Positions 1-64,000 of a stretch of DNA of 64,000 nt are shown here, piece after piece. Under the pieces are notes generated by a model. The model searched no databases, had not been told where the DNA came from, and saw nothing but the letters and a program-made list of their open reading frames with translations. The translations under genes were made by a program, and so were the position numbers. Origin of the DNA: an uncultured delta proteobacterium (lineage in GTDB: Bacteria; Desulfobacterota; Desulfuromonadia; Desulfuromonadales; BM103); contig CAVQRZ010000029.1 in assembly GCA_963715335.1 (NCBI GenBank), positions 38,385-102,384 on the forward strand, given 5' to 3'. How positions within the stretch are numbered: position 1 is the first letter of the stretch; each line of letters begins with the position of its first letter.

Positions 1-735
1 AGAGAGCAGACACCGCTGCCCACGGCGGAAGATCCGATCGCCGCGCTGCTGAACGAAACATCCGACGACCAGGGGCCGGACACGCCTCTGCAGAAGATGG
101 GCTACTCGATCCAGGTCGGAGCTTTCAGCAACCTCGACAACGCCGTACAACTGGAGCAGCTCCTCGAATCCCGGGGGATCGACGCCTACTACTTCCGTCA
201 TGAATCGGGACTCTACAAAGTCCGCTTCGGCAACCACGCCACCTACCAGCCGGCGCGCAGCGAGGCGGAACGCCTGCAGGCACAGGGGTTGATCGACAGC
301 TTCTTCATCGTCTTTCCGGAAGACTATACTGCGGCACGGATCGAGAAGACCGGCAAAGGCGATCTGCGCAACGAGCTGGTCAATACCGCGAAAAGTTTCA
401 TCGGCACCCCCTATCGCTGGGGCGGCACCACGGCCGAAAACGGTTTTGACTGCAGCGGCCTGACCATGGTCTCCTACCGCCTCAACGGCCTCAACCTGCC
501 GCGGGTTTCGCGCAGCCAGTACAAGGCCGGCAAATGGGTTGCCAAGTCGGCACTGCGACCAGGCGACCTGGTCTTCTTTGCCACCAAGGGCGGCAAGCGG
601 GTGACACACGTCGGCATGTATGCCGGCAACGGTGAATTCATTCACGCGCCGCGCACCGGCAAAAACGTCCGCATCGAAAAGCTCTCCAACAAGTTCTTTG
701 CCAAAACCTACGTTGGCGGCAGGACTTATCTTTGA
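1..735 (+). CDS. SPOR-domain / NlpC-P60 (C40) cell-wall peptidase, 5' end probably outside the window
   Basis: Frame is open from base 1. SPOR motif YSIQVGAF...YKVRFG, then NlpC/P60 motifs GTPYRWGG, FDCSG, GDLVFF, HVGMY, FIHA. Confidence 0.9.
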   Translation, partial: REQTPLPTAEDPIAALLNETSDDQGPDTPLQKMGYSIQVGAFSNLDNAVQLEQLLESRGIDAYYFRHESGLYKVRFGNHATYQPARSEAERLQAQGLIDSFFIVFPEDYTAARIEKTGKGDLRNELVNTAKSFIGTPYRWGGTTAENGFDCSGLTMVSYRLNGLNLPRVSRSQYKAGKWVAKSALRPGDLVFFATKGGKRVTHVGMYAGNGEFIHAPRTGKNVRIEKLSNKFFAKTYVGGRTYL

Positions 736-826
736 TGAGGTGCGAAGTGAGAAAACCCTGTAAACTGAAAGGCGCCATTGTGCTTTTTCGCATCTCGCAC
801 CCCGCACCTCGCGCCTCGAGAATCTA

Positions 827-2197
827 ATGTCCCAACACGTGTCCCGCACCGCGACGCTCATGGTCGTCTGCACCGCCCACTTCCTCATGCCTTTCATGAT
901 GTCGGCGGTCGGCGTGGCGCTGCCGGCGATCGGCCGCGACTTCAATGCCAGCGCCATGCAGCTTGGCCTGGTGGAAACCACTTACGTCCTCTCCGCCTCG
1001 ATCTTCCTGCTGGCCATGGGTCGCATGGGTGATATCCATGGCCGCCGCAAGATCTTCCAGTACGGCATCGTCGCCTTCACTGTCGCCGGCGGACTGCTCT
1101 CCCAGGCCTGGTCGATCGAGTCGATGATCGTCATGCGTTTTCTGCAGGGGATGGGCGGATCAATGGTCATGGCGACCACCTTCGCCATCGTTGTCTCGGT
1201 ATTCCCGGCCGAAGAACGCGGCAAGGCGCTCGGCATAGCGGTCGCCAGCGTCTATGCCGGCATCTCCTGCGGCCCCTTCGTCGGCGGCGCCCTGGTCACC
1301 GCATTCGGCTGGCGGTCGATCTTCTACCTGGCCGTACCGCTCGGCGCGATCACCTTTGCCACCAGCTGCGCCAAGCTGCGCGGCGAGTGGGCGGAATCCC
1401 GCGGCGAACCCTTCGACTGGCGCGGCAGCCTGGTCTACGCCGCGGCCATCCTGATGCTGATCAGCGGGGCGTCCAATCTCGACCAGGGATGGTGGGCCTG
1501 GGCCCTGGCGGCGGGGGGAACGGCAGGCCTGATCCATTTCCTGATCCTGGAATCCCGCACCGAGTACCCGGTCCTTAACGTCAACCTCCTGCGCAACAAC
1601 CGCGTCTTCGCCTTCTCCAACCTGGCCGCCCTGCTCAACTACGCGGCGACCTTCGGCGTCACCTTTTTCCTGAGCCTCTACCTGCAGTACGTCAAGGGGC
1701 TCAACCCGCGCGAAGCAGGAACCATACTGATTCTCCAGCCGATCATCCAGGCGGTCTTTTCACCTTTCTGCGGTCGACTTGCCGACCGCTTCTCCGCACC
1801 GGCTGTGGCAACGATCGGCATGGGCCTCTGCGCCACAGGCCTCGGCCTTGCCGCGACCATCACCGCGACCACGCCGATCTCCCTGGTCCTGGCAACCCTG
1901 GCGGCTCTCGGTCTCGGCTTCGCCCTCTTCTCATCGCCAAACATCAGCGTCATCATGGGCAGCATCCCGACCCGTTACCTCGGTGTCGCCTCGGGGCTCA
2001 ACAGCACCATGCGCACCCTGGGCATGATGGTCAGCATGACGGTCATCACCATAATCTTTTCCATCTTCATGGGCGGACAGGCCGTCACTCCACAAACCCA
2101 GGGACAATTCCTCGACAGCATGAGAACCTCCCTGCTGACCTTCTCGACATTGTGCATCATCGGTATTTTTTTCTCGCTTGGCCGGATTCGCAAATAA
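827..2197 (+). CDS. MFS transporter, DHA2 (14-TMS drug:H+ antiporter-like)
   Basis: Motif A GRMGDIHGRRK, motif B RFLQGMG, motif C-like GPFVGG; many hydrophobic helices. Confidence 0.9.
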   Translation: MSQHVSRTATLMVVCTAHFLMPFMMSAVGVALPAIGRDFNASAMQLGLVETTYVLSASIFLLAMGRMGDIHGRRKIFQYGIVAFTVAGGLLSQAWSIESMIVMRFLQGMGGSMVMATTFAIVVSVFPAEERGKALGIAVASVYAGISCGPFVGGALVTAFGWRSIFYLAVPLGAITFATSCAKLRGEWAESRGEPFDWRGSLVYAAAILMLISGASNLDQGWWAWALAAGGTAGLIHFLILESRTEYPVLNVNLLRNNRVFAFSNLAALLNYAATFGVTFFLSLYLQYVKGLNPREAGTILILQPIIQAVFSPFCGRLADRFSAPAVATIGMGLCATGLGLAATITATTPISLVLATLAALGLGFALFSSPNISVIMGSIPTRYLGVASGLNSTMRTLGMMVSMTVITIIFSIFMGGQAVTPQTQGQFLDSMRTSLLTFSTLCIIGIFFSLGRIRK

Positions 2198-2293
2198 AAT
2201 TCACGGGGCTGGTTCCTCTCGGGCCGGCAGGAAAATTCGCGCAACCCGTGTTAAGATTAAAAGCACGACCGGCGAACCTTCCCTGGAGAGAGC

Positions 2294-3604
2294 ATGAAAA
2301 CCGATCGTCCCGGCATATCCCCGCTGTTCCTCAGCCAGTTTGAAGTCGACGAGGCCGTTCCTTTCAAGCGCCACCTTAATCGCCTCGAAGTAGAGATCGG
2401 CAGAGAGGACTACAGCCATCTCAAACGGGTTGAGCTGCTCGACCACATGCCGGGTAGCGAGCATTTTACGGCCATGATCGAGATTACCGAACGCCTGTTG
2501 AAGTCGACCCAGAACAATTACAACCGGCAGCTTCTCAAACGCCTGGATGCCCGCATTTACCTGGACACCGATCACTATGCCATCTATTACCGCCTGCCGG
2601 ACCGTTGTCTGCGCTTTGTCGCCGCCTGGCGAGAGACGGTTTTACTAAAGTTTTTCTCCGCCGTACCAATTGCAGACTGCGGCTGGCGCCCGTGCGGGAA
2701 ATCCTTGCCGGAATTCGAAGGCCGTTACCTGCCGGATGCGGCCGGCGGCGTCTTGCTCCTGCGCCACCTGCGGGACAATGTCCGGCAGCGCTTGCCGCTG
2801 GTCACCGCCAGTCATGGCCCCTACGATCCGCACACCCTGGAAGTCGCCCTCTACTTTCTGCGGGCCGGCAAGGGCGGCTCGGCACTTATCAATCTCGGCT
2901 TTGCCGGCCGCGAGCCTTTGACCGACGAAAACGTCAGGCAACTCGAATCATGGGGCATCCCGCTTAACCCGAGCAACATCGATGTTATCTACCCATACAT
3001 CGACGAGCACGGCCACCCCTACTGCTACAAACTTGAAGAAGGGCTGCCGCATTTCATCGCTGCACTGGGCATGGAACTGCCTGGACTGGTCATCGATGTC
3101 CACGGTTGCGTCGGCACCTTCAGCGACGATCGGCGCGTCGTGGTCGGTCTTGGCGGTTTGCCCCCTTTCCTGAACCCGGACGCGGTCGGTTCTTTCCTCA
3201 AGGAAGCAGGCGTCCTGTTTTTACAGCCGAACAAGCTTCTGCGTGACGGGCTGGACCTGGTCCGCGAACTCTCCGACGAAATGTACGTGCAGTTCTGTGC
3301 CGGAGCTCACCTCTGCTATAACTTTGCCCTGCTTGGCCGCATGCAGCTGCTCGGTTTCCAGGTCAACCCAAAGACCGATATCGACAGCCTGCTCGACGGA
3401 GAGGAACGGGCCTTCCTGCCGAAAGAGAATCTGCGCTGGATTCCCGGTGCCGGAGCAAACGCCCTGCAGCGGATCGCCGTCAACAGGCTCAACCCGGAGT
3501 CCCGGTGCCTGCACGTCGAAATCCCCACGGCCGTGCGCCGCAAGATGGTGCTCAAACTGCGTTCTCTGGAGATCGAATCGTCGCTGGATGCCAGCGGATT
3601 GTAA
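2294..3604 (+). CDS. Hypothetical protein, possible N-formylglutamate amidohydrolase-like Zn-hydrolase fold
   Basis: 436-aa ORF with RBS GGAGAG; motifs PLVTASHG, LVIDVHG, CLHVEI. Confidence 0.7.
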   Translation: MKTDRPGISPLFLSQFEVDEAVPFKRHLNRLEVEIGREDYSHLKRVELLDHMPGSEHFTAMIEITERLLKSTQNNYNRQLLKRLDARIYLDTDHYAIYYRLPDRCLRFVAAWRETVLLKFFSAVPIADCGWRPCGKSLPEFEGRYLPDAAGGVLLLRHLRDNVRQRLPLVTASHGPYDPHTLEVALYFLRAGKGGSALINLGFAGREPLTDENVRQLESWGIPLNPSNIDVIYPYIDEHGHPYCYKLEEGLPHFIAALGMELPGLVIDVHGCVGTFSDDRRVVVGLGGLPPFLNPDAVGSFLKEAGVLFLQPNKLLRDGLDLVRELSDEMYVQFCAGAHLCYNFALLGRMQLLGFQVNPKTDIDSLLDGEERAFLPKENLRWIPGAGANALQRIAVNRLNPESRCLHVEIPTAVRRKMVLKLRSLEIESSLDASGL

Positions 3605-3636
3605 TTTTCGAGATTGGATGGATTTTGGATAAAATG

Positions 3637-3665
3637 ACAGGGCTGCCGATTGGCAGCCCTGTTTG
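3637..3665. terminator. Intrinsic terminator between convergent genes
   Basis: ACAGGGCTGCC-GATT-GGCAGCCCTGT 11-bp stem followed by a T-rich tail. Confidence 0.75.
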
Positions 3666-3684
3666 TTCTCTCGGCTTTGCCAGT

Positions 3685-3843
3685 TCAGTAGATCACGATG
3701 TAACCATGCTCCGTCGCGATCTTGGAAATTTCCAAAACGTCATTGATCTGGTAAGATTCGCCGTCGAGGACGAACGTGTACCCACCTTCAGGGTTCTCCT
3801 TGGCCAGCTCGATCAGCGCTTCAAAGCTGGCCGTCTTGATCAT
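3685..3843 (-). CDS. Small hypothetical protein, 52 aa (not in the ORF track)
   Basis: Translated by hand: MIKTASFEALIELAKENPEGGYTFVLDGESYQINDVLEISKIATEHGYIVIY. Strong RBS GGAGGAAAAGGGG, host-like codons, ends just before the terminator. Confidence 0.75.
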   Translation of the reverse strand: MIKTASFEALIELAKENPEGGYTFVLDGESYQINDVLEISKIATEHGYIVIY

Positions 3844-3866
3844 GGTCATCCCTTTTCCTCCGTGAG

Positions 3867-4679
3867 CTAGAGCAGTGACATGACTTCTTCGTGCAGCTGA
3901 CGATTGGCCGCAGCGACGACAAAACCGCCGGCCACCGGGCTCTCGCCCCGGGCATTGGTCACCACGCCGCCGGCGGCCTCGATGATCGGTATCAGCGGCA
4001 CGATGTCGTATGGTTTCAGGGTATCCTCTACCACCAGGTCAATCCGGCCGAGCGCCAGCATACAGTAGGCATAGCAGTCGCCGCCGAAACGCTGCAGGCG
4101 CGCCCTGGCGGCGATGCGGCGGAAGGCTGCGAGGTTGTGCTCATCGACAAACATGCTCTCGTGCGTGCAGTACAGGATGGCTTCCTTGAGATGCGCCGTC
4201 GGCCGGGTCTGCAGCGCGACGGTCCTGCCGTGTTGCCGCAAAACACCCCCGGCCGCGCTGCCGGAAAAAAGTTCCCCGGTCGCCGGCTGGTACATCAGCC
4301 CGGCCAGGGCCCGATCGCCCTGCTGCAGACCGAGCAGGATTCCCCAGGTCGGGAAGCCGCTGATAAACGACTTGGTGCCGTCGATCGGATCGATCAACCA
4401 GTTGACATTCGAGCTGCCGGGCATGACGCCCTCTTCTTCGCCGATGATCCCGAACTCCGGGAACCGGCGGCCAAGCTCTTCCCGCAGGAACGCCTCCACA
4501 GCACGATCGGCAGCGGTCACCGGGTCGAAGCCGCTTTCACCGAGCTTGTTGTCCACCTCGATGGGCTGGCGGAAATAGCGCAGGGCGATGTTCCCTGCTC
4601 CCGGCATAACCTGCTGGGCGAACAGCAACGCCCGGGCTATTTCGTCGGGCGTCAAATTGGCCTGCTTGTCTTTGTCCAT
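3867..4679 (-). CDS. hisN: Histidinol-phosphatase, inositol monophosphatase family
   Basis: DPVTAADR, GIIGEE, WLIDPIDGTKSFISG, FGGDCYAY, LKPYDI motifs. Confidence 0.8.
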   Translation of the reverse strand: MDKDKQANLTPDEIARALLFAQQVMPGAGNIALRYFRQPIEVDNKLGESGFDPVTAADRAVEAFLREELGRRFPEFGIIGEEEGVMPGSSNVNWLIDPIDGTKSFISGFPTWGILLGLQQGDRALAGLMYQPATGELFSGSAAGGVLRQHGRTVALQTRPTAHLKEAILYCTHESMFVDEHNLAAFRRIAARARLQRFGGDCYAYCMLALGRIDLVVEDTLKPYDIVPLIPIIEAAGGVVTNARGESPVAGGFVVAAANRQLHEEVMSLL

Positions 4680-5009
4680 AGGGGCGCAATCTCACAATGG
4701 TATGTTCTGCTTCGAGGCATTCTACAGGAAAGCGGATCGTTCTTCAAAAGAAACCGCATCGGCCCGGTTAACCATCGATGACCACGGATCGGCACAGATA
4801 AACCATAAAAACCGGCAAGGGTTAAAAACATGGCGCGGTGATAGCCCTGTATCGATTTTCTTGGAAGATTCCCCTTGATACGGACAAGCAACAGTCCCGC
4901 TCTCTGCCTGCCAAAGCCTCGCGAGAATCATCCATACGTGTATAATTACGGAAGAACCCTGCTGACCCCTTGGCTTGTCAAACAAGATATTTCCCTCAGG
5001 AGCCTGACC

Positions 5010-7352
5010 ATGCTGCCCGACCACCTGATTCTGTATTTTTTGCTCGCGGCCGTGGTTATCCTGCTTGTTACCGAGTGGATCCCCCTTGAGGCGACAGCCT
5101 TGCTGACCATGGGCGTTCTCGGAGTCACCGGCCTGGTGTCCGCCCAGGAGGCACTGGCAGGGTTCAGTAGCCCGGCGGTCATCACCATCTGGGCGGTTTT
5201 TATTCTCAGCGGTGCATTAGACCGGACTGGAGTGGCAGACCTTATCGGCCGTGGTCTCCAGCGCATGGCCGGCCGGACCGAGATCGGCCTGACAACCGTT
5301 CTGATGCTGGGAGCCGGACTGATGTCGGCGGTGATGAACAATGTCGCTGTTGCCGCGCTGCTGCTGCCGGTAACCATGGACCTGGCCCGGGCCAACCACA
5401 TCCCGCCTTCTCGCCTGCTGATGCCCCTCGCCTACGGTTCGCTGCTCGGGGGGCTCACGACGATGATCGGCACGCCGCCCAACATTCTTGTCAGCAACGC
5501 CCTCGGAGAGGCTGGCCTGAAAGCCTTCGGTCTGTTTGATTTCACTCCCATAGGGGGGGTGATCCTGCTGGCCGGGACCGCCTTCATGGTCTTTGCAGGC
5601 AGGCTGCTGCTGCCACGGCGTGATGTTGCCTCGGTAGCGGGCCGCTCTGCAGAAGCCTTGCCGGGTCAGTATCAGCTGCAGGAGCGGACCTTCACCCTGA
5701 CCCTGCCGGCAGGGAATAACCTGGTCGGCATGACCCTCGCCAACAGCCGGCTCGGCACGGCAACCGGCCTTTATGTTGTCGCGGTTATCCGCGGGGCACA
5801 GACCATCGTCGCGCCTTCTGCCGACTTCGCCCTCCAGGCTCGCGACAAGCTCTTCGTTCAAGGCCGCCTGGAGAGATTCTACGACATCCAGGCGCTGGTC
5901 AACCTGATTGTTGCTGAAGAAACCTTCGACCTGAAGTGGTTTGCCGACAAAAACCTGGCCCTGGCGGAAACTTTTCTGCCCGCCGACTCCACGCTGGTCG
6001 GTCGCCCTCTTGCAGAAGCCATGGCGGATGACGCTCGCGACATACAGATCCTTGCCTTGCGTCGCGGAGAAGAGTTGCACTTCGCGCCGGGCGCGGACAC
6101 CAGTCTGCAAACTGGTGATCATTTCCTGCTTTACGGCAAATCCGAGGCCATCACCAGCTTACAGACAGATCCCGACCGATACAGTTTGAGCGAAGCACAA
6201 GAGGTCAGTCATCTGCAGGCAGAGTACCGTCTCAACGAACGGCTGCTCAGCCTGCACCTGGTTGAGGATACCGATCTGACAGATATCTCCCTCGAAATCC
6301 CGCGACTGGAGGAGCTGCTCGGCCTGAAGATTCTCTCTGTCCACCGGCCGAAAGAACTCAACGATACCGAATTGACCGTCGGCGACCAGGTGCTCGCCAT
6401 CGATGTCGGCCGTTCGCTACCCGGGCTCTACGGACTGGCCGACCTGCTGATCGACACAGACGCCGCGCCTACCGACCTGCTCAACTCCGGGCAGGTTGGG
6501 CTAGCCGAGGCAGTGCTTGCGCCGCGCTCAGGTCTGAGCGGCAAGACCCTGCGGCAATTGAAGTTCCGTGACAGGTACGGGGTCGGGATTCTCGCTATCT
6601 GGCGATCCGGTCGGGCCTACCGGACGCTGCTCCGTGATTTTGAACTCCAGTTCGGTGATGCCCTGCTGCTCTTCGGCCCTCTCGACCGGCTTCGGGCCCT
6701 GGCCGGGCATCCCGACCTGATTGTGCTCAGCGGCTCGCTTCAGGAGCCCCGCAGAACCGAAAAAGCCCGCCTGGCCAGCCTGGTGATGGCGCTCACCCTG
6801 ATCCCGGTGCTGTTCAGCCTGGTCCCGATCCAGCTGGCCGTTGTCATCGGCTCCGCGGCGATGGTTGTGACGCGCTGCCTCTCCATGGAGGAGGCATATC
6901 GTGCCATCGAATGGCGCGCGGTGTTCCTGATTGCCGGTCTGCTGCCGCTCGGCTCGGCCCTTGAACGGAGCGGCATTGCCGCCGAGGTGGCATTGAAAGT
7001 AGTAGAGCTGGGCAGCGGGTACGGGCCGATGGCCTTGCTGGCCGGGCTGGTGCTTTTGACCTTCGCCGCCACGTGCATAATCCCGACTGCGGCCCTGGTC
7101 TTGCTGATGGCGCCGATTGCGCTGAGTACGGCAAACGCTGCCGGGCTGTCCCCCCATTCACTGCTGATGGCCATTGCCATAGCCTCGTCCGCCAGTTTTC
7201 TTACGCCTATCGCCCACCCGGCCAACATTCTGGTCATGGGGCCCGGCGGTTACCGTTTTCGCGACTACATCATCGTCGGCTTTCCGTTGACCCTGGTCGT
7301 TTTTGTCATCATTATGGTTTTGGTTCCATTGGTTTGGCCATTGCACCCTTAG
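5010..7352 (+). CDS. SLC13/DASS family permease with RCK_C (TrkA-C) domains
   Basis: SAVMNNVA, GLTTMIGTPPN, FLTPIAHPAN motifs; start moved to ATG 5010 (RBS CAGGAG). Confidence 0.88.
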   Translation: MLPDHLILYFLLAAVVILLVTEWIPLEATALLTMGVLGVTGLVSAQEALAGFSSPAVITIWAVFILSGALDRTGVADLIGRGLQRMAGRTEIGLTTVLMLGAGLMSAVMNNVAVAALLLPVTMDLARANHIPPSRLLMPLAYGSLLGGLTTMIGTPPNILVSNALGEAGLKAFGLFDFTPIGGVILLAGTAFMVFAGRLLLPRRDVASVAGRSAEALPGQYQLQERTFTLTLPAGNNLVGMTLANSRLGTATGLYVVAVIRGAQTIVAPSADFALQARDKLFVQGRLERFYDIQALVNLIVAEETFDLKWFADKNLALAETFLPADSTLVGRPLAEAMADDARDIQILALRRGEELHFAPGADTSLQTGDHFLLYGKSEAITSLQTDPDRYSLSEAQEVSHLQAEYRLNERLLSLHLVEDTDLTDISLEIPRLEELLGLKILSVHRPKELNDTELTVGDQVLAIDVGRSLPGLYGLADLLIDTDAAPTDLLNSGQVGLAEAVLAPRSGLSGKTLRQLKFRDRYGVGILAIWRSGRAYRTLLRDFELQFGDALLLFGPLDRLRALAGHPDLIVLSGSLQEPRRTEKARLASLVMALTLIPVLFSLVPIQLAVVIGSAAMVVTRCLSMEEAYRAIEWRAVFLIAGLLPLGSALERSGIAAEVALKVVELGSGYGPMALLAGLVLLTFAATCIIPTAALVLLMAPIALSTANAAGLSPHSLLMAIAIASSASFLTPIAHPANILVMGPGGYRFRDYIIVGFPLTLVVFVIIMVLVPLVWPLHP

Positions 7353-7500
7353 GGGAATGTTTATGTCGTAGAGCCGAACCGCGGCAAACAGCCGCGAGCC
7401 GTTTACCGAGCGGATCAATTTGGCTTTCGACCGTTTTGTGGCAGATTTGTAACAAGCCTCCAGAGCATCGGGGCCAGCCTTTTACATCACGGAGTCCCTG

Positions 7501-9342
7501 ATGGACAGTCTTATGCTTCCCCCTAACCCACATGCCGCGGCAGTGCTTGCCCTTGCAATTTTCGCCTTGCTGCTGTTTACCCGGAAGAACCTTCCGCTGG
7601 AAACGGCAAGCTTTATCATCCTGATTTCGCTGGCCGTGGGATTTCAGCTTTTTCCGTTTCAAGTCGATGGGAAAATTCTGCATCCTGACATTTTTTTTCA
7701 CGGTTTCGGCCACGAAGCGCTGGTGGCGGTTTGTGCCCTGATGATTGCCGGCCAGGGCGTCGTCCGTACCGGAGCCCTGGAGCCGGTGGGTCGAGGGCTC
7801 GCCCGCCTGTGGAAAATCAGTCCGGGCGCTTCTTTGTTGCTCACCCTGTTGGTCGCTGCTTTCATCAGCGCCTTTATCAACAACGTTCCCGTCGTTGTCT
7901 TGCTCTTGCCGATTCTGATCAGCGTCTCCATCCGGACCAAGACCAGGGCTTCTTCGGTGCTCATGCCGATGGGCTTTGCGACCCTGCTGGGCGGCACCTG
8001 CACCACCATAGGCACCTCTACCAACCTCCTGGTGGTCTCCGTTGCCGCAGATATGGGTCTAAGAAAAATGGGGATGTTTGACTTTCTTCTCCCGGCCTTG
8101 ATCGCCGGGGGAATCGGCATCGCCTACCTCTGGCTGATTGTCCCACGGATCATACCGGAACGGAAACTGACCCTGGCAGACACCTCGCCAAGGGTTTTTA
8201 CCGCACACCTGGCGCTCCGTGATGAAAGTTCAATCATCGGAAAAACTCTTGCAGAGGCCATCAAGAAAGTTGACGGAGCGATTAAGATACAGGGGGTCAC
8301 GCGCGACACGGGCAGTCTCACCATGCCGCTGCCCAGCGTGGTCCTGAGGGCCGGGGATCAACTTATTATCCGCGACACCCCGGAGCGGCTGAAAGAGCTC
8401 GAAGACGTGCTGGGAGGGACTCTTTACCAGGATGAGAACCTGGGCAGCCCGGTGGATGAAGAGCACCCGCTCAAGGCAGAAGATCAGCAGATCGCCGAAA
8501 TTGCGGTCATTCATGGCTCACATTTACGGGGAAAAACCTTCAGTGAAGTCCGTTTTGCCGACCGTTACGGGATTATCATTCTGGCCATTCACAGAGCAGG
8601 CAAGCGACTGCAGAAGGGGTTCGACTCGATCAGCAACATCCGCCTGCAGTCAGGCGACGTTCTGCTGGTCCAGGGTCCGCGCGAACAGATCACCGACCTG
8701 AAAAAAGAAAAGGACCTCCTGGTCCTGGACGCCACGATGGATCTCCCCTACACGAAGAAAGCGCCCCTGGCGATGATGATCATGCTGGCGATCATTTTCT
8801 CGGCGGCCTTCGGCTGGCTGCCGATTGCGATCAGCGCATCGTGCGGCGCTCTGGTCATGATTATCTGCGGTTGCCTGAGTTGGAACGATGCGACCAAAGC
8901 TTTAAGTACCCAGGTCATCATGATCGTTGTGGCGAGTTTGGCACTGGGCTCGGCACTCCTGCAAACAGGGGGGGCTGATTACCTGGCACAATTGTTTCTC
9001 AGCCTTTCGGGAGACGCATCACCCACCGTCATGCTCAGCGGTCTGATGCTGCTGATGGCGGTTCTCACCAACGCCGTCTCCAATAATGCCACAGCCGTTA
9101 TGGGCACCCCCATTGCCATATCAATTGCGGCCCAGATGGGACAACCGGCTGAGCCCTTTGTGCTGGCAGTGCTTTTCGGTGCCAACATGAGCTTTGCCAC
9201 GCCGATGGCCTATAAGACGAATCTTCTCGTCATGAATGCCGGTGAATATACCTTTAGCGATTTTCTGCGAGTCGGCATCCCATTGGTACTGATTCTCTGG
9301 GGCACCTTGTCCTGGCTGTTGCCAACCCTGTACGGGTTTTAA
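7501..9342 (+). CDS. SLC13/DASS family permease with two RCK_C domains
   Basis: SAFINNVP, GTCTTIGTSTN, SNNATA, FATPMAYKTN motifs. Confidence 0.9.
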   Translation: MDSLMLPPNPHAAAVLALAIFALLLFTRKNLPLETASFIILISLAVGFQLFPFQVDGKILHPDIFFHGFGHEALVAVCALMIAGQGVVRTGALEPVGRGLARLWKISPGASLLLTLLVAAFISAFINNVPVVVLLLPILISVSIRTKTRASSVLMPMGFATLLGGTCTTIGTSTNLLVVSVAADMGLRKMGMFDFLLPALIAGGIGIAYLWLIVPRIIPERKLTLADTSPRVFTAHLALRDESSIIGKTLAEAIKKVDGAIKIQGVTRDTGSLTMPLPSVVLRAGDQLIIRDTPERLKELEDVLGGTLYQDENLGSPVDEEHPLKAEDQQIAEIAVIHGSHLRGKTFSEVRFADRYGIIILAIHRAGKRLQKGFDSISNIRLQSGDVLLVQGPREQITDLKKEKDLLVLDATMDLPYTKKAPLAMMIMLAIIFSAAFGWLPIAISASCGALVMIICGCLSWNDATKALSTQVIMIVVASLALGSALLQTGGADYLAQLFLSLSGDASPTVMLSGLMLLMAVLTNAVSNNATAVMGTPIAISIAAQMGQPAEPFVLAVLFGANMSFATPMAYKTNLLVMNAGEYTFSDFLRVGIPLVLILWGTLSWLLPTLYGF

Positions 9343-9443
9343 CGATCGCGGCCCTACCGTCTCAACCCCCCCGGGATTGTGGGGCGTGGGAGAGGCATTC
9401 AGGCGTTATCAATATCGTCATATTTGGCAGAAAGCATATAAAT

Positions 9444-9677
9444 ATGTCCGTTCCTCGCAAGCTAGACCACCCTTTTACAAATCTGCTATATGGCATTTTA
9501 TTCATTCTGTTCGGCTTGTTTGCGCTGCTGCTGGCGTTGACTATGTGGAGGTCTATTGATAACTGGCTACTGCTGACGATCACACTTGTTTCTTTCGCTG
9601 TTCCTGCGTTTGCAGCTTTTTTCCTGGGGGTCAGGCGGCTGGTTCAGTTCGTAAAGTGTTATTCGTCAGCTCGGTAG
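9444..9677 (+). CDS. Small two-TM hypothetical membrane protein
   Basis: 77-aa ORF with two hydrophobic helices; AT-rich, weak RBS. Confidence 0.45.
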   Translation: MSVPRKLDHPFTNLLYGILFILFGLFALLLALTMWRSIDNWLLLTITLVSFAVPAFAAFFLGVRRLVQFVKCYSSAR

Positions 9678-9789
9678 ACAGAGACGGCAAGGGTCTCATT
9701 CACCAGGCAATTCAGGACAACGCCATGGCCTGCCTATCTGAACTGAGGGCTTGCGCAGATAAAAGGCGAAAAGCATAAAAATGACGCAT

Positions 9790-9860
9790 AACAAAAGCCC
9801 CCGGGCGAACCGGGGGCTTTATGGAGGTCGTTTATGAAGAAGATTTATATTCATAAACTG
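9790..9860 (-). ncRNA. Candidate small regulatory RNA (~70 nt)
   Basis: Extended -10 TGTTACGAT (9873-9865); 5' hairpin TTTATGAA/TTCATAAA; single-stranded CGACCTCCAT; terminator. Confidence 0.4.
9793..9820 (-). terminator. Intrinsic terminator, possibly bidirectional
   Basis: AAAGCCCCCGG-GCGAA-CCGGGGGCTTT perfect stem with T-tract on the minus strand. Confidence 0.85.
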
Positions 9861-9987
9861 GTTTATCGTAACATATTGATTCTCATTTTTTTCTCATACG
9901 TCTTTTGACCTAACAAATGCTCGTCAGACAAGCATTTCCAATGCTGTACCGTTTAACCGAAACGACTGGTTCTCGGAAGACCGGGCG

Positions 9988-10818
9988 CTACTGCCTCGCC
10001 AGGCGAAGGTTTTCCACTTCGAACTCGAAGTTGCTGCGGTAAGGGTTGATATCGAGTCCGCCGCGCCGGGTGTAGCGGGCATAGACGGTAAGCTTCTCAG
10101 GCTGGCAGAAACGCATCAGGTCGCAGTAGATGCGCTCGACGCACTGCTCGTGAAACTCGTTGTGCTGGCGGAAGGAGACCAGGTAACGCAGCAGGGCCTC
10201 CCGGTCTATTTTACCCCCCTGGTAACGAATCAGCACGCTGCCCCAGTCCGGCTGGTCGGTCACCAGGCAGTTGCTCTTCAACAGGTGGCTGTGCAGGGTT
10301 TCGCTGACCGGTTGCCGTGGCTCCGCAGCCCCCTCGAGCAGCCCGGCTTCCAGGACGTAGCTTTCGATCGCAAGATCAAGGTCATCGAGGCACTCTCCCG
10401 GCAGAAGAGAAAATTCTTCACCGGCAAACGCCCCGGCATCGAGCAGTCGCACGGCCACCGGCCACTTGGCCGCCTCGGCCAGGTCCCGGCTGAGCAGGGC
10501 GCGCACCGTCTCGAAGTCGTCGAAACGGGTCTGGTTGAAAGAGTTGAGGTAGAGCTTGAATGATTTCGATTCGATCAGGAAAGGCGATTCGCAGGGGACC
10601 CGGAACTCGCCCATAGCCACCACCGGCTTGCCCCTGGCCGTCAGCCACGACATCTCGTAAGCGTTCCAGATATCGACACCGCGAAAGGGCAGCGCGGCGG
10701 GCAGGCCGATCTCGTCGCGTTTGAGCTTGCGCGGCACCGGACAGAGCAGGCCGGGGTCGTACTCCGATTTGTAACGGGTGGCCTTGCCAAGCGGCAATCG
10801 ATCTGTGAAGTCATTCAT
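9988..10818 (-). CDS. queF: NADPH-dependent 7-cyano-7-deazaguanine reductase, bimodular type
   Basis: [44 protein letters not shown]. Confidence 0.97.
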
Positions 10819-10919
10819 GGTCTCTTTACTTTGCCAGAACAGGCGATGATTTCAACTGAAAATAAAACGGACACGCTTTATTGCCGTAGAGCATTGGAGC
10901 TTTAAGGCTAGAAGGTTCA

Positions 10920-11786
10920 CTAGTCAGCCCCTGAAACAGGCTCTTCAGACGAAAGGTTTCCCCTGACCGGCAAACCTTCCTGCAGATCCTCACCGAGAGG
11001 TATTGCGGCATCAATCCGATAGCCATGGGCAGCGATCAGCCCCTGTAATTCCCTGACCCGGTCATCGGGATGCGGGTGCGACGCCAGCAGGTAGGGGACC
11101 CGACTCCCGGCATCTTTGCCGACCCTGGCGAAGAAATCAGTGGCACCTCCGGCATGGCCGTAACTGGCCACCAGCAATTCGAGGCCAAAACGGTCGGCTG
11201 CCGACTCCTGCTCCCGGGAGTAGTGGCTGTCACCGACCAGGAAAAGTTTGCTCGCCAGGGCACTGGCCGCGCTGTCCTCTCCGAACAGCATGATCGCCGC
11301 AACGGTCACGCCGAGCCCGCGGCCCAGGCGATGCAGATGGTCGCGATGAGCAAAGTGTCCGAGTTCATGGGCCAGCACCATCGCCACCTCGTTCTCCGAC
11401 TCGGCCTGCTCGAGGAGTGCGGAGAAGACCATGATGCGCCCGCCCGGCAGGGCCAGGGCATTGATCTGCTCGCTCTCCACCAGCTGCGCTGAAAAGTTGT
11501 ATGCGTGCAGGGGAGAATCAGACGGAAGATTGTCGAGCAAACGCTGGAGAAACCTCTGCAGCGGCTCGTTTTCGTGGGCATCCAGGCCATCGATGAAATA
11601 TTCACCGAGCCAGACTTCCGCACTGACCGGGATTTTTGCCACGGCGATATCGGTGCTCACACCGAGCACCAGGTAGAGCATCATGACCAGCAGCAACAGG
11701 CCGCCGACCAGCCAGCCGAGTTCCGCCAGCGGATGGGTTTTCGAGACGTTGACGTTGCCTTCGATATGCTTCGGAGTGAATTTCAC
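10920..11786 (-). CDS. M48 family zinc metallopeptidase
   Basis: NALALPGG, LAHELGH, YSREQESAAD, SHP motifs; N-terminal TM helix. Confidence 0.9.
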   Translation of the reverse strand: MKFTPKHIEGNVNVSKTHPLAELGWLVGGLLLLVMMLYLVLGVSTDIAVAKIPVSAEVWLGEYFIDGLDAHENEPLQRFLQRLLDNLPSDSPLHAYNFSAQLVESEQINALALPGGRIMVFSALLEQAESENEVAMVLAHELGHFAHRDHLHRLGRGLGVTVAAIMLFGEDSAASALASKLFLVGDSHYSREQESAADRFGLELLVASYGHAGGATDFFARVGKDAGSRVPYLLASHPHPDDRVRELQGLIAAHGYRIDAAIPLGEDLQEGLPVRGNLSSEEPVSGAD

Positions 11787-12262
11787 GGTCGGTTCAGGAC
11801 CACTGCGGTGCCGTAGGCAAGGGTTTCAATGCTGCCGATACTGTTCTTCTTGTTTGCCGAACGACCGATCGTCGAGGTCTCCAGGCGCAGGTTGACGATC
11901 ATGTGCGCCCCCTTGGCCAGGGCCTCTTCTTTCATGCGCAGGATTGCTTCCCGGCGGGCGCGATCGATCAGCGACTCATAGGCCTTGACCCGGCCACCGA
12001 ATATATTACGCAGAATTGCCAGCAGCCGTTTAAAGTAGTCGTTGGACACCACCATGCTGCCGTTAACCAGGAAGGCCGCCCTGACGGCACCCTCGGCGAA
12101 GCGCCCATCGGCATTGACGACCATCAGTTTGACCAGCTCTCTTTCACGTCTGATGATCGATTTGTAGTGGCGCTTTTCAGCGATGGTGCCGCAGCTATAG
12201 CCGACCACCATCAACACCAGGAAGAGGGAAAGATCCGGATAGCTGAGAATCATCTCCAGCAT
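11783..12262 (-). CDS. YbjQ-family protein with N-terminal TM anchor
   Basis: LRNIFGGRVKAYESLIDRARREAILRM...AYGTAV. Confidence 0.88.
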   Translation of the reverse strand: MLEMILSYPDLSLFLVLMVVGYSCGTIAEKRHYKSIIRRERELVKLMVVNADGRFAEGAVRAAFLVNGSMVVSNDYFKRLLAILRNIFGGRVKAYESLIDRARREAILRMKEEALAKGAHMIVNLRLETSTIGRSANKKNSIGSIETLAYGTAVVLNRP

Positions 12263-12271
12263 GGTCGGCGC

Positions 12272-12586
12272 CTATTCGACCCGCACCGCAGTGCCGTAGG
12301 CAAACAGTTCGGCCGCGCCCTGGGCCACCGAGGAGGTGGCAAAGCGGATATTGATCACCGCATTGGCGCCAAGCTGCCTGGCCTGCTCGGTCATCCGGTC
12401 CATCGCCTCCTGCCGCGATTCCTGAAGCAGCTCGGTGTAACCTTTCAACTCGCCGCCGACCAGGTTCTTCAACCCGGCCATCATGTCACGGCCAAGATGC
12501 TTGGCACGTACCGTACTCCCCTGGACAATGCCGAAATGTTCCACAATCTTCTTGCCGGGCACGCTGCCGACGTTGGTGAGAATCAT
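12272..12586 (-). CDS. YbjQ family (UPF0145) protein
   Basis: GRDMMAGLKNLVGGELKGYTEL...GANAVINIRF...AYGTAV. Confidence 0.92.
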   Translation of the reverse strand: MILTNVGSVPGKKIVEHFGIVQGSTVRAKHLGRDMMAGLKNLVGGELKGYTELLQESRQEAMDRMTEQARQLGANAVINIRFATSSVAQGAAELFAYGTAVRVE

Positions 12587-12669
12587 AAAAACTCCCTGAA
12601 AACAAGCTGTAAGCCTAAACCGTCAGCCTGAAAAGTCTGACTTGACTCGCAGCGCAAGGTTGACCGCCC

Positions 12670-14705
12670 TCATTCTGCCGTTGCTCCCATCAGTTTGGCA
12701 AGCATATCCGACAGGCTGGCATTTTCGTCGCCTTCGGCAAGATGGAATCCGACCCGCGCTTCGTCCTGGCGCACCGTGCCGGGATTTCGGCCAGGAACCG
12801 GCTCAGCTCACGCGGTTCGGCCTTGCCGTACTTCATGCGGGTATCGGTATGCAGAATCGTCAATTTCTCCCGGGCCCGGGTGATCCCGACGTAACAGAGC
12901 CGACGCTCCTCATCGACATCGAACGTTTCCGAAACCGATTTTTTGTGCGGCAGGAAACCTTCCTCGAAGCCGGGCATGAACACATGGCGGAATTCGAGCC
13001 CCTTGCTCGAATGCAGGCTCATCAGCACCACCGCATCCTGGGCCAGCTTCTTCTCCTTGCTGTCTGAGCCCGGCTCGTCGCGATCGAGCAGGGCAACTTT
13101 TTCCAGGAAACCGGCAAGCGTCGGCGTGCCAGCGCGCATCTCGTAGGTGGCGAGCGCATTGATCACCTCGTGGAGGTTTTCGATGCGACGTTCGATCTTC
13201 TCGCGCGCATCGGGTTCGCGGCGCAGTTCATCTTCGAGGCCGATCGCTGCAAACAGCTCTCTGGCGGTTGCGGCCAGGCGGCTGCCGCCGTGGAAGCTGC
13301 GCTTGTGTTCCTCGATCAGGGCGACGAACTTTTCCAGGGCCATGGCGGCTGCGGCGTTGACACCGTCGAGCGCGCCGGCACGACGAATGACTTTCCAGAG
13401 CGGCTCCCGGCTGGTGATCGAGGTACGGATCAGCAGATCGGCAGTGGTGCGACCGATGCCACGGCGCGGGTAATTCAGAATGCGCAGCAGGTTGACCTCG
13501 TCAAAGGGGTTGACGATGAAGCGCAGGTAGGCGATCGCGTCCTTGACCTCCTTGCGATCAAAGAACTGCTGGCCGCCGATCAGCACATAAGGGATCTCGG
13601 CAAACCGCAGCTCCTGTTCGAAAACCAGGGTCTGGGCGTTGGTGCGAACCAGGATCGCGTGATCCCTGTAGGCCATGCGCCGCTCGCGCCTGTTGTGGTG
13701 AATGCGTTCGATGACCGCCCGGGCCTCATCTTCGGCGTCGATGCACTTGACCACGCCGATCTTTTCGCCCACCCCGCCGGCAGTCCAGAGCGCCTTGTCC
13801 TTGCGCTGGTTGTTGTTCTTGATCACCGTGTTGGCGGCATTCAGGATGTGCCCCGTGGAACGGTAATTCTGCTCGAGCTTGATGACCTGAGCACCGGCAA
13901 AATGGCGTTCGAAGTCGAGGATGTTGCCCGGTTCAGCGCCGCGCCAGCCGTAAATCGACTGGTCGTCGTCGCCGACCACGCAGAAGTTGTTCCACTGCGC
14001 CGCCAGCCGCCGCATCAGGGTGAACTGGGCGGTGTTGGTGTCCTGGTACTCGTCGACCATGATGTAGCGGAAACGCTCCTGGTAACGTGTTTGGACCTCG
14101 GGGAAGTTGTCAAACAGACGCACCACGAGCATGATCAGGTCGTCGAAGTCGACGGCGTTGTAGCTCTTCAGGCTCTTCTGATACTCGGGATAGACCGCTT
14201 TCGCCATCTCGCCGATCAGGTCGCCCTTCATGACGGGTCCGAATTGTTCCGGCGGCAGAAGGCGGTTCTTTGCGTCGGAGATTTTCCACAGAATCGTATC
14301 GACCTTCAGACCATGGTCCGGGGCGATATCGTTCATCAGGTCCTTGATCAGGCGTTGCTGGTCGGAGGTGCCATAAATGCTGAAGTTGCGTTTGTAGCCA
14401 AGGTATTCGATATCGGCGCGCAGAATCCGGCAGCAAAGGGAATGGAAGGTCGAAACCTGAATCCGCTCGGCCTTGTTGCGACCGACCAGGCTGGCGACCC
14501 GTTCCTGCATCTCGCGGGCGGCCTTGTTGGTAAAGGTCACGGCCAAAACCTGCTCCGGATCGATGTTTTTTTTGCCGACCAGGTGCGCGACCCTGTGGGT
14601 GACGACCTTGGTTTTGCCCGAACCGGCGCCTGCCAACAGCAGTAACGGCCCTTCGGTATGCAGAACGGCTTCAAGCTGTTGGGGATTCAACTCCGACAGG
14701 CTCAT
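12670..14705 (-). CDS. UvrD/Rep/PcrA-family SF1 DNA helicase; apparent frameshift near the C-terminus
   Basis: LAGAGSGKT, VTFTNKAA, VDEYQDTN, VGDDDQSIYGWRGA, LEQNYRS, HSSKGLEF, YVGITRA. As read the ORF stops at 12690; the alternative frame gives a more natural tail ending at 12670. Confidence 0.93.
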
Positions 14706-14957
14706 GCAAAGGCCTCGATCAATGGCAGATTGACAGAAAAATCCCCACCGCAAGATGCGGCAGGATCACTATATATCATCGAGTTGTCTCCCTGGAATTC
14801 AGCGACAGGTCAGGCTGGAAATACCTGGCAGGATAGTATGAGAAATGCGGGGGAAAGGCAAGACAATCCGGGACTGGAGGCTAGGTTCTCGGGGCTGGAA
14901 ATAAAGACCGCAACCCGTTGGTCCCTTAAGGAATCGAGCTTTGCCAGCGACCAGCCC

Positions 14958-15010
14958 CTGCGTCTGGCGGGACGCGCCCCGCCGGTTCTTGTTCTGGTTT
15001 TTATGCTTGT
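14958..15010 (+). repeat. Partial copy of the dispersed palindromic repeat
   Basis: GCGTCTGGCGGGACGCGCCCCGCCGGTTCT is nearly identical to 51363-51392. Confidence 0.75.
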
Positions 15011-15026
15011 TTTTAGAGCACCGTGT

Positions 15027-16430
15027 TCACAACCGATTATAGCCGTTCAACGCCGCGACCCGGTAGGCCTCGGCCATGGTGGGATAGTTGAAGGTCGTGT
15101 TGATGAAATACTTGATGTTGTTGTGCGGCGCGGGCTGGGCCATGATCGCCTGGCCGATATGCAGGATTTCCGTGGCATTGTGGCCGAAGCAGTGAATGCC
15201 GAGAATTTCCAGCGTCTCGCGGTGGAAGAGCAGTTTGAGCATGCCGGCCCGGTGCGCGGTGATCTGGCCGCGGGCCAGGTTGCGGAAGAAGGAGCGGCCG
15301 ACTTCGTATGGGATGCGTTGTTCGGTCAGTTCGCGCTCGGTGCCGCCGAGACAGCTGATCTCCGGCAGGGTGTAGATCCCGGTCGGGATATCCCGCACCA
15401 GGCGCTCGTCACAGGAGCCTTCGGCAATATGGGTCCCGGCAAACCGCCCCTGGTCGTAAGCAGCGCTGGCCAGGTTGGGGAAGCCGACGATGTCGCCGAC
15501 CGCGTAGATGTGCGGCTGCGCTGTCTGGTAGGTCTCGTTGACGGCGAGATTGCCGCGATGGTCCGGTACAATCCCGAGGGACTCAAGACCCATATTTTGG
15601 GAATTCCCGGTACGGCCGTTGGCCCACAGCAGCATGTCCGACTTGATCACCTTGCCGGTCTTCAGGTGCAGGACAACGCCGTCGTCATTGACCTCGACCC
15701 GTTCGTATTCCTCGTTCTGACGGATCAAGACGCCCTGCTCATCACGCATATAGTAGCTCAGGGCACTGCTGATCTCGTCGTCAAGATATTCGAGCAGGCG
15801 TTCGCGGGTGTTGACCAGGTTGACCTTGATGCCGATGTTCTTGAAAGCCGAGGCATACTCGCAGCCAATCACCCCGGCACCGTACACCGTCAGGGTCCCG
15901 GGCAGGTCATCCATCTTCAGGATGGTATCGCTGTCCACCACGCGGGGGTTGTCGAAAGGCACATCATCGGGATGGTAGGGATGGGAACCGCTGGCTATGA
16001 CGAAATGCTCTGCCGTCATCTGCCGCAGGGTGCCGGTTTCATCCTGCACTTCGATACTGTGCGGATCAGTAAAACGGGCATGACCGGCAACGATCACGAT
16101 ATGGTTGCGTTCGTAGAAGTCCTCGCGGTCACGGACCTGCTGCGCGACCACATTGTTGATCGCATCCATCAGATCATCGCGGGTCACCCGGCCGGGGTGA
16201 CGGTCGCGGTTGAAAAGGCGATGCTTCTTATCCTCCGCGTACTGCTGCACCACGTGAATCAGCGCCTTGCTCGGGATGGTGCCGAGATGGGTGCAGCCCC
16301 CGCCGACGAGAAAGCGGTTCTCGATGATAGCCACCGACTTGCCCGATTTGGCAAGCATGATCGCCGCCCCCTCACCGCCCGGGCCGCTGCCGATCACTAT
16401 CACATCAAAATGTTTTTTCAGACTGTCCAT
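15027..16430 (-). CDS. sthA: Soluble (Si-specific) pyridine nucleotide transhydrogenase
   Basis: [27 protein letters not shown] (single Cys), [12 protein letters not shown]-terminal [19 protein letters not shown]. Confidence 0.95.
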
Positions 16431-16631
16431 AACTTCTCAACTTTTCATGAAACGCACTGCCCCTAGGATAAATGAAACTGGAAACTTTGCAACCGGTTCG
16501 TCGCCCGCAACGGCAAGCAGCCGGCTCGACAGCCTGAACACTTCAAGCTTTTCACGGACCGCAACCCGCAGCCCGATTTTTCTGGTAAACTGTTGAAGTC
16601 ACTCACTAACCCACATCGACGGGGATCAGAA

Positions 16632-17393
16632 ATGACCGCTGGCGAACTCAGCAGACACCGGGCCTTTCTCAAGGACACGTTGCGCCTGCAGATCGATTTT
16701 TCACAAACCGACCAGAACCGGGGCGTGGCGCCGCCGCCGCTGCAGAAGCCGCCCCGCGAGGACCAGCAGCCGATTCCCCTGCCCGGACGGGACGCCTTCG
16801 AAGCATTCCGCGGCACCGACCTGGTTGACGCGATCGGCCGCCGCCGCAGCCACCGCCGTTTCCTCGATCAGCCCTTGTCGCTCACAGAACTGGCCTGGCT
16901 GCTCTGGTCCACCCAGGGGATCACCGAAATTCTCGCCCCCGGCTGCGCCCTGCGCACGGTGCCCTCAGCCGGCTGCCGCCACGCCTTTGAAACCTACCTG
17001 CTGGCCAGTGCTGTTGAAACCCTCGCCGTCGGTATCTACCGCTATCTGCCGGTGGACCATGCCTTGGTCCTTGAACACCCGGCGGACAATCTGCCCGCCG
17101 CGCTGGCCCGGGCGACACTTGGCCAGGCCTTCACTGCCGCCGCGCCGGTCACCCTGGCCTGGACGGTGATTCCCTACCGCATGGAGTGGCGCTACGACAT
17201 CGCTGCACACCGGGTCATTGCCATCGATGTTGGCCATCTCTGCGAGAATCTCTACCTGGCGTGTGCCGCAATCGGTGCCGGCACCTGCGCCATCGCCGCC
17301 TATCACCAAGAGCAGATGGATACACTGCTCAAGGTCGATGGTGAAGATGAATTCACCCTCTACCTGGCACCCGTGGGGAAAATCCGCGACTGA
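16632..17393 (+). CDS. SagB/ThcOx-family nitroreductase-like dehydrogenase
   Basis: RRRSHRRF, LRTVPSAGCRH, IDVGHLCENLYLA. Confidence 0.88.
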   Translation: MTAGELSRHRAFLKDTLRLQIDFSQTDQNRGVAPPPLQKPPREDQQPIPLPGRDAFEAFRGTDLVDAIGRRRSHRRFLDQPLSLTELAWLLWSTQGITEILAPGCALRTVPSAGCRHAFETYLLASAVETLAVGIYRYLPVDHALVLEHPADNLPAALARATLGQAFTAAAPVTLAWTVIPYRMEWRYDIAAHRVIAIDVGHLCENLYLACAAIGAGTCAIAAYHQEQMDTLLKVDGEDEFTLYLAPVGKIRD

Positions 17394-17405
17394 ACGAGGC
17401 CTTTG

Positions 17406-18035
17406 ATGACTGTCAAAATCGGTCTGATCAGTGATATTCATGCCGCCGTCGGCCCCCTTCAGGAAGCGCTGCGGATCTTCAGCGAAGAGCGGGTCGAGGC
17501 GGTTCTCTGCGCCGGCGACATCGCCGGCTACGGTACGGAACTGGAGCAGACCGTGGCCTTGTTGATCAAGAGCGGCTGTCGGGCCATCGTCGGCAATCAT
17601 GACCTGTGGTACCTCGGTTATGCGGAGGAGGAAAACCGCTTCAGCGGGCCGATCGAAGGATACCTGCGCAGTCTTTACCGGGTCGCAGAACTGACCTTCG
17701 CCGGAAAAACCCTCTACATGGTCCATGCCAGTCCACCGGATTCCCTGTTGAACGGGATCAGGCTTCTCGATGAGGCAGGCATTCTGGTCAGGGAGCAGGT
17801 CGCCGAATGGAGCGACAGCCTGGCGGGAGGAGCTTATGATATCCTGGTGGTCGGTCACACCCACCAGGTCTTTGCCGAACAGTTGGGCGATGTCCTGGTC
17901 ATCAACCCCGGCAGTACCCTTTTCAACCACACCTGTGCGATCCTCACCCTGCCCGAGATGGAGGTGCAGTTCATCCCGCTGTCCGGTCAACCGCCGCTGC
18001 TGTCATGGAATTGGGGGATGCTGCATGGCCCGTGA
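17406..18035 (+). CDS. Calcineurin-like metallophosphoesterase (YfcE-like)
   Basis: ISDIH, AGD, GNHD, GHTH, INPGS motifs. Confidence 0.9.
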   Translation: MTVKIGLISDIHAAVGPLQEALRIFSEERVEAVLCAGDIAGYGTELEQTVALLIKSGCRAIVGNHDLWYLGYAEEENRFSGPIEGYLRSLYRVAELTFAGKTLYMVHASPPDSLLNGIRLLDEAGILVREQVAEWSDSLAGGAYDILVVGHTHQVFAEQLGDVLVINPGSTLFNHTCAILTLPEMEVQFIPLSGQPPLLSWNWGMLHGP

Positions 18036-18047
18036 CAGCTTCCGGGG

Positions 18048-18425
18048 TCAACCCGGATGTTGCCAGGCCGAGAAACCGAGCAGCAACCAGCCAACCAGGA
18101 AGGCAATGCCGCCAAAAGGAGTGATCATGCCGAACGGCTTGACACCGGTGAGGACCAGGACGTAGAGCGACCCGGAGAACAGGACGATTCCCAGCAGGAT
18201 CGCCCAGCCGGCGTTGCGGACCATGGCCGCCTCCGGCATCAGCTGACAGAGGACCCCGACCAGCAGGAGGCCGAGGGCGTGGACCAGGTGGTACAGGACC
18301 CCGGTCTGCCAGACAGCCAGCATCTCCGGCGTCACCCTTGTCTTCAGCCCATGGGCGCCGAACGCGCCCAGCGCAACCCCGGAAAAAGCACTCAGGCTAC
18401 CCAGAACAACAAAGATTTTCATCAT
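18048..18425 (-). CDS. DUF423 (YgdD/TMEM256) membrane protein
   Basis: GAFGAHGL, YHLVHAL, FSGSLY, ITPFGG. Confidence 0.92.
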   Translation of the reverse strand: MMKIFVVLGSLSAFSGVALGAFGAHGLKTRVTPEMLAVWQTGVLYHLVHALGLLLVGVLCQLMPEAAMVRNAGWAILLGIVLFSGSLYVLVLTGVKPFGMITPFGGIAFLVGWLLLGFSAWQHPG

Positions 18426-18559
18426 CGCCTCTTAATTTTGCCACAGATCAAACCTGAAAAATCGGATCGCAAGACAAAACCATTCTAACGTAAAGCCCGA
18501 TCGGCGCAAGGAATACCTGCTCGCCCGCCTGCGCTTTTCGCGAACGCGTTCCCTGCCCG

Positions 18560-19180
18560 TCAGGAACACCGGCACAGATAGTCGGGGACCTGTCTTTTCG
18601 ACACCTTCATCAAACCACACATCAGGGCAAAGGAAACCTCCTCAAGCCCATAGCTTTCGCGCAGGTCCTCGGTCATCTTCATCCAGAGCAGGGCCGTCAT
18701 CTCCGCATCCGCCAGGGCGCGGTGGAAGGTGCCATCCGTACGCAGGCCCTTGTAGCGCACCAGGGTTTCCAGCTTGTGGTTGGGGGCGTCCGGATAGATG
18801 CGTCGCGCGGTCAGCATCGAGCAGCCGAACTCCTGGCTGCGCCGGGCGCCGATCCGCCGGAATTCGGCATCGAGGAAGCGGCGGTCGAAGGAGGCGTTAT
18901 GCGCGACCAGCGGCCGGTCGCCGATGAAACGGGCAAAATCACGCATCACCCGATCAGCCTTTGGCGCCGACTCGACCATCTGGTTGCTGATGCCGGTGTA
19001 GGATTCGATGAAGCTGTTGATCCGGACGCCGGGATTCATCAGGCTCTGGAAGCGGTCGACCATCTCACCTTGGCGCAACATCACGGCACCGATCTCGATG
19101 GCCCGGTCACCGTGGTCGGGTGAGATGCCGCTGGTCTCAAAGTCGAGAACGACGATCGTTTCGCAGGACGTTGTAACCAT
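18560..19180 (-). CDS. DEDDh 3'-5' exonuclease (DNA polymerase III epsilon-like)
   Basis: VLDFETSG, VAHNASFD, HRALADA. Confidence 0.9.
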   Translation of the reverse strand: MVTTSCETIVVLDFETSGISPDHGDRAIEIGAVMLRQGEMVDRFQSLMNPGVRINSFIESYTGISNQMVESAPKADRVMRDFARFIGDRPLVAHNASFDRRFLDAEFRRIGARRSQEFGCSMLTARRIYPDAPNHKLETLVRYKGLRTDGTFHRALADAEMTALLWMKMTEDLRESYGLEEVSFALMCGLMKVSKRQVPDYLCRCS

Positions 19181-19196
19181 AAGAGCCCGTTATACC

Positions 19197-19640
19197 TCAA
19201 ATCCTGGCCAGGAACCTGTCGAGTTGATTGGCGAAGGACTGCCGATCGGCCGCGCTCAGGGCTGACGGGCCACCGGTATCGATGCCACAGCCGCGCAGCT
19301 CATCGAGCATGTTGCGCACGGCGAGGCGTTCCTGGATATTGTCCCGGGTGTAGAGTTCGCCACGCGGATTAAGAGCGTGCGCTGCCTTTGCGATAGCTGC
19401 TGCGGCCAGGGGGATGTCGGCGGTGACCACCAGGTCACCGGGGCCGAGCAGTTCGACGATCCTGTCATCGGCGACGTCGAAGCCGGCGGCAACGACCATG
19501 GTGTCGATGTAGGGCGACGGCGGCGTGCGCAGCGGCTGATTGGCCACCAGTGTCAGCTGCACCTGCTTGCGTTCTGCGGCCCTAAACAGGATCTCCTTGA
19601 TCACCCGGGGGCAGGCGTCGGCATCAACCCAGATTCGCAT
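19197..19640 (-). CDS. YaiI/YqxD family (DUF188) protein
   Basis: [26 protein letters not shown]. Confidence 0.92.
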
Positions 19641-20341
19641 CACTCCCCCTTGCGGCTTTTGTCAGCCGCCTGCTTCGCTACGAACACCACGTGCCGATAG
19701 CCACCACGGCCCGGGCGCTCACTGCGGGTGATGAACCCTGCAGCACGCAGGCGTTGATCGAAACCCTCGTCGTAAGTCTCTCCCCACACGGTAAAGACGC
19801 CGTCCGGGGTGAGACAGGTGCGGACGTTGCTGATCGCCTTGCTGCCGTAGAGCGGGTCGTTGATCTTGTCGGTCCGGTAATGCGGCCCCTTGTAGAGATC
19901 GAAAACCACGACATCGAAACGCCCCTGCGCGTCGCCCCGCGCGCAATTGCGCACCAGCTCGGCGACGTCGCAGATTTCGACCGTGACCCGTGGATCATCG
20001 ACGGCGGAGCCGGTCAACAAGGCGAGAGGACCCCGACACCATTCGACAACGGTCGGGTTGAGCTCGGCAACCACCACCTGTGCGGTTGCCGGCAGGCAGT
20101 CGAGGACCGCCCTGAGCGTGCAGCCCATGCCGAGGCCGCCGACCAGGACCCGCGGCGCCGGGTGACTGCCGAGGTGCTTGCAGCCGAGCTGGCCGAGGAC
20201 GACCTCGGAGCGGTTGGAGAGACTGTTCATCAGCACCAGGCCGCCGACGGTAATCAGGAAGTCCCGTTCGCCGCGCTGACGCAGTTCGAGCTCGCCTTCC
20301 TCGGTATCGATTCGGTCGAGTGTTATCCAGGGCCTGGCCAT
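19640..20341 (-). CDS. Spermidine-synthase-like class I SAM-binding protein
   Basis: [27 protein letters not shown] motifs. Confidence 0.8.
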
Positions 20342-20528
20342 TGCTGCTCCGAAAAAGTGCGCTAAAATTAGAGAGTGTCCGGCGCTGCAGCCGGCGGCTT
20401 TCGCGCAGCGCAGCTATAGCATTGACCACCGGCACAGGGAAAGTCAAAAAATATTGCGGACCCCGCAACGGATTCCCGCGTCTGCTGTCCTGCGAGGATT
20501 GAGTCGAAGAGGCGGAGGCAGGTCATCC

Positions 20529-21188
20529 ATGTCCAAGTATCATCTGATCACCTACAGCGAAGCGGAAGAGCTGGCCAACCGCCTGACTCACGGCACGGCT
20601 GCGCTTCTGAGCATCATCGGCCTCGTTGTCCTGGTGGTCGCGGCCTCCCGCACCGGCGACCCTTACCGGATCGTCAGCGCGGCGGTATTCTGCAGCGTCC
20701 TGAGCATCTTCTATATCATTTCGACGCTCTACCACACCCTGCGCAACCCGAGGGTCCGCTACGTCTTCCGGGTCCTCGACCATGCCGGCATCTTCCTGGT
20801 GATCGCCGCGTCCTATACGCCATTTACCCTGGTCTCGATGCGCGAAGGCAATGGCTGGGCCCTGTTCGGCGTGGTCTGGGGGCTGGCGATTGCCGGGACC
20901 GTTTTCAAATCGCTGATGACCCACCGCCTGGCGTTTCTCGCCCCGGTCCTGTATATCGCGCTCGGCTGGCTGATCGTCGTCGACCTCGAAGGGCTGCTGA
21001 CCATGGTGCCGATCAAGGGCGTGCTCTGGCTGTTCGCCGGGGGCCTCTGCTACACGGTCGGCATCGTCTTCTACGCCATCGACCGGATTCCCTACAACCA
21101 CGCCATCTGGCACCTGTTCGTGATCGCCGGCAGTCTCTGTCATTACCTGTCGATCCTCTGGTACGTTGTGCCGCTCAAGCTCGTATAG
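20529..21188 (+). CDS. Hemolysin III / PAQR family membrane protein
   Basis: EELANRLTHG, STLYH, LDHAGIF, HAIWHLFV. Confidence 0.92.
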   Translation: MSKYHLITYSEAEELANRLTHGTAALLSIIGLVVLVVAASRTGDPYRIVSAAVFCSVLSIFYIISTLYHTLRNPRVRYVFRVLDHAGIFLVIAASYTPFTLVSMREGNGWALFGVVWGLAIAGTVFKSLMTHRLAFLAPVLYIALGWLIVVDLEGLLTMVPIKGVLWLFAGGLCYTVGIVFYAIDRIPYNHAIWHLFVIAGSLCHYLSILWYVVPLKLV

Positions 21189-21346
21189 CACATTACGGTT
21201 GCTGCTTGCTTTGGCTACGGATCGAATCTGAAAAAGTGGGTTGAAAGGCTTTCTAAGCGATCGGATTTGCATCCCTCGAATTTTATGGTATTTTGACATT
21301 TCTTATTGAATGCTTATTTTTATGAATTGAACATGGGGAGGGGACA

Positions 21347-22033
21347 ATGTCCTGTATCAAGGACTGGCCCGTGGCCGACCGGCCGCGGGAGAAACTTCTT
21401 TCAACAGGTCCCTCGACACTCAGCGACACCGAGCTTCTTGCCTTGATCCTGCGAACGGGTCATTCGGGTAGCGGCAGCAGTGCGCTTGACCTGTCTCGCC
21501 AGCTGCTGACGCGCTTCGGTTCCTTGCGCGCCATGGCGTCTGCGGCGGCTGCTGAACTCTGTGAAGTGCCCGGGATCGGCCCGGCCAAGGCCGCGGAGAT
21601 TCTGGCGCTCGGCGAGTTGGCCCGCCGTTTCGCCACCAGCCCCCTCTCGCCCGGCACCCGCTTCACCAGCTCCGGTGAGGTTTTCGCCCATTTCCACGAA
21701 CGTTTGCGCGACCGCAAGAAGGAAGTGTTCCTCACCCTGCTGCTCGACAGCAAGAACCGGGTCCTGCGGGAGATCCAGGTCTCCGAGGGAAGCCTTAATG
21801 CCAGCATCGTACATCCCCGGGAAGTTTTCCAGCCGGTAATCCGCGAGTCTGCCGCCGCAGTTCTTTTCATCCACAACCACCCCTCGGGCGACCCTGCACC
21901 GAGCTGCGAGGATCTTGAGCTGACAACCCGTCTGCGCGATGCCGGGGCCTTAATGGGGGTGCGCGTACTGGACCACATCATCATCGGCAACGGTCGCTAC
22001 GTGAGCCTGGCGGACCGGGGCCTGCTCGAATGA
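21347..22033 (+). CDS. radC: RadC family JAB-domain protein
   Basis: RPREKL, HhH motif VPGIGPAK, VHPREVF, HNHPSGD, LDHII. Confidence 0.95.
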   Translation: MSCIKDWPVADRPREKLLSTGPSTLSDTELLALILRTGHSGSGSSALDLSRQLLTRFGSLRAMASAAAAELCEVPGIGPAKAAEILALGELARRFATSPLSPGTRFTSSGEVFAHFHERLRDRKKEVFLTLLLDSKNRVLREIQVSEGSLNASIVHPREVFQPVIRESAAAVLFIHNHPSGDPAPSCEDLELTTRLRDAGALMGVRVLDHIIIGNGRYVSLADRGLLE

Positions 22034-22087
22034 ACCGAGGGTTATTTGATATGCAATGGAGATCTTTTGCTCAAGGAGGGACAAAGT

Positions 22088-22459
22088 ATGATTATGGTCA
22101 GGAGGGCTTCGGGTTTCACACTGGTTGAAGTCATGGTTGCACTGGTCGTTTTCCTGGTTGCCAGCATGGGGCTGCTGCCCCTGCTGTTAACCCACATGCA
22201 GGCAAACCTGGAGCTCAAACAGCATGCAACGGCGCGCAGACTGGCCAACGAAGTGATGGCTGAGCTGCAAGTCGTCGCTTATGGGCGCCTCGGGACGCTG
22301 GCCGAAGTACCGCTCCGGGAGGATGGCATCGAGATCCGGCAGAGGGTTGATGCGACCGGGCTGCCGAACGGCCAGAGCAGAATCACCGTGACCGCACACT
22401 GGCAGCTACGGGACCGTCCGCAGCGCTACCAGCTGCAGACGATCCGGTCGGCACCATGA
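22088..22459 (+). CDS. Type IV minor pilin, PilV-like
   Basis: Prepilin cleavage site G|FTLVE plus hydrophobic helix; RBS AGGAGG. Confidence 0.8.
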   Translation: MIMVRRASGFTLVEVMVALVVFLVASMGLLPLLLTHMQANLELKQHATARRLANEVMAELQVVAYGRLGTLAEVPLREDGIEIRQRVDATGLPNGQSRITVTAHWQLRDRPQRYQLQTIRSAP

Positions 22460-23391
22460 ACAGCTCAATCGGCTATGCCGGGATGACCCTGGTTGAACTT
22501 ATGGTCGCCATGACGGTCGCCGCAATTCTCGGGATTATGAGCCTGCACCTGGTTCTGGGCTTTCAGTCGCGCATTCTCGCCGAAATCAGCCGCAACGACC
22601 TGCAGGACCGCGCAGAACGCCTGATCCGGTTCATGGCCAGCGACATCCGTGAGACAGCTTTCCTGCTCGGACCGGTACCGCTGACAGCCGACGGTGCGCC
22701 CCTGACTCTGACCCATGACAGCCTGGCCGGCGACCCGGTCGAAACCCTCCCCATTTCGTTGCTTGCCGAAGACGTCGCCGATGGCGACGACCGCCTGACG
22801 ATCGTCAAGGCTGAGCCCTTTAACCCGCCGCTGCGACTCGCCCAGGCGGCGCAAGTCGGCGAGACCTCGGTGGTTCTGAATCGTCGTCCGAATTCCAGTC
22901 CCGGTTCGACGCGTGAGCTGCAACCGGCGCCCGAGGCGATCAATCACCTGGTCTTCGCCGGTCATCGCATCTGTTACCCGCTACAGAGGGCGGACCTTGT
23001 TGTGGACCTTGAGCAGCCTCTCCGGGAAACGGTGTCTGCCGAAACGGAAGTTTTCGGCCTGCGCGCCTATACCTACACGGCAGAGCCGTTTGCCGGGAGC
23101 AGGCGCCTGCGCCGGGACGATTTCACCAGCCGCGACATCCTCGATGAGGCCGTGGACGGCCTGCAGTTCGAGTACCTGCTCGATGACGGAGCCATAGTCG
23201 ACCGACCGCTCAACACAAGGACGGTCAACGGGGTCCGGATCAGCCTGCTGGTACGCAGCTTACGCCAGGACCGGGACTACAGCGATAGCGGCGTTTATAC
23301 TCTGGCCAACCGGGTTTACGGGCCGTTTCGTGATCATTTCCGCAGGCACCTGGTCACGCAACTGGTCGAGGTGAAAAACCATGGCCTGTAA
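22456..23391 (+). CDS. Type IV minor pilin, PilW-like
   Basis: G|MTLVELMVA; LIRFMASDIR; DGLQFEY; VRISLLVRS. Confidence 0.82.
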   Translation: MNSSIGYAGMTLVELMVAMTVAAILGIMSLHLVLGFQSRILAEISRNDLQDRAERLIRFMASDIRETAFLLGPVPLTADGAPLTLTHDSLAGDPVETLPISLLAEDVADGDDRLTIVKAEPFNPPLRLAQAAQVGETSVVLNRRPNSSPGSTRELQPAPEAINHLVFAGHRICYPLQRADLVVDLEQPLRETVSAETEVFGLRAYTYTAEPFAGSRRLRRDDFTSRDILDEAVDGLQFEYLLDDGAIVDRPLNTRTVNGVRISLLVRSLRQDRDYSDSGVYTLANRVYGPFRDHFRRHLVTQLVEVKNHGL

Positions 23392-23914
23392 GCAGCGCGG
23401 CATGACACTGGTCAGTGTCGTACTGGTGCTGGCGGTCCTGCTGACTCTGGCCCATATCCTGGCGGAAAAAACCTGGCAATCGACTCGCCAGACCGGCGCG
23501 GCCGACAGGCGGGAACAGGCCTTCTGGGTAGCGCAGGCAGGGATTGAGGCCGCCCGGCAGAGATTGGCCGCCAGCTATGCCGCCAGCCGCGGCTGGCGAA
23601 ATTATCTGTCTGCCGACACAGCAGGGTTTTATCCGCAGACGCCGACCTGGACCGATACGGTCAACGCCATCCCCGTCGAGATTTTCCTGCGCGACAATCA
23701 TGACGGGGATGGCGACCTGCGCATCGACAACGACCTGAAAATTTTTGTCCTGGCACGGGCCAGGGGGCCGGGAGGCATCGAGGCAATGGTTGAATGCCTG
23801 TGCGGCTTTGACCAGCCGGCGGCGACGGGGTCAACCGCAACCGGTCGAGGCATAGGGGAGATTCTGGTCGATCTCACTGCGCAACCGGTCAGCACCTATG
23901 AGATGGCCGATTAG
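23381..23914 (+). CDS. Type IV minor pilin, PilX-like
   Basis: QRG|MTLVSV lacking Glu5, typical of PilX/GspK; AFWVAQAGIEAA. Confidence 0.8.
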   Translation: MACKQRGMTLVSVVLVLAVLLTLAHILAEKTWQSTRQTGAADRREQAFWVAQAGIEAARQRLAASYAASRGWRNYLSADTAGFYPQTPTWTDTVNAIPVEIFLRDNHDGDGDLRIDNDLKIFVLARARGPGGIEAMVECLCGFDQPAATGSTATGRGIGEILVDLTAQPVSTYEMAD

Positions 23915-23949
23915 TCCTGTTATCTGACTGACATAAATGGAGGGACAGC

Positions 23950-25704
23950 ATGAGTGGAAATCGCCCCGTGTACCTGTTGGTTTGTCTTTGTTGCTGGCTG
24001 GCGAGCCACGGACACAGCCTGGCCAGTGACTTGTATGATGAAGCCGTGACCACCACTCCGGCGTATGCCGACGGCGTGATCTATATCGCCAGCGCCGAAA
24101 CCCAGCGCCCTCGCGGACACCTGCGGGCCATCAATCTGCTTGACAGCATGCCGCTGGTCCTCTGGGATGCAGCAGAGCACATGCCGCCAGCCGGGACTGA
24201 CAGGGAACAACCGGAGAGCATTCAGCCCGACAACCCGTATCGCACACTCTTCACCAATCTCGGCGACTCTTTGCTGCCTCTCGAGGCCGCTCAGGCAGAA
24301 CGCCTGCACCCCGCCCTGGGCAGCGCATCAGTTATCGATTCGGCAATCCTCCTGCATGCCGTGCGCGGGCGGCGGGGCGGCACCCCGGAACTGCCCGCCG
24401 GAACCGCCGAGGATCCGCAGCGCCTCTGGGGAATCAGCCGCTCTTCACCGGTACTGGTCGGTGGCAGCCCGGTCGACCTGGAGGCTGGTCAGCGCCAGCG
24501 CGTTCTCTACGTAGGAGCCGAGGACGGCATGCTGCACGCGTTTTTCGTCAGCCGCTGGGATGACCAAACCGGCAACTACCTCAATGATGACCAGGATGGC
24601 GGCATAGAGCTATGGGCGTACCTGCCCGGCAGCTTCCTTTCCCGCCTTGCCGATCAACCCTTCGACAACCCCCCCGGCCAAATCGCCATCCACCTGGACG
24701 GCACACCGGTCGTTGGCGAACATTTTGCTGATTTTGACGGCGACGGCCAGCGCAGCTGGCGAACCCTTCTGGCCGCCACCGGTACCGTCCTGCAGAGCCG
24801 GCGCAGCTGTCTTTTCGTCCTCGACGTCACAGACCCGTACCAGCCCGAACTGCTGTGGGAAATGCTACTACCCGGCTCGGGGATCGGTCGGACCCGCGGC
24901 GTCAACCTGGGCCGATGCAAAAACAGCGCGTCAGACTGTCTTTACCTGACCGCCGACTTTAACCAGCAGACCGGTTCTGCCGGGGTGCATGCCCTGGCAG
25001 TGTCGCTGGCAACCGGCCAACTGCTCTGGCAGTTCAGTACTGGATACGCTGCATCAGGACCGATCGCCGAAGCGACACCGGCCATCCCGGCACTGATGGA
25101 CCTTGACGGGGATGATCGTCATGATGCCCTGATCTTCGGTGACCTGGTCGGACAGCTCTGGGCTCTCGACCTGGGTGACGGCAAAGCCTATGGCGACGCG
25201 CCGATCTTCACCGTACCAGGCGGCGTTGATGAGCCGATCGGAGCCGGCGTGGCCATCCACGACAAAGTTGCAGTGTTCGGTACCGGAGGAATTGCCGGAA
25301 CCAGCGATCTTTTTCAGTATGCACTTTATGCAGTGAACGTATCCGCAGATGGCGGCAGCCTGCGTTGGCGATATCCGCTACAAACGGGTGAGAAAGTTTG
25401 GGCAACCCCGGTCCTCGATGCCTTCGGCAACACAATCTTTGCTGCAGCAGCAAACTATCTGCCACTACCCCGCACCGACGGGCAACCGACAACCGGCAGG
25501 CTTGTGGCCGTCGACCGCGATGGAGCCGAAAGTTCGAGTCGAGAAACGACCGCGGCGACAGTCGGCCGGGTTATCGTCTCGCCCGGCGTGGTCCTGTCGG
25601 TGGACATGCGTGGAGAAGTCACCCAGTTCGGCACCGTCAGCCGTCCGATTGAACCAACCCCTGGCCGGGGATCGGTTCGGATTCTGTCGTGGAGACCGCT
25701 ATGA
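23950..25704 (+). CDS. PilY1/PilC-like beta-propeller pilus protein (short form)
   Basis: Signal peptide; LYVGAEDGMLHAF, ELWAYLP, LDGTP, FVLDVTDP, DLDGDD, GDLVGQLWALDL, VFGTG. Confidence 0.82.
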   Translation: MSGNRPVYLLVCLCCWLASHGHSLASDLYDEAVTTTPAYADGVIYIASAETQRPRGHLRAINLLDSMPLVLWDAAEHMPPAGTDREQPESIQPDNPYRTLFTNLGDSLLPLEAAQAERLHPALGSASVIDSAILLHAVRGRRGGTPELPAGTAEDPQRLWGISRSSPVLVGGSPVDLEAGQRQRVLYVGAEDGMLHAFFVSRWDDQTGNYLNDDQDGGIELWAYLPGSFLSRLADQPFDNPPGQIAIHLDGTPVVGEHFADFDGDGQRSWRTLLAATGTVLQSRRSCLFVLDVTDPYQPELLWEMLLPGSGIGRTRGVNLGRCKNSASDCLYLTADFNQQTGSAGVHALAVSLATGQLLWQFSTGYAASGPIAEATPAIPALMDLDGDDRHDALIFGDLVGQLWALDLGDGKAYGDAPIFTVPGGVDEPIGAGVAIHDKVAVFGTGGIAGTSDLFQYALYAVNVSADGGSLRWRYPLQTGEKVWATPVLDAFGNTIFAAAANYLPLPRTDGQPTTGRLVAVDRDGAESSSRETTAATVGRVIVSPGVVLSVDMRGEVTQFGTVSRPIEPTPGRGSVRILSWRPL

Positions 25705-26345
25705 CGAGACGGTTTCAAAGCGGATCGTTCAGCCCTGTCCGAGCCACCCACGGCTTCACCCTTCTGGAACTGTTGCTGGTGATTGCCATCGTCGGCATCC
25801 TTGCCGGCACGGTCAGCTGGGGGAGCAGGCAGCTGGTACAGGGTTGGCATCTCAAGCGCGCCGGTCAACAACTTTACGCAGGGCTCAAGTCGCTCCAGGC
25901 CCAGGCAGAGCTTGCCGGCAACCTGGCCTTGGGTAACGGGGCGCTGGTCGCCCGACGGCATTTCCTGGTCTTTGATCGGCAGACACAGAGCTATAGCGCA
26001 TACAGCTGGCTGGACCATAACGGCAACGGTGTCGCAGAGAGCGGGGAATCTGGCCGGTTGTGGCAGACCGGTTTGCCCCCCGGTGTGACCTACGGCTGGG
26101 CCCCCGGGATCAATCGCCGGGCCTGCAGCAACACCAACACCCCGCCGGGCGAGGCCATCTCTTTTGCCAGTCCCGACTACCCCCCCTGCAACGACCGCCC
26201 ATGCATCAAGTTCGACCGGCACGGCTTCAGTGCCATGGGGCCGGGGGCGATCTATCTCAGCGCAGGCGGGCAGTCTCTGGCGATCACCGGCACGCGCCCG
26301 GGGCTCTTCACAATTTGCCAATGGGATGGTGAACGCTGGCGCTGA
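25701..26345 (+). CDS. Type IV minor pilin, FimT/FimU (GspH-like)
   Basis: HG|FTLLELLLVIAIVGIL prepilin motif; overlaps the upstream stop (ATGA). Confidence 0.8.
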   Translation: MTRRFQSGSFSPVRATHGFTLLELLLVIAIVGILAGTVSWGSRQLVQGWHLKRAGQQLYAGLKSLQAQAELAGNLALGNGALVARRHFLVFDRQTQSYSAYSWLDHNGNGVAESGESGRLWQTGLPPGVTYGWAPGINRRACSNTNTPPGEAISFASPDYPPCNDRPCIKFDRHGFSAMGPGAIYLSAGGQSLAITGTRPGLFTICQWDGERWR

Positions 26346-26526
26346 AAGGCCCGGGCAGCCGACAGCATGCTTAACTGAAGTAAGGCAGGTATAGCGTTCA
26401 CCCCCTTTGCCGCCTGCGCCGGCCAAGTCGATGATTTTTTACTTCTCCGCACAAATGGTGATAGAATCGGTCATCTATACGAGAAGGCGCCTTGTCGCTG
26501 CTTGCAAATCACACCAGGAGTCGATC

Positions 26527-27680
26527 ATGCCGGCCAAGGTAAAATCACACGCTGCCACGTGTAACCATTTCGACAAAAGCCAGAGCTCTGCAATGGCCAA
26601 CCTGCAGCACGAACTTTTCAGCGAGGGGGTCGTCTCCCGTGCCCTGCTTGATGCGGTCCCCAATCCGTTATTGATTATCAACCAGGCGTGGCAGGTCGTC
26701 TACGCCAACCCGGCGGTCCGCGCCCTGGTCGACAAAGGCGGCGAAACCAGGGTCAGGGGACTCTCGGTCGGGCGAAGCCTTTCATTGCGTGCATTCCCGG
26801 CACGGCCTTCAGGAAGCCGGCAATAACGCCTGCTGCCGGATCTGCGGTGTCGCCCGGGTCTTGTCGATCTCTTTGAAGGGTGAGGCAGCAAGCGAAGATT
26901 GCCACCTGGCCTGCGAGCTGACCGGCGCGGCAACCAACCTCGACCTGCGGGTCTGGGCAACGCCGCTGGAGTTTCATGGCGAAAGATTCTCCCTGCTCAG
27001 CCTGGTCGACATCAGCGACAAGTTCCGGCGCGAGATGCTCGAGAAGATCTGCTTCCATGATCTGCTCAACACCCTTTCCAGCATCAGGGGCTTTCTCAGC
27101 ATCATCAAGGATGAAACGATCGAAGACCACGACGAAATCTGTGATCTCCTCGAACGTACCACGCAGAATTCGATTGACGAAATCATGGCCATACGCCTGC
27201 TTGACAGTGTCGCGCACAAGGATCTTCAGGTCCAACCGGAAGCCCTGGAAAGCCTCGCGTTCATGGAACTGATGGTGAAAACGACACAGGGCCACCCGGC
27301 CGCCGACGGCAAGCAGCTGGATAGTCGCCGCATCCGACTCCAGACCGTTCAGGACAGACCCTCGCCTGCTGCGCCGGGTCATCAGCAACATGACCATCAA
27401 CGCCCTTGAAGCAACCCCGACCGGAGGCACCGTCACCCTCGGTTGCTCAGCGGACACCACGACCATGCGCCTCTGGGTCCACAACGACGGGCTGATTGCG
27501 CAGGACGTCCGCACCCAGATCTTCCGCAAGGTCTCCTCGACCAAGGGGAGTGGACGCGGCATCGGCACCTACAGCATCAAACTGCTTAGCGAGGCTTTGG
27601 GCGGGGAGGTTTACTTCACCAGCACCGAAAGCGACGGCACGGTGTTCTCCCTGTCACTGAAAAACCCGGACCGGGGTTGA
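26527..27680 (+). pseudogene. PAS-domain sensor histidine kinase split by two frameshifts (possibly sequencing errors)
   Basis: PAS (LLDAVP..VVYANPA), H-box FHDLLN and HATPase (NMTINALEA, GRGIGTYS) lie in three successive ORFs; breaks near 26772 and 27320. Confidence 0.8.
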
Positions 27681-27794
27681 AGGCCGGCCGCTTATTCCAA
27701 GTCTTTCCGGGAGGTTACGAGAAGAATGCTAACTATATGTTTCTAGGTGATTTTTCATGAGCAAATTACCTGAAATTATAATATTTTAGTTACC

Positions 27795-27822
27795 TTGACA
27801 GCGCTGGACAAGCCGCTAGGCT
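27795..27822 (+). promoter_or_regulatory. sigma70-type promoter of the candidate ncRNA
   Basis: TTGACA-N16-TAGGCT with an AT-rich upstream region. Confidence 0.6.
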
Positions 27823-27828
27823 TTAACA

Positions 27829-28030
27829 TAGACAGTGACGAGATAGGCCAGTTTGGCGCGTGTAAAAAACCTGCGGGTGAACGATGGTATCGGAGCAATC
27901 CAGCCAGTCGGCCCGGACAGGACCTGAGTCAAGCCGTGGAACTCCTTTAGAAGGGAGCAGAAACAGCAGGCTGTTGAGCAAAGCAGCCGAGTCAGGGTCG
28001 CCCATGAGCCGTTTCGTCACTGTTGTTTCT
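27829..28030 (+). ncRNA. Unassigned structured non-coding RNA (~200 nt)
   Basis: Closing helix ACAGTGACGAGA (27832-43) / TTTCGTCACTGT (28012-23), nested internal helices, a GNRA loop, own promoter and terminator. Confidence 0.65.
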
Positions 28031-28042
28031 TTGGCCCCAGAG

Positions 28043-28080
28043 AAAAAAGCTTTAAAGCCGCAGGGCTTTAAAGCTTTTTT
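28043..28080. terminator. Strong bidirectional intrinsic terminator
   Basis: AAAAAAGCTTTAAAGCC-GCAG-GGCTTTAAAGCTTTTTT perfect 17-bp stem. Confidence 0.9.
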
Positions 28081-28324
28081 ATTAGGTTTGCAAACTCTAC
28101 TGGTGAAAAGGATCGATCACACGATTGTATATCACCTTTAAATCGTTGACTGGTGTTGAAAGCAACTTTTTCAGCCATCGGACCTTCCACAGTTAATCAT
28201 TACGTTCGCAAAGGCAGCATCCTGCAAAACGGGGGTGTGGTCATACGTGCTTCACGACAGGGCCATGATTTGCCCTCTCTCCAAATATAACCAATCAAGT
28301 CATATATATACGGTATTTTTTATC

Positions 28325-28368
28325 TTGACGGTGAGGCGGCCTGCGTGTATTTTGATAACGGTTTTCAA
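28325..28368 (+). promoter_or_regulatory. feo promoter with overlapping Fur-box-like palindrome
   Basis: TTGACG-N17-TATTTT; palindrome TTGATAAC-G-GTTTTCAA (28352-28368) overlaps -10 and the start site. Confidence 0.7.
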
Positions 28369-28473
28369 TTTCATGCAGAGCAGATTAATCAATCCTGGTA
28401 AATCCACAAAGCCTAAAGACGATTTAAAATTCGCCCAGGGGGCCAGTATGGCAACCCTCACAGGAGCAATATC

Positions 28474-28707
28474 ATGCAACACCATCTTGGACAATTGTCG
28501 GTCGGCGAAAAGGCCGTAGTAAGTGGCTTCGCAAAAGGACAGAAAGAGTATCGCGCCAAGCTTCTGGCCATGGGCCTGACTAAAGGCATTGAACTTGAAT
28601 TAACTAGAGTTGCTCCCCTGGGTGATCCGCTGGAGATCAGTGTCCGGGGTTTTTCCTTAAGCTTGCGCAAGGCGGAAGCGGCAATGGTGTTGGTGGAAAG
28701 GAGTTGA
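28474..28707 (+). CDS. feoA: Ferrous iron transport protein A
   Basis: KLLAMGL, RVAPLGDPLEISVRGFSLSLRK. Confidence 0.95.
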   Translation: MQHHLGQLSVGEKAVVSGFAKGQKEYRAKLLAMGLTKGIELELTRVAPLGDPLEISVRGFSLSLRKAEAAMVLVERS

Positions 28708-28712
28708 AAGCG

Positions 28713-31043
28713 ATGCAGAAGAAGTGCCTCAAAATTGCTGTGGCGGGCAACCCCAACTGCGGCAAAACCACCCTCTTTAACGAGTTGACCGGTTCCCGTC
28801 AGATGGTAGGCAATTGGCCCGGTGTAACCGTCGACCGTAAGACCGGCATGTACTCTTTTGAAGGGCACGATTTCGAGCTGGTCGATATTCCCGGGATCTA
28901 TGCCCTGTCTGCCCTTTCCACAGATGAGAAAGTTGCCCGAGATTATATCCTGTCAGAAGACTACGACTTGATCATCAATATTGTCGATGCCGCCAATATC
29001 GTGCGAAACCTTTATCTGACCACGCAGCTTCTGGAAATGCGTGTGCCTATGATTGTCGTTCTGAACAAGATGGACGTCGCCAAGGCAAGGCAGGTAAGAA
29101 TCGATACGCAAGAGCTCTCGGACCGACTGGGAGTACCAGTAGTGCCGATTGCAGCCTCAAAGCGTAGCGGTCTGGAGTTGCTCAAAAAAACCATTCATCA
29201 ATGTGCCGAGCAAAACCCGATTTCGAAAGCCGATGTGATCTACCCGGTCGAAATCCAGGAAGCCGCCACCATACTGACTGATCAGGTCCGCACTTTAGCG
29301 GCCCAAAAAAGACTCAGAGCTGACTGGCTGGCCATGAAGCTCTTGGAAGACGACCCTGAATTTGTCAATATTCTGGATGCTGCGACCGCGGCTGATCTTG
29401 AAAAACAACAACAAAAAATTACCCGTCACTTGGATGATGACGCTGACATCGCCATCGCCGATGCGCGATATGGGTTTATCCATTGGCTGACCGAAAGTGC
29501 CGTGTCGTACACCACCAAGGTGGGCAGGACACTAACCGACAAGATCGACAAAGTGGTTTTGAATCGTCTTTTAGGCCTGCCAATCTTTCTGCTGATGATG
29601 TACCTGACCTTCATGTTCACCATCAATGTCGGCGGCGCATTTATCGACTTCTTTGACATTGCCTTCGGGGCAATTTTCGTCGACGGTATGGCAGAGTTGC
29701 TGGGCAATATCAACGCCCCGGCATGGTTGATCGGAATCGTTGCCAGCGGTATTGGTGGCGGAATCCAGACTATGGCAACCTTTATCCCGCCAATCGGATT
29801 CATGTTCCTGGCTCTGGCCGTTCTGGAAGGCTCCGGCTACATGGCACGCGCTGCTTTCGTCATGGATCGCTTCATGCGAATGCTCGGTTTGCCTGGGAAG
29901 TCCTTTGTGCCGCTATTGGTCGGGTTCGGTTGCAACGTGCCGGCCATCATGGCCACCCGGACCCTCGAAAACCAGCGCGATCGCACCTTGACCATCATGA
30001 TGAACCCGTTTATGAGCTGCGGAGCGCGCTTGCCGGTCTATGCCCTGTTTGCCGCCGCATTCTTTCCGGTGGGCGGCCAGAACGTCGTCTTTTTGCTTTA
30101 CCTGGCCGGAATCGGTTTTGCTGTTCTGACCGGATTGATCCTCAAGTACACCCTGCTCAAGGGAAGCATCACCCCTTTTGTTATGGAATTGCCGCCCTAC
30201 CATGTGCCGACCGTCAAATCGGTGCTGCTGCGCACCTGGGACCGGCTGAAATCGTTCCTGCTCAAAGCCAGCCGCATTCTGATTCCGATGGTTGCCATCC
30301 TGGCGTTGTTCAATACCATGTCGATAGACGGCACCATCGGCCACGATGACAGCAAGGATTCTCTGCTCTCGACAGTCAGTCGTGCTGTGACACCGGTCTT
30401 TGCTCCGATGGGGATCAAGCAAGACAACTGGCCCGCAACGGTCGGCATTTTCACCGGAGTGTTCGCCAAGGAGGCTGTGGTCGGCACCCTCGATGCAATC
30501 TATCTGCAGAACGAACTTCAAGAAGAGCTTGCCGCAGGTGGCAAGGCAGAAGCGTACAGTCTCAGTGCGTCACTGTTGGAGGCGGTAGAGACCATTCCGG
30601 AAAATCTGGCCGGAGTACTTGATACTCTCACTGACCCCCTGGGCTTGAGCATTGGCGACACCAGTTCCATTGAAATCGCCGCCGAGACGCAGGCTGTCAG
30701 TGCCGGGACCTTCGGGGCTATGGGCAGACTGTTTGACGGCAAGATCGGCGCTATCGCCTACATGCTGTTCATCCTCATGTATTTCCCCTGCGTAGCGGCC
30801 ATGGCCGCTGTCTACCGTGAGACCAACATGCGCTGGACGCTCTTTATTGCTGCCTGGACAACTGGGTTGGCTTATGCCTCGGCAACCAGCTTTTATCAAC
30901 TGGCGACCTTCGAAAGGCATCCGAGCTTCTCGACGGCCTGGCTAGCGGGTTGCGCATTACTTTTGGTGGTCGTCGTGCTGGTCATGCGTTTCATGGGGAA
31001 AGAACCCCGTGGTTCTGGCGTGACTGTCCCGGTTAAGGGTTGA
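28713..31043 (+). CDS. feoB: Ferrous iron transport protein B
   Basis: GNPNCGKTT, VGNWPGVTV, DIPG, NKMD, GFGCNVPA, FMSCGARL, YFPCVA. Confidence 0.97.
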   Translation: MQKKCLKIAVAGNPNCGKTTLFNELTGSRQMVGNWPGVTVDRKTGMYSFEGHDFELVDIPGIYALSALSTDEKVARDYILSEDYDLIINIVDAANIVRNLYLTTQLLEMRVPMIVVLNKMDVAKARQVRIDTQELSDRLGVPVVPIAASKRSGLELLKKTIHQCAEQNPISKADVIYPVEIQEAATILTDQVRTLAAQKRLRADWLAMKLLEDDPEFVNILDAATAADLEKQQQKITRHLDDDADIAIADARYGFIHWLTESAVSYTTKVGRTLTDKIDKVVLNRLLGLPIFLLMMYLTFMFTINVGGAFIDFFDIAFGAIFVDGMAELLGNINAPAWLIGIVASGIGGGIQTMATFIPPIGFMFLALAVLEGSGYMARAAFVMDRFMRMLGLPGKSFVPLLVGFGCNVPAIMATRTLENQRDRTLTIMMNPFMSCGARLPVYALFAAAFFPVGGQNVVFLLYLAGIGFAVLTGLILKYTLLKGSITPFVMELPPYHVPTVKSVLLRTWDRLKSFLLKASRILIPMVAILALFNTMSIDGTIGHDDSKDSLLSTVSRAVTPVFAPMGIKQDNWPATVGIFTGVFAKEAVVGTLDAIYLQNELQEELAAGGKAEAYSLSASLLEAVETIPENLAGVLDTLTDPLGLSIGDTSSIEIAAETQAVSAGTFGAMGRLFDGKIGAIAYMLFILMYFPCVAAMAAVYRETNMRWTLFIAAWTTGLAYASATSFYQLATFERHPSFSTAWLAGCALLLVVVVLVMRFMGKEPRGSGVTVPVKG

Positions 31044-31097
31044 ACTTAATGCAACAGTGATTCGGGGCCTGTCCCCAGAGTTGACAAGGAGAAAAAA

Positions 31098-31322
31098 ATG
31101 ACTCCCAGTGAAGTGAAACGCTACCTGTCTGAACGCAAGGTCGCACCTTTGAATGATATTGCCGTTCATTTTGATATGGAACCGGACGCTGTGCGCGGCA
31201 TGCTCGGCCACTGGATCAGAAAAGGTCGCGTACGGCTCCATCAGGAAGATCGATGTCACAGCGACGGTTGCTGCGGTGGTTGCAGTGAACAGGTCAAGGA
31301 AGTTTACGAGTGGTTGCAGTAA
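31098..31322 (+). CDS. feoC: FeoC-like winged-helix protein with Cys-rich tail
   Basis: VRGMLGHWIRKGRV; C-x4-CC-x2-C cluster; follows feoB. Confidence 0.85.
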   Translation: MTPSEVKRYLSERKVAPLNDIAVHFDMEPDAVRGMLGHWIRKGRVRLHQEDRCHSDGCCGGCSEQVKEVYEWLQ

Positions 31323-31340
31323 TCATTAAGGGCTTGTTGC

Positions 31341-32300
31341 ATGCATATTCACAATCTTGACAAATGGCGGCATGAGCACAATTTCTTCGTTTTCCGTGAG
31401 CAGAACGAGAAGAACACTTTTAGGGTGATGAGCCTGACGGCCGCAACCATGGTTGTCGAGATTGTCGCCGGGATTATGTTCGGCTCGATGGCGCTGCTGG
31501 CTGACGGCTGGCACATGGGCACTCATGTCGCGGCCTTTCTGATCACCCTGTTTGCCTACCGCTATTCGCGTAAAAATGCCAACAACCCTGATTTCAGTTT
31601 TGGCACTGGCAAGATCAATGTGCTCGGAGGGTTCGCCAGTGCCGTCGCTCTTGCGGTGGTTGCCCTGATGATGGCTGTCGAATCGGTGGGACGTTTCTTT
31701 TCTCCTGTGGAAATCCATTATGGCCAGTCGATACTGGTTGCCGTGGTCGGCCTTACGGTCAATGTTGTCAGCGCTTTTTTACTGAATGGTAGCCACGGTC
31801 ACGATCATCACCATGGGCACAGTCACGGTCCAGACCATCATCATGAAGATCACAACCTCAAAGCTGCCTATTTTCATGTCCTGGCCGATGCCTTGACGTC
31901 GGTTTTGGCGATCATTGCGCTGCTCTTTGGCAGTCTCTTCGGCTGGTGGGTGCTGGATCCATTGATGGGAATTGTTGGCGCTCTGGTGATTACCCGGTGG
32001 GCCTGGGGGCTCCTGAAGGAAAGCAGCGCCATCCTGCTTGATGCCGGAGTCAAAAGGGAAGTGCGTGATGAAATCCGGGAGCTTGTTGAAGCAGATGCAG
32101 ACAACCGGGTTACTGATCTGCATGTCTGGAAAATAGGCCCACAACACCTCGCGGTGCTATTGACTCTGGTCACCCACCACCCTCGTTCGGCAAGCGAATA
32201 CAAGAAATTGCTCGCCGACTTACACCAAATCAAACATATTTCCATTGAAGTGATCAACTGCGAGGACAAGCTTTGCATCGCACTGGGGGAAGCCGTCTGA
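31341..32300 (+). CDS. dmeF: CDF family Co(II)/Ni(II)/Fe(II) efflux transporter
   Basis: SMALLADGWHMGTH, FSFGTGK, His-rich loop, HVLADALTS. Confidence 0.9.
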   Translation: MHIHNLDKWRHEHNFFVFREQNEKNTFRVMSLTAATMVVEIVAGIMFGSMALLADGWHMGTHVAAFLITLFAYRYSRKNANNPDFSFGTGKINVLGGFASAVALAVVALMMAVESVGRFFSPVEIHYGQSILVAVVGLTVNVVSAFLLNGSHGHDHHHGHSHGPDHHHEDHNLKAAYFHVLADALTSVLAIIALLFGSLFGWWVLDPLMGIVGALVITRWAWGLLKESSAILLDAGVKREVRDEIRELVEADADNRVTDLHVWKIGPQHLAVLLTLVTHHPRSASEYKKLLADLHQIKHISIEVINCEDKLCIALGEAV

Positions 32301-32483
32301 AATGGTTTCTTGCGAAGGAGAAAGCTCGGCTCTGGCTGCTCTCTTTACCACAAGGCCCTCTTTATTTCTCCCCTTCATCCCTGTCTTCCAAGTTTTTCTG
32401 GTCGTTGCCGTGCAGATTTAATCAGGTTGGCCCTGTGGCCCAAAAAAACTTCAGCTTTTTCGCACTTCACACCTCGCACCTCT

Positions 32484-32897
32484 TCATTGCAGCTCTGCCG
32501 CCTTGCACTGCGCCACCACGCCCTTGAGCCAGGCGATCTCGTCCGGTGCAAACTGCTTGTTGTATGCGGTGCCGATATTCATCGCCCAATGCAGCTTGTC
32601 AGGAGTCATCTCGGCCAGCACATGCCCCGGCAATTGCAGGCAGGGGACCTCTTCCTCGGCCCATTGATTGAGCCGCTGCTGCTCGTCAAAGAAGACCAGG
32701 TAGTCGATGCCGTCAGCTTCGACAATCAGCGGCACTTCGATCTTCTCCTTGGTGCCCTTGTCATCCGTGTCGACTGTTTCGTTGATGGTCGGGACGAAGA
32801 AATTCATGTTGAGGAACAGGTCATAGAAGCCGGACTGGGCCTTGTGGTCGTCAGGGTTGGCGCGCAGGGCTTCGAGGGCTTGATCGATTTCAGTCAT
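32484..32897 (-). CDS. SseB N-terminal-domain family protein
   Basis: FFVPT...PL...YLVFFD..RL..W...WAMNIG..FAPDEI pattern. Confidence 0.65.
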   Translation of the reverse strand: MTEIDQALEALRANPDDHKAQSGFYDLFLNMNFFVPTINETVDTDDKGTKEKIEVPLIVEADGIDYLVFFDEQQRLNQWAEEEVPCLQLPGHVLAEMTPDKLHWAMNIGTAYNKQFAPDEIAWLKGVVAQCKAAELQ

Positions 32898-33069
32898 CAG
32901 ATGGCCTTTTGCTTGGGGTCAACGGGGCGGGCGAAGGCAATTTATTCAAGGATACCGGTTAAACATACCGGTTGTCCAGCCTCTCCTGGGCCGGCCCTGA
33001 CCGAGCTCGGGCTTTGGCCGGGCGCGTGGCTTTTTTTGACAGGTAGCCGGCCCTTGATATGATAGGAGC

Positions 33070-34428
33070 ATGACCAGGTATTTGCTCTTGACTGTTTTGC
33101 TCGTTCTGGCGCTGTCCGGGCCGCAGGCGCTACTCTGTGCCGACGACCCCGCTGCGCAGGTGCGGGCGGTGCGGGTGGCCGGGGTGATCAACCCGGTGGT
33201 CGCCGACTTCATCGCAGCCGAACTGGACGCCGCCAACGCCGGCAGCCCGCGGGCCTTCATGATCGAGCTTGACACGCCCGGCGGGCTGGACAGCGCAATG
33301 CGCAGCATTATCCAGCAGATTCTCGGCTCACGCCTGCCGGTGATCGTCTATGTCTCTCCCTCGGGCGCCCGGGCCGCATCGGCCGGCGCCCTGATCACGC
33401 TCGCCGCAGATTTCGCCGTGATGGCCCCAGGCACCAACATCGGTGCTGCCCACCCGGTCGCGATCGGAGTCGGCGGCTCGGGCGGCGGTGCGCAGGACGA
33501 GACGATGATGGAGAAGGTGGTCAATGACGCGGTTGCCTACGCCCGCAGCATCGCCGACCAGCGTGGCCGCAACCGCGACTGGGCGGAGCAGATCGTCCGC
33601 GAGTCGATCTCCACCGCCGCCATGGAGGCGCTTGAGCTCAAGGTCATCGACCTGGTTGCCGCCGACCAGGCGGCCCTGCTCGCAGCGCTGGATGGCCGCA
33701 CCTACCTGCGCAACGGCCAGGCCCGGACCCTGGACACCGCCGGCGCAACCGTGAGCTACGCCGAGATGAGCTGGCGCCAGGAGATTCTCAATACCATCAG
33801 CAGCCCGAATGTCGCCTACATGCTGCTGATGCTCGGCATCCTCGGGATTTTCTTCGAGATCTCCCAACCGGGGGTGATTCTGCCCGGCGCGATCGGCGCC
33901 CTCGCCCTGCTGCTCGCCTTCCTGGGTCTGCAGACTTTGCCGGTCAATTACGTCGGCGTCCTGCTGATCCTGCTCGCCATCATTCTCTTCATCCTCGAAG
34001 TCAAGGTGGTCTCTTTCGGCATGCTCACGGTCGGCGGCCTGATCGCTTTGACCTTTGGCTCACTGATCCTGATCGAGAGCCCGCACCCCTACCTGCAGAT
34101 TTCCAGAACGGTAATTGCGGCAACCGTCACGGTCTGCGGCGGCTTCATCAGCCTGGTGCTGTATTTCGTGGTACGCGTCCAGAAGACCCGCTTCTTCTCG
34201 GGTCTCGAAGGGATGGTCGGCGAGCACGGTACGGCCGTCACCGTACTGAACCCCCGCGGCCGGGTCTTCCTGCACGGCGAATACTGGGATGCCCGCGCCG
34301 AAGCCACGATTGACGAGGGGTGCGAGATCGAGGTCGTCCGGGCCGAACCGAACCTGAAGCTGCTGGTCCGCGCCGTCGGGCCGGAAGCAGCTCCCGCAGC
34401 AGAGGAGGCACATCATGATCCCGACTGA
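33070..34428 (+). CDS. nfeD: NfeD family membrane-bound serine protease (long form)
   Basis: LDTPGGL, AASAGA, NIGAAHP, TM region, C-terminal OB fold (GEYWDA). Confidence 0.92.
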
Positions 34429-35182
34429 ACTGATTGGCTGGCTGGTCATCCTGGTGCTGATCTTCAGCATCATCGGCAGTGCGGTGCGCGTCCTTTACGA
34501 GTACCAGCGCGGCGTGGTCTTCCGTCTCGGCCGGTTTGCCATGGTCAAGGGACCCGGCCTGCGCTTCGTGATCCCGGTGGTCGACAAGATCGTCAAGGTC
34601 AGCCTGCGCACCGTGGCGATGGATGTACCGCCGCAGGACGTGATCACCAAGGACAATGTTTCGGTAAAGGTCAACGCGGTGCTCTACTTCCGCGTCGTCG
34701 AACCGGAAAAGGCCCTGATCGAGGTCGAGGACTATCTTTACGCCACCAGCCAGCTGGCCCAGACCTCCCTGCGCAGCGTACTCGGCCAGGCCGAACTCGA
34801 CGAGCTGCTCTCGCACCGCGACCGCATCAACCAGCAGCTACAGGAGATCCTCGACCGGCAGACCGACCCCTGGGGGGTCAAGATCTCCAACGTCGAGATC
34901 AAGCATGTCGACCTGCCGCAGGAGATGCAGCGCGCCATGGCCCGCCAGGCCGAGGCCGAGCGCGAGCGACGCGCCAAGGTGATCCATGCCGAAGGGGAAT
35001 TCCAGGCGTCGCAGAAGCTTGCCGACGCCGCCGCGGTGATTTCGAAGGAGAGCGGTGCGCTGCAGCTGCGCTTTTTACAGACGCTGACCGAAATCGCCAC
35101 CGAGAAGAACTCGACGATCATCTTCCCGGTGCCGCTTGACCTGCTCAAGCCGTTTCTGGATACGGGGAAAAAATCGGATTAA
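34415..35182 (+). CDS. SPFH/stomatin (slipin) family protein
   Basis: [44 protein letters not shown]. Confidence 0.95.
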
Positions 35183-35222
35183 AGGCAAGACCGGGGGACA
35201 CCATTTTTCAAGTGTCCCCCAT

Positions 35223-35255
35223 AAAGAGCCTGGTCAGTGCCAGGGTCTTTTCTTT
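35223..35255 (+). terminator. Intrinsic terminator after nfeD-slipin
   Basis: AAAGAGCCTGG...CCAGGGTCTTTTCTTT, preceded by the hairpin GGGGGACAC/GTGTCCCCC (35193-35220). Confidence 0.65.
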
Positions 35256-35338
35256 GCGGGGTTTTCCGTACTGCTTCCAGGCCGCGACCTTAAGAGGGAT
35301 CCTGCTTATCACGATTCCGTCGATATGACATCTTCTAC

Positions 35339-35893
35339 TCAGGCTTCAACACCGCGCAGATGTTTATGCATGTACGACCAGATGCCGATTTGCTCAACAA
35401 CATAAAGCAGGATGCCGATCGTGACCACCGCCACGAAATTCTCCGGTAATGCCATTGAAAACAGGTAGAACGGGTAAAACGCTACGCGATAAAACAGGTG
35501 CCGCCAGCCGACAACCGGGTTTTCACCCGTTGCCATACGAATCAGCACAGGAACGACAATCGAGAAGCTGTAGCCGGTCAGAGCGAGGTGGATCATCGTT
35601 GCGGGAGGTGGGCAACCAACAACCTGCAGTACCGACTCGGGAAGCGCCTGGTAAAGGTTGAAGTCCCTGGTGACGAATGCAGCGAGACTGGCAAGCAAAA
35701 AGAGCAACAGTCCCCAGAGCCCCTTGCGTGACAGGGCATGAAGAGCAGTGAGAGACAGGCCATCGCTGGATTCACGAGCTTGATCGACAGGCCCGTCAGG
35801 CCAGGATCTGCTGATCGCAAAGGTTTTTGTCATGTGATGTTTGGCGGTATTTTTGAGGGGCCTTTTGGCAGCCGTCGAATCGTGATGATTCAT
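35339..35893 (-). CDS. Membrane protein of Cbc-type menaquinol oxidoreductase clusters (CbcE-like)
   Basis: About four TM helices, GxPPP motif, RBS GAGGAGGA, directly downstream of cbcB; family match is from memory only. Confidence 0.6.
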   Translation of the reverse strand: MNHHDSTAAKRPLKNTAKHHMTKTFAISRSWPDGPVDQARESSDGLSLTALHALSRKGLWGLLLFLLASLAAFVTRDFNLYQALPESVLQVVGCPPPATMIHLALTGYSFSIVVPVLIRMATGENPVVGWRHLFYRVAFYPFYLFSMALPENFVAVVTIGILLYVVEQIGIWSYMHKHLRGVEA

Positions 35894-35961
35894 GATGTCC
35901 TCCTCGTTGTTTCCGGACAGGGTTGCCGTGGCAACCGTCAGCGGTTTGTCAACAAACCCGT

Positions 35962-36618
35962 TCAAGCCACTCCGTGTGGATGCTCGTCGACCTCCTCTTC
36001 TTCCCAGCCGTTCCACATCGGTTTGATATAGGCCATCGGTGTTTTGCCGAGCGTGGCGAGATAAACGTGGGTGAAGAGAAAGGCACAGAGGGTGCACGCC
36101 AGAAGAAAATGGATGGCAATCAAAATTTTCAGGCCACCGACCATCAGCACCAGTTCGCGCATGGGGTTGACATTGGTCAGTAACAGGCCGGTCAGACTGA
36201 CCAGAGGGACTAGAACGAACATGATGGCCAGGTACGCTGACTTCTGCATCGGATTGAACTTGTTTTCAGGGGTTGGATGGTGAGGGTTCTTCCAGCCCAG
36301 GAAGTAAGTCAGCAGGTAGAATTTGGCCTGGCGTAGCAGGCCGACCTGCAAGTCATCCTTGCTCGGCAGGTAAATCTTGAGCATGCTGCGGCTGATCAAC
36401 GCATAGTAGGTGAACCAGAGTGTGAAAGAAAACGTCACGACCAGCCCGGCAACGTTATGCAGCAGGATCGCAGCCTTGTAATTGGCGAACAGGTGGATAT
36501 GTTCCGGGAAACGGATCTGCACTGCAGTCACACACAGGGTGATGATCCCCAGGGCATTCAACCAGTGCCAGATGCGAACCGGTGTCGGCTGCAAGTATAT
36601 TTTAGTTGTGGATGACAT
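35962..36618 (-). CDS. cbcB: Di-heme cytochrome b subunit (Ni-hydrogenase/FdnI b-type fold)
   Basis: RIWHWLNA, LHNVAG, KFNPMQK, IHFLLA..THVY His ligands; adjacent to a 7-heme cytochrome. Confidence 0.8.
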   Translation of the reverse strand: MSSTTKIYLQPTPVRIWHWLNALGIITLCVTAVQIRFPEHIHLFANYKAAILLHNVAGLVVTFSFTLWFTYYALISRSMLKIYLPSKDDLQVGLLRQAKFYLLTYFLGWKNPHHPTPENKFNPMQKSAYLAIMFVLVPLVSLTGLLLTNVNPMRELVLMVGGLKILIAIHFLLACTLCAFLFTHVYLATLGKTPMAYIKPMWNGWEEEEVDEHPHGVA

Positions 36619-36623
36619 GGCTA

Positions 36624-37676
36624 TTACTCCTCATGTTTACGGTTTTTGCGCGTCAGGAAGCGCAGGGTTCCATGTCCGATCGGCATGACCATGCCACCGG
36701 CAAGAATGACCAGACCGACGTAATTGAGCGCGGTACTCCTCGTGGCTCCGACCATGTAGAAGTCCGGTGTTCCGTACAGAGCATCAAGGACCGCTCCCTT
36801 CTCGACGGCAACGCGCCGGAAACTGCCGTCTCGTTCTGCCAGAGAAAGATAACTCACCTGCATTGCTCCCGGTCCGGAAGCGTGACAGAAGGAGCAGTCC
36901 CAGCGATCGTCCTGGGTGCGGAAGTCGTGATAGACATGTTCCGGAGTCATCATTCCTTGAAGGCGCAACTGCTTTTTCTCTGAATCGAGATTGAACATCC
37001 GTAATTCAGCGAGCGAAATGTAGTTGTCGGCATTGACATCGACCAGCTCCTGGATCGGCCTGTCTCCGGCGAGGGCAACCAGTTCATCGTAGGACGCCAG
37101 CTTGAATTGGCCAAAAAGAGTTTCGCTCTGCCGCTTGATAATGTAGAGACTGATGACAAAATTTTCGACCGGTGAATGGCAAGTGATACACGGCAGCATA
37201 CTGATATGCAGGTCGGCCTGAGGCAACCATTCGGCATGCTTGGTCAGCATTTCTGCACGTTCATGACATGCAGAGCACTGCAGGTTCATGTCATGTCCGG
37301 AAACAGCCGTCGGCCCGAGAGCCCGGTGAGGATTGTGGCAATCGCTGCAGCTGGCATTTTCAGCATGGCCGCTGGCACTGTATTCTTCACCGACGGCATC
37401 ATGACACTCTGAGCAGCTGGCTTTGGAAGGTGTCAAGCCGTCATCAGGGTGTTCTTCTGTAATCGTTGCATGGCAGGCGTGACAGCCGACGTCAGCATGT
37501 GCCGTGTGATCAAAGCGGAGGGCTGCGATTACCAATTCTTCACCGACCATGTCCGGGTCGTTGTGGCAAGCCATGCAATCACTGCTTTCCATGGAGAAGG
37601 CCATAATCGGTGCCAGACTCAGAAGCAACATGAGCAGCCCTGCTCGTAAGGTTTTATGGATTGTTCGCTTGATCAT
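36624..37676 (-). CDS. cbcA: 7-heme c-type cytochrome with EF-hand-like motif and C-terminal TM anchor
   Basis: CMACH, CHACH, CSECH, CSDCH, CSACH, CITCH, CSFCH; DVNADNYISLAEL; signal peptide. Confidence 0.82.
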   Translation of the reverse strand: MIKRTIHKTLRAGLLMLLLSLAPIMAFSMESSDCMACHNDPDMVGEELVIAALRFDHTAHADVGCHACHATITEEHPDDGLTPSKASCSECHDAVGEEYSASGHAENASCSDCHNPHRALGPTAVSGHDMNLQCSACHERAEMLTKHAEWLPQADLHISMLPCITCHSPVENFVISLYIIKRQSETLFGQFKLASYDELVALAGDRPIQELVDVNADNYISLAELRMFNLDSEKKQLRLQGMMTPEHVYHDFRTQDDRWDCSFCHASGPGAMQVSYLSLAERDGSFRRVAVEKGAVLDALYGTPDFYMVGATRSTALNYVGLVILAGGMVMPIGHGTLRFLTRKNRKHEE

Positions 37677-37706
37677 ATCGATCCCCTTGATTGATGTTTG
37701 TCAGGT

Positions 37707-37956
37707 TCAACGCAGCATCTGCCTGATCGACTGCGGGTTCTTTTCCGTCAAATCGCAGATGAGCTGCGGTACGGTTTTGAGCGCGGCAAAAGACCTGGGA
37801 AACGACAATAATCCCGCAGTAGCCAAGGAAGAAGCGAATCGTCAGGCCGCTGACTCCTTCCATCACATCCAGGGTCAACCATGTCGCGATCCCGGCACTG
37901 ATGAACAGGGCCATACTGGCCGTCCAGAGCAGTAAAAGTTTCCATCCGATTTCCAT
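37707..37956 (-). CDS. Small membrane protein of the cbcBA operon (one apparent frameshift near 37788)
   Basis: RBS GGAGGT; removing one T from a T-run gives ...SQVFAALKTVPQLICDLTEKNPQSIRQMLR*. Confidence 0.6.
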
Positions 37957-37998
37957 AACGACCTCCATCTCTGCCTTGTTATAGCCACGTCAGGGCAT

Positions 37999-38247
37999 CT
38001 ACTCCTCGCCAAGCACCTCTACTTCGACCGGGCTCTTGCTGCTGCTGAAAACAGACTTCACCAGGCCAAAGATCAGGAACAATGCCGGCAGGAGCTGCAC
38101 GATCACGATCAGAGCGCACATGCAGAGGAACGCCCAGACCATTATCATGCTGCTATCGTCTCTGACACCGGTTGCGGCCATGAGATTTGAAGCCAGAGCG
38201 CATTGAGCTGCCAGAACCATCATCAAGATTGTCATTTTGCGTTTCAT
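37999..38247 (-). CDS. Small membrane protein of the cbcBA operon
   Basis: RBS AAGGAGA; signal-like N-terminus then WAFLCMCALIVIVQLLPALFLIFGLVK. Confidence 0.75.
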   Translation of the reverse strand: MKRKMTILMMVLAAQCALASNLMAATGVRDDSSMIMVWAFLCMCALIVIVQLLPALFLIFGLVKSVFSSSKSPVEVEVLGEE

Positions 38248-38260
38248 GGTTTTTCTCCTT

Positions 38261-38703
38261 TTATAAGGGTTGCTCATATCCTTGCCCGGTTTCGCAGGGA
38301 TGAAACGGCCTGGTCGCATACAACGCGCTGTTACAGGCACAGTCGACAGCCAATTGCAGTTCATCCCACCCTTCGGCACAATCTGGCTGATTGGTACGGT
38401 AGAAAACACCTTGCTGAGCGAATACAGAGTTCATCTGAATGCGACACGTCGTCCGAGGCAAGGATGATGGTCAAATGTGGGTTGCAGCTCTTCAGCAAAG
38501 GGATCAGGCGTGCAAAAGAAAGGTCTTCTTCCAGCCCGTCGCTGAGAACAACGATTGACCGTTCCGCCGCGCAGAAGCATCTCCATCAGGCATGCTGCAG
38601 ACCCGGTGGTTGCGATCGCAACGATCCCGTCTGACAACATCCTCGCCATACGGGCACGCTGGATCGGATTTTTTCCGGCGACGATGAACATGGGTCTCGG
38701 CAT
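38261..38703 (-). pseudogene. Stand-alone degenerate receiver-like protein split by two frameshifts
   Basis: Stitched: MPRPMFIVAG...LLRGG|RSIVVLSDGLEE..LIPLLKSCNPHLTIILASDD..CIR|QQGVFYRTNQP..ELQLAVDCA; breaks near 38560 and 38416. Confidence 0.65.
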
Positions 38704-38747
38704 GGCGGCGTTACTCCCCTGAGGTGAGATCTTTGTGGTGTAGGCAG

Positions 38748-38993
38748 TCATTTCAGAATCAGCCTTCCTGTTTTCTTTCGCCGCCGGAAATAGGCTGCTT
38801 TGATCAGGCCGCCCAGCAGCATGATGGCCGGAACCACCTGGATGGCGATGACGGCTGAAACAAAGGCGAGGAAGATGGTACGCATCGGCTCGGTTCCAGC
38901 CGCAGCGCCCCCGGCAAGAGGAATGATTGCCGTCCCGGTAGCGACGACGATGATGATCAACGCACTGAAGAATTTTGAGAATTTTGGTTTCAT
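38748..38993 (-). CDS. Small membrane protein, first gene of the cbcBA operon
   Basis: RBS AAGGAGG; IFLAFVSAVIAIQVVPAIMLLGGLIK. Confidence 0.78.
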   Translation of the reverse strand: MKPKFSKFFSALIIIVVATGTAIIPLAGGAAAGTEPMRTIFLAFVSAVIAIQVVPAIMLLGGLIKAAYFRRRKKTGRLILK

Positions 38994-39039
38994 GGCAGCC
39001 TCCTTGGGATTTGGGTTGCTCGTGTTGTCTTATACAGGG

Positions 39040-39197
39040 AGCAACCGCCATACCAAGGCCATGAACGCCTTGAAAAACTTTTTTTATACAATGAAATCAG
39101 CAGCTTGAAAGATTTAACCAAAAGCGGGAGGGCAGTGCGGATTCCTGTCGCGCAAGAAAAAGTCCTGCCGCACAGGAAGATTCCAACGACACAGGAA
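39040..39197 (-). promoter_or_regulatory. sigma54 promoter with IHF site and three enhancer (UAS) palindromes for the cbcBA operon
   Basis: TGGTATG-N4-TTGCT (39055-39040); IHF-like AATCAG-N4-TTG (39095-107); TTCCTG-N5-CAGGAA-like sites at 39142, 39162, 39181. Confidence 0.75.
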
Positions 39198-40447
39198 TGC
39201 CGCTGCTTTGAAAAGACGTGGTCAGTTGAGGTGAAATCTGATGCTTTTTAATCAGTGAGTAAAGGCGCGACCTTGAAAGGCCGGACAACTGGCAGGCCTG
39301 GCTGATATTCTGTCCGGCATGCTGTACAAGGTTGGACAGGTACCGTCTTTCCGCCTGGTCGAACACACCATTGCGGAAATCCTGCAGGGAGGGAAGTCTG
39401 CCGCCCACGTAAGCGCTCTGCCTGTTATGGCTGGAGGCGAAGGGCCTTCAGGGCGGATTTGGCGACCCGGATACGGATATGCTGCGGCAGATGTTTCGGG
39501 AAAAGAGTGGTTTCATACCTGGCCGTAAAGAGGGCCTGCTCAAGGGTGTTGATCAGTTCACGTACGTTGCCCGGCCAGGGGTACAAGGAAAGTGTCTGGA
39601 TGAATTCGGGCGTCAACTGCTTGGAGCAGAACTCGTGCCTCTGGCACAAGCGGTTCATGTGATAAACGGCCAAAGGATGAATATCACCGATCCGGCTACG
39701 CAGTGCCGGCAGGGTTATACAATAGGACTGCAATCGGTAAAGCAGATCCTGCCGGAACTGCCCGAGGGCAACCTTTTGTTGCAGATCGCGGTTGGTTGCA
39801 GCAACCAGGCGAAAATCGCTGTTGACTTCCGTCTTGTTCCCGAGCGGTCGGAAAGAATGCTCCTGCAATACTCGCAGAAAGGCCTTCTGCAGCGTTGGCG
39901 ACAACTCCCCGACTTCGTCAAGAAACAGGGTGCCGCAGTGTGCCTGGCGAATGAGGCCTTCGCAGGCTTTGTCCGCACCGGTAAAAGCTCCTTTTTCATG
40001 ACCAAAAAGCAGGCTGGCAACCATCGATTCAGGGAGGACCGTGCAGTCGATGGCGACAAAGTTGCCGCTTGCCCGGGCGCTGTTTTTATGAATGGCCCGG
40101 GCGAACAGTTCCTTGCCGGTGCCGGTCTCGCCACAAAGCAATACGCTGGCATCGGTCGCTGCTGCCTCCAGCAGTAGCCTCAGACAATCTGACAGGTTCT
40201 TACTGGTGCCGACAATTTCACTGCAGGGATTCTCATCTTCGTTAGCCACGTTTTCGTCGTAGGCGCCACGCTCAGCACAGATACTGAGCAAATCATCAGA
40301 AAGTCTGACCTTGATCTGGTTGGCGCGGACACCGGGGATTTCGACTTTGACATAAACCCGGCCGTCTTTTTCAACAACGTCAATACTCGAGGAAGGGAGA
40401 AATCTTGATGTCGGTAAAGGTATACGCTCCGAATGTTCTGACCCCAC
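39097..40447 (-). pseudogene. sigma54 enhancer-binding protein with N-terminal Hsp20-like domain; Fis-HTH separated by one apparent frameshift near 39445
   Basis: [67 protein letters not shown] (NISQACQLSGLSRSRLY) in the next frame; GTG start with RBS AAGGGAG. Confidence 0.8.
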
Positions 40448-40499
40448 GGCAGGCTCCCTTACGGTTTGCAATCAGAGTGGTGACCACAGTCCGAATAGC

Positions 40500-40635
40500 A
40501 GCAGGAGCCGTGCCAAACTCATGGCCTTGGCGAAACGGCGTATTATCAGCCACTTGCTATGAATCAGGTTGTCTGCACGTTTTCGCAGAGCAAGGATCAT
40601 TCCTGTTTGACAAGAATTTTCCTGTCGCAGCGGAG
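40500..40635 (-). promoter_or_regulatory. Second sigma54 promoter + IHF + UAS cassette, upstream of the Hsp20-bEBP gene
   Basis: TGGCACG-N4-CTGCT (40515-40500); TATCAG-N4-TTG (40544-56); TTCCTG-TTTGA-CAAGAA (40600), with weaker copies at 40581 and 40619. Confidence 0.72.
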
Positions 40636-42080
40636 AACATTCGCCAGGGCGGGTGATGTTGCGGGTTGCCGGTTTCGGTTGACCTGGTGCTTTTTCATCA
40701 GCGCGTAGAGGCGGGACTGGGACAGCCCGGAAAGGTTGCAGGCTTCGCTGATGTCATGATCCGATAGGGCCAGCAGGTCCTGCAGGTAATTTTTTTCAGC
40801 CTCATTATAGACGGCATCACGGTAGTCATGCAGTTTCGGCAGGGTATGAATCGTACCATTGTCGAGAGAAAGAGCTCTGCTCAGGGTCCTGCGCGACGGC
40901 AGCACGAGTCACTTCAACGCGGAGACCGGTCGGCAAATGCTTGGGGAAAAGGGTCGTCTCGTAGCGTGCCGCGGCCAGGGTCTGCTCCATGGTATGGACA
41001 AATTCTCGCACATTCCCCGGCCACGGATAGGCTTTCAGCGTGTTCGTAAAGTCAGGCGAGAAACCTTTAGGCGGCAGGCCGTATCGGTTGACAGAACTGG
41101 TCGGCATAGAAGCGTGCCAGCATTTGCAGATCGTCGAGTCGATCCCGCAACGGCGGCAATTCGATTACGTAAGTGCGGAGGCGAAACAGAAGGTCTTCAC
41201 GAAACTGCCCGTTTTTGACCATCTGATCAAGGTCACGATTGGTTGCTGCGACAAGCCGGAAATCACTTTCGATTTCACGACTGCCGCCCAGAGGTCTGAA
41301 TCTGCGCTCCTGCAAAACCCGCAGGAAAGCCTTTTGCAGAGGAAGCGGCAACTCCCCCACTTCGTCGAGAAAGAGGGTGCCACAGTGCGCCTGGCGCACC
41401 AGGCCATCACGGGCTTTTTCCGCACCGGTAAAAGAGCCCTTCTCGTGACCAAAAAGCAGACTCTCAATGAGGGTTTCCGGAAGCGCCGTGCAGTCTACAA
41501 CGACGAAGTTGCCCCCGGCGCGTTGGCTGTTCTCATGAACGGCCCGGGCGAACAACTCCTTGCCGGTACCGGTTTCGCCGGTGATAAAGACATTGACATC
41601 ACTGCCGGCAGCCTGGGCCGTCATGTCGAGACAAACCTGCAACCTGGGGCTCTCGCCAATGATCTTTGGCCGTTTGAGCGCGGCGACTTTACTTTTTTGG
41701 CGGACAGCCTGTTTTTCAGTGCGGTACTGCAGGGCACGTTCCAGCGCAAGGCGAATCTCTTTCGCTGACGAACTCTTCTCGATATAGTCCCAGGCCCCGC
41801 TCTTGATCGCCAGTTCCGCCCCGCTCGGATCGCCGAACCCGGTGATGATAATGACTTCGGGTGCCGAAGAGAGGGCTTCAAGTCTTGGCAGCAGGTCGAG
41901 GCCGTTGCCATCAGGCAGGTGGACATCCAGAAAGACCACGTCGAACAAGCGACCTGCGGCTCGTCTCTGCCCTTCATGCAGAGAGGTGACATACTCCACC
42001 TCATGCCCACTGCGCTTGACCAGGTTCGACAGGGTCGCGCACATCAGGTCGTCATCATCAATAATCAAGACCTCTGCCAT
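40597..42080 (-). pseudogene. bccR: NtrC-type sigma54 response regulator (BccR-like), two apparent frameshifts near 41090 and 40865
   Basis: Receiver (IIDDD, FLDVHLPDG), AAA+ ([14 protein letters not shown]), WPGNVRE and Fis-HTH in three successive ORFs; synteny with cbcBA. Confidence 0.7.
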
Positions 42081-44497
42081 GTTGACTCTTCCCTGGACGG
42101 ATTCTCGAGCAATTGCCGTATGACCTGGCTCATCTCGCTGCGTTCATATGGTTTCTGCATAAACTCCCTGATGCCAATCGCTCTGGCCTTGGCCAGTGAA
42201 AACCCGGAACTGTCAGACATCCCGTTACCGGAGCAGAGAATGATCGGCACCTCAGCGCGGATTTTGAGGATCTCTTTGGCGAGCATTTCACCGGTCAGAT
42301 AAGGCATGGTCTGGTCGGTAATCACCAGGTCGAAGCTGTCTGGCTGGAGCATGAATAATTGCAGCGCTGCCCGGCTGTCGGTGTCGGCAACAACCTCGTA
42401 ACCAAGTTTTTCCAGAATTTTTTTCCCCGCAAGCACCAGGTCTGGTTCGTCGTCAACAAAAAGGATTTTTTCGTGACCTTTTGCAGCCATCAGGGTGTTC
42501 TTCCGTGCAGGCTGTTCCTTGGTGCGGTAGACTTTGGGCAGGTAAACATGGAATTTGGACCCTTGCCCGGGGAGACTCTCTGCGTTCAGGAGGCCTCCAT
42601 GGTTCTTGATAATGCTGTGCGCAACGGACAACCCGAGGCCTGTCCCCTTGCCCGGCCCTTTCGTGGAAAAAAATGGGTCAAACACCCGCTCCAGAACATC
42701 CCTATCCATGCCGTGCCCCGTATCCTGGATCGAAAGTTTCAGGTAACTTCCCGGCTTCAAGGTGGTCTTGAGGTCCCTGTTCCGGGACGAGACGGTGACT
42801 TCATCCAGGGCTATCTCGAGAACCCCGTGTCCTTGTTCTGCCATGGCATCTGCTGCATTCGTACAGATATTGAGGATCACCTGATGGAGTTGGCCCGGGT
42901 CCGCCGCCACCACTCCCAGGTTCGGGGAGATGTTGGTTCGAATTTCAATCGTTGAAGGCAGGCTCGCCCTTAACAGGTGGATGCATTCTGTGACAATAAA
43001 TTCGATAATAACCGGCTTGCGTTCTTGAATATTCTGGCGACTGATGGTCAGGATTTGTTTCACCAGGTCTTTGCCACGGCCCCCCGCCTGGTATACAACA
43101 TCGAGGTGCTCGCGAAGTTTGTCCCCTTGCGGAAGATCGTCGAGGACCAGTTCGGTATTGTTCAAAATCGCTGCCAGAATGTTGTTGAAATCATGAGCAA
43201 TGCCACCGGCAAGTGTCGCGATCGCCTCCATCTTTTGTGCTGTCCGCAACTGATCTTGAAGTTCTGTTTCATAGGTTATGTCGTGGATGACTGCAACATA
43301 ACGGACAATGTCTGAAGACTCGGTAACCACGGGCGAAATGTTCGCCTCGACCTGGTAGCGGGAACCATCCTTGCGCTCTTTGAGAAACTGTTCTTTGATC
43401 GATTCTCCTGTCTTTATGACCTTTTTGACGGCCTGAAAAAAGTCCTGGTTCTGCTGCGCGCATGGCAGGGCCTCAAGCCTGTTGCCGACCACCTCACTGG
43501 TGCTGACTCCGCAGATTTTTTCCCAGGCCGGGTTGAGATACAGGACTCGAGTGTCCTGGTCAAAAGTCATGACTCCTTCGGAGGCCTGGTGAATCACCTT
43601 GGCCAGGATCAACTGCTCTTCCTTGACTTTCTTTTGTGCCGCCTCGCTATGAATGCTTCTGATCCGACTGGCCAGATCATCCGTGAGTTCTTCAAGGTGG
43701 CAAGCTTCTTCCGCATCAAACGAACCGGCTTCGGCAGCAAGGATCACCAGGACACCGTAAACACTGTTGCGATCGTGCAATGGCAGCGAGATTGCCGAAG
43801 TAAAGCCATGCGCCAGAGCCGTCTCCCGCCACGGCTTGAAGTTGGGATGTGACATGATGTCCTGCACGATGACGGTCTGGCCGGTTCGTATACTTGTCCC
43901 TGCCGGCCCTTGCCCGTAAACGGACTCGTCCCATTTCACTTTCAGGTCATTCAGGTAACAATCCTCGTAGCCCCAGTGGGCGACCGGCGTGATCTTCTTA
44001 TCTTCATCGTGAGAGGGATATCCGACCCAGGCCAGGCGATATCCCCCCAGGACCACCAGAATTCGACAAATTGTACGCAAAAGCTCATATTCATCATTGT
44101 TCCGGGTCGTGGCCTTCTTGCATTCACTGAACACGCGCAAAGCGCGATTGACCCGGTGCAGGGCCTCTTCGGAACGGATGTATGTCAGCTCCTGGTGTCG
44201 AATCAGCAAAAACAAAAGTTGAGCCGAGATGATAATGAACAGCCATTGGCTGATAATTTTGGCCGTGTACAGGGTGTCCACGTCGAGAATCAACGCCGAG
44301 AGAATCGGTTCAGAAAAAAAGACCCAGAGTCCGCCGACGACCGCATATGTGGTGCTGATGGAGTAGGCACTAAACCAGGGTTTCAGGGTTTTCTGCGAAA
44401 ACGGCTGTTTTCTTGATGTCTTGATCAAGGAGAGATCAGGCTTGCGGCAAGCTTCAAGTTTCGACACGGGAGCCTCTTTGCCCAGGGGGTTTTTCAA
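42065..44497 (-). CDS. Hybrid sensor histidine kinase (TM-GAF-PAS-HisKA-HATPase-REC)
   Basis: GQGPAG GAF motif, PAS, AGGIAHDFNN, GKGTGLGL, LFVDDE..LVITDQTMP; exact start uncertain (44497 or 44467). Confidence 0.92.
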   Translation of the reverse strand: MKNPLGKEAPVSKLEACRKPDLSLIKTSRKQPFSQKTLKPWFSAYSISTTYAVVGGLWVFFSEPILSALILDVDTLYTAKIISQWLFIIISAQLLFLLIRHQELTYIRSEEALHRVNRALRVFSECKKATTRNNDEYELLRTICRILVVLGGYRLAWVGYPSHDEDKKITPVAHWGYEDCYLNDLKVKWDESVYGQGPAGTSIRTGQTVIVQDIMSHPNFKPWRETALAHGFTSAISLPLHDRNSVYGVLVILAAEAGSFDAEEACHLEELTDDLASRIRSIHSEAAQKKVKEEQLILAKVIHQASEGVMTFDQDTRVLYLNPAWEKICGVSTSEVVGNRLEALPCAQQNQDFFQAVKKVIKTGESIKEQFLKERKDGSRYQVEANISPVVTESSDIVRYVAVIHDITYETELQDQLRTAQKMEAIATLAGGIAHDFNNILAAILNNTELVLDDLPQGDKLREHLDVVYQAGGRGKDLVKQILTISRQNIQERKPVIIEFIVTECIHLLRASLPSTIEIRTNISPNLGVVAADPGQLHQVILNICTNAADAMAEQGHGVLEIALDEVTVSSRNRDLKTTLKPGSYLKLSIQDTGHGMDRDVLERVFDPFFSTKGPGKGTGLGLSVAHSIIKNHGGLLNAESLPGQGSKFHVYLPKVYRTKEQPARKNTLMAAKGHEKILFVDDEPDLVLAGKKILEKLGYEVVADTDSRAALQLFMLQPDSFDLVITDQTMPYLTGEMLAKEILKIRAEVPIILCSGNGMSDSSGFSLAKARAIGIREFMQKPYERSEMSQVIRQLLENPSREESTWQRS

Positions 44498-44737
44498 ACG
44501 CCCGCCAAGTTTTAGCGCGCGCTAATATTTTAACCCGCGTCGAGGATCCGTCAACCTGCAAGGGTAAAGATTACCCAATTTCACATAAAAAAGGCAAAAC
44601 CGGGAGATGGTATGCTGGATTTTCCCCAGGCCCTGAGCAAAATCCGCTCAGAGCCGTCGGCAAAAGAAGAACTCGGGTTCAAGCGAGGCAGGCTGCACGC
44701 CTATGACGGAGTCCCGCCAAACAGGGACCGAGGGAAC

Positions 44738-45082
44738 TCACTCGTACTGGCTCGGCACCATGCACATGAAGACCAGCGGGCTGTCGCCGGTGTTGCGGTA
44801 CTGGTGCTTCTCGTCCGGGTTGACCAGCACGAAATCTCCGGCCCGGACCGGCCTCGGGGTCTCCCCTTCCATGACCGTACCGCGCCCCTCGAGGATGTAG
44901 TTGAGGTGCTCGCTCGCGTGCTGGTGATGGGGAGTGTGTCCGCCCGGCTCCAGGGTAAAGACCCGGATCGAGAAATTGGGCGCCCCGTCGGCTTTGCCGA
45001 TCGGCACCTGGCGGCTCGCCCCCGACGCACCTGCCATGTCGACGGCGTAGCTTTCGCACTGCTGCAGGCTGGTAATCTTCAT
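44738..45082 (-). CDS. Cupin-domain protein
   Basis: GGHTPHHQHASEH, GDFVLVNPDEKHQY; RBS AAGGAG. Confidence 0.88.
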   Translation of the reverse strand: MKITSLQQCESYAVDMAGASGASRQVPIGKADGAPNFSIRVFTLEPGGHTPHHQHASEHLNYILEGRGTVMEGETPRPVRAGDFVLVNPDEKHQYRNTGDSPLVFMCMVPSQYE

Positions 45083-45101
45083 AGTCGACTCCTTAAAGTT
45101 T

Positions 45102-46136
45102 TCAGACATTAAACAGGAAGTGGCAGATGTCACCATCACCGATCACGTAATCCTTGCCATTGAGCTGCATCTTGCCCGCCTGCTTGACCTTCTGCTCTGA
45201 CCCGGCGGCCATCAGGTCGGCGTACTTCATCACCTCGACCCGGATGAAGCCGCGCTCAATGTCGCTGTGGATCTTGCCGCCGGCGACCGGTGCCACGGAA
45301 CCCTTGCGAATCGTCCAGGCCCGGCACTCGTCATCGCCGGCAGTGTAGAAACTCATCAGGCCAAGGGCGTCATACAGAGCGGCGTTGATGCGGTCGAGGC
45401 TCGGTTCGGTGATCCCCATCTCGGCCATGAATTCCAGGCGCTCCGCCTCGTCTTCAATGCCGGCGATCTCGCTCTCGATCTCGCAGGAGATGGTGAACAC
45501 GTCGGGGCCGAAATCCTTGCCGATCTCATCCTCGGCGACGTTATAGGCATAGATCAGCGGCGTACGGGTCACCAGGCCGAGGCTCCTGATCACCTGCTCT
45601 TCGTTCGGCGCGAGCTTCACCGTGGAGAGGAACTTTTCCTCCTCCAGGACCGCGTTGAAGCGGTTCAGGATCTCCTCTTCCAACGCCTGGGCCGGGGTCT
45701 GGCCACCTTTCTTCTCTTTGGCGAGGCGCTGCAGGCGGGTCTCCACCAGCTGCATGTCGGCCAAAAGCAGCTCCGACTCGATCATCGCCCGGTCGCGTTT
45801 CGGGTCTACCGAGCCCAGTGGGTGAAAGACGTCCGGGGAATCGAAGGCCCGCACCAGCAGGCAGAGCAGATCGCAGCGTCGCGCCGGGTCCATCCAGAGG
45901 CGCGAGGCGCCGCCGCTGTCGCTGACATCGGGGCAGAGCACGAACTGGTTCTCGGCATAGGTGGTCTTTTTCGGTTGATAAAGCTCGCTCAGGGCGTCCA
46001 CCCGGCCGTCGCGGATTGAGGCCACTCCCTCGATCGCTTCGCCGGCTTTGCGAGTCGCAGGTACCGGCCGACCGGTCAGCAGGGTGAAAAGCGTTTTCTT
46101 GCCCGTCTGGGCGAGTCCTAATATGGCGATTTTCAT
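45102..46136 (-). CDS. YchF/Obg-like ATPase paralog with TGS (DUF933) domain and degenerate G motifs
   Basis: FYTAG..RAWTI..GKIHSDIERGFIRVE..GKDYVIGDGDI; P-loop GLAQTGKK. Confidence 0.85.
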   Translation of the reverse strand: MKIAILGLAQTGKKTLFTLLTGRPVPATRKAGEAIEGVASIRDGRVDALSELYQPKKTTYAENQFVLCPDVSDSGGASRLWMDPARRCDLLCLLVRAFDSPDVFHPLGSVDPKRDRAMIESELLLADMQLVETRLQRLAKEKKGGQTPAQALEEEILNRFNAVLEEEKFLSTVKLAPNEEQVIRSLGLVTRTPLIYAYNVAEDEIGKDFGPDVFTISCEIESEIAGIEDEAERLEFMAEMGITEPSLDRINAALYDALGLMSFYTAGDDECRAWTIRKGSVAPVAGGKIHSDIERGFIRVEVMKYADLMAAGSEQKVKQAGKMQLNGKDYVIGDGDICHFLFNV

Positions 46137-46347
46137 AAGCTATCCTTTGGCTTTAAAGTGCATGGATTTGGCGACAGTTAACGTCCTGCCCCGTACGGCA
46201 AAAAAATCAGGCAACCGTCGCCGGACCAAGTGTGCTCAATCCCGGGGGATAATTCAACAAAAAGTTTAATCGGTCTGGACGCGAACGGCAAACACGGCTA
46301 TCTTTGCAGAAGGCAGGTCCCTTTCATTATTTCCGAGATGTGGCTTC

Positions 46348-47271
46348 ATGGACTATTCGATCCTGATCATTGACGACACCAAGTCGGTCCGCCAGCAGAT
46401 TCTCGATACCCTCCACGGCACCGATCTGTTCAGCAATTACTTTGAGGCCGGCAACGGTCTCGAGGGGCTAAGAATCCTGCTCAATGAAAAGATCGATGTT
46501 GTCTTGTGTGATGTCGAAATGCCGGGGATGGATGGCTTCAAGTTCCTGGCCATGGTCAACGCCCGCAAGGAGCTGCACGACATCCCGATCCTGCTGCTGA
46601 CCAGTCATGAGGAGATGGCGACCAAGGTCAAGGCTCTCGAGCAGGGCGCCAGCGACTATCTGACCAAGCCGTTCAGCCCCGAGGAATTACTCGCCCGGGT
46701 CAAGATTCACCTGAAGGTCAAGGCCCTGCAGGACAACCTCAAGGAGAGCAACCAGCTCCTGCAACAGCTCGCCCAGACTGACCCCCTGACCGAACTGCAC
46801 AACCGCCGGCACATGATGGATACCCTCGAGGCGGAGTTTGACCGCAGCAGCCGGGTCGGCAGCCCGTTTGCCCTGTTGATGGTCGACCTCGACCATTTCA
46901 AACGGGTCAACGATACCTACGGCCACCAGCTCGGCGACAAGGTTTTGCAATCCACCGCATGGGAGATTCGTGCCTTGCTGCGCCAGTACGATTCGGCGGC
47001 CCGTTTCGGCGGCGAAGAATTCGCCCTGCTGCTGCCGGAGACCACGCTCAGCGGAGCGAACCTGGTCGCGGAACGACTGCGGCAGAGCATCAACAATATC
47101 GAGTTCGCCGGCCCGCTCAGCAAGCTGAAAATCAGCATCAGCGTTGGCGTCGCTGCGATCCCACATGCCAAGATCAGCACGGTTTCAGACCTGGTCCGCC
47201 TGGCCGATGACGCCCTCTACGCGGCCAAGCGCAACGGCCGCAACCGGGTCGAGAATGCCCCTGCGGGCTGA
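46348..47271 (+). CDS. Response-regulator diguanylate cyclase (REC-GGDEF)
   Basis: LIIDD, LCDVEMP, DYLTKPF; TDPLT, DLDHFKRVND, RQYD I-site, RFGGEEF. Confidence 0.93.
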   Translation: MDYSILIIDDTKSVRQQILDTLHGTDLFSNYFEAGNGLEGLRILLNEKIDVVLCDVEMPGMDGFKFLAMVNARKELHDIPILLLTSHEEMATKVKALEQGASDYLTKPFSPEELLARVKIHLKVKALQDNLKESNQLLQQLAQTDPLTELHNRRHMMDTLEAEFDRSSRVGSPFALLMVDLDHFKRVNDTYGHQLGDKVLQSTAWEIRALLRQYDSAARFGGEEFALLLPETTLSGANLVAERLRQSINNIEFAGPLSKLKISISVGVAAIPHAKISTVSDLVRLADDALYAAKRNGRNRVENAPAG

Positions 47272-47337
47272 GGCTAATAACTCCTGGACTCCGGGCCCCG
47301 AACTGCGGATCGCCCTCATCGTGAAAGAGTGTGCCCA

Positions 47338-47673
47338 ATGAAGAATCAGCCCAGCACCAGGGAACTCTACGTCTCCGAAATTTCCTTCACAGCCGAAGAA
47401 GAAGACCTGCGCAAACTGTTCGTCCTGTTCGGCACGGTGAATTCGGTGCACATGGTCAAGGACCCGAAATCCGGTCTCTTCAAGGGTTCTGCCTTTATCC
47501 GCATGGCAACCCCGGCCCAGGCGAAAGAGGCACTCAATTCACTGGACGGCACCTACCTGATCGACCGCTGCATCAGCGTCAGCCTGGCGCGACCAAAACA
47601 GACCGAGGGTCCGGCAACCAGCAAACCAGGCAAAGCCCCGCGCCCGCCACGCCCGCGCAACCCGCGCAAATAG
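47338..47673 (+). CDS. RRM-domain RNA-binding protein
   Basis: RNP2-like LYVSEI, RNP1-like KGSAFIRM, basic tail. Confidence 0.88.
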   Translation: MKNQPSTRELYVSEISFTAEEEDLRKLFVLFGTVNSVHMVKDPKSGLFKGSAFIRMATPAQAKEALNSLDGTYLIDRCISVSLARPKQTEGPATSKPGKAPRPPRPRNPRK

Positions 47674-47725
47674 CCCTCGGGAGGCCCTCTCCAGAATGCC
47701 CCCGGAATTGACGAAAGCCCCGTAG

Positions 47726-48862
47726 ATGCTGACGAGCGAACAGCAGCCCATGCTGCGTTTTCTGATTGTCCAGACCGCCGCCTCAGTGGTCGGGCTGCAG
47801 TGCTGGATGATCCTGTTCAACAACTTCGCCGTGGAGATCGCCGGCCTTGACGGCCTGCAGGTCGGGATCATCGGCTCGGTGCGCGAGATCCCGGGGTTTT
47901 TGGCTTTGCTGGCGGTGTTCGTCATGCTGGTGGTGCGGGAGCATCGCCTCTCGGCCCTCTCCATCGTGTTGCTCGGTATCGGCACCGGGCTGACGGGACT
48001 CTTCCCGAGCTTCGCCGGCCTGATCATCACCACGCTGATCATGAGTTTCGGCTTTCATTATTACGAGACCACCAACCAGTCACTGACCCTGCAGTACTTC
48101 AGCAGCGCGAGTTCACCGTTGATCTTCGGTCGGCTGCGCAGCCTCGCCGCGGCGACCAGCATTGTCGTCGGCCTGCTCCTGTACCTGATGGGGATGGTGT
48201 TCAGTTACCAGACCATGTTCCTGACGATCGGTGCCCTGGTTGTCGCCGCCGGTATCTGGGGGCTGCTGCAGGACCCGACCCACCAGCAGATAACGCCGCA
48301 GCACCGCAAGATGATCTTGCGACGCAGGTACTCCCTCTACTACTTCCTGACCTTCATGGCCGGGGCCAGGCGGCAGATTTTCATCGCCTTCTCGGTCTAC
48401 CTGCTGGTCAAGGTCTTCCACTGCACGGTGACCGAGATCACCCTGCTGTTCGTGGTCAACAACGCCATCAACTTCGTCTTAAGCCCGGCCATCGGCCGGG
48501 CGATCGTCCGCTTCGGCGAGCGCCGGATTCTCTCCATCGAGTATGGCGGCCTGATCGGTGTGTTCCTGGTCTACGCCTTCACCGGCTCGAAGCTGCTGGT
48601 GGTGGTGATGTACATCCTTGACCATATCCTGTTCAACTTCTCGATCGCCATTCGCACCTATTTCCAGAAGGTCGCGGACCCCGCCGATATCGCGCCGAGC
48701 ATGGCGGTCGGCTTCACCATCAACCACATCGCCGCGGTGGTCATGCCGGCCATCGGCGGTGCCCTCTGGATGATCGATTACCGCATCCCCTTTGTCGCCG
48801 GCGCCCTGCTCAGCCTGGTTTCCCTGCTGGCGGTGCAGCGCATCCCGCGCTTCGCTGCATAA
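47726..48862 (+). CDS. MFS transporter
   Basis: SVREIPGFLA, GFHYYET, GARRQIF, FTINHIAAV; about 12 TM helices. Confidence 0.85.
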   Translation: MLTSEQQPMLRFLIVQTAASVVGLQCWMILFNNFAVEIAGLDGLQVGIIGSVREIPGFLALLAVFVMLVVREHRLSALSIVLLGIGTGLTGLFPSFAGLIITTLIMSFGFHYYETTNQSLTLQYFSSASSPLIFGRLRSLAAATSIVVGLLLYLMGMVFSYQTMFLTIGALVVAAGIWGLLQDPTHQQITPQHRKMILRRRYSLYYFLTFMAGARRQIFIAFSVYLLVKVFHCTVTEITLLFVVNNAINFVLSPAIGRAIVRFGERRILSIEYGGLIGVFLVYAFTGSKLLVVVMYILDHILFNFSIAIRTYFQKVADPADIAPSMAVGFTINHIAAVVMPAIGGALWMIDYRIPFVAGALLSLVSLLAVQRIPRFAA

Positions 48863-48939
48863 CACCGGGTCAAATTAAACAAAAAAAATCGGGAAGATCC
48901 CCGATTCAGGCTTGCGATGGGTTAACGTTACCAGGACGT

Positions 48940-49725
48940 TCAGTAATTGGCGTCCAGGGCCCTGACGGTTTCAATGGTCAGGTGATCGGCGACTGTCAGG
49001 TTGAAGTCCTTCTGGAAGGCGTTGACAGCAGCCATGGTCTGCCGGCCGACGATGCCATCGATCGGGCCCGGGTTGTAGCCGCCCCGGGACAGGGCGCGCT
49101 GGATTTCAGTCACCCGGCACTCTGACAGATCGTTATCACAGAGCACCTCGGTCCAGCGCATCTGCTCATCGGTCACCTTGACCTTCTCGGTCACGGTCTT
49201 GTACAGGACCGGCAGATTCTCCCCTTTGGGCACCTCGATCGGCTTGGTCACTGCGACAGCTTTGTACTCGGCCGGGTAAACCACTGTGGCATAGCAACGA
49301 CCCGCCTCCATCTTGGTTCGAGGAGAACCCGACTCCGCCACCAGCTTTTCACCACCACCGGCCCAGACTTGGCGAAAGGCTGTCACATCCTCTTGCCGGG
49401 TCAGGTCGGGAGTTCCCTGGGCGAGTTGCGTTTCGCGCTCGCTGAGCCAGGCCTGGTTGATTGCCAGGGCATTCTCGTGCCGGTCAAGTTCAAACTCCCT
49501 TTGATCCAGTCGCATCTCGCGCTCATCGAGCCAAGCCTGCCGGATCAGCAGTTCGTTGCGCTGGCGCTCCAGCGTCTGTTTTTGTGCCTCGGGCTGTGTA
49601 ATGGTCGCATCAGAACCGGACATCATGTCGGTGCTGGCCACTTTTGGGGTGGGGGTAGCGCAAGCGGCCAGAAGCAAGGTCACGGTGAAGATGACGGCCC
49701 AGCCATAAAGATTGAGCTTTTTCAT
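48940..49725 (-). CDS. Lipoprotein with coiled-coil repeats and C-terminal peptidoglycan-binding domain
   Basis: Lipobox LAAC; IQRAL..GYNPGPIDGIVGRQTMAAVNAFQ; RBS GAGGAGG. Confidence 0.85.
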   Translation of the reverse strand: MKKLNLYGWAVIFTVTLLLAACATPTPKVASTDMMSGSDATITQPEAQKQTLERQRNELLIRQAWLDEREMRLDQREFELDRHENALAINQAWLSERETQLAQGTPDLTRQEDVTAFRQVWAGGGEKLVAESGSPRTKMEAGRCYATVVYPAEYKAVAVTKPIEVPKGENLPVLYKTVTEKVKVTDEQMRWTEVLCDNDLSECRVTEIQRALSRGGYNPGPIDGIVGRQTMAAVNAFQKDFNLTVADHLTIETVRALDANY

Positions 49726-50154
49726 GGCGTGCCTCCTCTCCGTTTAGTGTTCACCCGTATAACGACGGGGCGTTGCGAGAGGTCATGATGAATCGATCCT
49801 TTCAGCCTGATTGAATAACGTCTGCAAGCGACCTCTCGCTTCTATTAAACCTCTATAATGTTGCTTGTCAAGTCATCGGTTCGGGTAAAATTGTGTCACG
49901 TGTCGGACCCTTGCAACACCTTGCACCCAGATCGTGCAAAAACCGGTAACTATCTAATTCATAGACGTTTTTTTATTCATGTCGGGTTGCCTGTCATTCC
50001 GCAAGGTTAGCTGTCGCAAGAGGAGATTCAGAGTCCTTCTGAAGCCAAAAGGGTATCCTTTGGCACAGAGATTGATTACAATAACCGTCAGGATATTTAT
50101 TTTTGCGTCGGTCGATTTTTTTTTGCCCGGCAAACGGACTGGAAAAACCGCTAC

Positions 50155-51138
50155 ATGAAACAGCTGTTTCTGACATTGCTGCTGCTTTTCACCCTGGTTG
50201 TGACGACCACAGCAGCGACCCAGCCGTCGATCATCTTCACCGAGGAGGTCGTCGCCATCAACCCTGACGGCAGCCTGTTGCCCTCAGTCAGGATCGAGCC
50301 ACAAAGCATGGCTGGTATGCAGAGGCACGACTTCGATCTCGGCCGCCAACGCCTGCTGCGCATCGAAACCAATATCCGCAACCCGGAACAGCGCGGACTC
50401 AACGACCTGGTCGCCACGGTCAGGCGCTGCTACAGCTATATCGAGGCAGCCACCGGCCGGTCGCTTGATCGCGGCGTGCTGCTCTACCTGATCGAGCTCG
50501 ATGAGATCCCCCAGGCCTACAGCTTTCAAGCCAGCTACGCTGAGGTCTCGCGGTGGGGCGAGGTCCGCCTGGCCATGTTCGGCCGCGGTGCAGCGCTGCA
50601 CGGCGAGCAAGCTCCGGCTGCTCTTACGGATCTGCTTTACGACACCCTGCCGCACGAACTCGGCCACGACGTGCTGACACAGATCCCGCAGCTTGCACAC
50701 GATATTGACGGCAAGGAGTCCCAGCACACGCGCTGGTTTATCGAAGGGGTCTGTGAAATTCTGGCGAAAGGGTTCTCGCAGCGTGAAGTGCCCACTCTCC
50801 ACCGGCGCTTCCTCGCCCTGCGCAGCCTCGATACGGTCCTGGCAGACCCCCGGATGCAGCCCAGCATGTTGAACTGGGCACAGGACAATGAGAATGGCCT
50901 GGCCCGCGAATCGGACCTCTACGGCGCTGCCATGCTGTCGATGATGGTCTGGACCGAATCGGTCGCGCTCAGCGAATTGCTCGAAACACTGGCGTCCCGC
51001 AGGTGGCCGGTCCGCGGCACTGACCTGGTCGCCATGCTGCTACGGACCACCGGGCTCACCCCGCAGGAGATGATTGCCCGCGCCCATGCTCACGGCCGGC
51101 AGCTCAACGACAAGGCGGTGCTGGCGCGACTCCACTGA
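50155..51138 (+). CDS. Secreted putative gluzincin-type zinc metallopeptidase
   Basis: Signal peptide; LPHELGH with downstream WFIEGVCE and SDLY. Confidence 0.65.
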   Translation: MKQLFLTLLLLFTLVVTTTAATQPSIIFTEEVVAINPDGSLLPSVRIEPQSMAGMQRHDFDLGRQRLLRIETNIRNPEQRGLNDLVATVRRCYSYIEAATGRSLDRGVLLYLIELDEIPQAYSFQASYAEVSRWGEVRLAMFGRGAALHGEQAPAALTDLLYDTLPHELGHDVLTQIPQLAHDIDGKESQHTRWFIEGVCEILAKGFSQREVPTLHRRFLALRSLDTVLADPRMQPSMLNWAQDNENGLARESDLYGAAMLSMMVWTESVALSELLETLASRRWPVRGTDLVAMLLRTTGLTPQEMIARAHAHGRQLNDKAVLARLH

Positions 51139-51227
51139 AAAGGTTCTGGAAAGAAGGGCTTTAAGTTCCGTCCCTGCGAGCGCAAGTTGTCTCATCAGTG
51201 TGATCCTGCCACCCCATATCGACGGCA

Positions 51228-51610
51228 GTACGGCGAGGCCCCCTGTAACGGGCCGGCTCGTCTCCTGCGTTGTTCCTGAACGCCATAGATCCTGCGCGAA
51301 CGTCTATGCCCTCCGCTAGGAGAAGGCATTTTTGCATACTTTTGTTGCCGGACAAAAGTATGGCGTCCGGCGGGACGCGACCCGCCGGTTCTGGTCCTCG
51401 ATCTTTTGAATCATGTTTAAATACATAAAACCAAGCAAAAGCAAAACCCGGGGGTTGCGCCCCCCGACTGCGCCTGACTCTTTTGCTGGCCCAAAAGAGT
51501 CAGCAGAAAAGGGCCTGCGCTGCGCTGGGCATAGACGTCCGCAGGATTGCCGTGGTTTCTAATGGCTTATGTGTACGGGAGCCGGCCCGTTGCAGGGGGC
51601 CTCGCGGTAC
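51228..51610. repeat. Two inverted ~170-190-bp copies of a palindromic repeat module
   Basis: 51228-51311 matches the reverse complement of 51527-51610 (CGAGGCCCCCTGyAACGGGCCGGCTC; ACGTCTATGCCC); homologous hairpins follow on both arms. Confidence 0.85.
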
Positions 51611-51732
51611 GGCTTTCTTGACCCGGTGGCCAATCGTTGCATGGTGCTCGATAAATCAACGTAAAACCCTTTTCGTTGCAAACAAACTAAATAAGGTGTC
51701 AGGCGAGCGACCCGCCGGTTTTATGCTTAAGT

Positions 51733-51778
51733 AAAAAAAGCTTAGGGCAACAGATTAACCATCTGTTGCCCTAAGCTT
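51733..51778 (-). terminator. Intrinsic terminator of the pnt operon
   Basis: AAGCTTAGGGCAACAGAT-TAACC-ATCTGTTGCCCTAAGCTT 18-bp stem with T-tract on the minus strand. Confidence 0.9.
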
Positions 51779-51836
51779 CACACCAATTTATTTGCCAACA
51801 ATCTGCAGACGCTCGATTGAGCACCCTTTTTACGGT

Positions 51837-53201
51837 TCAGGTTGAAAGCTCGCGGATCAGCTTGCCGAGCGTCTCCTTGGCGTCGCCGAAGATCATCCGG
51901 GTGTTACTGCGGTAGAAGAGCGGGTTATCGAGCCCGGCAAAACCGGCGGCCATCGACCGCTTCAGGACGAACACACTGCGGGCGTAGTCGGCATTGATGA
52001 TCGGCATGCCGTAGATCGGGCTGCCCGGCGTCTCGCGGGCGGCAGGGTTGACCACGTCGTTGGCGCCGATCACGATCGCCACGTCGAAGTTCTCCATGCG
52101 CGGGTTGACCTCGTCCATCTCCAGCAGCAGATCATAAGACACATCCGCTTCGGCCAGCAGCACGTTCATGTGCCCAGGCATCCGTCCGGCCACCGGGTGG
52201 ATGCCGTACACCACTTCACAACCGTTCGCCTCGAGCAGGAGCTGCAACTCCTTGACCGCATGCTGGGCCTGGGCGACGGCCATGCCGTAGCCCGGGATCA
52301 CGACGACGCTCTGGGCCGCTTCAAGCACGTAAAAGGCATCCTCGGTGGTCAGCGCCGTGACTTCCCCCTCGATCTCACCGGCCGCACCGCCGCCGACACC
52401 GAAGCCGGAGAAGAGCACGTTGCCAAGGGTCCGGTTCATCGCCTTGCACATGATATTGGTCAGGATGATGCCGCTCGCGCCGACCAGCGAACCGGCGACA
52501 ATCAGGATGTTGTTGTTGATGGCGAAACCGGCGGCGCAGGCCGCGAGCCCCGAGTAGCTGTTGAGCAGCGAGATAACCACCGGCATGTCGGCGCCGCCGA
52601 TCGGGATCACCGTCATCACACCAAGGGCCGCCGCAAGGACCACCGCCAAAAAGAGCCAGAGAGGCTGTCCGGGATAGAGGACAAAGAGTGCACCGCAAGC
52701 TAAATTCGCCAGCAGCAGCCCGGCGTTGACCAGGCGCTGGCCGCGAAACAGGATCGGCCGGCCGGGGAGCTTCTCGCTCAGTTTGCCCCAGGCGACCAGG
52801 CTGCCGGTAAAGGTCACCCCGCCGATCAGGATCGACAGGAAGATCGTCAGCAAGACAAAACCGTCCAGTCGCGGCTGCGCCAGCGCCACCCAGCCGACCA
52901 GCAGGCTGGCAAGCCCGCCGAAGCCGTTGAACAGGGCGACCATTTCGGGCATGGCGGTCATCGCCACCAGTCGTGCCGCGAGGGTTCCGATCACGCCGCC
53001 GGCGACGATCCCCAGCAGAATCCAGCGGTAGTCGATGATCGCCTGGTCGAGCAGGGTCACGATCACCGCCAGCAGCATGCCCAGAGCCGAGAGGGTGTTG
53101 CCGCGGCGGGCCGTGGCCGGGCTGCCGAGGAATTTCAGGCCGAGGATAAAGAGGACCGCGGCCGCGGTGTAGGACAGGTTGATCAGCAGGGTTATCGCCA
53201 T
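51837..53201 (-). CDS. pntB: Membrane NAD(P) transhydrogenase subunit beta
   Basis: MPEMVALFNGFGG, GGADMPVV, PGYGMAVAQAQ, HPVAGRMPGHMNV, GANDVVNPAA. Confidence 0.97.
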   Translation of the reverse strand: MAITLLINLSYTAAAVLFILGLKFLGSPATARRGNTLSALGMLLAVIVTLLDQAIIDYRWILLGIVAGGVIGTLAARLVAMTAMPEMVALFNGFGGLASLLVGWVALAQPRLDGFVLLTIFLSILIGGVTFTGSLVAWGKLSEKLPGRPILFRGQRLVNAGLLLANLACGALFVLYPGQPLWLFLAVVLAAALGVMTVIPIGGADMPVVISLLNSYSGLAACAAGFAINNNILIVAGSLVGASGIILTNIMCKAMNRTLGNVLFSGFGVGGGAAGEIEGEVTALTTEDAFYVLEAAQSVVVIPGYGMAVAQAQHAVKELQLLLEANGCEVVYGIHPVAGRMPGHMNVLLAEADVSYDLLLEMDEVNPRMENFDVAIVIGANDVVNPAARETPGSPIYGMPIINADYARSVFVLKRSMAAGFAGLDNPLFYRSNTRMIFGDAKETLGKLIRELST

Positions 53202-53488
53202 TACTTGACCTTGTCCCGCTTCTTGAACATCGCCAGCATCCGGTCGGTGACCAGGTAGCCGCCGACCACGTTGATCGTCGCCAGTGCCACCGCCATGGTG
53301 CCGAGCGCGATCGTCAGCGTTGAGCCCCCGCCGCCGGCGCCGGCCAGCGCGCCAACCAGGGTGATGCCGGAGATGGCATTGGCCCCGGACATCAGCGGGG
53401 TGTGCAGGGTGGCCGGAACCTTCCCGATCAGCTCGAAGCCGAGGAAGACCGACAGGATTAAGATAAACGAGAGATAGACCAGGTCCAT
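53201..53488 (-). CDS. pntA: NAD(P) transhydrogenase alpha subunit part 2 (membrane)
   Basis: LHTPLMSGANAISGI, INVVGGYLVTDRML. Confidence 0.95.
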   Translation of the reverse strand: MDLVYLSFILILSVFLGFELIGKVPATLHTPLMSGANAISGITLVGALAGAGGGGSTLTIALGTMAVALATINVVGGYLVTDRMLAMFKKRDKVK

Positions 53489-53498
53489 GTCTGCTCCT

Positions 53499-54635
53499 TC
53501 AGGCGGATTGTTCCTTGATGGCGGCATTGACGATCGCCCCGGCGTGGGTGATCAGGCAGCCGACCAGGATTTCGTCCTGCAGATCGAGAGTGAACTGCCG
53601 CTGCTCGGCATCCCAGTATTCGTCGACCAGGTTGAAGAGGTTGTTGGAGTACATGTTGCTGGCATCCCGACAGACCTGGCCGGACCAGTTGCCGCTGCCG
53701 ATGATCGTCACCGCGCCGCGTTCGACCACCTCGCCGGCAACCGAGCCTTCGACGTTGCCGCCGCTCTCCGCGGCCATGTCGACGACCACGCTCCCTGGCT
53801 GCATCCCTTTGAGCGTCTCGGCGGTCACCAGCAGCGGCGGCTTGCGGCCGAACACCTGGGCCGTGGTAATGACGATATCGGATTTTGCGATCTCTGCGGC
53901 CTGCCCCTGCTGCTGCCTGGCCAACTGCGCCGCAGTCAGCTGACGGGCATAACCGTCTTCGGTCTGGCCGGTCTCCCCCAGGTCGATCTGCAGGAAGCTC
54001 GCCCCCAGCGATTGCACCTGCTCGGCGACCACCGCGCGGGTGTCAAACGCGGTGACCCTGGCACCGAGGCGCTTGGCCGTGGCGATCGCCTGCAGCCCGG
54101 CGACCCCGGCGCCGATCACGAACACCCTGGCCGGCTTGATCGTCCCCGACGGGGTCATCATCATCGGCAGGATGCGGTTCAGGCGGTTGGCGGCCTGGAT
54201 TACCATGACGTAACCGGCGAGGCTCGCCTGGGAACTTAAGGCATCCATCTTCTGTGCACGGGTGGTGCGCGGGACCATCTCCATGCTGACCGCGCTGATC
54301 TGCCGGTCGCGCAGCGCTTCGACCAGGCCCCGCTCGTTGAACGGGTCAAGGTAGCTGACATGCACCGCGCCCTGCTTCAGCTGCGCAACCTCCGCAAGCG
54401 TCGGCCGATTCAGGCGCAGGACCAGATCGGCCGATTCGAAGATTGCGCCGCGCTCCCCGCTCACCCCGGCACCGGCTTCACGGTACTGCTGATCGGGGTA
54501 GCCGCACCCCTCGCCGAGACCGGCCTCCACCTGTACTTCGGCCCCGGCGCGCGTCAGCTTGCCGACATTGACCGGGGTCATTGCGGTGCGTTGGTCTTTC
54601 GGGCTAATCTCGTTGGGAATCGCGATCCGTGTCAT
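53499..54635 (-). CDS. pntA: NAD(P) transhydrogenase alpha subunit part 1 (NAD-binding domain)
   Basis: RAQKMDALSSQ, GAGVAGLQA, DIVITTA, DMAAESGGN. Confidence 0.95.
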   Translation of the reverse strand: MTRIAIPNEISPKDQRTAMTPVNVGKLTRAGAEVQVEAGLGEGCGYPDQQYREAGAGVSGERGAIFESADLVLRLNRPTLAEVAQLKQGAVHVSYLDPFNERGLVEALRDRQISAVSMEMVPRTTRAQKMDALSSQASLAGYVMVIQAANRLNRILPMMMTPSGTIKPARVFVIGAGVAGLQAIATAKRLGARVTAFDTRAVVAEQVQSLGASFLQIDLGETGQTEDGYARQLTAAQLARQQQGQAAEIAKSDIVITTAQVFGRKPPLLVTAETLKGMQPGSVVVDMAAESGGNVEGSVAGEVVERGAVTIIGSGNWSGQVCRDASNMYSNNLFNLVDEYWDAEQRQFTLDLQDEILVGCLITHAGAIVNAAIKEQSA

Positions 54636-54847
54636 TTTTGCAGGTCTCCGGTTGGCATCTCCCTGGCATGGGCGGTGTGGCCATGAAAGCAGGCGCCCTA
54701 TGGCTCAACTTCAGCAAGCCCACTTGGTAAACATCTAATATAAGCTCTACAATAATCGACAGAATTGGTCAAGCTTTTGAGCGAAAGGGGTGATCAAGAC
54801 AAGCTACATCCAGGCAGTACGCGGGTTGTTTAAAGAGGCCTGACGAT

Positions 54848-56017
54848 TCAGGACCCGCCCTCGATCAGGCGCTGCACCGCGACCGGGATGTCGTCTTCGT
54901 GGATGTTGCCGAAGGCCAGGCGCAGCGAGTCCCCGAGTCCCGGTCCGAAGGCTTCTCCCGGCAGGCAGAGCAGGTGGGCCTGTTCAACCAGGCGGCGGGC
55001 GGCGTCGCGGCTGGAAAGCTGCGGCCAGGGGTGTTTGACCCAGGCGAAGAAGCCGCCGCTGGCGAGCAGTTCAAAACGGTTGCCGGGCTGGTTGAACCGG
55101 GCCCGGAAACGATCGTGGCGCCGCTGCATCATCAAGGCGTTGGCCGCGACCCAGTCATCGAGCCGGTCGCAGCCGAAACGGATCGCCTGCTGGGTGATGC
55201 GCGGCTGGCAGACCGCCATGGTGTCCTGGATTTTCAGCGCCTGGTGGATCACCTCCGGGCCGGCGACCAGCGCGCCGGCCCGGTAGCCGGTCAGGGCGAA
55301 GGTTTTACCGAAAGAGGCAATCTGGATGAAGTGCTCTTGCCATCCGGATTCGGCAAACAGCTGATGCGGCGGCTCGCCCGCCGGCAGGAAGGCGTTGTAG
55401 GTTTCGTCAACAACCAGGGCGAGGTCATGCTCTGCGGCCAACGCGTAGAGCTGTTTCAAGCTCTCCGGGGAGGTGACCGCGCCGGTCGGGTTGCTTGGCG
55501 TTACCAGCAGGACAGCGCGGGTGCGCGGGGTGATACGCGCCGCGATCGCTGCCAGATCAGGCTGCCCGCCGGAGGCCGCATCGAACGGCACCCAGGCGCA
55601 GCGGATGCCGAGCGCCTGCAGGGCCATCGGCTGATCGAAGTAGGCGGGGAGCGGCACGATCACCTCGTCACCGGCCTGGCACAAGGTCGTGATCGCCAGC
55701 CAGAACGCCTGGCTGGCGCCGATCGTCAGGCAGATTTCGTCCGGCGCCGGCGCCGCTCCGTAGCGGCGGCCGTACCAGGCGCTGACCGACTCACGCACCT
55801 CTGCCAACCCTTCGTCCGGGGTGTAGCGTGAGGTCAGGGGGTCCTCCAGCAGGCCGCGCAGATGGTCCACCAGTTCCGCTGCCGGCGCATAGTCGGGCAC
55901 TGCCTGGCAGAGATCGACCAGCGGTCGATCGGCGCTAAGCTCGACCCCGGCCAGCCACGATTTGACCTCGGTGATCGGCGGGAACTGGACGGCCTGTACC
56001 TGCGGGGAGAATTTCAT
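54848..56017 (-). CDS. PLP-dependent aminotransferase class I/II
   Basis: TPSNPTG, VDETY, SFGKTFALTGYRAG. Confidence 0.9.
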   Translation of the reverse strand: MKFSPQVQAVQFPPITEVKSWLAGVELSADRPLVDLCQAVPDYAPAAELVDHLRGLLEDPLTSRYTPDEGLAEVRESVSAWYGRRYGAAPAPDEICLTIGASQAFWLAITTLCQAGDEVIVPLPAYFDQPMALQALGIRCAWVPFDAASGGQPDLAAIAARITPRTRAVLLVTPSNPTGAVTSPESLKQLYALAAEHDLALVVDETYNAFLPAGEPPHQLFAESGWQEHFIQIASFGKTFALTGYRAGALVAGPEVIHQALKIQDTMAVCQPRITQQAIRFGCDRLDDWVAANALMMQRRHDRFRARFNQPGNRFELLASGGFFAWVKHPWPQLSSRDAARRLVEQAHLLCLPGEAFGPGLGDSLRLAFGNIHEDDIPVAVQRLIEGGS

Positions 56018-56108
56018 CATCGCACCATGTAAAAAATTACTTTAACGCAACGCCGCCAGGGCCGCAAACAGAAGGCTTTCCTCTCACCCCGAACCAGCAG
56101 CTTGGGCT

Positions 56109-56900
56109 TCAAACCACGATCCTTTTGACCATCAGGGCAATCGCCAGCGGCAGCAGCAGGAGCATGCCGACCAGCAGGTAGAGCAGGCTCAGCCAGAGGT
56201 CGCCGCTCCAGAGCTGCAGGCTGCAGCCGCGCACCAGCTTGACCAGGTGGGTGAGCGGCAGCAGCTGCGCCACGCTCTGTGCCCAGCCGGGCAGGTTCTG
56301 CAGCGGGAAGAAGGTGCCGCTGAACAGGAACATCGGTGTGATGCCCAAAAAAATCGGCAGGTTGAAAGTCTCGATCCCCGGCACCAGGGCGGTGCAGATC
56401 ATCCCCAGCGCGGCGAACAGCAGGCCGCCGAGCGCGGCCAACGGTATCAGCAGCAGGGCGCCGGGGAAGTCGAAGAAGCCGCACAGCGCAATCACCGTGC
56501 CCATCAGGGTGGCGGCGATCACCGATTTGGTCGCGGCCCAGAGCATTTCGCCGAGAATCACCTCCTCGATATTCAGAGGCGTCGCCAGCAGGGCATCGAA
56601 GGTCTTCTGGTAGTACATGCGGACGAAGCTGTTGTAGGTGGTCTCGAAAAACGCGTTATACATGATCGCCACCGAAACCAGCGCCGGGGCGATGAACCGG
56701 GTATAGGTCAGCTTCTGCCCGCCGTAATCGAGGTCGCCGACCATCACCGCCAGGCCGACGCCGAAAGCGAGGATGTAGAGCAGCGGTTCGAGCAGCGGCG
56801 GCACGAAGGAGATCTTCCAGTTTTGCCGGTAGATGCCGAAATTGCGCTGCCAGACTCTTAAGGCCCGGCCGCTGATCCGGGATGGCGCGGGCCACTTCAT
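56109..56900 (-). CDS. ABC-2 type permease (NodJ-like)
   Basis: VWQRN, EPLLY, FVRMYYQKT, FLFSGTFFP. Confidence 0.88.
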   Translation of the reverse strand: MKWPAPSRISGRALRVWQRNFGIYRQNWKISFVPPLLEPLLYILAFGVGLAVMVGDLDYGGQKLTYTRFIAPALVSVAIMYNAFFETTYNSFVRMYYQKTFDALLATPLNIEEVILGEMLWAATKSVIAATLMGTVIALCGFFDFPGALLLIPLAALGGLLFAALGMICTALVPGIETFNLPIFLGITPMFLFSGTFFPLQNLPGWAQSVAQLLPLTHLVKLVRGCSLQLWSGDLWLSLLYLLVGMLLLLPLAIALMVKRIVV

Positions 56901-57805
56901 TCGCGCAACTCCCGTCCGGTCAGCTTGAGAAAGAGGTCTTCCAGCCCGGCCGGGCGCAGCGTGCACCCTTCGGTGCGGACTTCGCGGGTCAGCTTGAGAA
57001 AAAGTTCGTCGCCGTCGTCGAGGTAGACCAGCAGCCGGCGGCCAAGGTCTTCGATGCGGCAGACTTCCCGGGCCAGGAATTCCCGCACCTGCGGGTCCGG
57101 GTCGGCGATCTCCAGGACCGTATGGCCGACCCGTTCCCGGACCAGCGCCTTCGGTTTGCCCTGTACCAGGATCCGTCCGTGATCGACGATCACCAGCCGG
57201 TCGCAGAGGCGTTCCGCCTCCTCCATATAGTGGGTGGTCAGCAGGATCGTCAGCCCCTGACGCTTCAGTTCGGCGAGCTTGTCCCAGAGCAGCTGCCGGC
57301 TCTGCGGGTCAAGGCCCGTGGTCGGTTCGTCGAGGATCAAAAATTCGGGTTGGTTGACCAGGGCGCGGGCCAGCATCAGGCGACGCTTCAGCCCCCCGGA
57401 CAGGACCATGATCCTGTCGTTGGCGCGGTTCTGCAGGGCGAAGAAGCCAAGCAGTTCGTCGGCCCGGCGTTCGGCCTCGGCGCGCGGGATGGCGAAGTAG
57501 CGAGCGTAGCCGACCAGGTTATTGCGTACCGAGAGGTCCGGGTCGAGGGAGTCCTCCTGCTGGCAGACGCCGATGCGCCGCTTGATCTCCCTCAGGTGAT
57601 CGTCGATGTTCAGACCGAACAGCTCCAGCCTGCCTGTATCGCGCGGGGTGTAGCCGTAGAGCATGCGGATCGTGGTGGTCTTGCCGGCGCCGTTCGGGCC
57701 GAGCAGGCCGAAGCACTCCCCCGTCTGTACGGCAAACGTGATGCCGTCGACGGCGGTCAGGGAGCCGTAGGCCTTGCGCAGGGAGTCGACTTCGAGGATC
57801 GGCAT
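56897..57805 (-). CDS. ABC transporter ATP-binding protein (NodI-like)
   Basis: GPNGAGKTT, LSGG, ILDEPTTGLDP, TTHYMEEA. Confidence 0.92.
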   Translation of the reverse strand: MPILEVDSLRKAYGSLTAVDGITFAVQTGECFGLLGPNGAGKTTTIRMLYGYTPRDTGRLELFGLNIDDHLREIKRRIGVCQQEDSLDPDLSVRNNLVGYARYFAIPRAEAERRADELLGFFALQNRANDRIMVLSGGLKRRLMLARALVNQPEFLILDEPTTGLDPQSRQLLWDKLAELKRQGLTILLTTHYMEEAERLCDRLVIVDHGRILVQGKPKALVRERVGHTVLEIADPDPQVREFLAREVCRIEDLGRRLLVYLDDGDELFLKLTREVRTEGCTLRPAGLEDLFLKLTGRELRE

Positions 57806-57960
57806 GGAGCTCTTTCACAGGGAGTTGTTGCGGTGCCAGCTTGAATTCTACGCTTGCCGGGGGGGCGGTGACAAGAGGCGCATGACCAGGAGCCCGGGCC
57901 CGGCTGGCATCCGGTACGGAGGGCCCCTGGTGCGGAGCCTTCCGGCTGCCGGCTTTCGCC

Positions 57961-58473
57961 CTAGAGATCGGGATCCCGGCCGTACTGGCGGAATTCGCCA
58001 AGGTTGCTGAACTCCCCCCACTCCAGGTGCTGGTTTGGGGCGTTGACGAAATGGTAGAGGTTCTCAAGGATGTTGAAGTGCTGGTGCTCCTCGCCGGCGA
58101 TCTTCAGCAACAACGCCTTGACTGCGGGGGCACCTTCCTTGGCGGCCGCCTCCTCGTAGAAGCGGAAGCTGTCGGCTTCGAGCTTCATCGCATGCTTGTA
58201 AGCCGGCAGGACCCCGGCAATGTCGCTGAGCTCCTCACTCCTGGGAAGCAGCGAGAAGACGTTTTTCGCTGTCACGAGCGTTTTTGTCTCCGCGATGGTC
58301 GACTCATGGTTGCCGGCCTTGAGCTCGCGAAACAGTTTGAAATGTTTGCGTTCATCCTCGGCAAGGCCGGAAAAAATTGTCTTCAGTCCCGGCAGGGTCG
58401 CCGTCCTTGCCAGGTTTGTGTAATAGACATAGCCGCTGTCTTCCATTTCCATTGCAAAATCGAATACATTCAT
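57961..58473 (-). CDS. Rubrerythrin/ferritin-like di-iron protein
   Basis: Duplicated AM.ME...Y / EERKH and AM.LE...FY / EEHQH motifs. Confidence 0.88.
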   Translation of the reverse strand: MNVFDFAMEMEDSGYVYYTNLARTATLPGLKTIFSGLAEDERKHFKLFRELKAGNHESTIAETKTLVTAKNVFSLLPRSEELSDIAGVLPAYKHAMKLEADSFRFYEEAAAKEGAPAVKALLLKIAGEEHQHFNILENLYHFVNAPNQHLEWGEFSNLGEFRQYGRDPDL

Positions 58474-58579
58474 AAAGCTCTCCCTGGAACGGGTCCGTAG
58501 TTTGATTATTTCAACTTTAGTTGACGAGGAGCGGCTGTCAAGATATCGACCGGAGTTGGGCGAAAAAGGGTCTTTTGAC

Positions 58580-59434
58580 TTACGACTCCGCAGGCTCCCC
58601 GGCGATCGCCCGGCAGGCCAGTTCTACGGCCTGCTGCATCGGCAGGCGGGTATGGGTTTTGGCCAGGAAGCCGCTGGTATGGACAAAGTGCACGTCAGGA
58701 TCATCGGCGATCGCCCGAAAATCGACGATCATGTTGTCGCCCAGACGCAGGAATTCCCAGCCTTCACCGCGGTTCGACGGGGTGATGCTCATCACGACCT
58801 GCGCATCATCAAGGAACCGCAGATACAGCTCCATGGCCAGCTTCGGGTCATCGCCGATGTCGCTGAAGACCGTTTTAAGATGCCTGACCGGGACCACCCT
58901 GGCTTCTGCCTTGAGCTGTTCGAGGCGCTTCGTCTTGCGGTCGATCAGGTCGATCATGTCCTTGCCGAGCGATCTCATCAGGAGATAAAGAGAGTCGTCG
59001 CGGCCCAGCGACGCGACGCGGGCAAACGTTGCAAGGATATAGCCGTCGATCGGCGACGAGGAGGCAAACAGCACACTGGTGTCGACGCCGAGGTGGTTGG
59101 CCGTGCGGTACGGCCCGCGCACATCCATCATGCTCAGCTGCGGATACCAGGCAAAGATCTGCATCGCCGCATCATGGAGGCCAAGGTGCTGCATCACCAG
59201 GTGAAAGGCGCAGGGCAGCGAGCGGTCCTGGTGGTGGTCGAAGTTACGGCGTTCGGGGGCATGTTCGAAGCCGACGTCCACCACGTAGGTGTCCGGGTCG
59301 GCCAGGTCAGCGTCGGTCGGTTCGCGCCGGTAGACTTCTGCCTCTTCGAGGGTGGCGAGCAACACACAGGTTGCCAGGAAGTCGTCCTTATGCGAGCTGC
59401 CGGGATGGGTAACGATCTTGTACATGGCCTTCAT
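58580..59434 (-). CDS. MYG1-like metal-dependent hydrolase
   Basis: IVTHPGSSHKDD, VVDVG, NFDHHQ, FVHTSGF. Confidence 0.82.
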   Translation of the reverse strand: MKAMYKIVTHPGSSHKDDFLATCVLLATLEEAEVYRREPTDADLADPDTYVVDVGFEHAPERRNFDHHQDRSLPCAFHLVMQHLGLHDAAMQIFAWYPQLSMMDVRGPYRTANHLGVDTSVLFASSSPIDGYILATFARVASLGRDDSLYLLMRSLGKDMIDLIDRKTKRLEQLKAEARVVPVRHLKTVFSDIGDDPKLAMELYLRFLDDAQVVMSITPSNRGEGWEFLRLGDNMIVDFRAIADDPDVHFVHTSGFLAKTHTRLPMQQAVELACRAIAGEPAES

Positions 59435-59512
59435 TTCTGATCAAGGGCAGCGGATTCTGCCCTAAAATCTTATCAGGTTTCAGTTTTTTCGACAGCCGGG
59501 CCCCGACCGGTC

Positions 59513-60406
59513 TCAACTTTTTCGCCAGAAGAGCGGTCTCGGCGCGTTGGCCAGGTAGGCGCCGCAGACCACCAGGAACCCGCCGCCAAGCAGGGAGATG
59601 TCGAGCGGCTCACCGAGCAGCAGGGTCGCCAGGAGGACGCCGTTGACCGGTACGAAATTGATGAACACCGCCGCCCGCGACGGACCGATCTTCTGAATCC
59701 CTTCGAAATACCAGAGGAACCCGACCACGGTGCCGAACAGACCAAGGTAGCCGATGCTGAGCCAGACCGGCCAGGAGAAGCGCAGCGCTTCCGGCAGGCT
59801 GCCATAGTGCAGCGCCGGGACCGACAGCAGCAGCGTCCCGGCGATCGCAGACCAGCAGACCGCCGCCAGCGGCGAGAGCCCGCGCATCGCCGTCTTGCCG
59901 ATAATCGAGTAGAGGGTCCAGGACAGGACACAGCCGAAGATCAGCAGTTCGCCCCGGCCGATGCCGCCGCTGAAAATCTGCAGAGGATGGCCTTTGGTGA
60001 TGACCACCAGCGCGCCGACCAGCGAAAGGGGGATGCCGACCAGCCGGCTCAGCGGCAGCGCTTCGCGGTAGATCAGCGCCGAACAGAGGGTGATGGCGAC
60101 CGGGTTCAGGGCGATGATCAGCGCGGCGCGCGCCGCACCGATCAGGGTCAGGCCGTTGAAGAAAAACAGGTTGTAGGCAAATACCCCGGTCAGGCCGAGC
60201 GCGCCGACCGCCAGCCCTTGCCGCGAGTTGAGCTTCGGCAGCCGCCCCTCGGTCTTCCAGACCGCCAGCAGCAGGCATGCCGAGGCGATCGCAAAACGGA
60301 AAAACGCCGCCGAAACCGGGTGCGCGTTGCCGGCCAGGAAACGCCCGGCGACAAAGGTCCCGCCCCAGAAAAAGGCCACGGCAAAGAGTTTCAGGTAGGT
60401 TTTCAA
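59513..60406 (-). CDS. DMT/EamA family transporter
   Basis: FWGGTF, two EamA repeats, about 10 TM helices. Confidence 0.9.
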   Translation of the reverse strand: MKTYLKLFAVAFFWGGTFVAGRFLAGNAHPVSAAFFRFAIASACLLLAVWKTEGRLPKLNSRQGLAVGALGLTGVFAYNLFFFNGLTLIGAARAALIIALNPVAITLCSALIYREALPLSRLVGIPLSLVGALVVITKGHPLQIFSGGIGRGELLIFGCVLSWTLYSIIGKTAMRGLSPLAAVCWSAIAGTLLLSVPALHYGSLPEALRFSWPVWLSIGYLGLFGTVVGFLWYFEGIQKIGPSRAAVFINFVPVNGVLLATLLLGEPLDISLLGGGFLVVCGAYLANAPRPLFWRKS

Positions 60407-60545
60407 GCAGGCCCCCGGTCAGGAATTCCTCGGCAGTCTGTCGCTGTTTCCGGCAGCTGGCAAAACCGACCCATAGAAGCATAGACCATTACCGGGACTT
60501 CTCAACCCGGTGCGAAGCGGCAACCTCTTGCTGAGCTGTCGTCGA

Positions 60546-61085
60546 TCACGATTGACGTTCCAGCAGGGCAATCCGCAGGGTCTGGTCGCCGCAACTCAAC
60601 CAAAGGGTTCCGTCCTGCAGCGTACACTGCAGCTGCATGCTGCGCTGCACCAGACCGGCCAGCTCGCGGCTGGTTGCCTCAGGGACTTCCAGCACCCTGA
60701 GGTTGGCGAAGCGTTGCAGCTTGCCGGCGTTACGCTGCCACCAGAGCTCGGCGGTACGGCCGCCATAAAGATAGAGACAGACCCGGGCCGCCCGGCTGCA
60801 GGCCTTGCGTACCCGCCGTTCATCAGGCAGGCCGACATCGATCCAGAGCTCGATCTCGTTGGTCAAATTCTTCTGCCAGAGGTCCGGTTCGTCGTCGACG
60901 CACAGCCCCCTGGTGAAACTCAGCTGCTCATCGGCGTGCAGGATGAAGGCCAGCAGGCGCACCATCATGCGTTCGTCGGTCTCCGAAGGGTGGCGGGCCA
61001 AAGTCAGCTGGTGCTCGCCGTAGTAGTGGCGGTCCAGATCGGAGATCTGCAGGCTGGCTTTGAAAATGGTGGCGGTCAGGGCCAT
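60546..61085 (-). CDS. yaeQ: YaeQ family protein
   Basis: MALTATIFK, ARHPSETDERMMVRLLA, DEPDLW, WIDVG. Confidence 0.93.
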   Translation of the reverse strand: MALTATIFKASLQISDLDRHYYGEHQLTLARHPSETDERMMVRLLAFILHADEQLSFTRGLCVDDEPDLWQKNLTNEIELWIDVGLPDERRVRKACSRAARVCLYLYGGRTAELWWQRNAGKLQRFANLRVLEVPEATSRELAGLVQRSMQLQCTLQDGTLWLSCGDQTLRIALLERQS

Positions 61086-61163
61086 GATAATCCTTCAGAG
61101 CTGGCAGTAATTTTCACATCCCTCGTCCCGCATTCCGCGTCCCGGAAAAAAGCTCGGCTTTTT

Positions 61164-62795
<1,632 letters not shown>

Positions 62796-62908
62796 GGGAT
62801 AAAGCGTTTCCTTGGCTATAACGTGTTGCGCCAAACAAAAAACCACAGGGCCATCCCCTGTGGTCGTTGCGAGGCGCATCTATAGCACTCTTGTCTGATC
62901 GAGACAAC

Positions 62909-63268
62909 TTATTTCGCAACCGGTTCCCCGGCCACGACGCACCGCTCGGTTTTCGCCGCCATGATGAAGTCGTTGACATGCAGCCCGGCGATCGCGTGCG
63001 TCCACCAGGCCACCGTCACCCTGCCCCACTCGGTGACGATGGCCGGATGATGGTCTGCCTGCTCGGCGATGGCGCCGATCCGGTTGGTCATGGCGAGGGC
63101 CCGGGCGAAGTTTTTGCACGAGAAGCTCTTCTCCAGGCGTTTGCTGCCGGCCACCTCCGTGATGCGCCAGCCCGGCAGCTGCGGCAGGTAGCGCGCGATC
63201 TCCTCCGGGGTCACCTGCGGGGCGCCGGCCCGGCAGGCCGCGCAGCTTTTGTCAGCCAAATCGGTCAT
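62909..63268 (-). CDS. phhB: Pterin-4-alpha-carbinolamine dehydratase
   Basis: CAAC N-terminus, DHHPAI, WWTH..GLHVNDFIMAAK. Confidence 0.9.
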   Translation of the reverse strand: MTDLADKSCAACRAGAPQVTPEEIARYLPQLPGWRITEVAGSKRLEKSFSCKNFARALAMTNRIGAIAEQADHHPAIVTEWGRVTVAWWTHAIAGLHVNDFIMAAKTERCVVAGEPVAK

Positions 63269-63270
63269 CG

Positions 63271-63672
63271 CTACTCCCAGTGATCGCCGCGACGACTGCG
63301 CAGTTCGATGTCGAGCGACTGGACCCGCCCCTGGTCGTTGATAAAGGAGCTGAGCAGCCAGCTCACCACGCTGATGATCAGCGAACCGAGCAGCGCCGAG
63401 CCGAAGCCTTCCACCACCAGGCCGCCGATCACACCCGATGTCATCATCAACAGCAACGCGTTGATCACAAAGGTGAACAGGCCCAGCGTCAGGACATTGA
63501 TCGGCAGGGTCAGGAGAATCAGGATCGGCCGGAAAAACGCATTGAGAAAGCCCAGGACCAGGGCGGCGACCAGCGCCGAGCCGAACCCGCTGACCTGGAT
63601 GCCGGGGAAGAGGTACGCCGCGACCATGATGGCAACGCACAGAACCAGCCATCTGAGCAAAAGACCTTTCAT
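63271..63672 (-). CDS. YvlD/DUF360 membrane protein (4-TMS holin-like family)
   Basis: LGFLNAFFRPIL..LTLP..LTLGLF.FVINA. Confidence 0.88.
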   Translation of the reverse strand: MKGLLLRWLVLCVAIMVAAYLFPGIQVSGFGSALVAALVLGFLNAFFRPILILLTLPINVLTLGLFTFVINALLLMMTSGVIGGLVVEGFGSALLGSLIISVVSWLLSSFINDQGRVQSLDIELRSRRGDHWE

Positions 63673-63868
63673 CTCAACACCTCCGATCCACGTTTGCAGC
63701 TTTGTGCCTATTATATCGCAATGCCGTGGGTTTTGGGGCGCTCAGCAGCACGCGGCTGTCGACGTGCCCAATCGCCGTTATCCGTTGTCCCCTGGAATGC
63801 AAAGTCCAAGGCAACCTCAGGGGTTTGCGCCGGTTGCTGTCTTATCAAGATTTTGCGTTGTAGGTCAC

Positions 63869-64000
63869 ACGGCAAGGTCAGGCCCTTTGACACAGGGCCG
63901 GATCCCATCACAACAGGTTCTTGAAGTCACAGAGATCCGGCAAAGGAGATGCCCTCCGCAAGGAGAAGGCATTTTTGCATACTTTTGTTGCCGGACAAAA
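63869..64000 (+). repeat. Third copy of the palindromic repeat module, truncated by the window end
   Basis: ATGCCCTCCGCwAGGAGAAGGCATTTTTGCATACTTTTGTTGCCGGACAAAA is nearly identical to 51306-51358. Confidence 0.88.

What the first reader, a model, noticed from the sequence alone, without database searches (positions are those of the whole stretch)
27795..28080. Stand-alone ~200-nt multibranch RNA of no family I recognise
Seen: a complete transcription unit, from TTGACA-N16-TAGGCT to a perfect 17-bp terminator, with no credible ORF inside. Folding by hand gives: P1 ACAGUGACGAGA-U-A-GGC / GCC-G-UUUCGUCACUGU closing the ends; P2 GGCG/CGCC; an unpaired GUGUAAAAAAC; arm A with nested CUG/CAG, CGGGU/GCCCG, CGA/UCG, UGGU/GCCA capped by GGA-GCAA-UCC (GNRA); arm B GACCUGA/UCAGGGUC enclosing the hairpins CUCCUU/AGGGAG and GGCUGUU/AGCAGCC. 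Several G-U pairs favour a plus-strand RNA over a DNA palindrome. The internal loop UGGAA...CAGAAA resembles the paired T-loops that bind tRNA elbows in RNase P, T-boxes and the L1 stalk (speculative). It lacks the hallmark motifs of RNase P, SRP, tmRNA, T-box and the cobalamin, lysine, TPP and c-di-GMP riboswitches, and is too branched for a typical 6S rod. This is my best candidate for an undescribed element in the window.
Basis: partly seen in the sequence, partly recalled or inferred. Interest (0 to 1): 0.82.

Follow-up and report, generated by a model that had tools for sequence, protein, structure and literature searches.

The report
Undescribed structured RNA in sediment bacteria
This is a real, separately transcribed, folded non-coding RNA of about 200 letters from a family missing from the RNA-family library, found in part of one order of sediment bacteria; it probably works by binding a protein that is still unidentified.

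Summary
The element is real: a stand-alone ~200-nt structured RNA (about 27830-28030, + strand). It has no Rfam match. Homologs occur in at least 54 of 233 genomes of the same order, up to three copies each, as a long (~200 nt) and a short (~155 nt) type. None were found in sampled genomes outside the order, or in viral and plasmid searches. Members share a TTGACA-16-TAnnnT promoter, a sequence-conserved 5'-3' closing helix with compensatory changes, a three-way junction with an A-rich linker, and a U-tract. The closing helix plus U-tract probably doubles as the terminator; the 17-bp terminator downstream is not conserved. RNA-seq contigs from 3 of 4 laid studies cover only the RNA body. It fails 6S, CsrB, Y-RNA, retron and MITE tests. 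Best reading: a trans-acting protein-titrating RNA with unknown partner (0.4); a 6S-like polymerase decoy is the main rival (0.2). Function is inferred, not shown.

The parts
27751..27794 (+). Conserved AT-rich upstream promoter module; contains a possible second promoter TTCATG-17-TATAAT (27754-27782). The equivalent region of short-type genes holds an IHF-consensus-like site
   Evidence: Consensus across homologs; unique in this genome by PWM, 57.7 versus next 25.1; IHF-like match in 18 of 30 short-type upstream windows (17 at -63..-66) versus 28 of 868 background windows (IHF consensus recalled)
27795..27822 (+). Sigma70-type promoter TTGACA-16 nt-TAGGCT
   Evidence: Spacer is 16 nt in 29 of 30 long and 28 of 30 short members; the other 3 were unmatched
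27830..28030 (+). The ncRNA; ends predicted, not mapped
   Evidence: Promoter geometry, conservation limits, RNA contigs 27858-28019 in 3 of 4 laid studies
27831..27844 (+). P1 5' strand of the closing helix
   Evidence: 97.3% of cells paired, 31 cells changed on both sides, 51 sequences
27846..27859 (+). P2/P3 5' strand: bulged helix extending P1, pairing with about 27999-28009
   Evidence: RNAfold and RNAalifold
27860..27869 (+). Unpaired A-rich linker of the three-way junction (GUAAAAA in long, AAAGUA in short types)
   Evidence: Unpaired probability about 0.9; alignments
27870..27921 (+). Arm A: CCUG/CAGG base, variable apical hairpin; branched in short types
27923..27996 (+). Arm B: CCUGAAUC/GAUUCAGG base enclosing two hairpins; reduced to one hairpin in intermediate and short types
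28011..28024 (+). P1 3' strand
28023..28030 (+). U-rich tract directly after the GC-rich P1 strand; probable primary terminator together with P1
   Evidence: At least 6 U in 8 nt in 29 of 30 long and 27 of 30 short members; a separate terminator within 100 nt in only 2 of 31 short loci
28043..28080 (.). 17-bp bidirectional intrinsic terminator; probable back-up, sequence not conserved
   Evidence: some separate terminator in 23 of 30 long loci, of varying sequence

Best explanation
It is the long-type member of an undescribed family of stand-alone structured RNAs of Desulfuromonadales-type bacteria. Shown: a conserved promoter, a covarying fold on the + strand, independence from neighbouring genes, 1-3 paralogs per genome, and presence in RNA libraries without its flanks. 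Inferred, step 1: the 5' end pairs with the 3' end (P1), and this long-range helix followed by the U-tract terminates transcription, giving a compact RNA with protected ends. Inferred, step 2: the RNA acts in trans by binding and titrating (or scaffolding) a protein, recognised through the P1-P2 rod and the three-way junction with A-rich single strands, while arm length and branching are free to vary. The partner is unknown. It is not CsrA, Ro60, ProQ or a reverse transcriptase in this genome. Hfq (present; recalled to bind A-rich strands and 3' U-tails) or another A-rich or double-strand RNA binder is the first guess. Confidence that it is a genuine ncRNA gene is about 0.93; the figure given is for the mechanism.
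For: Family and covariation. All 13 invariant columns over 51 long and short members lie in P1 or the tail, while arms vary from 137 to 230 nt total length. Unpaired positions are mostly A: 1019 of 1832 in long and 593 of 1056 in short members. Downstream gene is convergent in 30, co-directional in 25, absent in 6 of 61 loci. Three G024 copies fall in three separate subclades with orthologs in other genomes; G002 and G015 carry both types. Redundant copies with a dedicated promoter are typical of titrating RNAs such as CsrB/C and RsmX/Y/Z (recalled). Expression. Hfq in 5 of 5 genomes tested.
Against: No binding partner was identified and no protein tested co-distributes with the RNA. Hfq is also in non-carriers. 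ARN repeats are not enriched over shuffles. P1 conservation could partly reflect promoter and terminator constraints rather than protein recognition. The expression evidence is contigs only, with no strand, ends or level; only 4 of 19 listed runs were laid, and 1 of the 4 covered 27609-27833 instead of the body. The covariation controls do not account for relatedness, and alignment A4 was fitted to the model.
Confidence: 0.4

Rival explanations
1. It works like 6S/Ms1/CoRP: a promoter-mimic decoy that binds RNA polymerase, with the A-rich linker as 5' bubble and pRNA template, arm A as apical arm and arm B as an enlarged 3'-bubble hairpin.
For: Size 150-205 nt, paired ends, and the order closing stem, unpaired strand, arm, 3' hairpin. 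Truncated 6S-1 with only a bubble and short arms still works in vitro (PMC8876501, passages). New classes of polymerase-binding RNA exist (PMC11077062, passages). These genomes tolerate several 6S paralogs.
Against: The 6S apical motif is in 39 of 40 order 6S loci and 0 of 61 family members at up to 2 mismatches. Order-specific 6S profiles and a 6S-2 covariance model miss the family: no hit on the RNA in 27 loci apart from one reverse-strand 7.5-bit fragment, while 3 of 3 controls hit. RF00013 gives no hit at E<=10. Carriers keep their own 6S: 40 of 40 genomes tested. The most conserved part here is the terminal stem, which is dispensable for 6S binding. The arms are branched, not rod-like.
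Confidence: 0.2
2. An Hfq-dependent base-pairing sRNA that regulates mRNAs in trans.
For: Own promoter, 3' U-tail, Hfq present, multi-copy.
Against: The conserved single strands are A-rich and differ between long and short types; the conserved sequence is buried in P1. No significant complement in the genome (best E 0.12).
Confidence: 0.15
3. A MITE-like DNA element whose terminal inverted repeats are P1.
For: 14-bp inverted ends, variable interior, variable neighbours, patchy distribution.
Against: The promoter and a 45-bp module outside the repeat are conserved at fixed spacing. Mismatches are G-U, not A-C (53 versus 2). One copy in this genome. Paralogs are old and syntenic; an sseB-like gene lies nearby in 10 of 29 oriented loci across families. 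None in plasmid or viral searches.
Confidence: 0.04
4. A tRNA-elbow-binding RNA using paired T-loops.
For: UGGAA and CAGAAA flank a hairpin in this copy.
Against: Each motif is in 1 of 30 long homologs at that place; consensus is CAGAA/CAGAUG, compatible with a tandem G-A loop. The sub-domain is deleted in 3 intermediate and all short members.
Confidence: 0.03
5. A riboswitch or attenuator controlling the feo operon.
For: feoA starts about 450 nt downstream.
Against: feoB is downstream in 2 of 61 loci and the downstream gene is convergent in 30 of 61. feoA has its own promoter-like site at 28325-28353.
Confidence: 0.02

Closest known systems
6S RNA (RF00013); Ms1 and CoRP as other polymerase-binding RNAs
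   Same: Stand-alone, 150-200 nt, 5'-3' closing stem, central unpaired strand, paralogs in one genome
   Different: No 6S apical motif or model score; branched arms; conservation concentrated in the terminal helix; coexists with 1-4 true 6S matches per genome
CsrB/RsmX/Y/Z protein-titrating sRNAs
   Same: Multi-copy stand-alone RNAs with a conserved upstream module (recalled)
   Different: GGA motifs mostly paired (12 of 94 long, 3 of 85 short unpaired); CsrA in 9 of 54 carriers versus 104 of 179 non-carriers and not found in this genome
Y RNA (Ro60/Rsr partner)
   Same: Conserved 5'-3' stem, variable interior, 3' U-tail (architecture recalled)
   Different: No TROVE protein in 5 of 5 carriers tested; no bulged Ro-binding helix seen
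Orphan structured RNA motifs in Rfam 15 (raiA and others)
   Same: Same category: conserved, covarying, function unknown
   Different: No match to any of 4227 families for this or 14 homolog loci

Membership tests
6S RNA | Score against RF00013 or an order-specific 6S model | tested here: not met
   controls scored 37.8-47.2 bits
6S RNA | Conserved apical motif of the order's 6S RNAs | tested here: not met
   39 of 40 6S loci versus 0 of 61 members at <=2 mismatches
6S RNA | Rod with central bubble, about 180-200 nt | tested here: inconclusive
   Size and closing stem fit; three-way junction with branched arms does not
6S RNA | Binds sigma70 holoenzyme and templates pRNA | not testable with these tools
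   Needs co-IP and in vitro transcription
CsrB/Rsm sRNAs | Multiple loop-exposed GGA motifs | tested here: not met
   short types have a mild GGA excess (5.0 versus 3.65 in shuffles) but 3 of 85 are unpaired
CsrB/Rsm sRNAs | CsrA in the genome | tested here: not met
   Not found in G000; 9 of 54 carriers
Y RNA | Ro60/TROVE partner encoded | tested here: not met
   0 of 5 carriers; controls rang
Retron msr-msd | Adjacent or available reverse transcriptase | tested here: not met
   No RVT_1 in G000, G052, G091; present in 1 of 4 carriers; no shared adjacent gene
RNase P / T-box / L1-stalk T-loop module | Conserved interdigitated T-loop pair | tested here: not met
   1 of 30; true RNase P RNA lies on contig C19
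MITE | Boundaries at the inverted repeats, many copies, strand-neutral pairing | tested here: not met
Riboswitch / cis-leader | Consistent co-directional downstream gene class | tested here: not met
Hfq-dependent sRNA | Hfq binding and mRNA base pairing | not testable with these tools
   Hfq present; no clear seed or target

The most novel reading that the evidence does not exclude
A new class of abundant bacterial ribonucleoprotein RNA, for example a further type of polymerase- or regulator-binding RNA, whose 5'-3' closing helix is both the recognition element and its own terminator across a 130-180-nt folded loop, so that only correctly folded transcripts are released; diversified into paralogous long and short types mainly in non-flagellated lineages.
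Probability: 0.25. Interest if true: 0.82.

Novelty: new variant of a known kind. Interest (0 to 1): 0.62.

Why it matters
Well-supported new families of stand-alone structured bacterial RNAs are uncommon. This one appears in metatranscriptomes of several sediment studies while its flanking genes do not. It was probably missed because most carriers are metagenome-assembled genomes. Alignments, two covariance models, predicted ends and at least one complete carrier genome (G061) make a pull-down or deletion straightforward. If the closing helix serves as a long-range intrinsic terminator, or the RNA binds polymerase without the 6S motif, it extends known RNA mechanisms.

Tried and rejected
Rfam at gathering and E-value level. 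An eyeballed likeness between arm A and the genome's second 6S RNA failed profile, motif and covariance-model tests. The sseB-like neighbour as partner: found in 126 of 233 genomes, many without the RNA, and not found in several carriers; no family member near sseB in 18 of 20 further loci scanned with R2 (all 20 in the generic scan). CsrA, ProQ (0 of 5), TROVE (0 of 5) and reverse transcriptase as partners. Small ORF. Viral contigs: 0 of 12 pattern matches are members. Plasmids: no match. The weak R1 hit in G040 (L045) and the pattern hits in G165 and G087:C6 lack the closing stem or promoter and were dropped. A dif-like search gave nothing useful. The T-loop regex was faulty and was redone. 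Earlier-findings look-ups returned nothing related except one different element.

Full report
Observation. The core 27828-28030 folds at -83.3 kcal/mol with z -4.55 on the + strand and z -2.81 on the - strand. Rfam 15 gives no gathering-level hit in the window, no meaningful hit at E<=10 around the locus, and none for 14 homolog loci at E<=1. The genome has its own 6S (92.5 bits, plus a second 6S-like RNA at 43.7 bits), RNase P, SRP and tmRNA elsewhere.

A family. DNA search found matches in 18 of 36 same-family genomes and 0 of 24 others. A covariance model from 21 of these (R1) reached other families of the order. Those hits are shorter RNAs with the same promoter and closing helix. A promoter-plus-helix pattern matched 44 of 233 order genomes, against 2 for the reversed control; two matches were false. 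A model of the short type (R2) hit 26 of 151 order genomes. The union is 54 of 233 genomes in 15 of 27 families (list). This is a lower bound, since the models covered only part of the 233. R2 found nothing in 75 same-class genomes of other families or in a 150-genome phylum sample; R1 was not run there. An exact-pattern scan of the GTDB collection gave 93 stretches; 31 have the closing helix with the U/G tail, and all 31 are titled Desulfuromonadales, related families or delta proteobacteria. The order name is inferred from those titles. A metagenome scan added 6 loci, all short-type members.

Anatomy. Members have a TTGACA-16-TAnnnT promoter (57 of 60 distinct sequences), a predicted start about 7 nt after the -10, a 12-14-bp helix P1 joining the ends, a bulged extension, and a three-way junction with an A-rich unpaired linker and two arms. 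Arm B is large in the long type and arm A is branched in the short type. All 13 invariant columns over 51 members are in P1 or the tail. P1 is 97.3% paired, with 31 cells changed on both sides at 2 pairs, which largely reflects the long/short split. In the long type 9 of 51 pairs show compensatory change, with 1 of 500 shuffles as high. In the short type the figures are 10 of 42 on the MAFFT alignment (14 of 500) and 19 of 42 on the model-fitted alignment (0 of 500). These controls ignore relatedness. P1 wobbles are G-U/U-G in 53 cells and A-C/C-A in 2, which fixes the + strand. A U-tract follows the GC-rich P1 strand directly: at least 6 of 8 U in 56 of 60 members. Only 2 of 31 short loci have a separate terminator, against 23 of 30 long loci. 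I infer that P1 plus the tract is the primary terminator and 28043-28080 a back-up. A 45-bp module upstream of the -35 is also conserved, is unique in this genome, and in short types matches a recalled IHF consensus at a fixed position (17 of 30).

Expression. Nineteen runs hold part of the stretch, 16 on record as RNA. I laid 4, from 4 studies, on 25500-30500. In three, a single 99%+ contig covers 27858-28014, 27859-28019 or 27858-28008, with no comparable cover of the flanks. The fourth covers 27609-27833 only. Contigs give no strand, ends or level, so this is supportive, not proof.

Context. Neighbours vary. The downstream gene is convergent in 30 of 61 loci and feoB follows in only 2. In other members of the genus the RNA sits between the pilin-like gene and the sseB-like gene, so the kinase and feo-CDF genes look like later insertions on either side. 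An sseB-like gene lies within the fetched region in 10 of 29 oriented loci (12 of 41 loci were not oriented by that script), but it does not co-distribute with the RNA. Paralogs in G024 belong to separate subclades, and two genomes carry both types. Carriers tend to lack CsrA (9 of 54 versus 104 of 179) and flagellin (4 of 21 versus 9 of 19 over cut-off, hand-picked set). Kin are not independent, so this is a tendency only.

Mechanism. Not cis-regulatory, not coding, not a DNA repeat. Conserved sequence is buried in a helix and the open strands are A-rich, which argues against a base-pairing seed. A stable, redundant, separately promoted RNA with a fixed core and free arms best fits a protein-binding RNA acting in trans (0.4). 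CsrA, Ro60, ProQ and reverse transcriptase were not found in this genome; Hfq was. A 6S-like polymerase decoy remains possible by topology (0.2) but fails every sequence and model test.

Literature. Searches returned no paper describing this family; only listings and abstract starts were seen for most. Passages were read from PMC8876501 (6S anatomy), PMC11077062 (Ms1, CoRP) and PMC11109978, which reports Geobacter and Desulfobacteraceae motifs as cis-acting candidates upstream of named genes; its supplement could not be read and might list a related motif. The library lacks most subscription papers.

Verdict. A genuine, apparently undescribed ncRNA family with a solid structural model and unknown partner. 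Novelty: new variant of a known kind. Interest 0.62.

Noticed in passing
window 26407-27680: The upstream PAS/histidine kinase gene is in three frames, with single-base insertions near 26770 and 27319 relative to the intact 383-aa ortholog in G002; pseudogene or assembly error.
   Followed up: partly
L027:1501-1681 (G000:C25:148745-148925): Second 6S-like RNA just under the Rfam cut-off (43.7 bits). Most genomes tested in this order have 2 or more 6S matches (33 of 40, some partial), and both types share an almost invariant apical motif.
   Followed up: partly
window 28325-28372: feoA promoter-like site followed by a Fur-box-like 19-mer at 28354-28372 (13 of 19 to the recalled consensus); the feoABC-CDF block appears inserted beside the RNA in this lineage.
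   Followed up: no
window 21347-26345: radC followed by a minor-pilin / PilY1-like cluster ending just upstream of the kinase (names from sequence reading; only the last gene was scanned).
   Followed up: no
window 32484-32897: SseB-domain gene (PF07179), the commonest neighbour of the family; found in 126 of 233 order genomes.
   Followed up: yes
L003 and L020 (G004): The two G004 copies lie in near-duplicate gene neighbourhoods on two contigs, possibly two strains in one bin, so they may not be true paralogs.
   Followed up: no
L011, L013, L018, L244, L245, L248 flanks: Recurrent short GGGACAC...GTGTCCC-type palindromes near several loci; probably an unrelated extragenic repeat.
   Followed up: no
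L052:1286-1515, L090:2019-2189, L042:1501-1662, L044:1501-1656: Divergent members (156-230 nt) that keep promoter, P1 and tail but have unrelated interiors; further subtypes likely.
   Followed up: partly
L242 upstream: One short member has a collapsed promoter spacer (TTGACC directly before TATAAT), possibly a degenerate copy.
   Followed up: no

Follow-up and report, generated by a model that had tools for sequence, protein, structure and literature searches.

A conserved half-crystallin–sigma54 activator fusion as a candidate feedback brake on a cbcBA-like cytochrome operon

In Geobacter sulfurreducens, CbcBA governs low-potential Fe(III) respiration. The accessible part of a preprint describes BccR as a REC–AAA+–HTH activator encoded divergently from the cbcBA operon (bioRxiv 10.1101/2021.04.15.440034). 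In the VnfA1/VnfA3 (and VnfA2) system of Azotobacter vinelandii, as the accessible text of PMC9542535 has it, a paralogue is expressed from a parent-activated promoter, acts on the same targets and forms hetero-oligomers. The same source cites HrpR/HrpS and FleQ/FleT as co-activating hetero-oligomeric bEBP pairs, and the accessible text of PMC10084136 describes RedR1/RedR2 as such a pair.

We analysed a locus with a cbcBA-like arrangement in a 64-kb stretch of DNA (64,000 nucleotides; the window). Its gene order is conserved, running from a hybrid kinase through a response regulator (RR), the slot-2 gene, a small membrane gene, a receiver-only gene and small membrane genes to a seven-heme c cytochrome and a b cytochrome. 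The cbcBA-type features found are a seven-heme c cytochrome and a b-type cytochrome after small leader genes and a sigma54 promoter; the likeness to cbcBA (GSU0593/0594/0598) is one of published gene organisation, not of sequence comparison. An earlier reading of this DNA (the original prediction) had assigned the slot-2 gene to a respiratory cytochrome setting, which its place in this locus bears out. The locus is made up as follows:

42065–44497, minus strand: hybrid histidine kinase, GAF–PAS–HisKA–HATPase–REC (domain search)
40597–42080, minus strand: parent RR, REC–AAA+–HTH, BccR-like, its window copy with +1 insertions at about 40879 and at 41088
39222–40447, minus strand: slot-2 gene, half alpha-crystallin domain (half-ACD), sigma54 AAA+ and Fis-type HTH, the window copy with two +1 insertions
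37654–38993, minus strand: leader of the operon, with small hydrophobic ORFs and, at about 38250–38720, a receiver-only gene that is frameshifted
36624–37676, minus strand: CbcA-like c cytochrome with seven hemes (seven CxxCH motifs) and a hydrophobic segment at the C-terminus
35962–36618, minus strand: b-type cytochrome, CbcB-like

The RR reading frame (window 40597–40680) extends about 20 codons past the stop of its orthologues, into the enhancer region. The receiver-only leader gene (window 38250–38720) is broken by +1 insertions in the window and intact in relatives; it is lost in g10 loci that have an HTH-only or half-ACD–HTH gene directly before the operon. At L120, L121, L129, L131, L139 and L141 the cluster is flanked by a second, inverted leader module with another bEBP and kinase.

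The slot-2 gene starts at a GTG at 40447 on the minus strand, the same start as in the intact relative P0001, a protein of 407 aa that is 94% identical to the window protein. As read, the window ORF spans 39425–40471 (minus strand) and encodes an N-terminal HSP20-like segment followed in frame by Sigma54_activat and the AAA+ lid. The parts of the gene are:

40268–40384, minus strand: half-ACD, strands β2–β5, ending before the β6 loop and without β7–β9
40217–40267, minus strand: variable linker between half-ACD and AAA+, pN/pS 0.63, the junction covered by independent contigs
39716–40216, minus strand: sigma54-activator AAA+ core, with Walker A, GAFTGA (39974–39991), Walker B and R-finger intact
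39458–39700, minus strand: lid of the AAA+ domain, including sensor II, and better kept than any other part even where relatives are ATPase-dead
39232–39408, minus strand: Fis-type HTH, near-identical to that of the RR, its recognition helix starting with Arg, not Gln

The Sigma54_activat match (Pfam, E 1e-61) lies in the same frame as the crystallin segment, and motif inspection found Walker A and B, the GAFTGA (L1) loop, the R-finger and sensor II all intact in the window protein, as expected from the in-frame fusion originally proposed. The AAA+ is 64% identical to that of the upstream RR, which agrees with the claim of close paralogy. A Pfam search of the slot-2 protein gave no Response_reg match. 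The half-ACD stands where the receiver would be and, with the receiver replaced by this Hsp20-derived segment, the protein cannot be phosphorylated, as had been predicted. Its orthologues are intact half-ACD–AAA+–HTH proteins of 392–416 aa with the HTH in frame, and we conclude that the half-ACD–AAA+ fusion is real and conserved.

The window copy itself carries two frame breaks:

39438, no strand assigned: +1 insertion splitting AAA+ from HTH, missing from contigs of runs X3 and X5
39234–39236, no strand assigned: second +1 insertion just 5' of the proper stop, deduced from the P0001 C-terminus, with which a gap in X5 record 19 is consistent

The extra base at 39438 ends the window ORF at 39425 and puts the HTH out of frame, and the one near 39235 carries the HTH frame on to 39097. 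The original span of 39097–40447 therefore had the correct start and an end that is a frameshift artefact, the proper stop being 39222–39224; as assembled, 39222–40447 comprises 1226 nt, or 408 codons plus 2. Contigs from two of four runs, of different studies, cover the ACD–AAA+ junction (run X5 record 20, 39419–40486; run X3 record 13, 39971–40719), and together with the intact relatives they rule out a misassembled junction. Single extra bases at about 38421, 38564, 38793, 39438, 40879 and 41088 in the window are not in close-strain contigs, each site being supported by one to three of runs X1, X3 and X5 (four runs compared; among the rows listed). All six indel sites listed for 38418–41088 are thus extra bases missing in close strains, and of seven frame breaks detected in 267 kb elsewhere in the genome, six are likewise net +1. 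For these two reasons an insertion-type sequencing or assembly error is the likely source of the window frameshifts. The frame breaks do cluster locally, at a density far above the genome background, as strain-specific pseudogenisation of this copy would have it, but the absence of the extra bases from close strains and the net +1 breaks elsewhere make such decay quite improbable.

The crystallin assignment is firm at the level of sequence profiles. Pfam HSP20 alone matches the window segment below its cut-off, at E 0.0017–0.023 and over model positions 1–39 of 102; the whole ORF gave 0.023 and the N-terminus by itself 0.0025 (model positions 2–39). A profile of six orthologous half-ACD segments does find small heat-shock proteins (sHsps), which account for 21 of the 22 PDB sequences it retrieved (best E 7.6e-6), so that the HSP20 match proposed as a check came out below threshold with the single model and positive with the family profile. 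The half-ACD profile aligns to the first half of 19 ordinary Hsp20s with an HH probability of 99%. It also aligns to their second half (β7–β9), with a probability of 71% that none of 60 column shuffles reached, and because of this second alignment the half-ACD is, on the profile evidence, one unit of the internal repeat of the pseudo-twofold ACD. Modelled with AF2, the 44-residue segment has four strands and a pLDDT of 86.8 (about 57–69 for the same segment inside the full-length model). The model of the segment superimposes on sHsp ACDs with a Foldseek TMq of 0.76 and an rmsd of 1.8 Å, but an E of only 0.6, and gives Z 4.2 against them in VIA, a low Z being expected for 44 residues. The predicted first half of an sHsp fold at the N-terminus is in this way upheld by profile, HH comparison and model alike. 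With the full-length model only AAA+ matches were among the Foldseek matches listed; the ESM Atlas gave sub-threshold matches (0.79) in HSP20-labelled clusters, which we regard as a lead, and a scan of the genome contigs with the slot-2 N-terminus sequence gave no match.

The β6 loop and β8 of sHsps take part in dimerisation and in the β4/β8 groove. The slot-2 protein has no complete β2–β9 sandwich, no β6 loop and no C-terminal IXI extension. No separate gene for the missing C-terminal half (β7–β9) was found in the genome or in the loci searched, which tells against a split domain completed by a partner gene. Since no gene for a complementary half was found, homodimerisation would be the simplest way to bury the half-ACD core, and the half-ACD, as one such repeat, may homodimerise.

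We surveyed the fusion at several depths. Across 233 genomes of the order, the half-ACD profile gave 338 matches; the 150 listed include long fusion ORFs from at least 12 genomes, every one belonging to family f1. For the four other species of the window's genus, no long fusion ORF was among those 150 of 338 matches, and the RR/slot-2 HTH was not found in these genomes (G001–G004, with completeness of 83–96%), so that in this lineage it may be an accessory cluster. In a 401-genome sample of the class, with 12 candidates scored per genome, crystallin-reaching matches fell only in f1 and f12 among the matches listed (81 others); identical sequences suggest that f12 is Geopsychrobacteraceae. Named loci put the cluster in Desulfuromonadales and Geobacterales, and variants occur in the cultured Malonomonas rubra DSM 5091 (L109) and Pelovirga terrestris M08fum (L154). 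A protein search with an 11-row profile gave 64 matches, comprising 33 three-domain proteins (392–416 aa), 20 half-ACD–HTH proteins of 122–132 aa without any ATPase, one fragment and 10 ordinary Hsp20s. Searching 1.84 billion representatives yielded a small set of full-span matches, nearly all of the three-domain, mini-protein or Hsp20 types. None of the 33 three-domain proteins has a precomputed HSP20 label, and their database names are generic. An unrelated protein known from a single metagenome record, P0013, joins a longer Hsp20 piece (to about β7) to a truncated sigma54 AAA+ and looks like an assembly chimera.

Slot 2 takes several forms. HTH-only genes, in which the half-ACD is absent, occupy it in G013, G053 and G054, the half-ACD–HTH form in G050 and G051, and an ATPase-dead three-domain form in G052; the L1 loop is altered in G007, G018 and G047. 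A form that is ATPase-dead and HTH-less and has a partial ACD was matched in 27 of 72 f12 genomes. All 15 f12 loci read (two cut by contig ends) are without the GAFTGA loop and the HTH, and 12 keep a weak half-ACD match. The f12 proteins (L078 5454–6392 and others) have a conserved, probably helical N-terminal segment in place of the first crystallin strand, and end in a highly conserved basic tail directly after the lid. Half-ACD strands are also eroded in G032, G033 and G188.

A quick IQ-TREE analysis of 110 AAA+ rows, with long branches present, placed the 53 slot-2 rows together on one side of a branch that lies within the RR group (SH-aLRT 91, unstarred). Left out were 11 of the 64 slot-2 rows (two duplicates, eight without ATPase and one short). 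The topology is consistent with an origin of slot 2 by one duplication of the RR. Across seven three-domain genes, the half-ACD has a pN/pS of 0.21, the AAA+ core 0.18, L1 0.17 and the lid 0.22, but the N-terminal tail 0.87 and the linker 0.63; pN/pS is 0.19 for the slot-2 HTH (six genes) and 0.08 for the RR AAA+ core. We used pN/pS and close pairs, as pairwise dS is near saturation in distant pairs; in two close pairs half-ACD dN/dS is 0.07 and 0.15. The half-ACD is as constrained as the ATPase and therefore is not a recent chimera. The original prediction had raised a recent chimera from the truncated look of the domain, and both this and a decaying remnant are ruled out by the constraint and by a half-domain boundary that is the same across genera; purifying selection on the fusion, proposed as a check, is found in the window's relatives, and further genomes carry the same fusion. 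Outside the window, at G000:C1 about 41724–44500, a bEBP gene is immediately followed by the two ordinary hsp20 genes of the genome, which are preceded by a TGGCAC-type motif that has inverted repeats and an atypical -12. The fusion could plausibly have arisen from a bEBP–sigma54 promoter–hsp20 arrangement of this kind.

The RR and slot-2 proteins differ in what they have kept. Every one of the 49 RRs has all four activation motifs, against 14 of 62 slot-2 rows, a set that contains near-duplicates, two truncated rows and a probable RR remnant (L139). Counting three-domain rows alone, 5 of 19 do not have the full set (Fisher p 0.001, with kin that are not independent), and in the larger three-domain set a pattern test gave 10 of 33 failing and 23 keeping all motifs. 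The accessible text of PMC9020082 describes Glu E205 of NtrC1 as bEBP-specific. Its equivalent, mapped through an ungapped match of 3–166 to 141–304 of 1ny5, is kept in 49/49 RRs against 3/18 slot-2 rows, and is Ala in the window. The recognition-helix Arg (versus Gln) is found in 25 of 26 slot-2 rows and in none of the 49 RRs.

Upstream of both the slot-2 gene and the cytochrome operon we found the same promoter anatomy, of the following predicted elements:

40500–40515, minus strand: sigma54 -24/-12 promoter of the slot-2 gene (motif match)
39040–39055, minus strand: sigma54 -24/-12 promoter of the cbcBA-like operon (motif match)
40600–40630, no strand assigned: predicted enhancer upstream of the slot-2 promoter, a TTCCTG-N5-CAGGAA palindrome and a half-site
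39142–39197, no strand assigned: predicted enhancer of the cytochrome operon, upstream of its promoter, with the above motif three times in tandem

The sigma54 pattern matches the 64-kb window only twice, before the slot-2 gene and before the operon; by count this is not above chance (mean 0.96 per window), and conservation is the stronger evidence. The motif is upstream of slot 2 in 32 of 32 loci examined (2.2% rate in shuffled pieces) and upstream of the operon in 23 of 27 regions. Tandem TTCCTG-N5-CAGGAA palindromes lie roughly 85–150 bp upstream of both promoters. Enhancer half-sites number 64 upstream of slot 2 against 14.1 expected, and 74 upstream of the operon against 11.2 expected, the pattern having been derived from the same upstream regions in which enrichment was counted. 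The window has four palindrome matches against 0.15 expected, three of them at these two promoters. The fourth, at 18550–18566, lies away from any detected sigma54 motif. As both units share this sigma54 promoter and enhancer anatomy, we infer that the RR activates the slot-2 gene as well as the cytochrome operon.

On balance, we lean towards the slot-2 protein being an RR-induced feedback brake on the cbcBA-like cytochrome operon. The hybrid kinase would phosphorylate the RR, which would bind the TTCCTG-N5-CAGGAA enhancers and switch on both the operon and the slot-2 gene. The action of the slot-2 protein, without a receiver, would be set by its level alone. It would bind the same enhancers through its near-identical HTH, enter RR oligomers through its AAA+ and lid, or both, and RR-driven activation would be lowered after a delay. 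The half-ACD would probably be a constitutive dimerisation module, two copies of which complete the sandwich and hold a DNA-binding off-state dimer. The original prediction had called the protein an activator, and the intact motifs of the window copy fit that term, but relatives in the same slot repeatedly lose motifs, ATPase or HTH, which points to a brake. We favour the brake because inhibition is the sole role open to HTH-only and to ATPase-dead, HTH-less forms alike, and because activation parts were lost repeatedly in slot 2 and in none of 49 RRs. Against the brake, the ATPase and L1 are under strong purifying selection in the window's clade, 23 of 33 three-domain proteins keep all motifs, and known interacting paralogue pairs mostly co-activate. 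Subunit specialisation in hetero-rings could be another cause of relaxed GAFTGA, the Arg/Gln difference in the recognition helix could mean a changed DNA specificity, and different lineages may have different slot-2 functions.

These same observations bear on the other readings. A serious but less likely rival is that the three-domain protein acts as an amplifier or memory element: it would activate constitutively, or co-activate with the RR in hetero-hexamers, and its induction from its own sigma54 promoter would give positive feedback on the operon, the ATPase-less forms of other lineages being derived and acting differently. The intact motifs, from Walker A to sensor II, of the window and most three-domain proteins and the selection on AAA+ core and L1 suit it, as does the precedent of VnfA1→VnfA3, with a VnfA1-dependent sigma54 promoter, the same targets and co-activation (accessible text of PMC9542535). 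It sits poorly with repeated motif losses that the RRs do not share and with the loss of the E205 equivalent, it leaves the mini-proteins and ATPase-dead forms unexplained, and a sensor-less autoactivating loop would require an off-switch.

Stress or chaperone gating, with a cellular sHsp or an unfolded strand completing the sandwich so that activity tracks proteotoxic stress, would draw on the true ACD ancestry, on the exposed edge strands and on the presence in the genome of two ordinary Hsp20 genes downstream of a bEBP and a TGGCAC-type motif. We judge it improbable: the gene shares its sigma54 promoter and enhancer with the cytochrome operon, the heat-shock operator CIRCE has no match in the 64-kb window, the loci examined contain no Hsp20 gene, a gene coding for the missing half turned up neither in the genome nor in the loci searched, the half-ACD lacks the β6 loop and β8, and its strands are eroded or absent in the relatives named above. 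These results tell against the heat or chaperone gating originally suggested. The same erosion, with partial deletion in some relatives and absence from HTH-only forms, might instead mean that an hsp20 fragment inserted long ago gave the gene no more than a start for translation and plays no part as a folded domain, the AAA+/HTH remnants being what matters. The half-ACD is, however, far more constrained than the tail and linker, with low dN/dS in both close pairs, and it is retained in 20 mini-proteins that lost the whole ATPase, so we hold this passenger role to be very improbable.

Returning to the brake, a fuller version of it is possible but doubtful. The half-crystallin would be a 40-residue single ACD repeat that homodimerises into the full fold, a portable dimerisation module shared by anti-activators of paralogue origin. 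These would damp a sigma54 respiratory circuit in two ways, the half-ACD–HTH forms by competing for enhancers and the ATPase-dead, HTH-less forms by poisoning rings. If the half-domain does dimerise, this would be direct evidence that a crystallin fold can form from two identical halves. The half-ACD is an undescribed bEBP input domain that automatic annotation has missed, and the slot-2 series from complete paralogue through ATPase-dead to HTH-only offers a natural test of a duplicated activator becoming a feedback regulator. The analysis also predicts an enhancer sequence and a feedback loop for the cbcBA-like cytochrome cluster, and the idea is testable because cultured strains (Malonomonas rubra, Pelovirga terrestris) carry variants.

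A literature search for an Hsp20–bEBP fusion or a half-ACD found nothing relevant, most subscription papers being outside its reach, in line with the original statement of knowing no characterised protein of this kind; the family is real, conserved and bEBP-derived, and we found no published description of it. HgtR, considered as an analogue of the HTH-only forms, was ruled out, being a 62-aa predicted ribbon-helix-helix protein in the accessible text of PMC2817479. With sHsps (Hsp20/alpha-crystallin, PF00011) and ACD/CS-like fusions such as ArsA_HSP20 (PF17886) the slot-2 protein shares the sequence and fold of β2–β5. It differs from sHsps in having a half sandwich without β6–β9 or a C-terminal IXI, fused to AAA+ or HTH. 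The cbcBA/BccR system, as far as its accessible description goes, is alike in that the activator lies beside a sigma54 operon whose genes encode small hypothetical proteins, a receiver, a seven-heme c cytochrome anchored at its C-terminus and a b-type cytochrome. It differs in orientation, since here the RR is co-directional with the operon, behind a hybrid kinase, and has the slot-2 paralogue after it; Geobacterales-type loci such as L142 and L135 showed no such paralogue. HrpR/HrpS, FleQ/FleT and RedR1/RedR2 are likewise tandem or paralogous bEBPs acting jointly, and HrpR/S are without an N-terminal sensor, but these pairs are co-activators and none has a crystallin segment. VnfA offers the likeness of a paralogous bEBP with its own parent-activated promoter, a regulation that is predicted here; the VnfA paralogues, in the accessible text, keep GAF sensors and co-activate, whereas the slot-2 proteins carry a half-ACD and many of their relatives have dispensed with the ATPase or the HTH.
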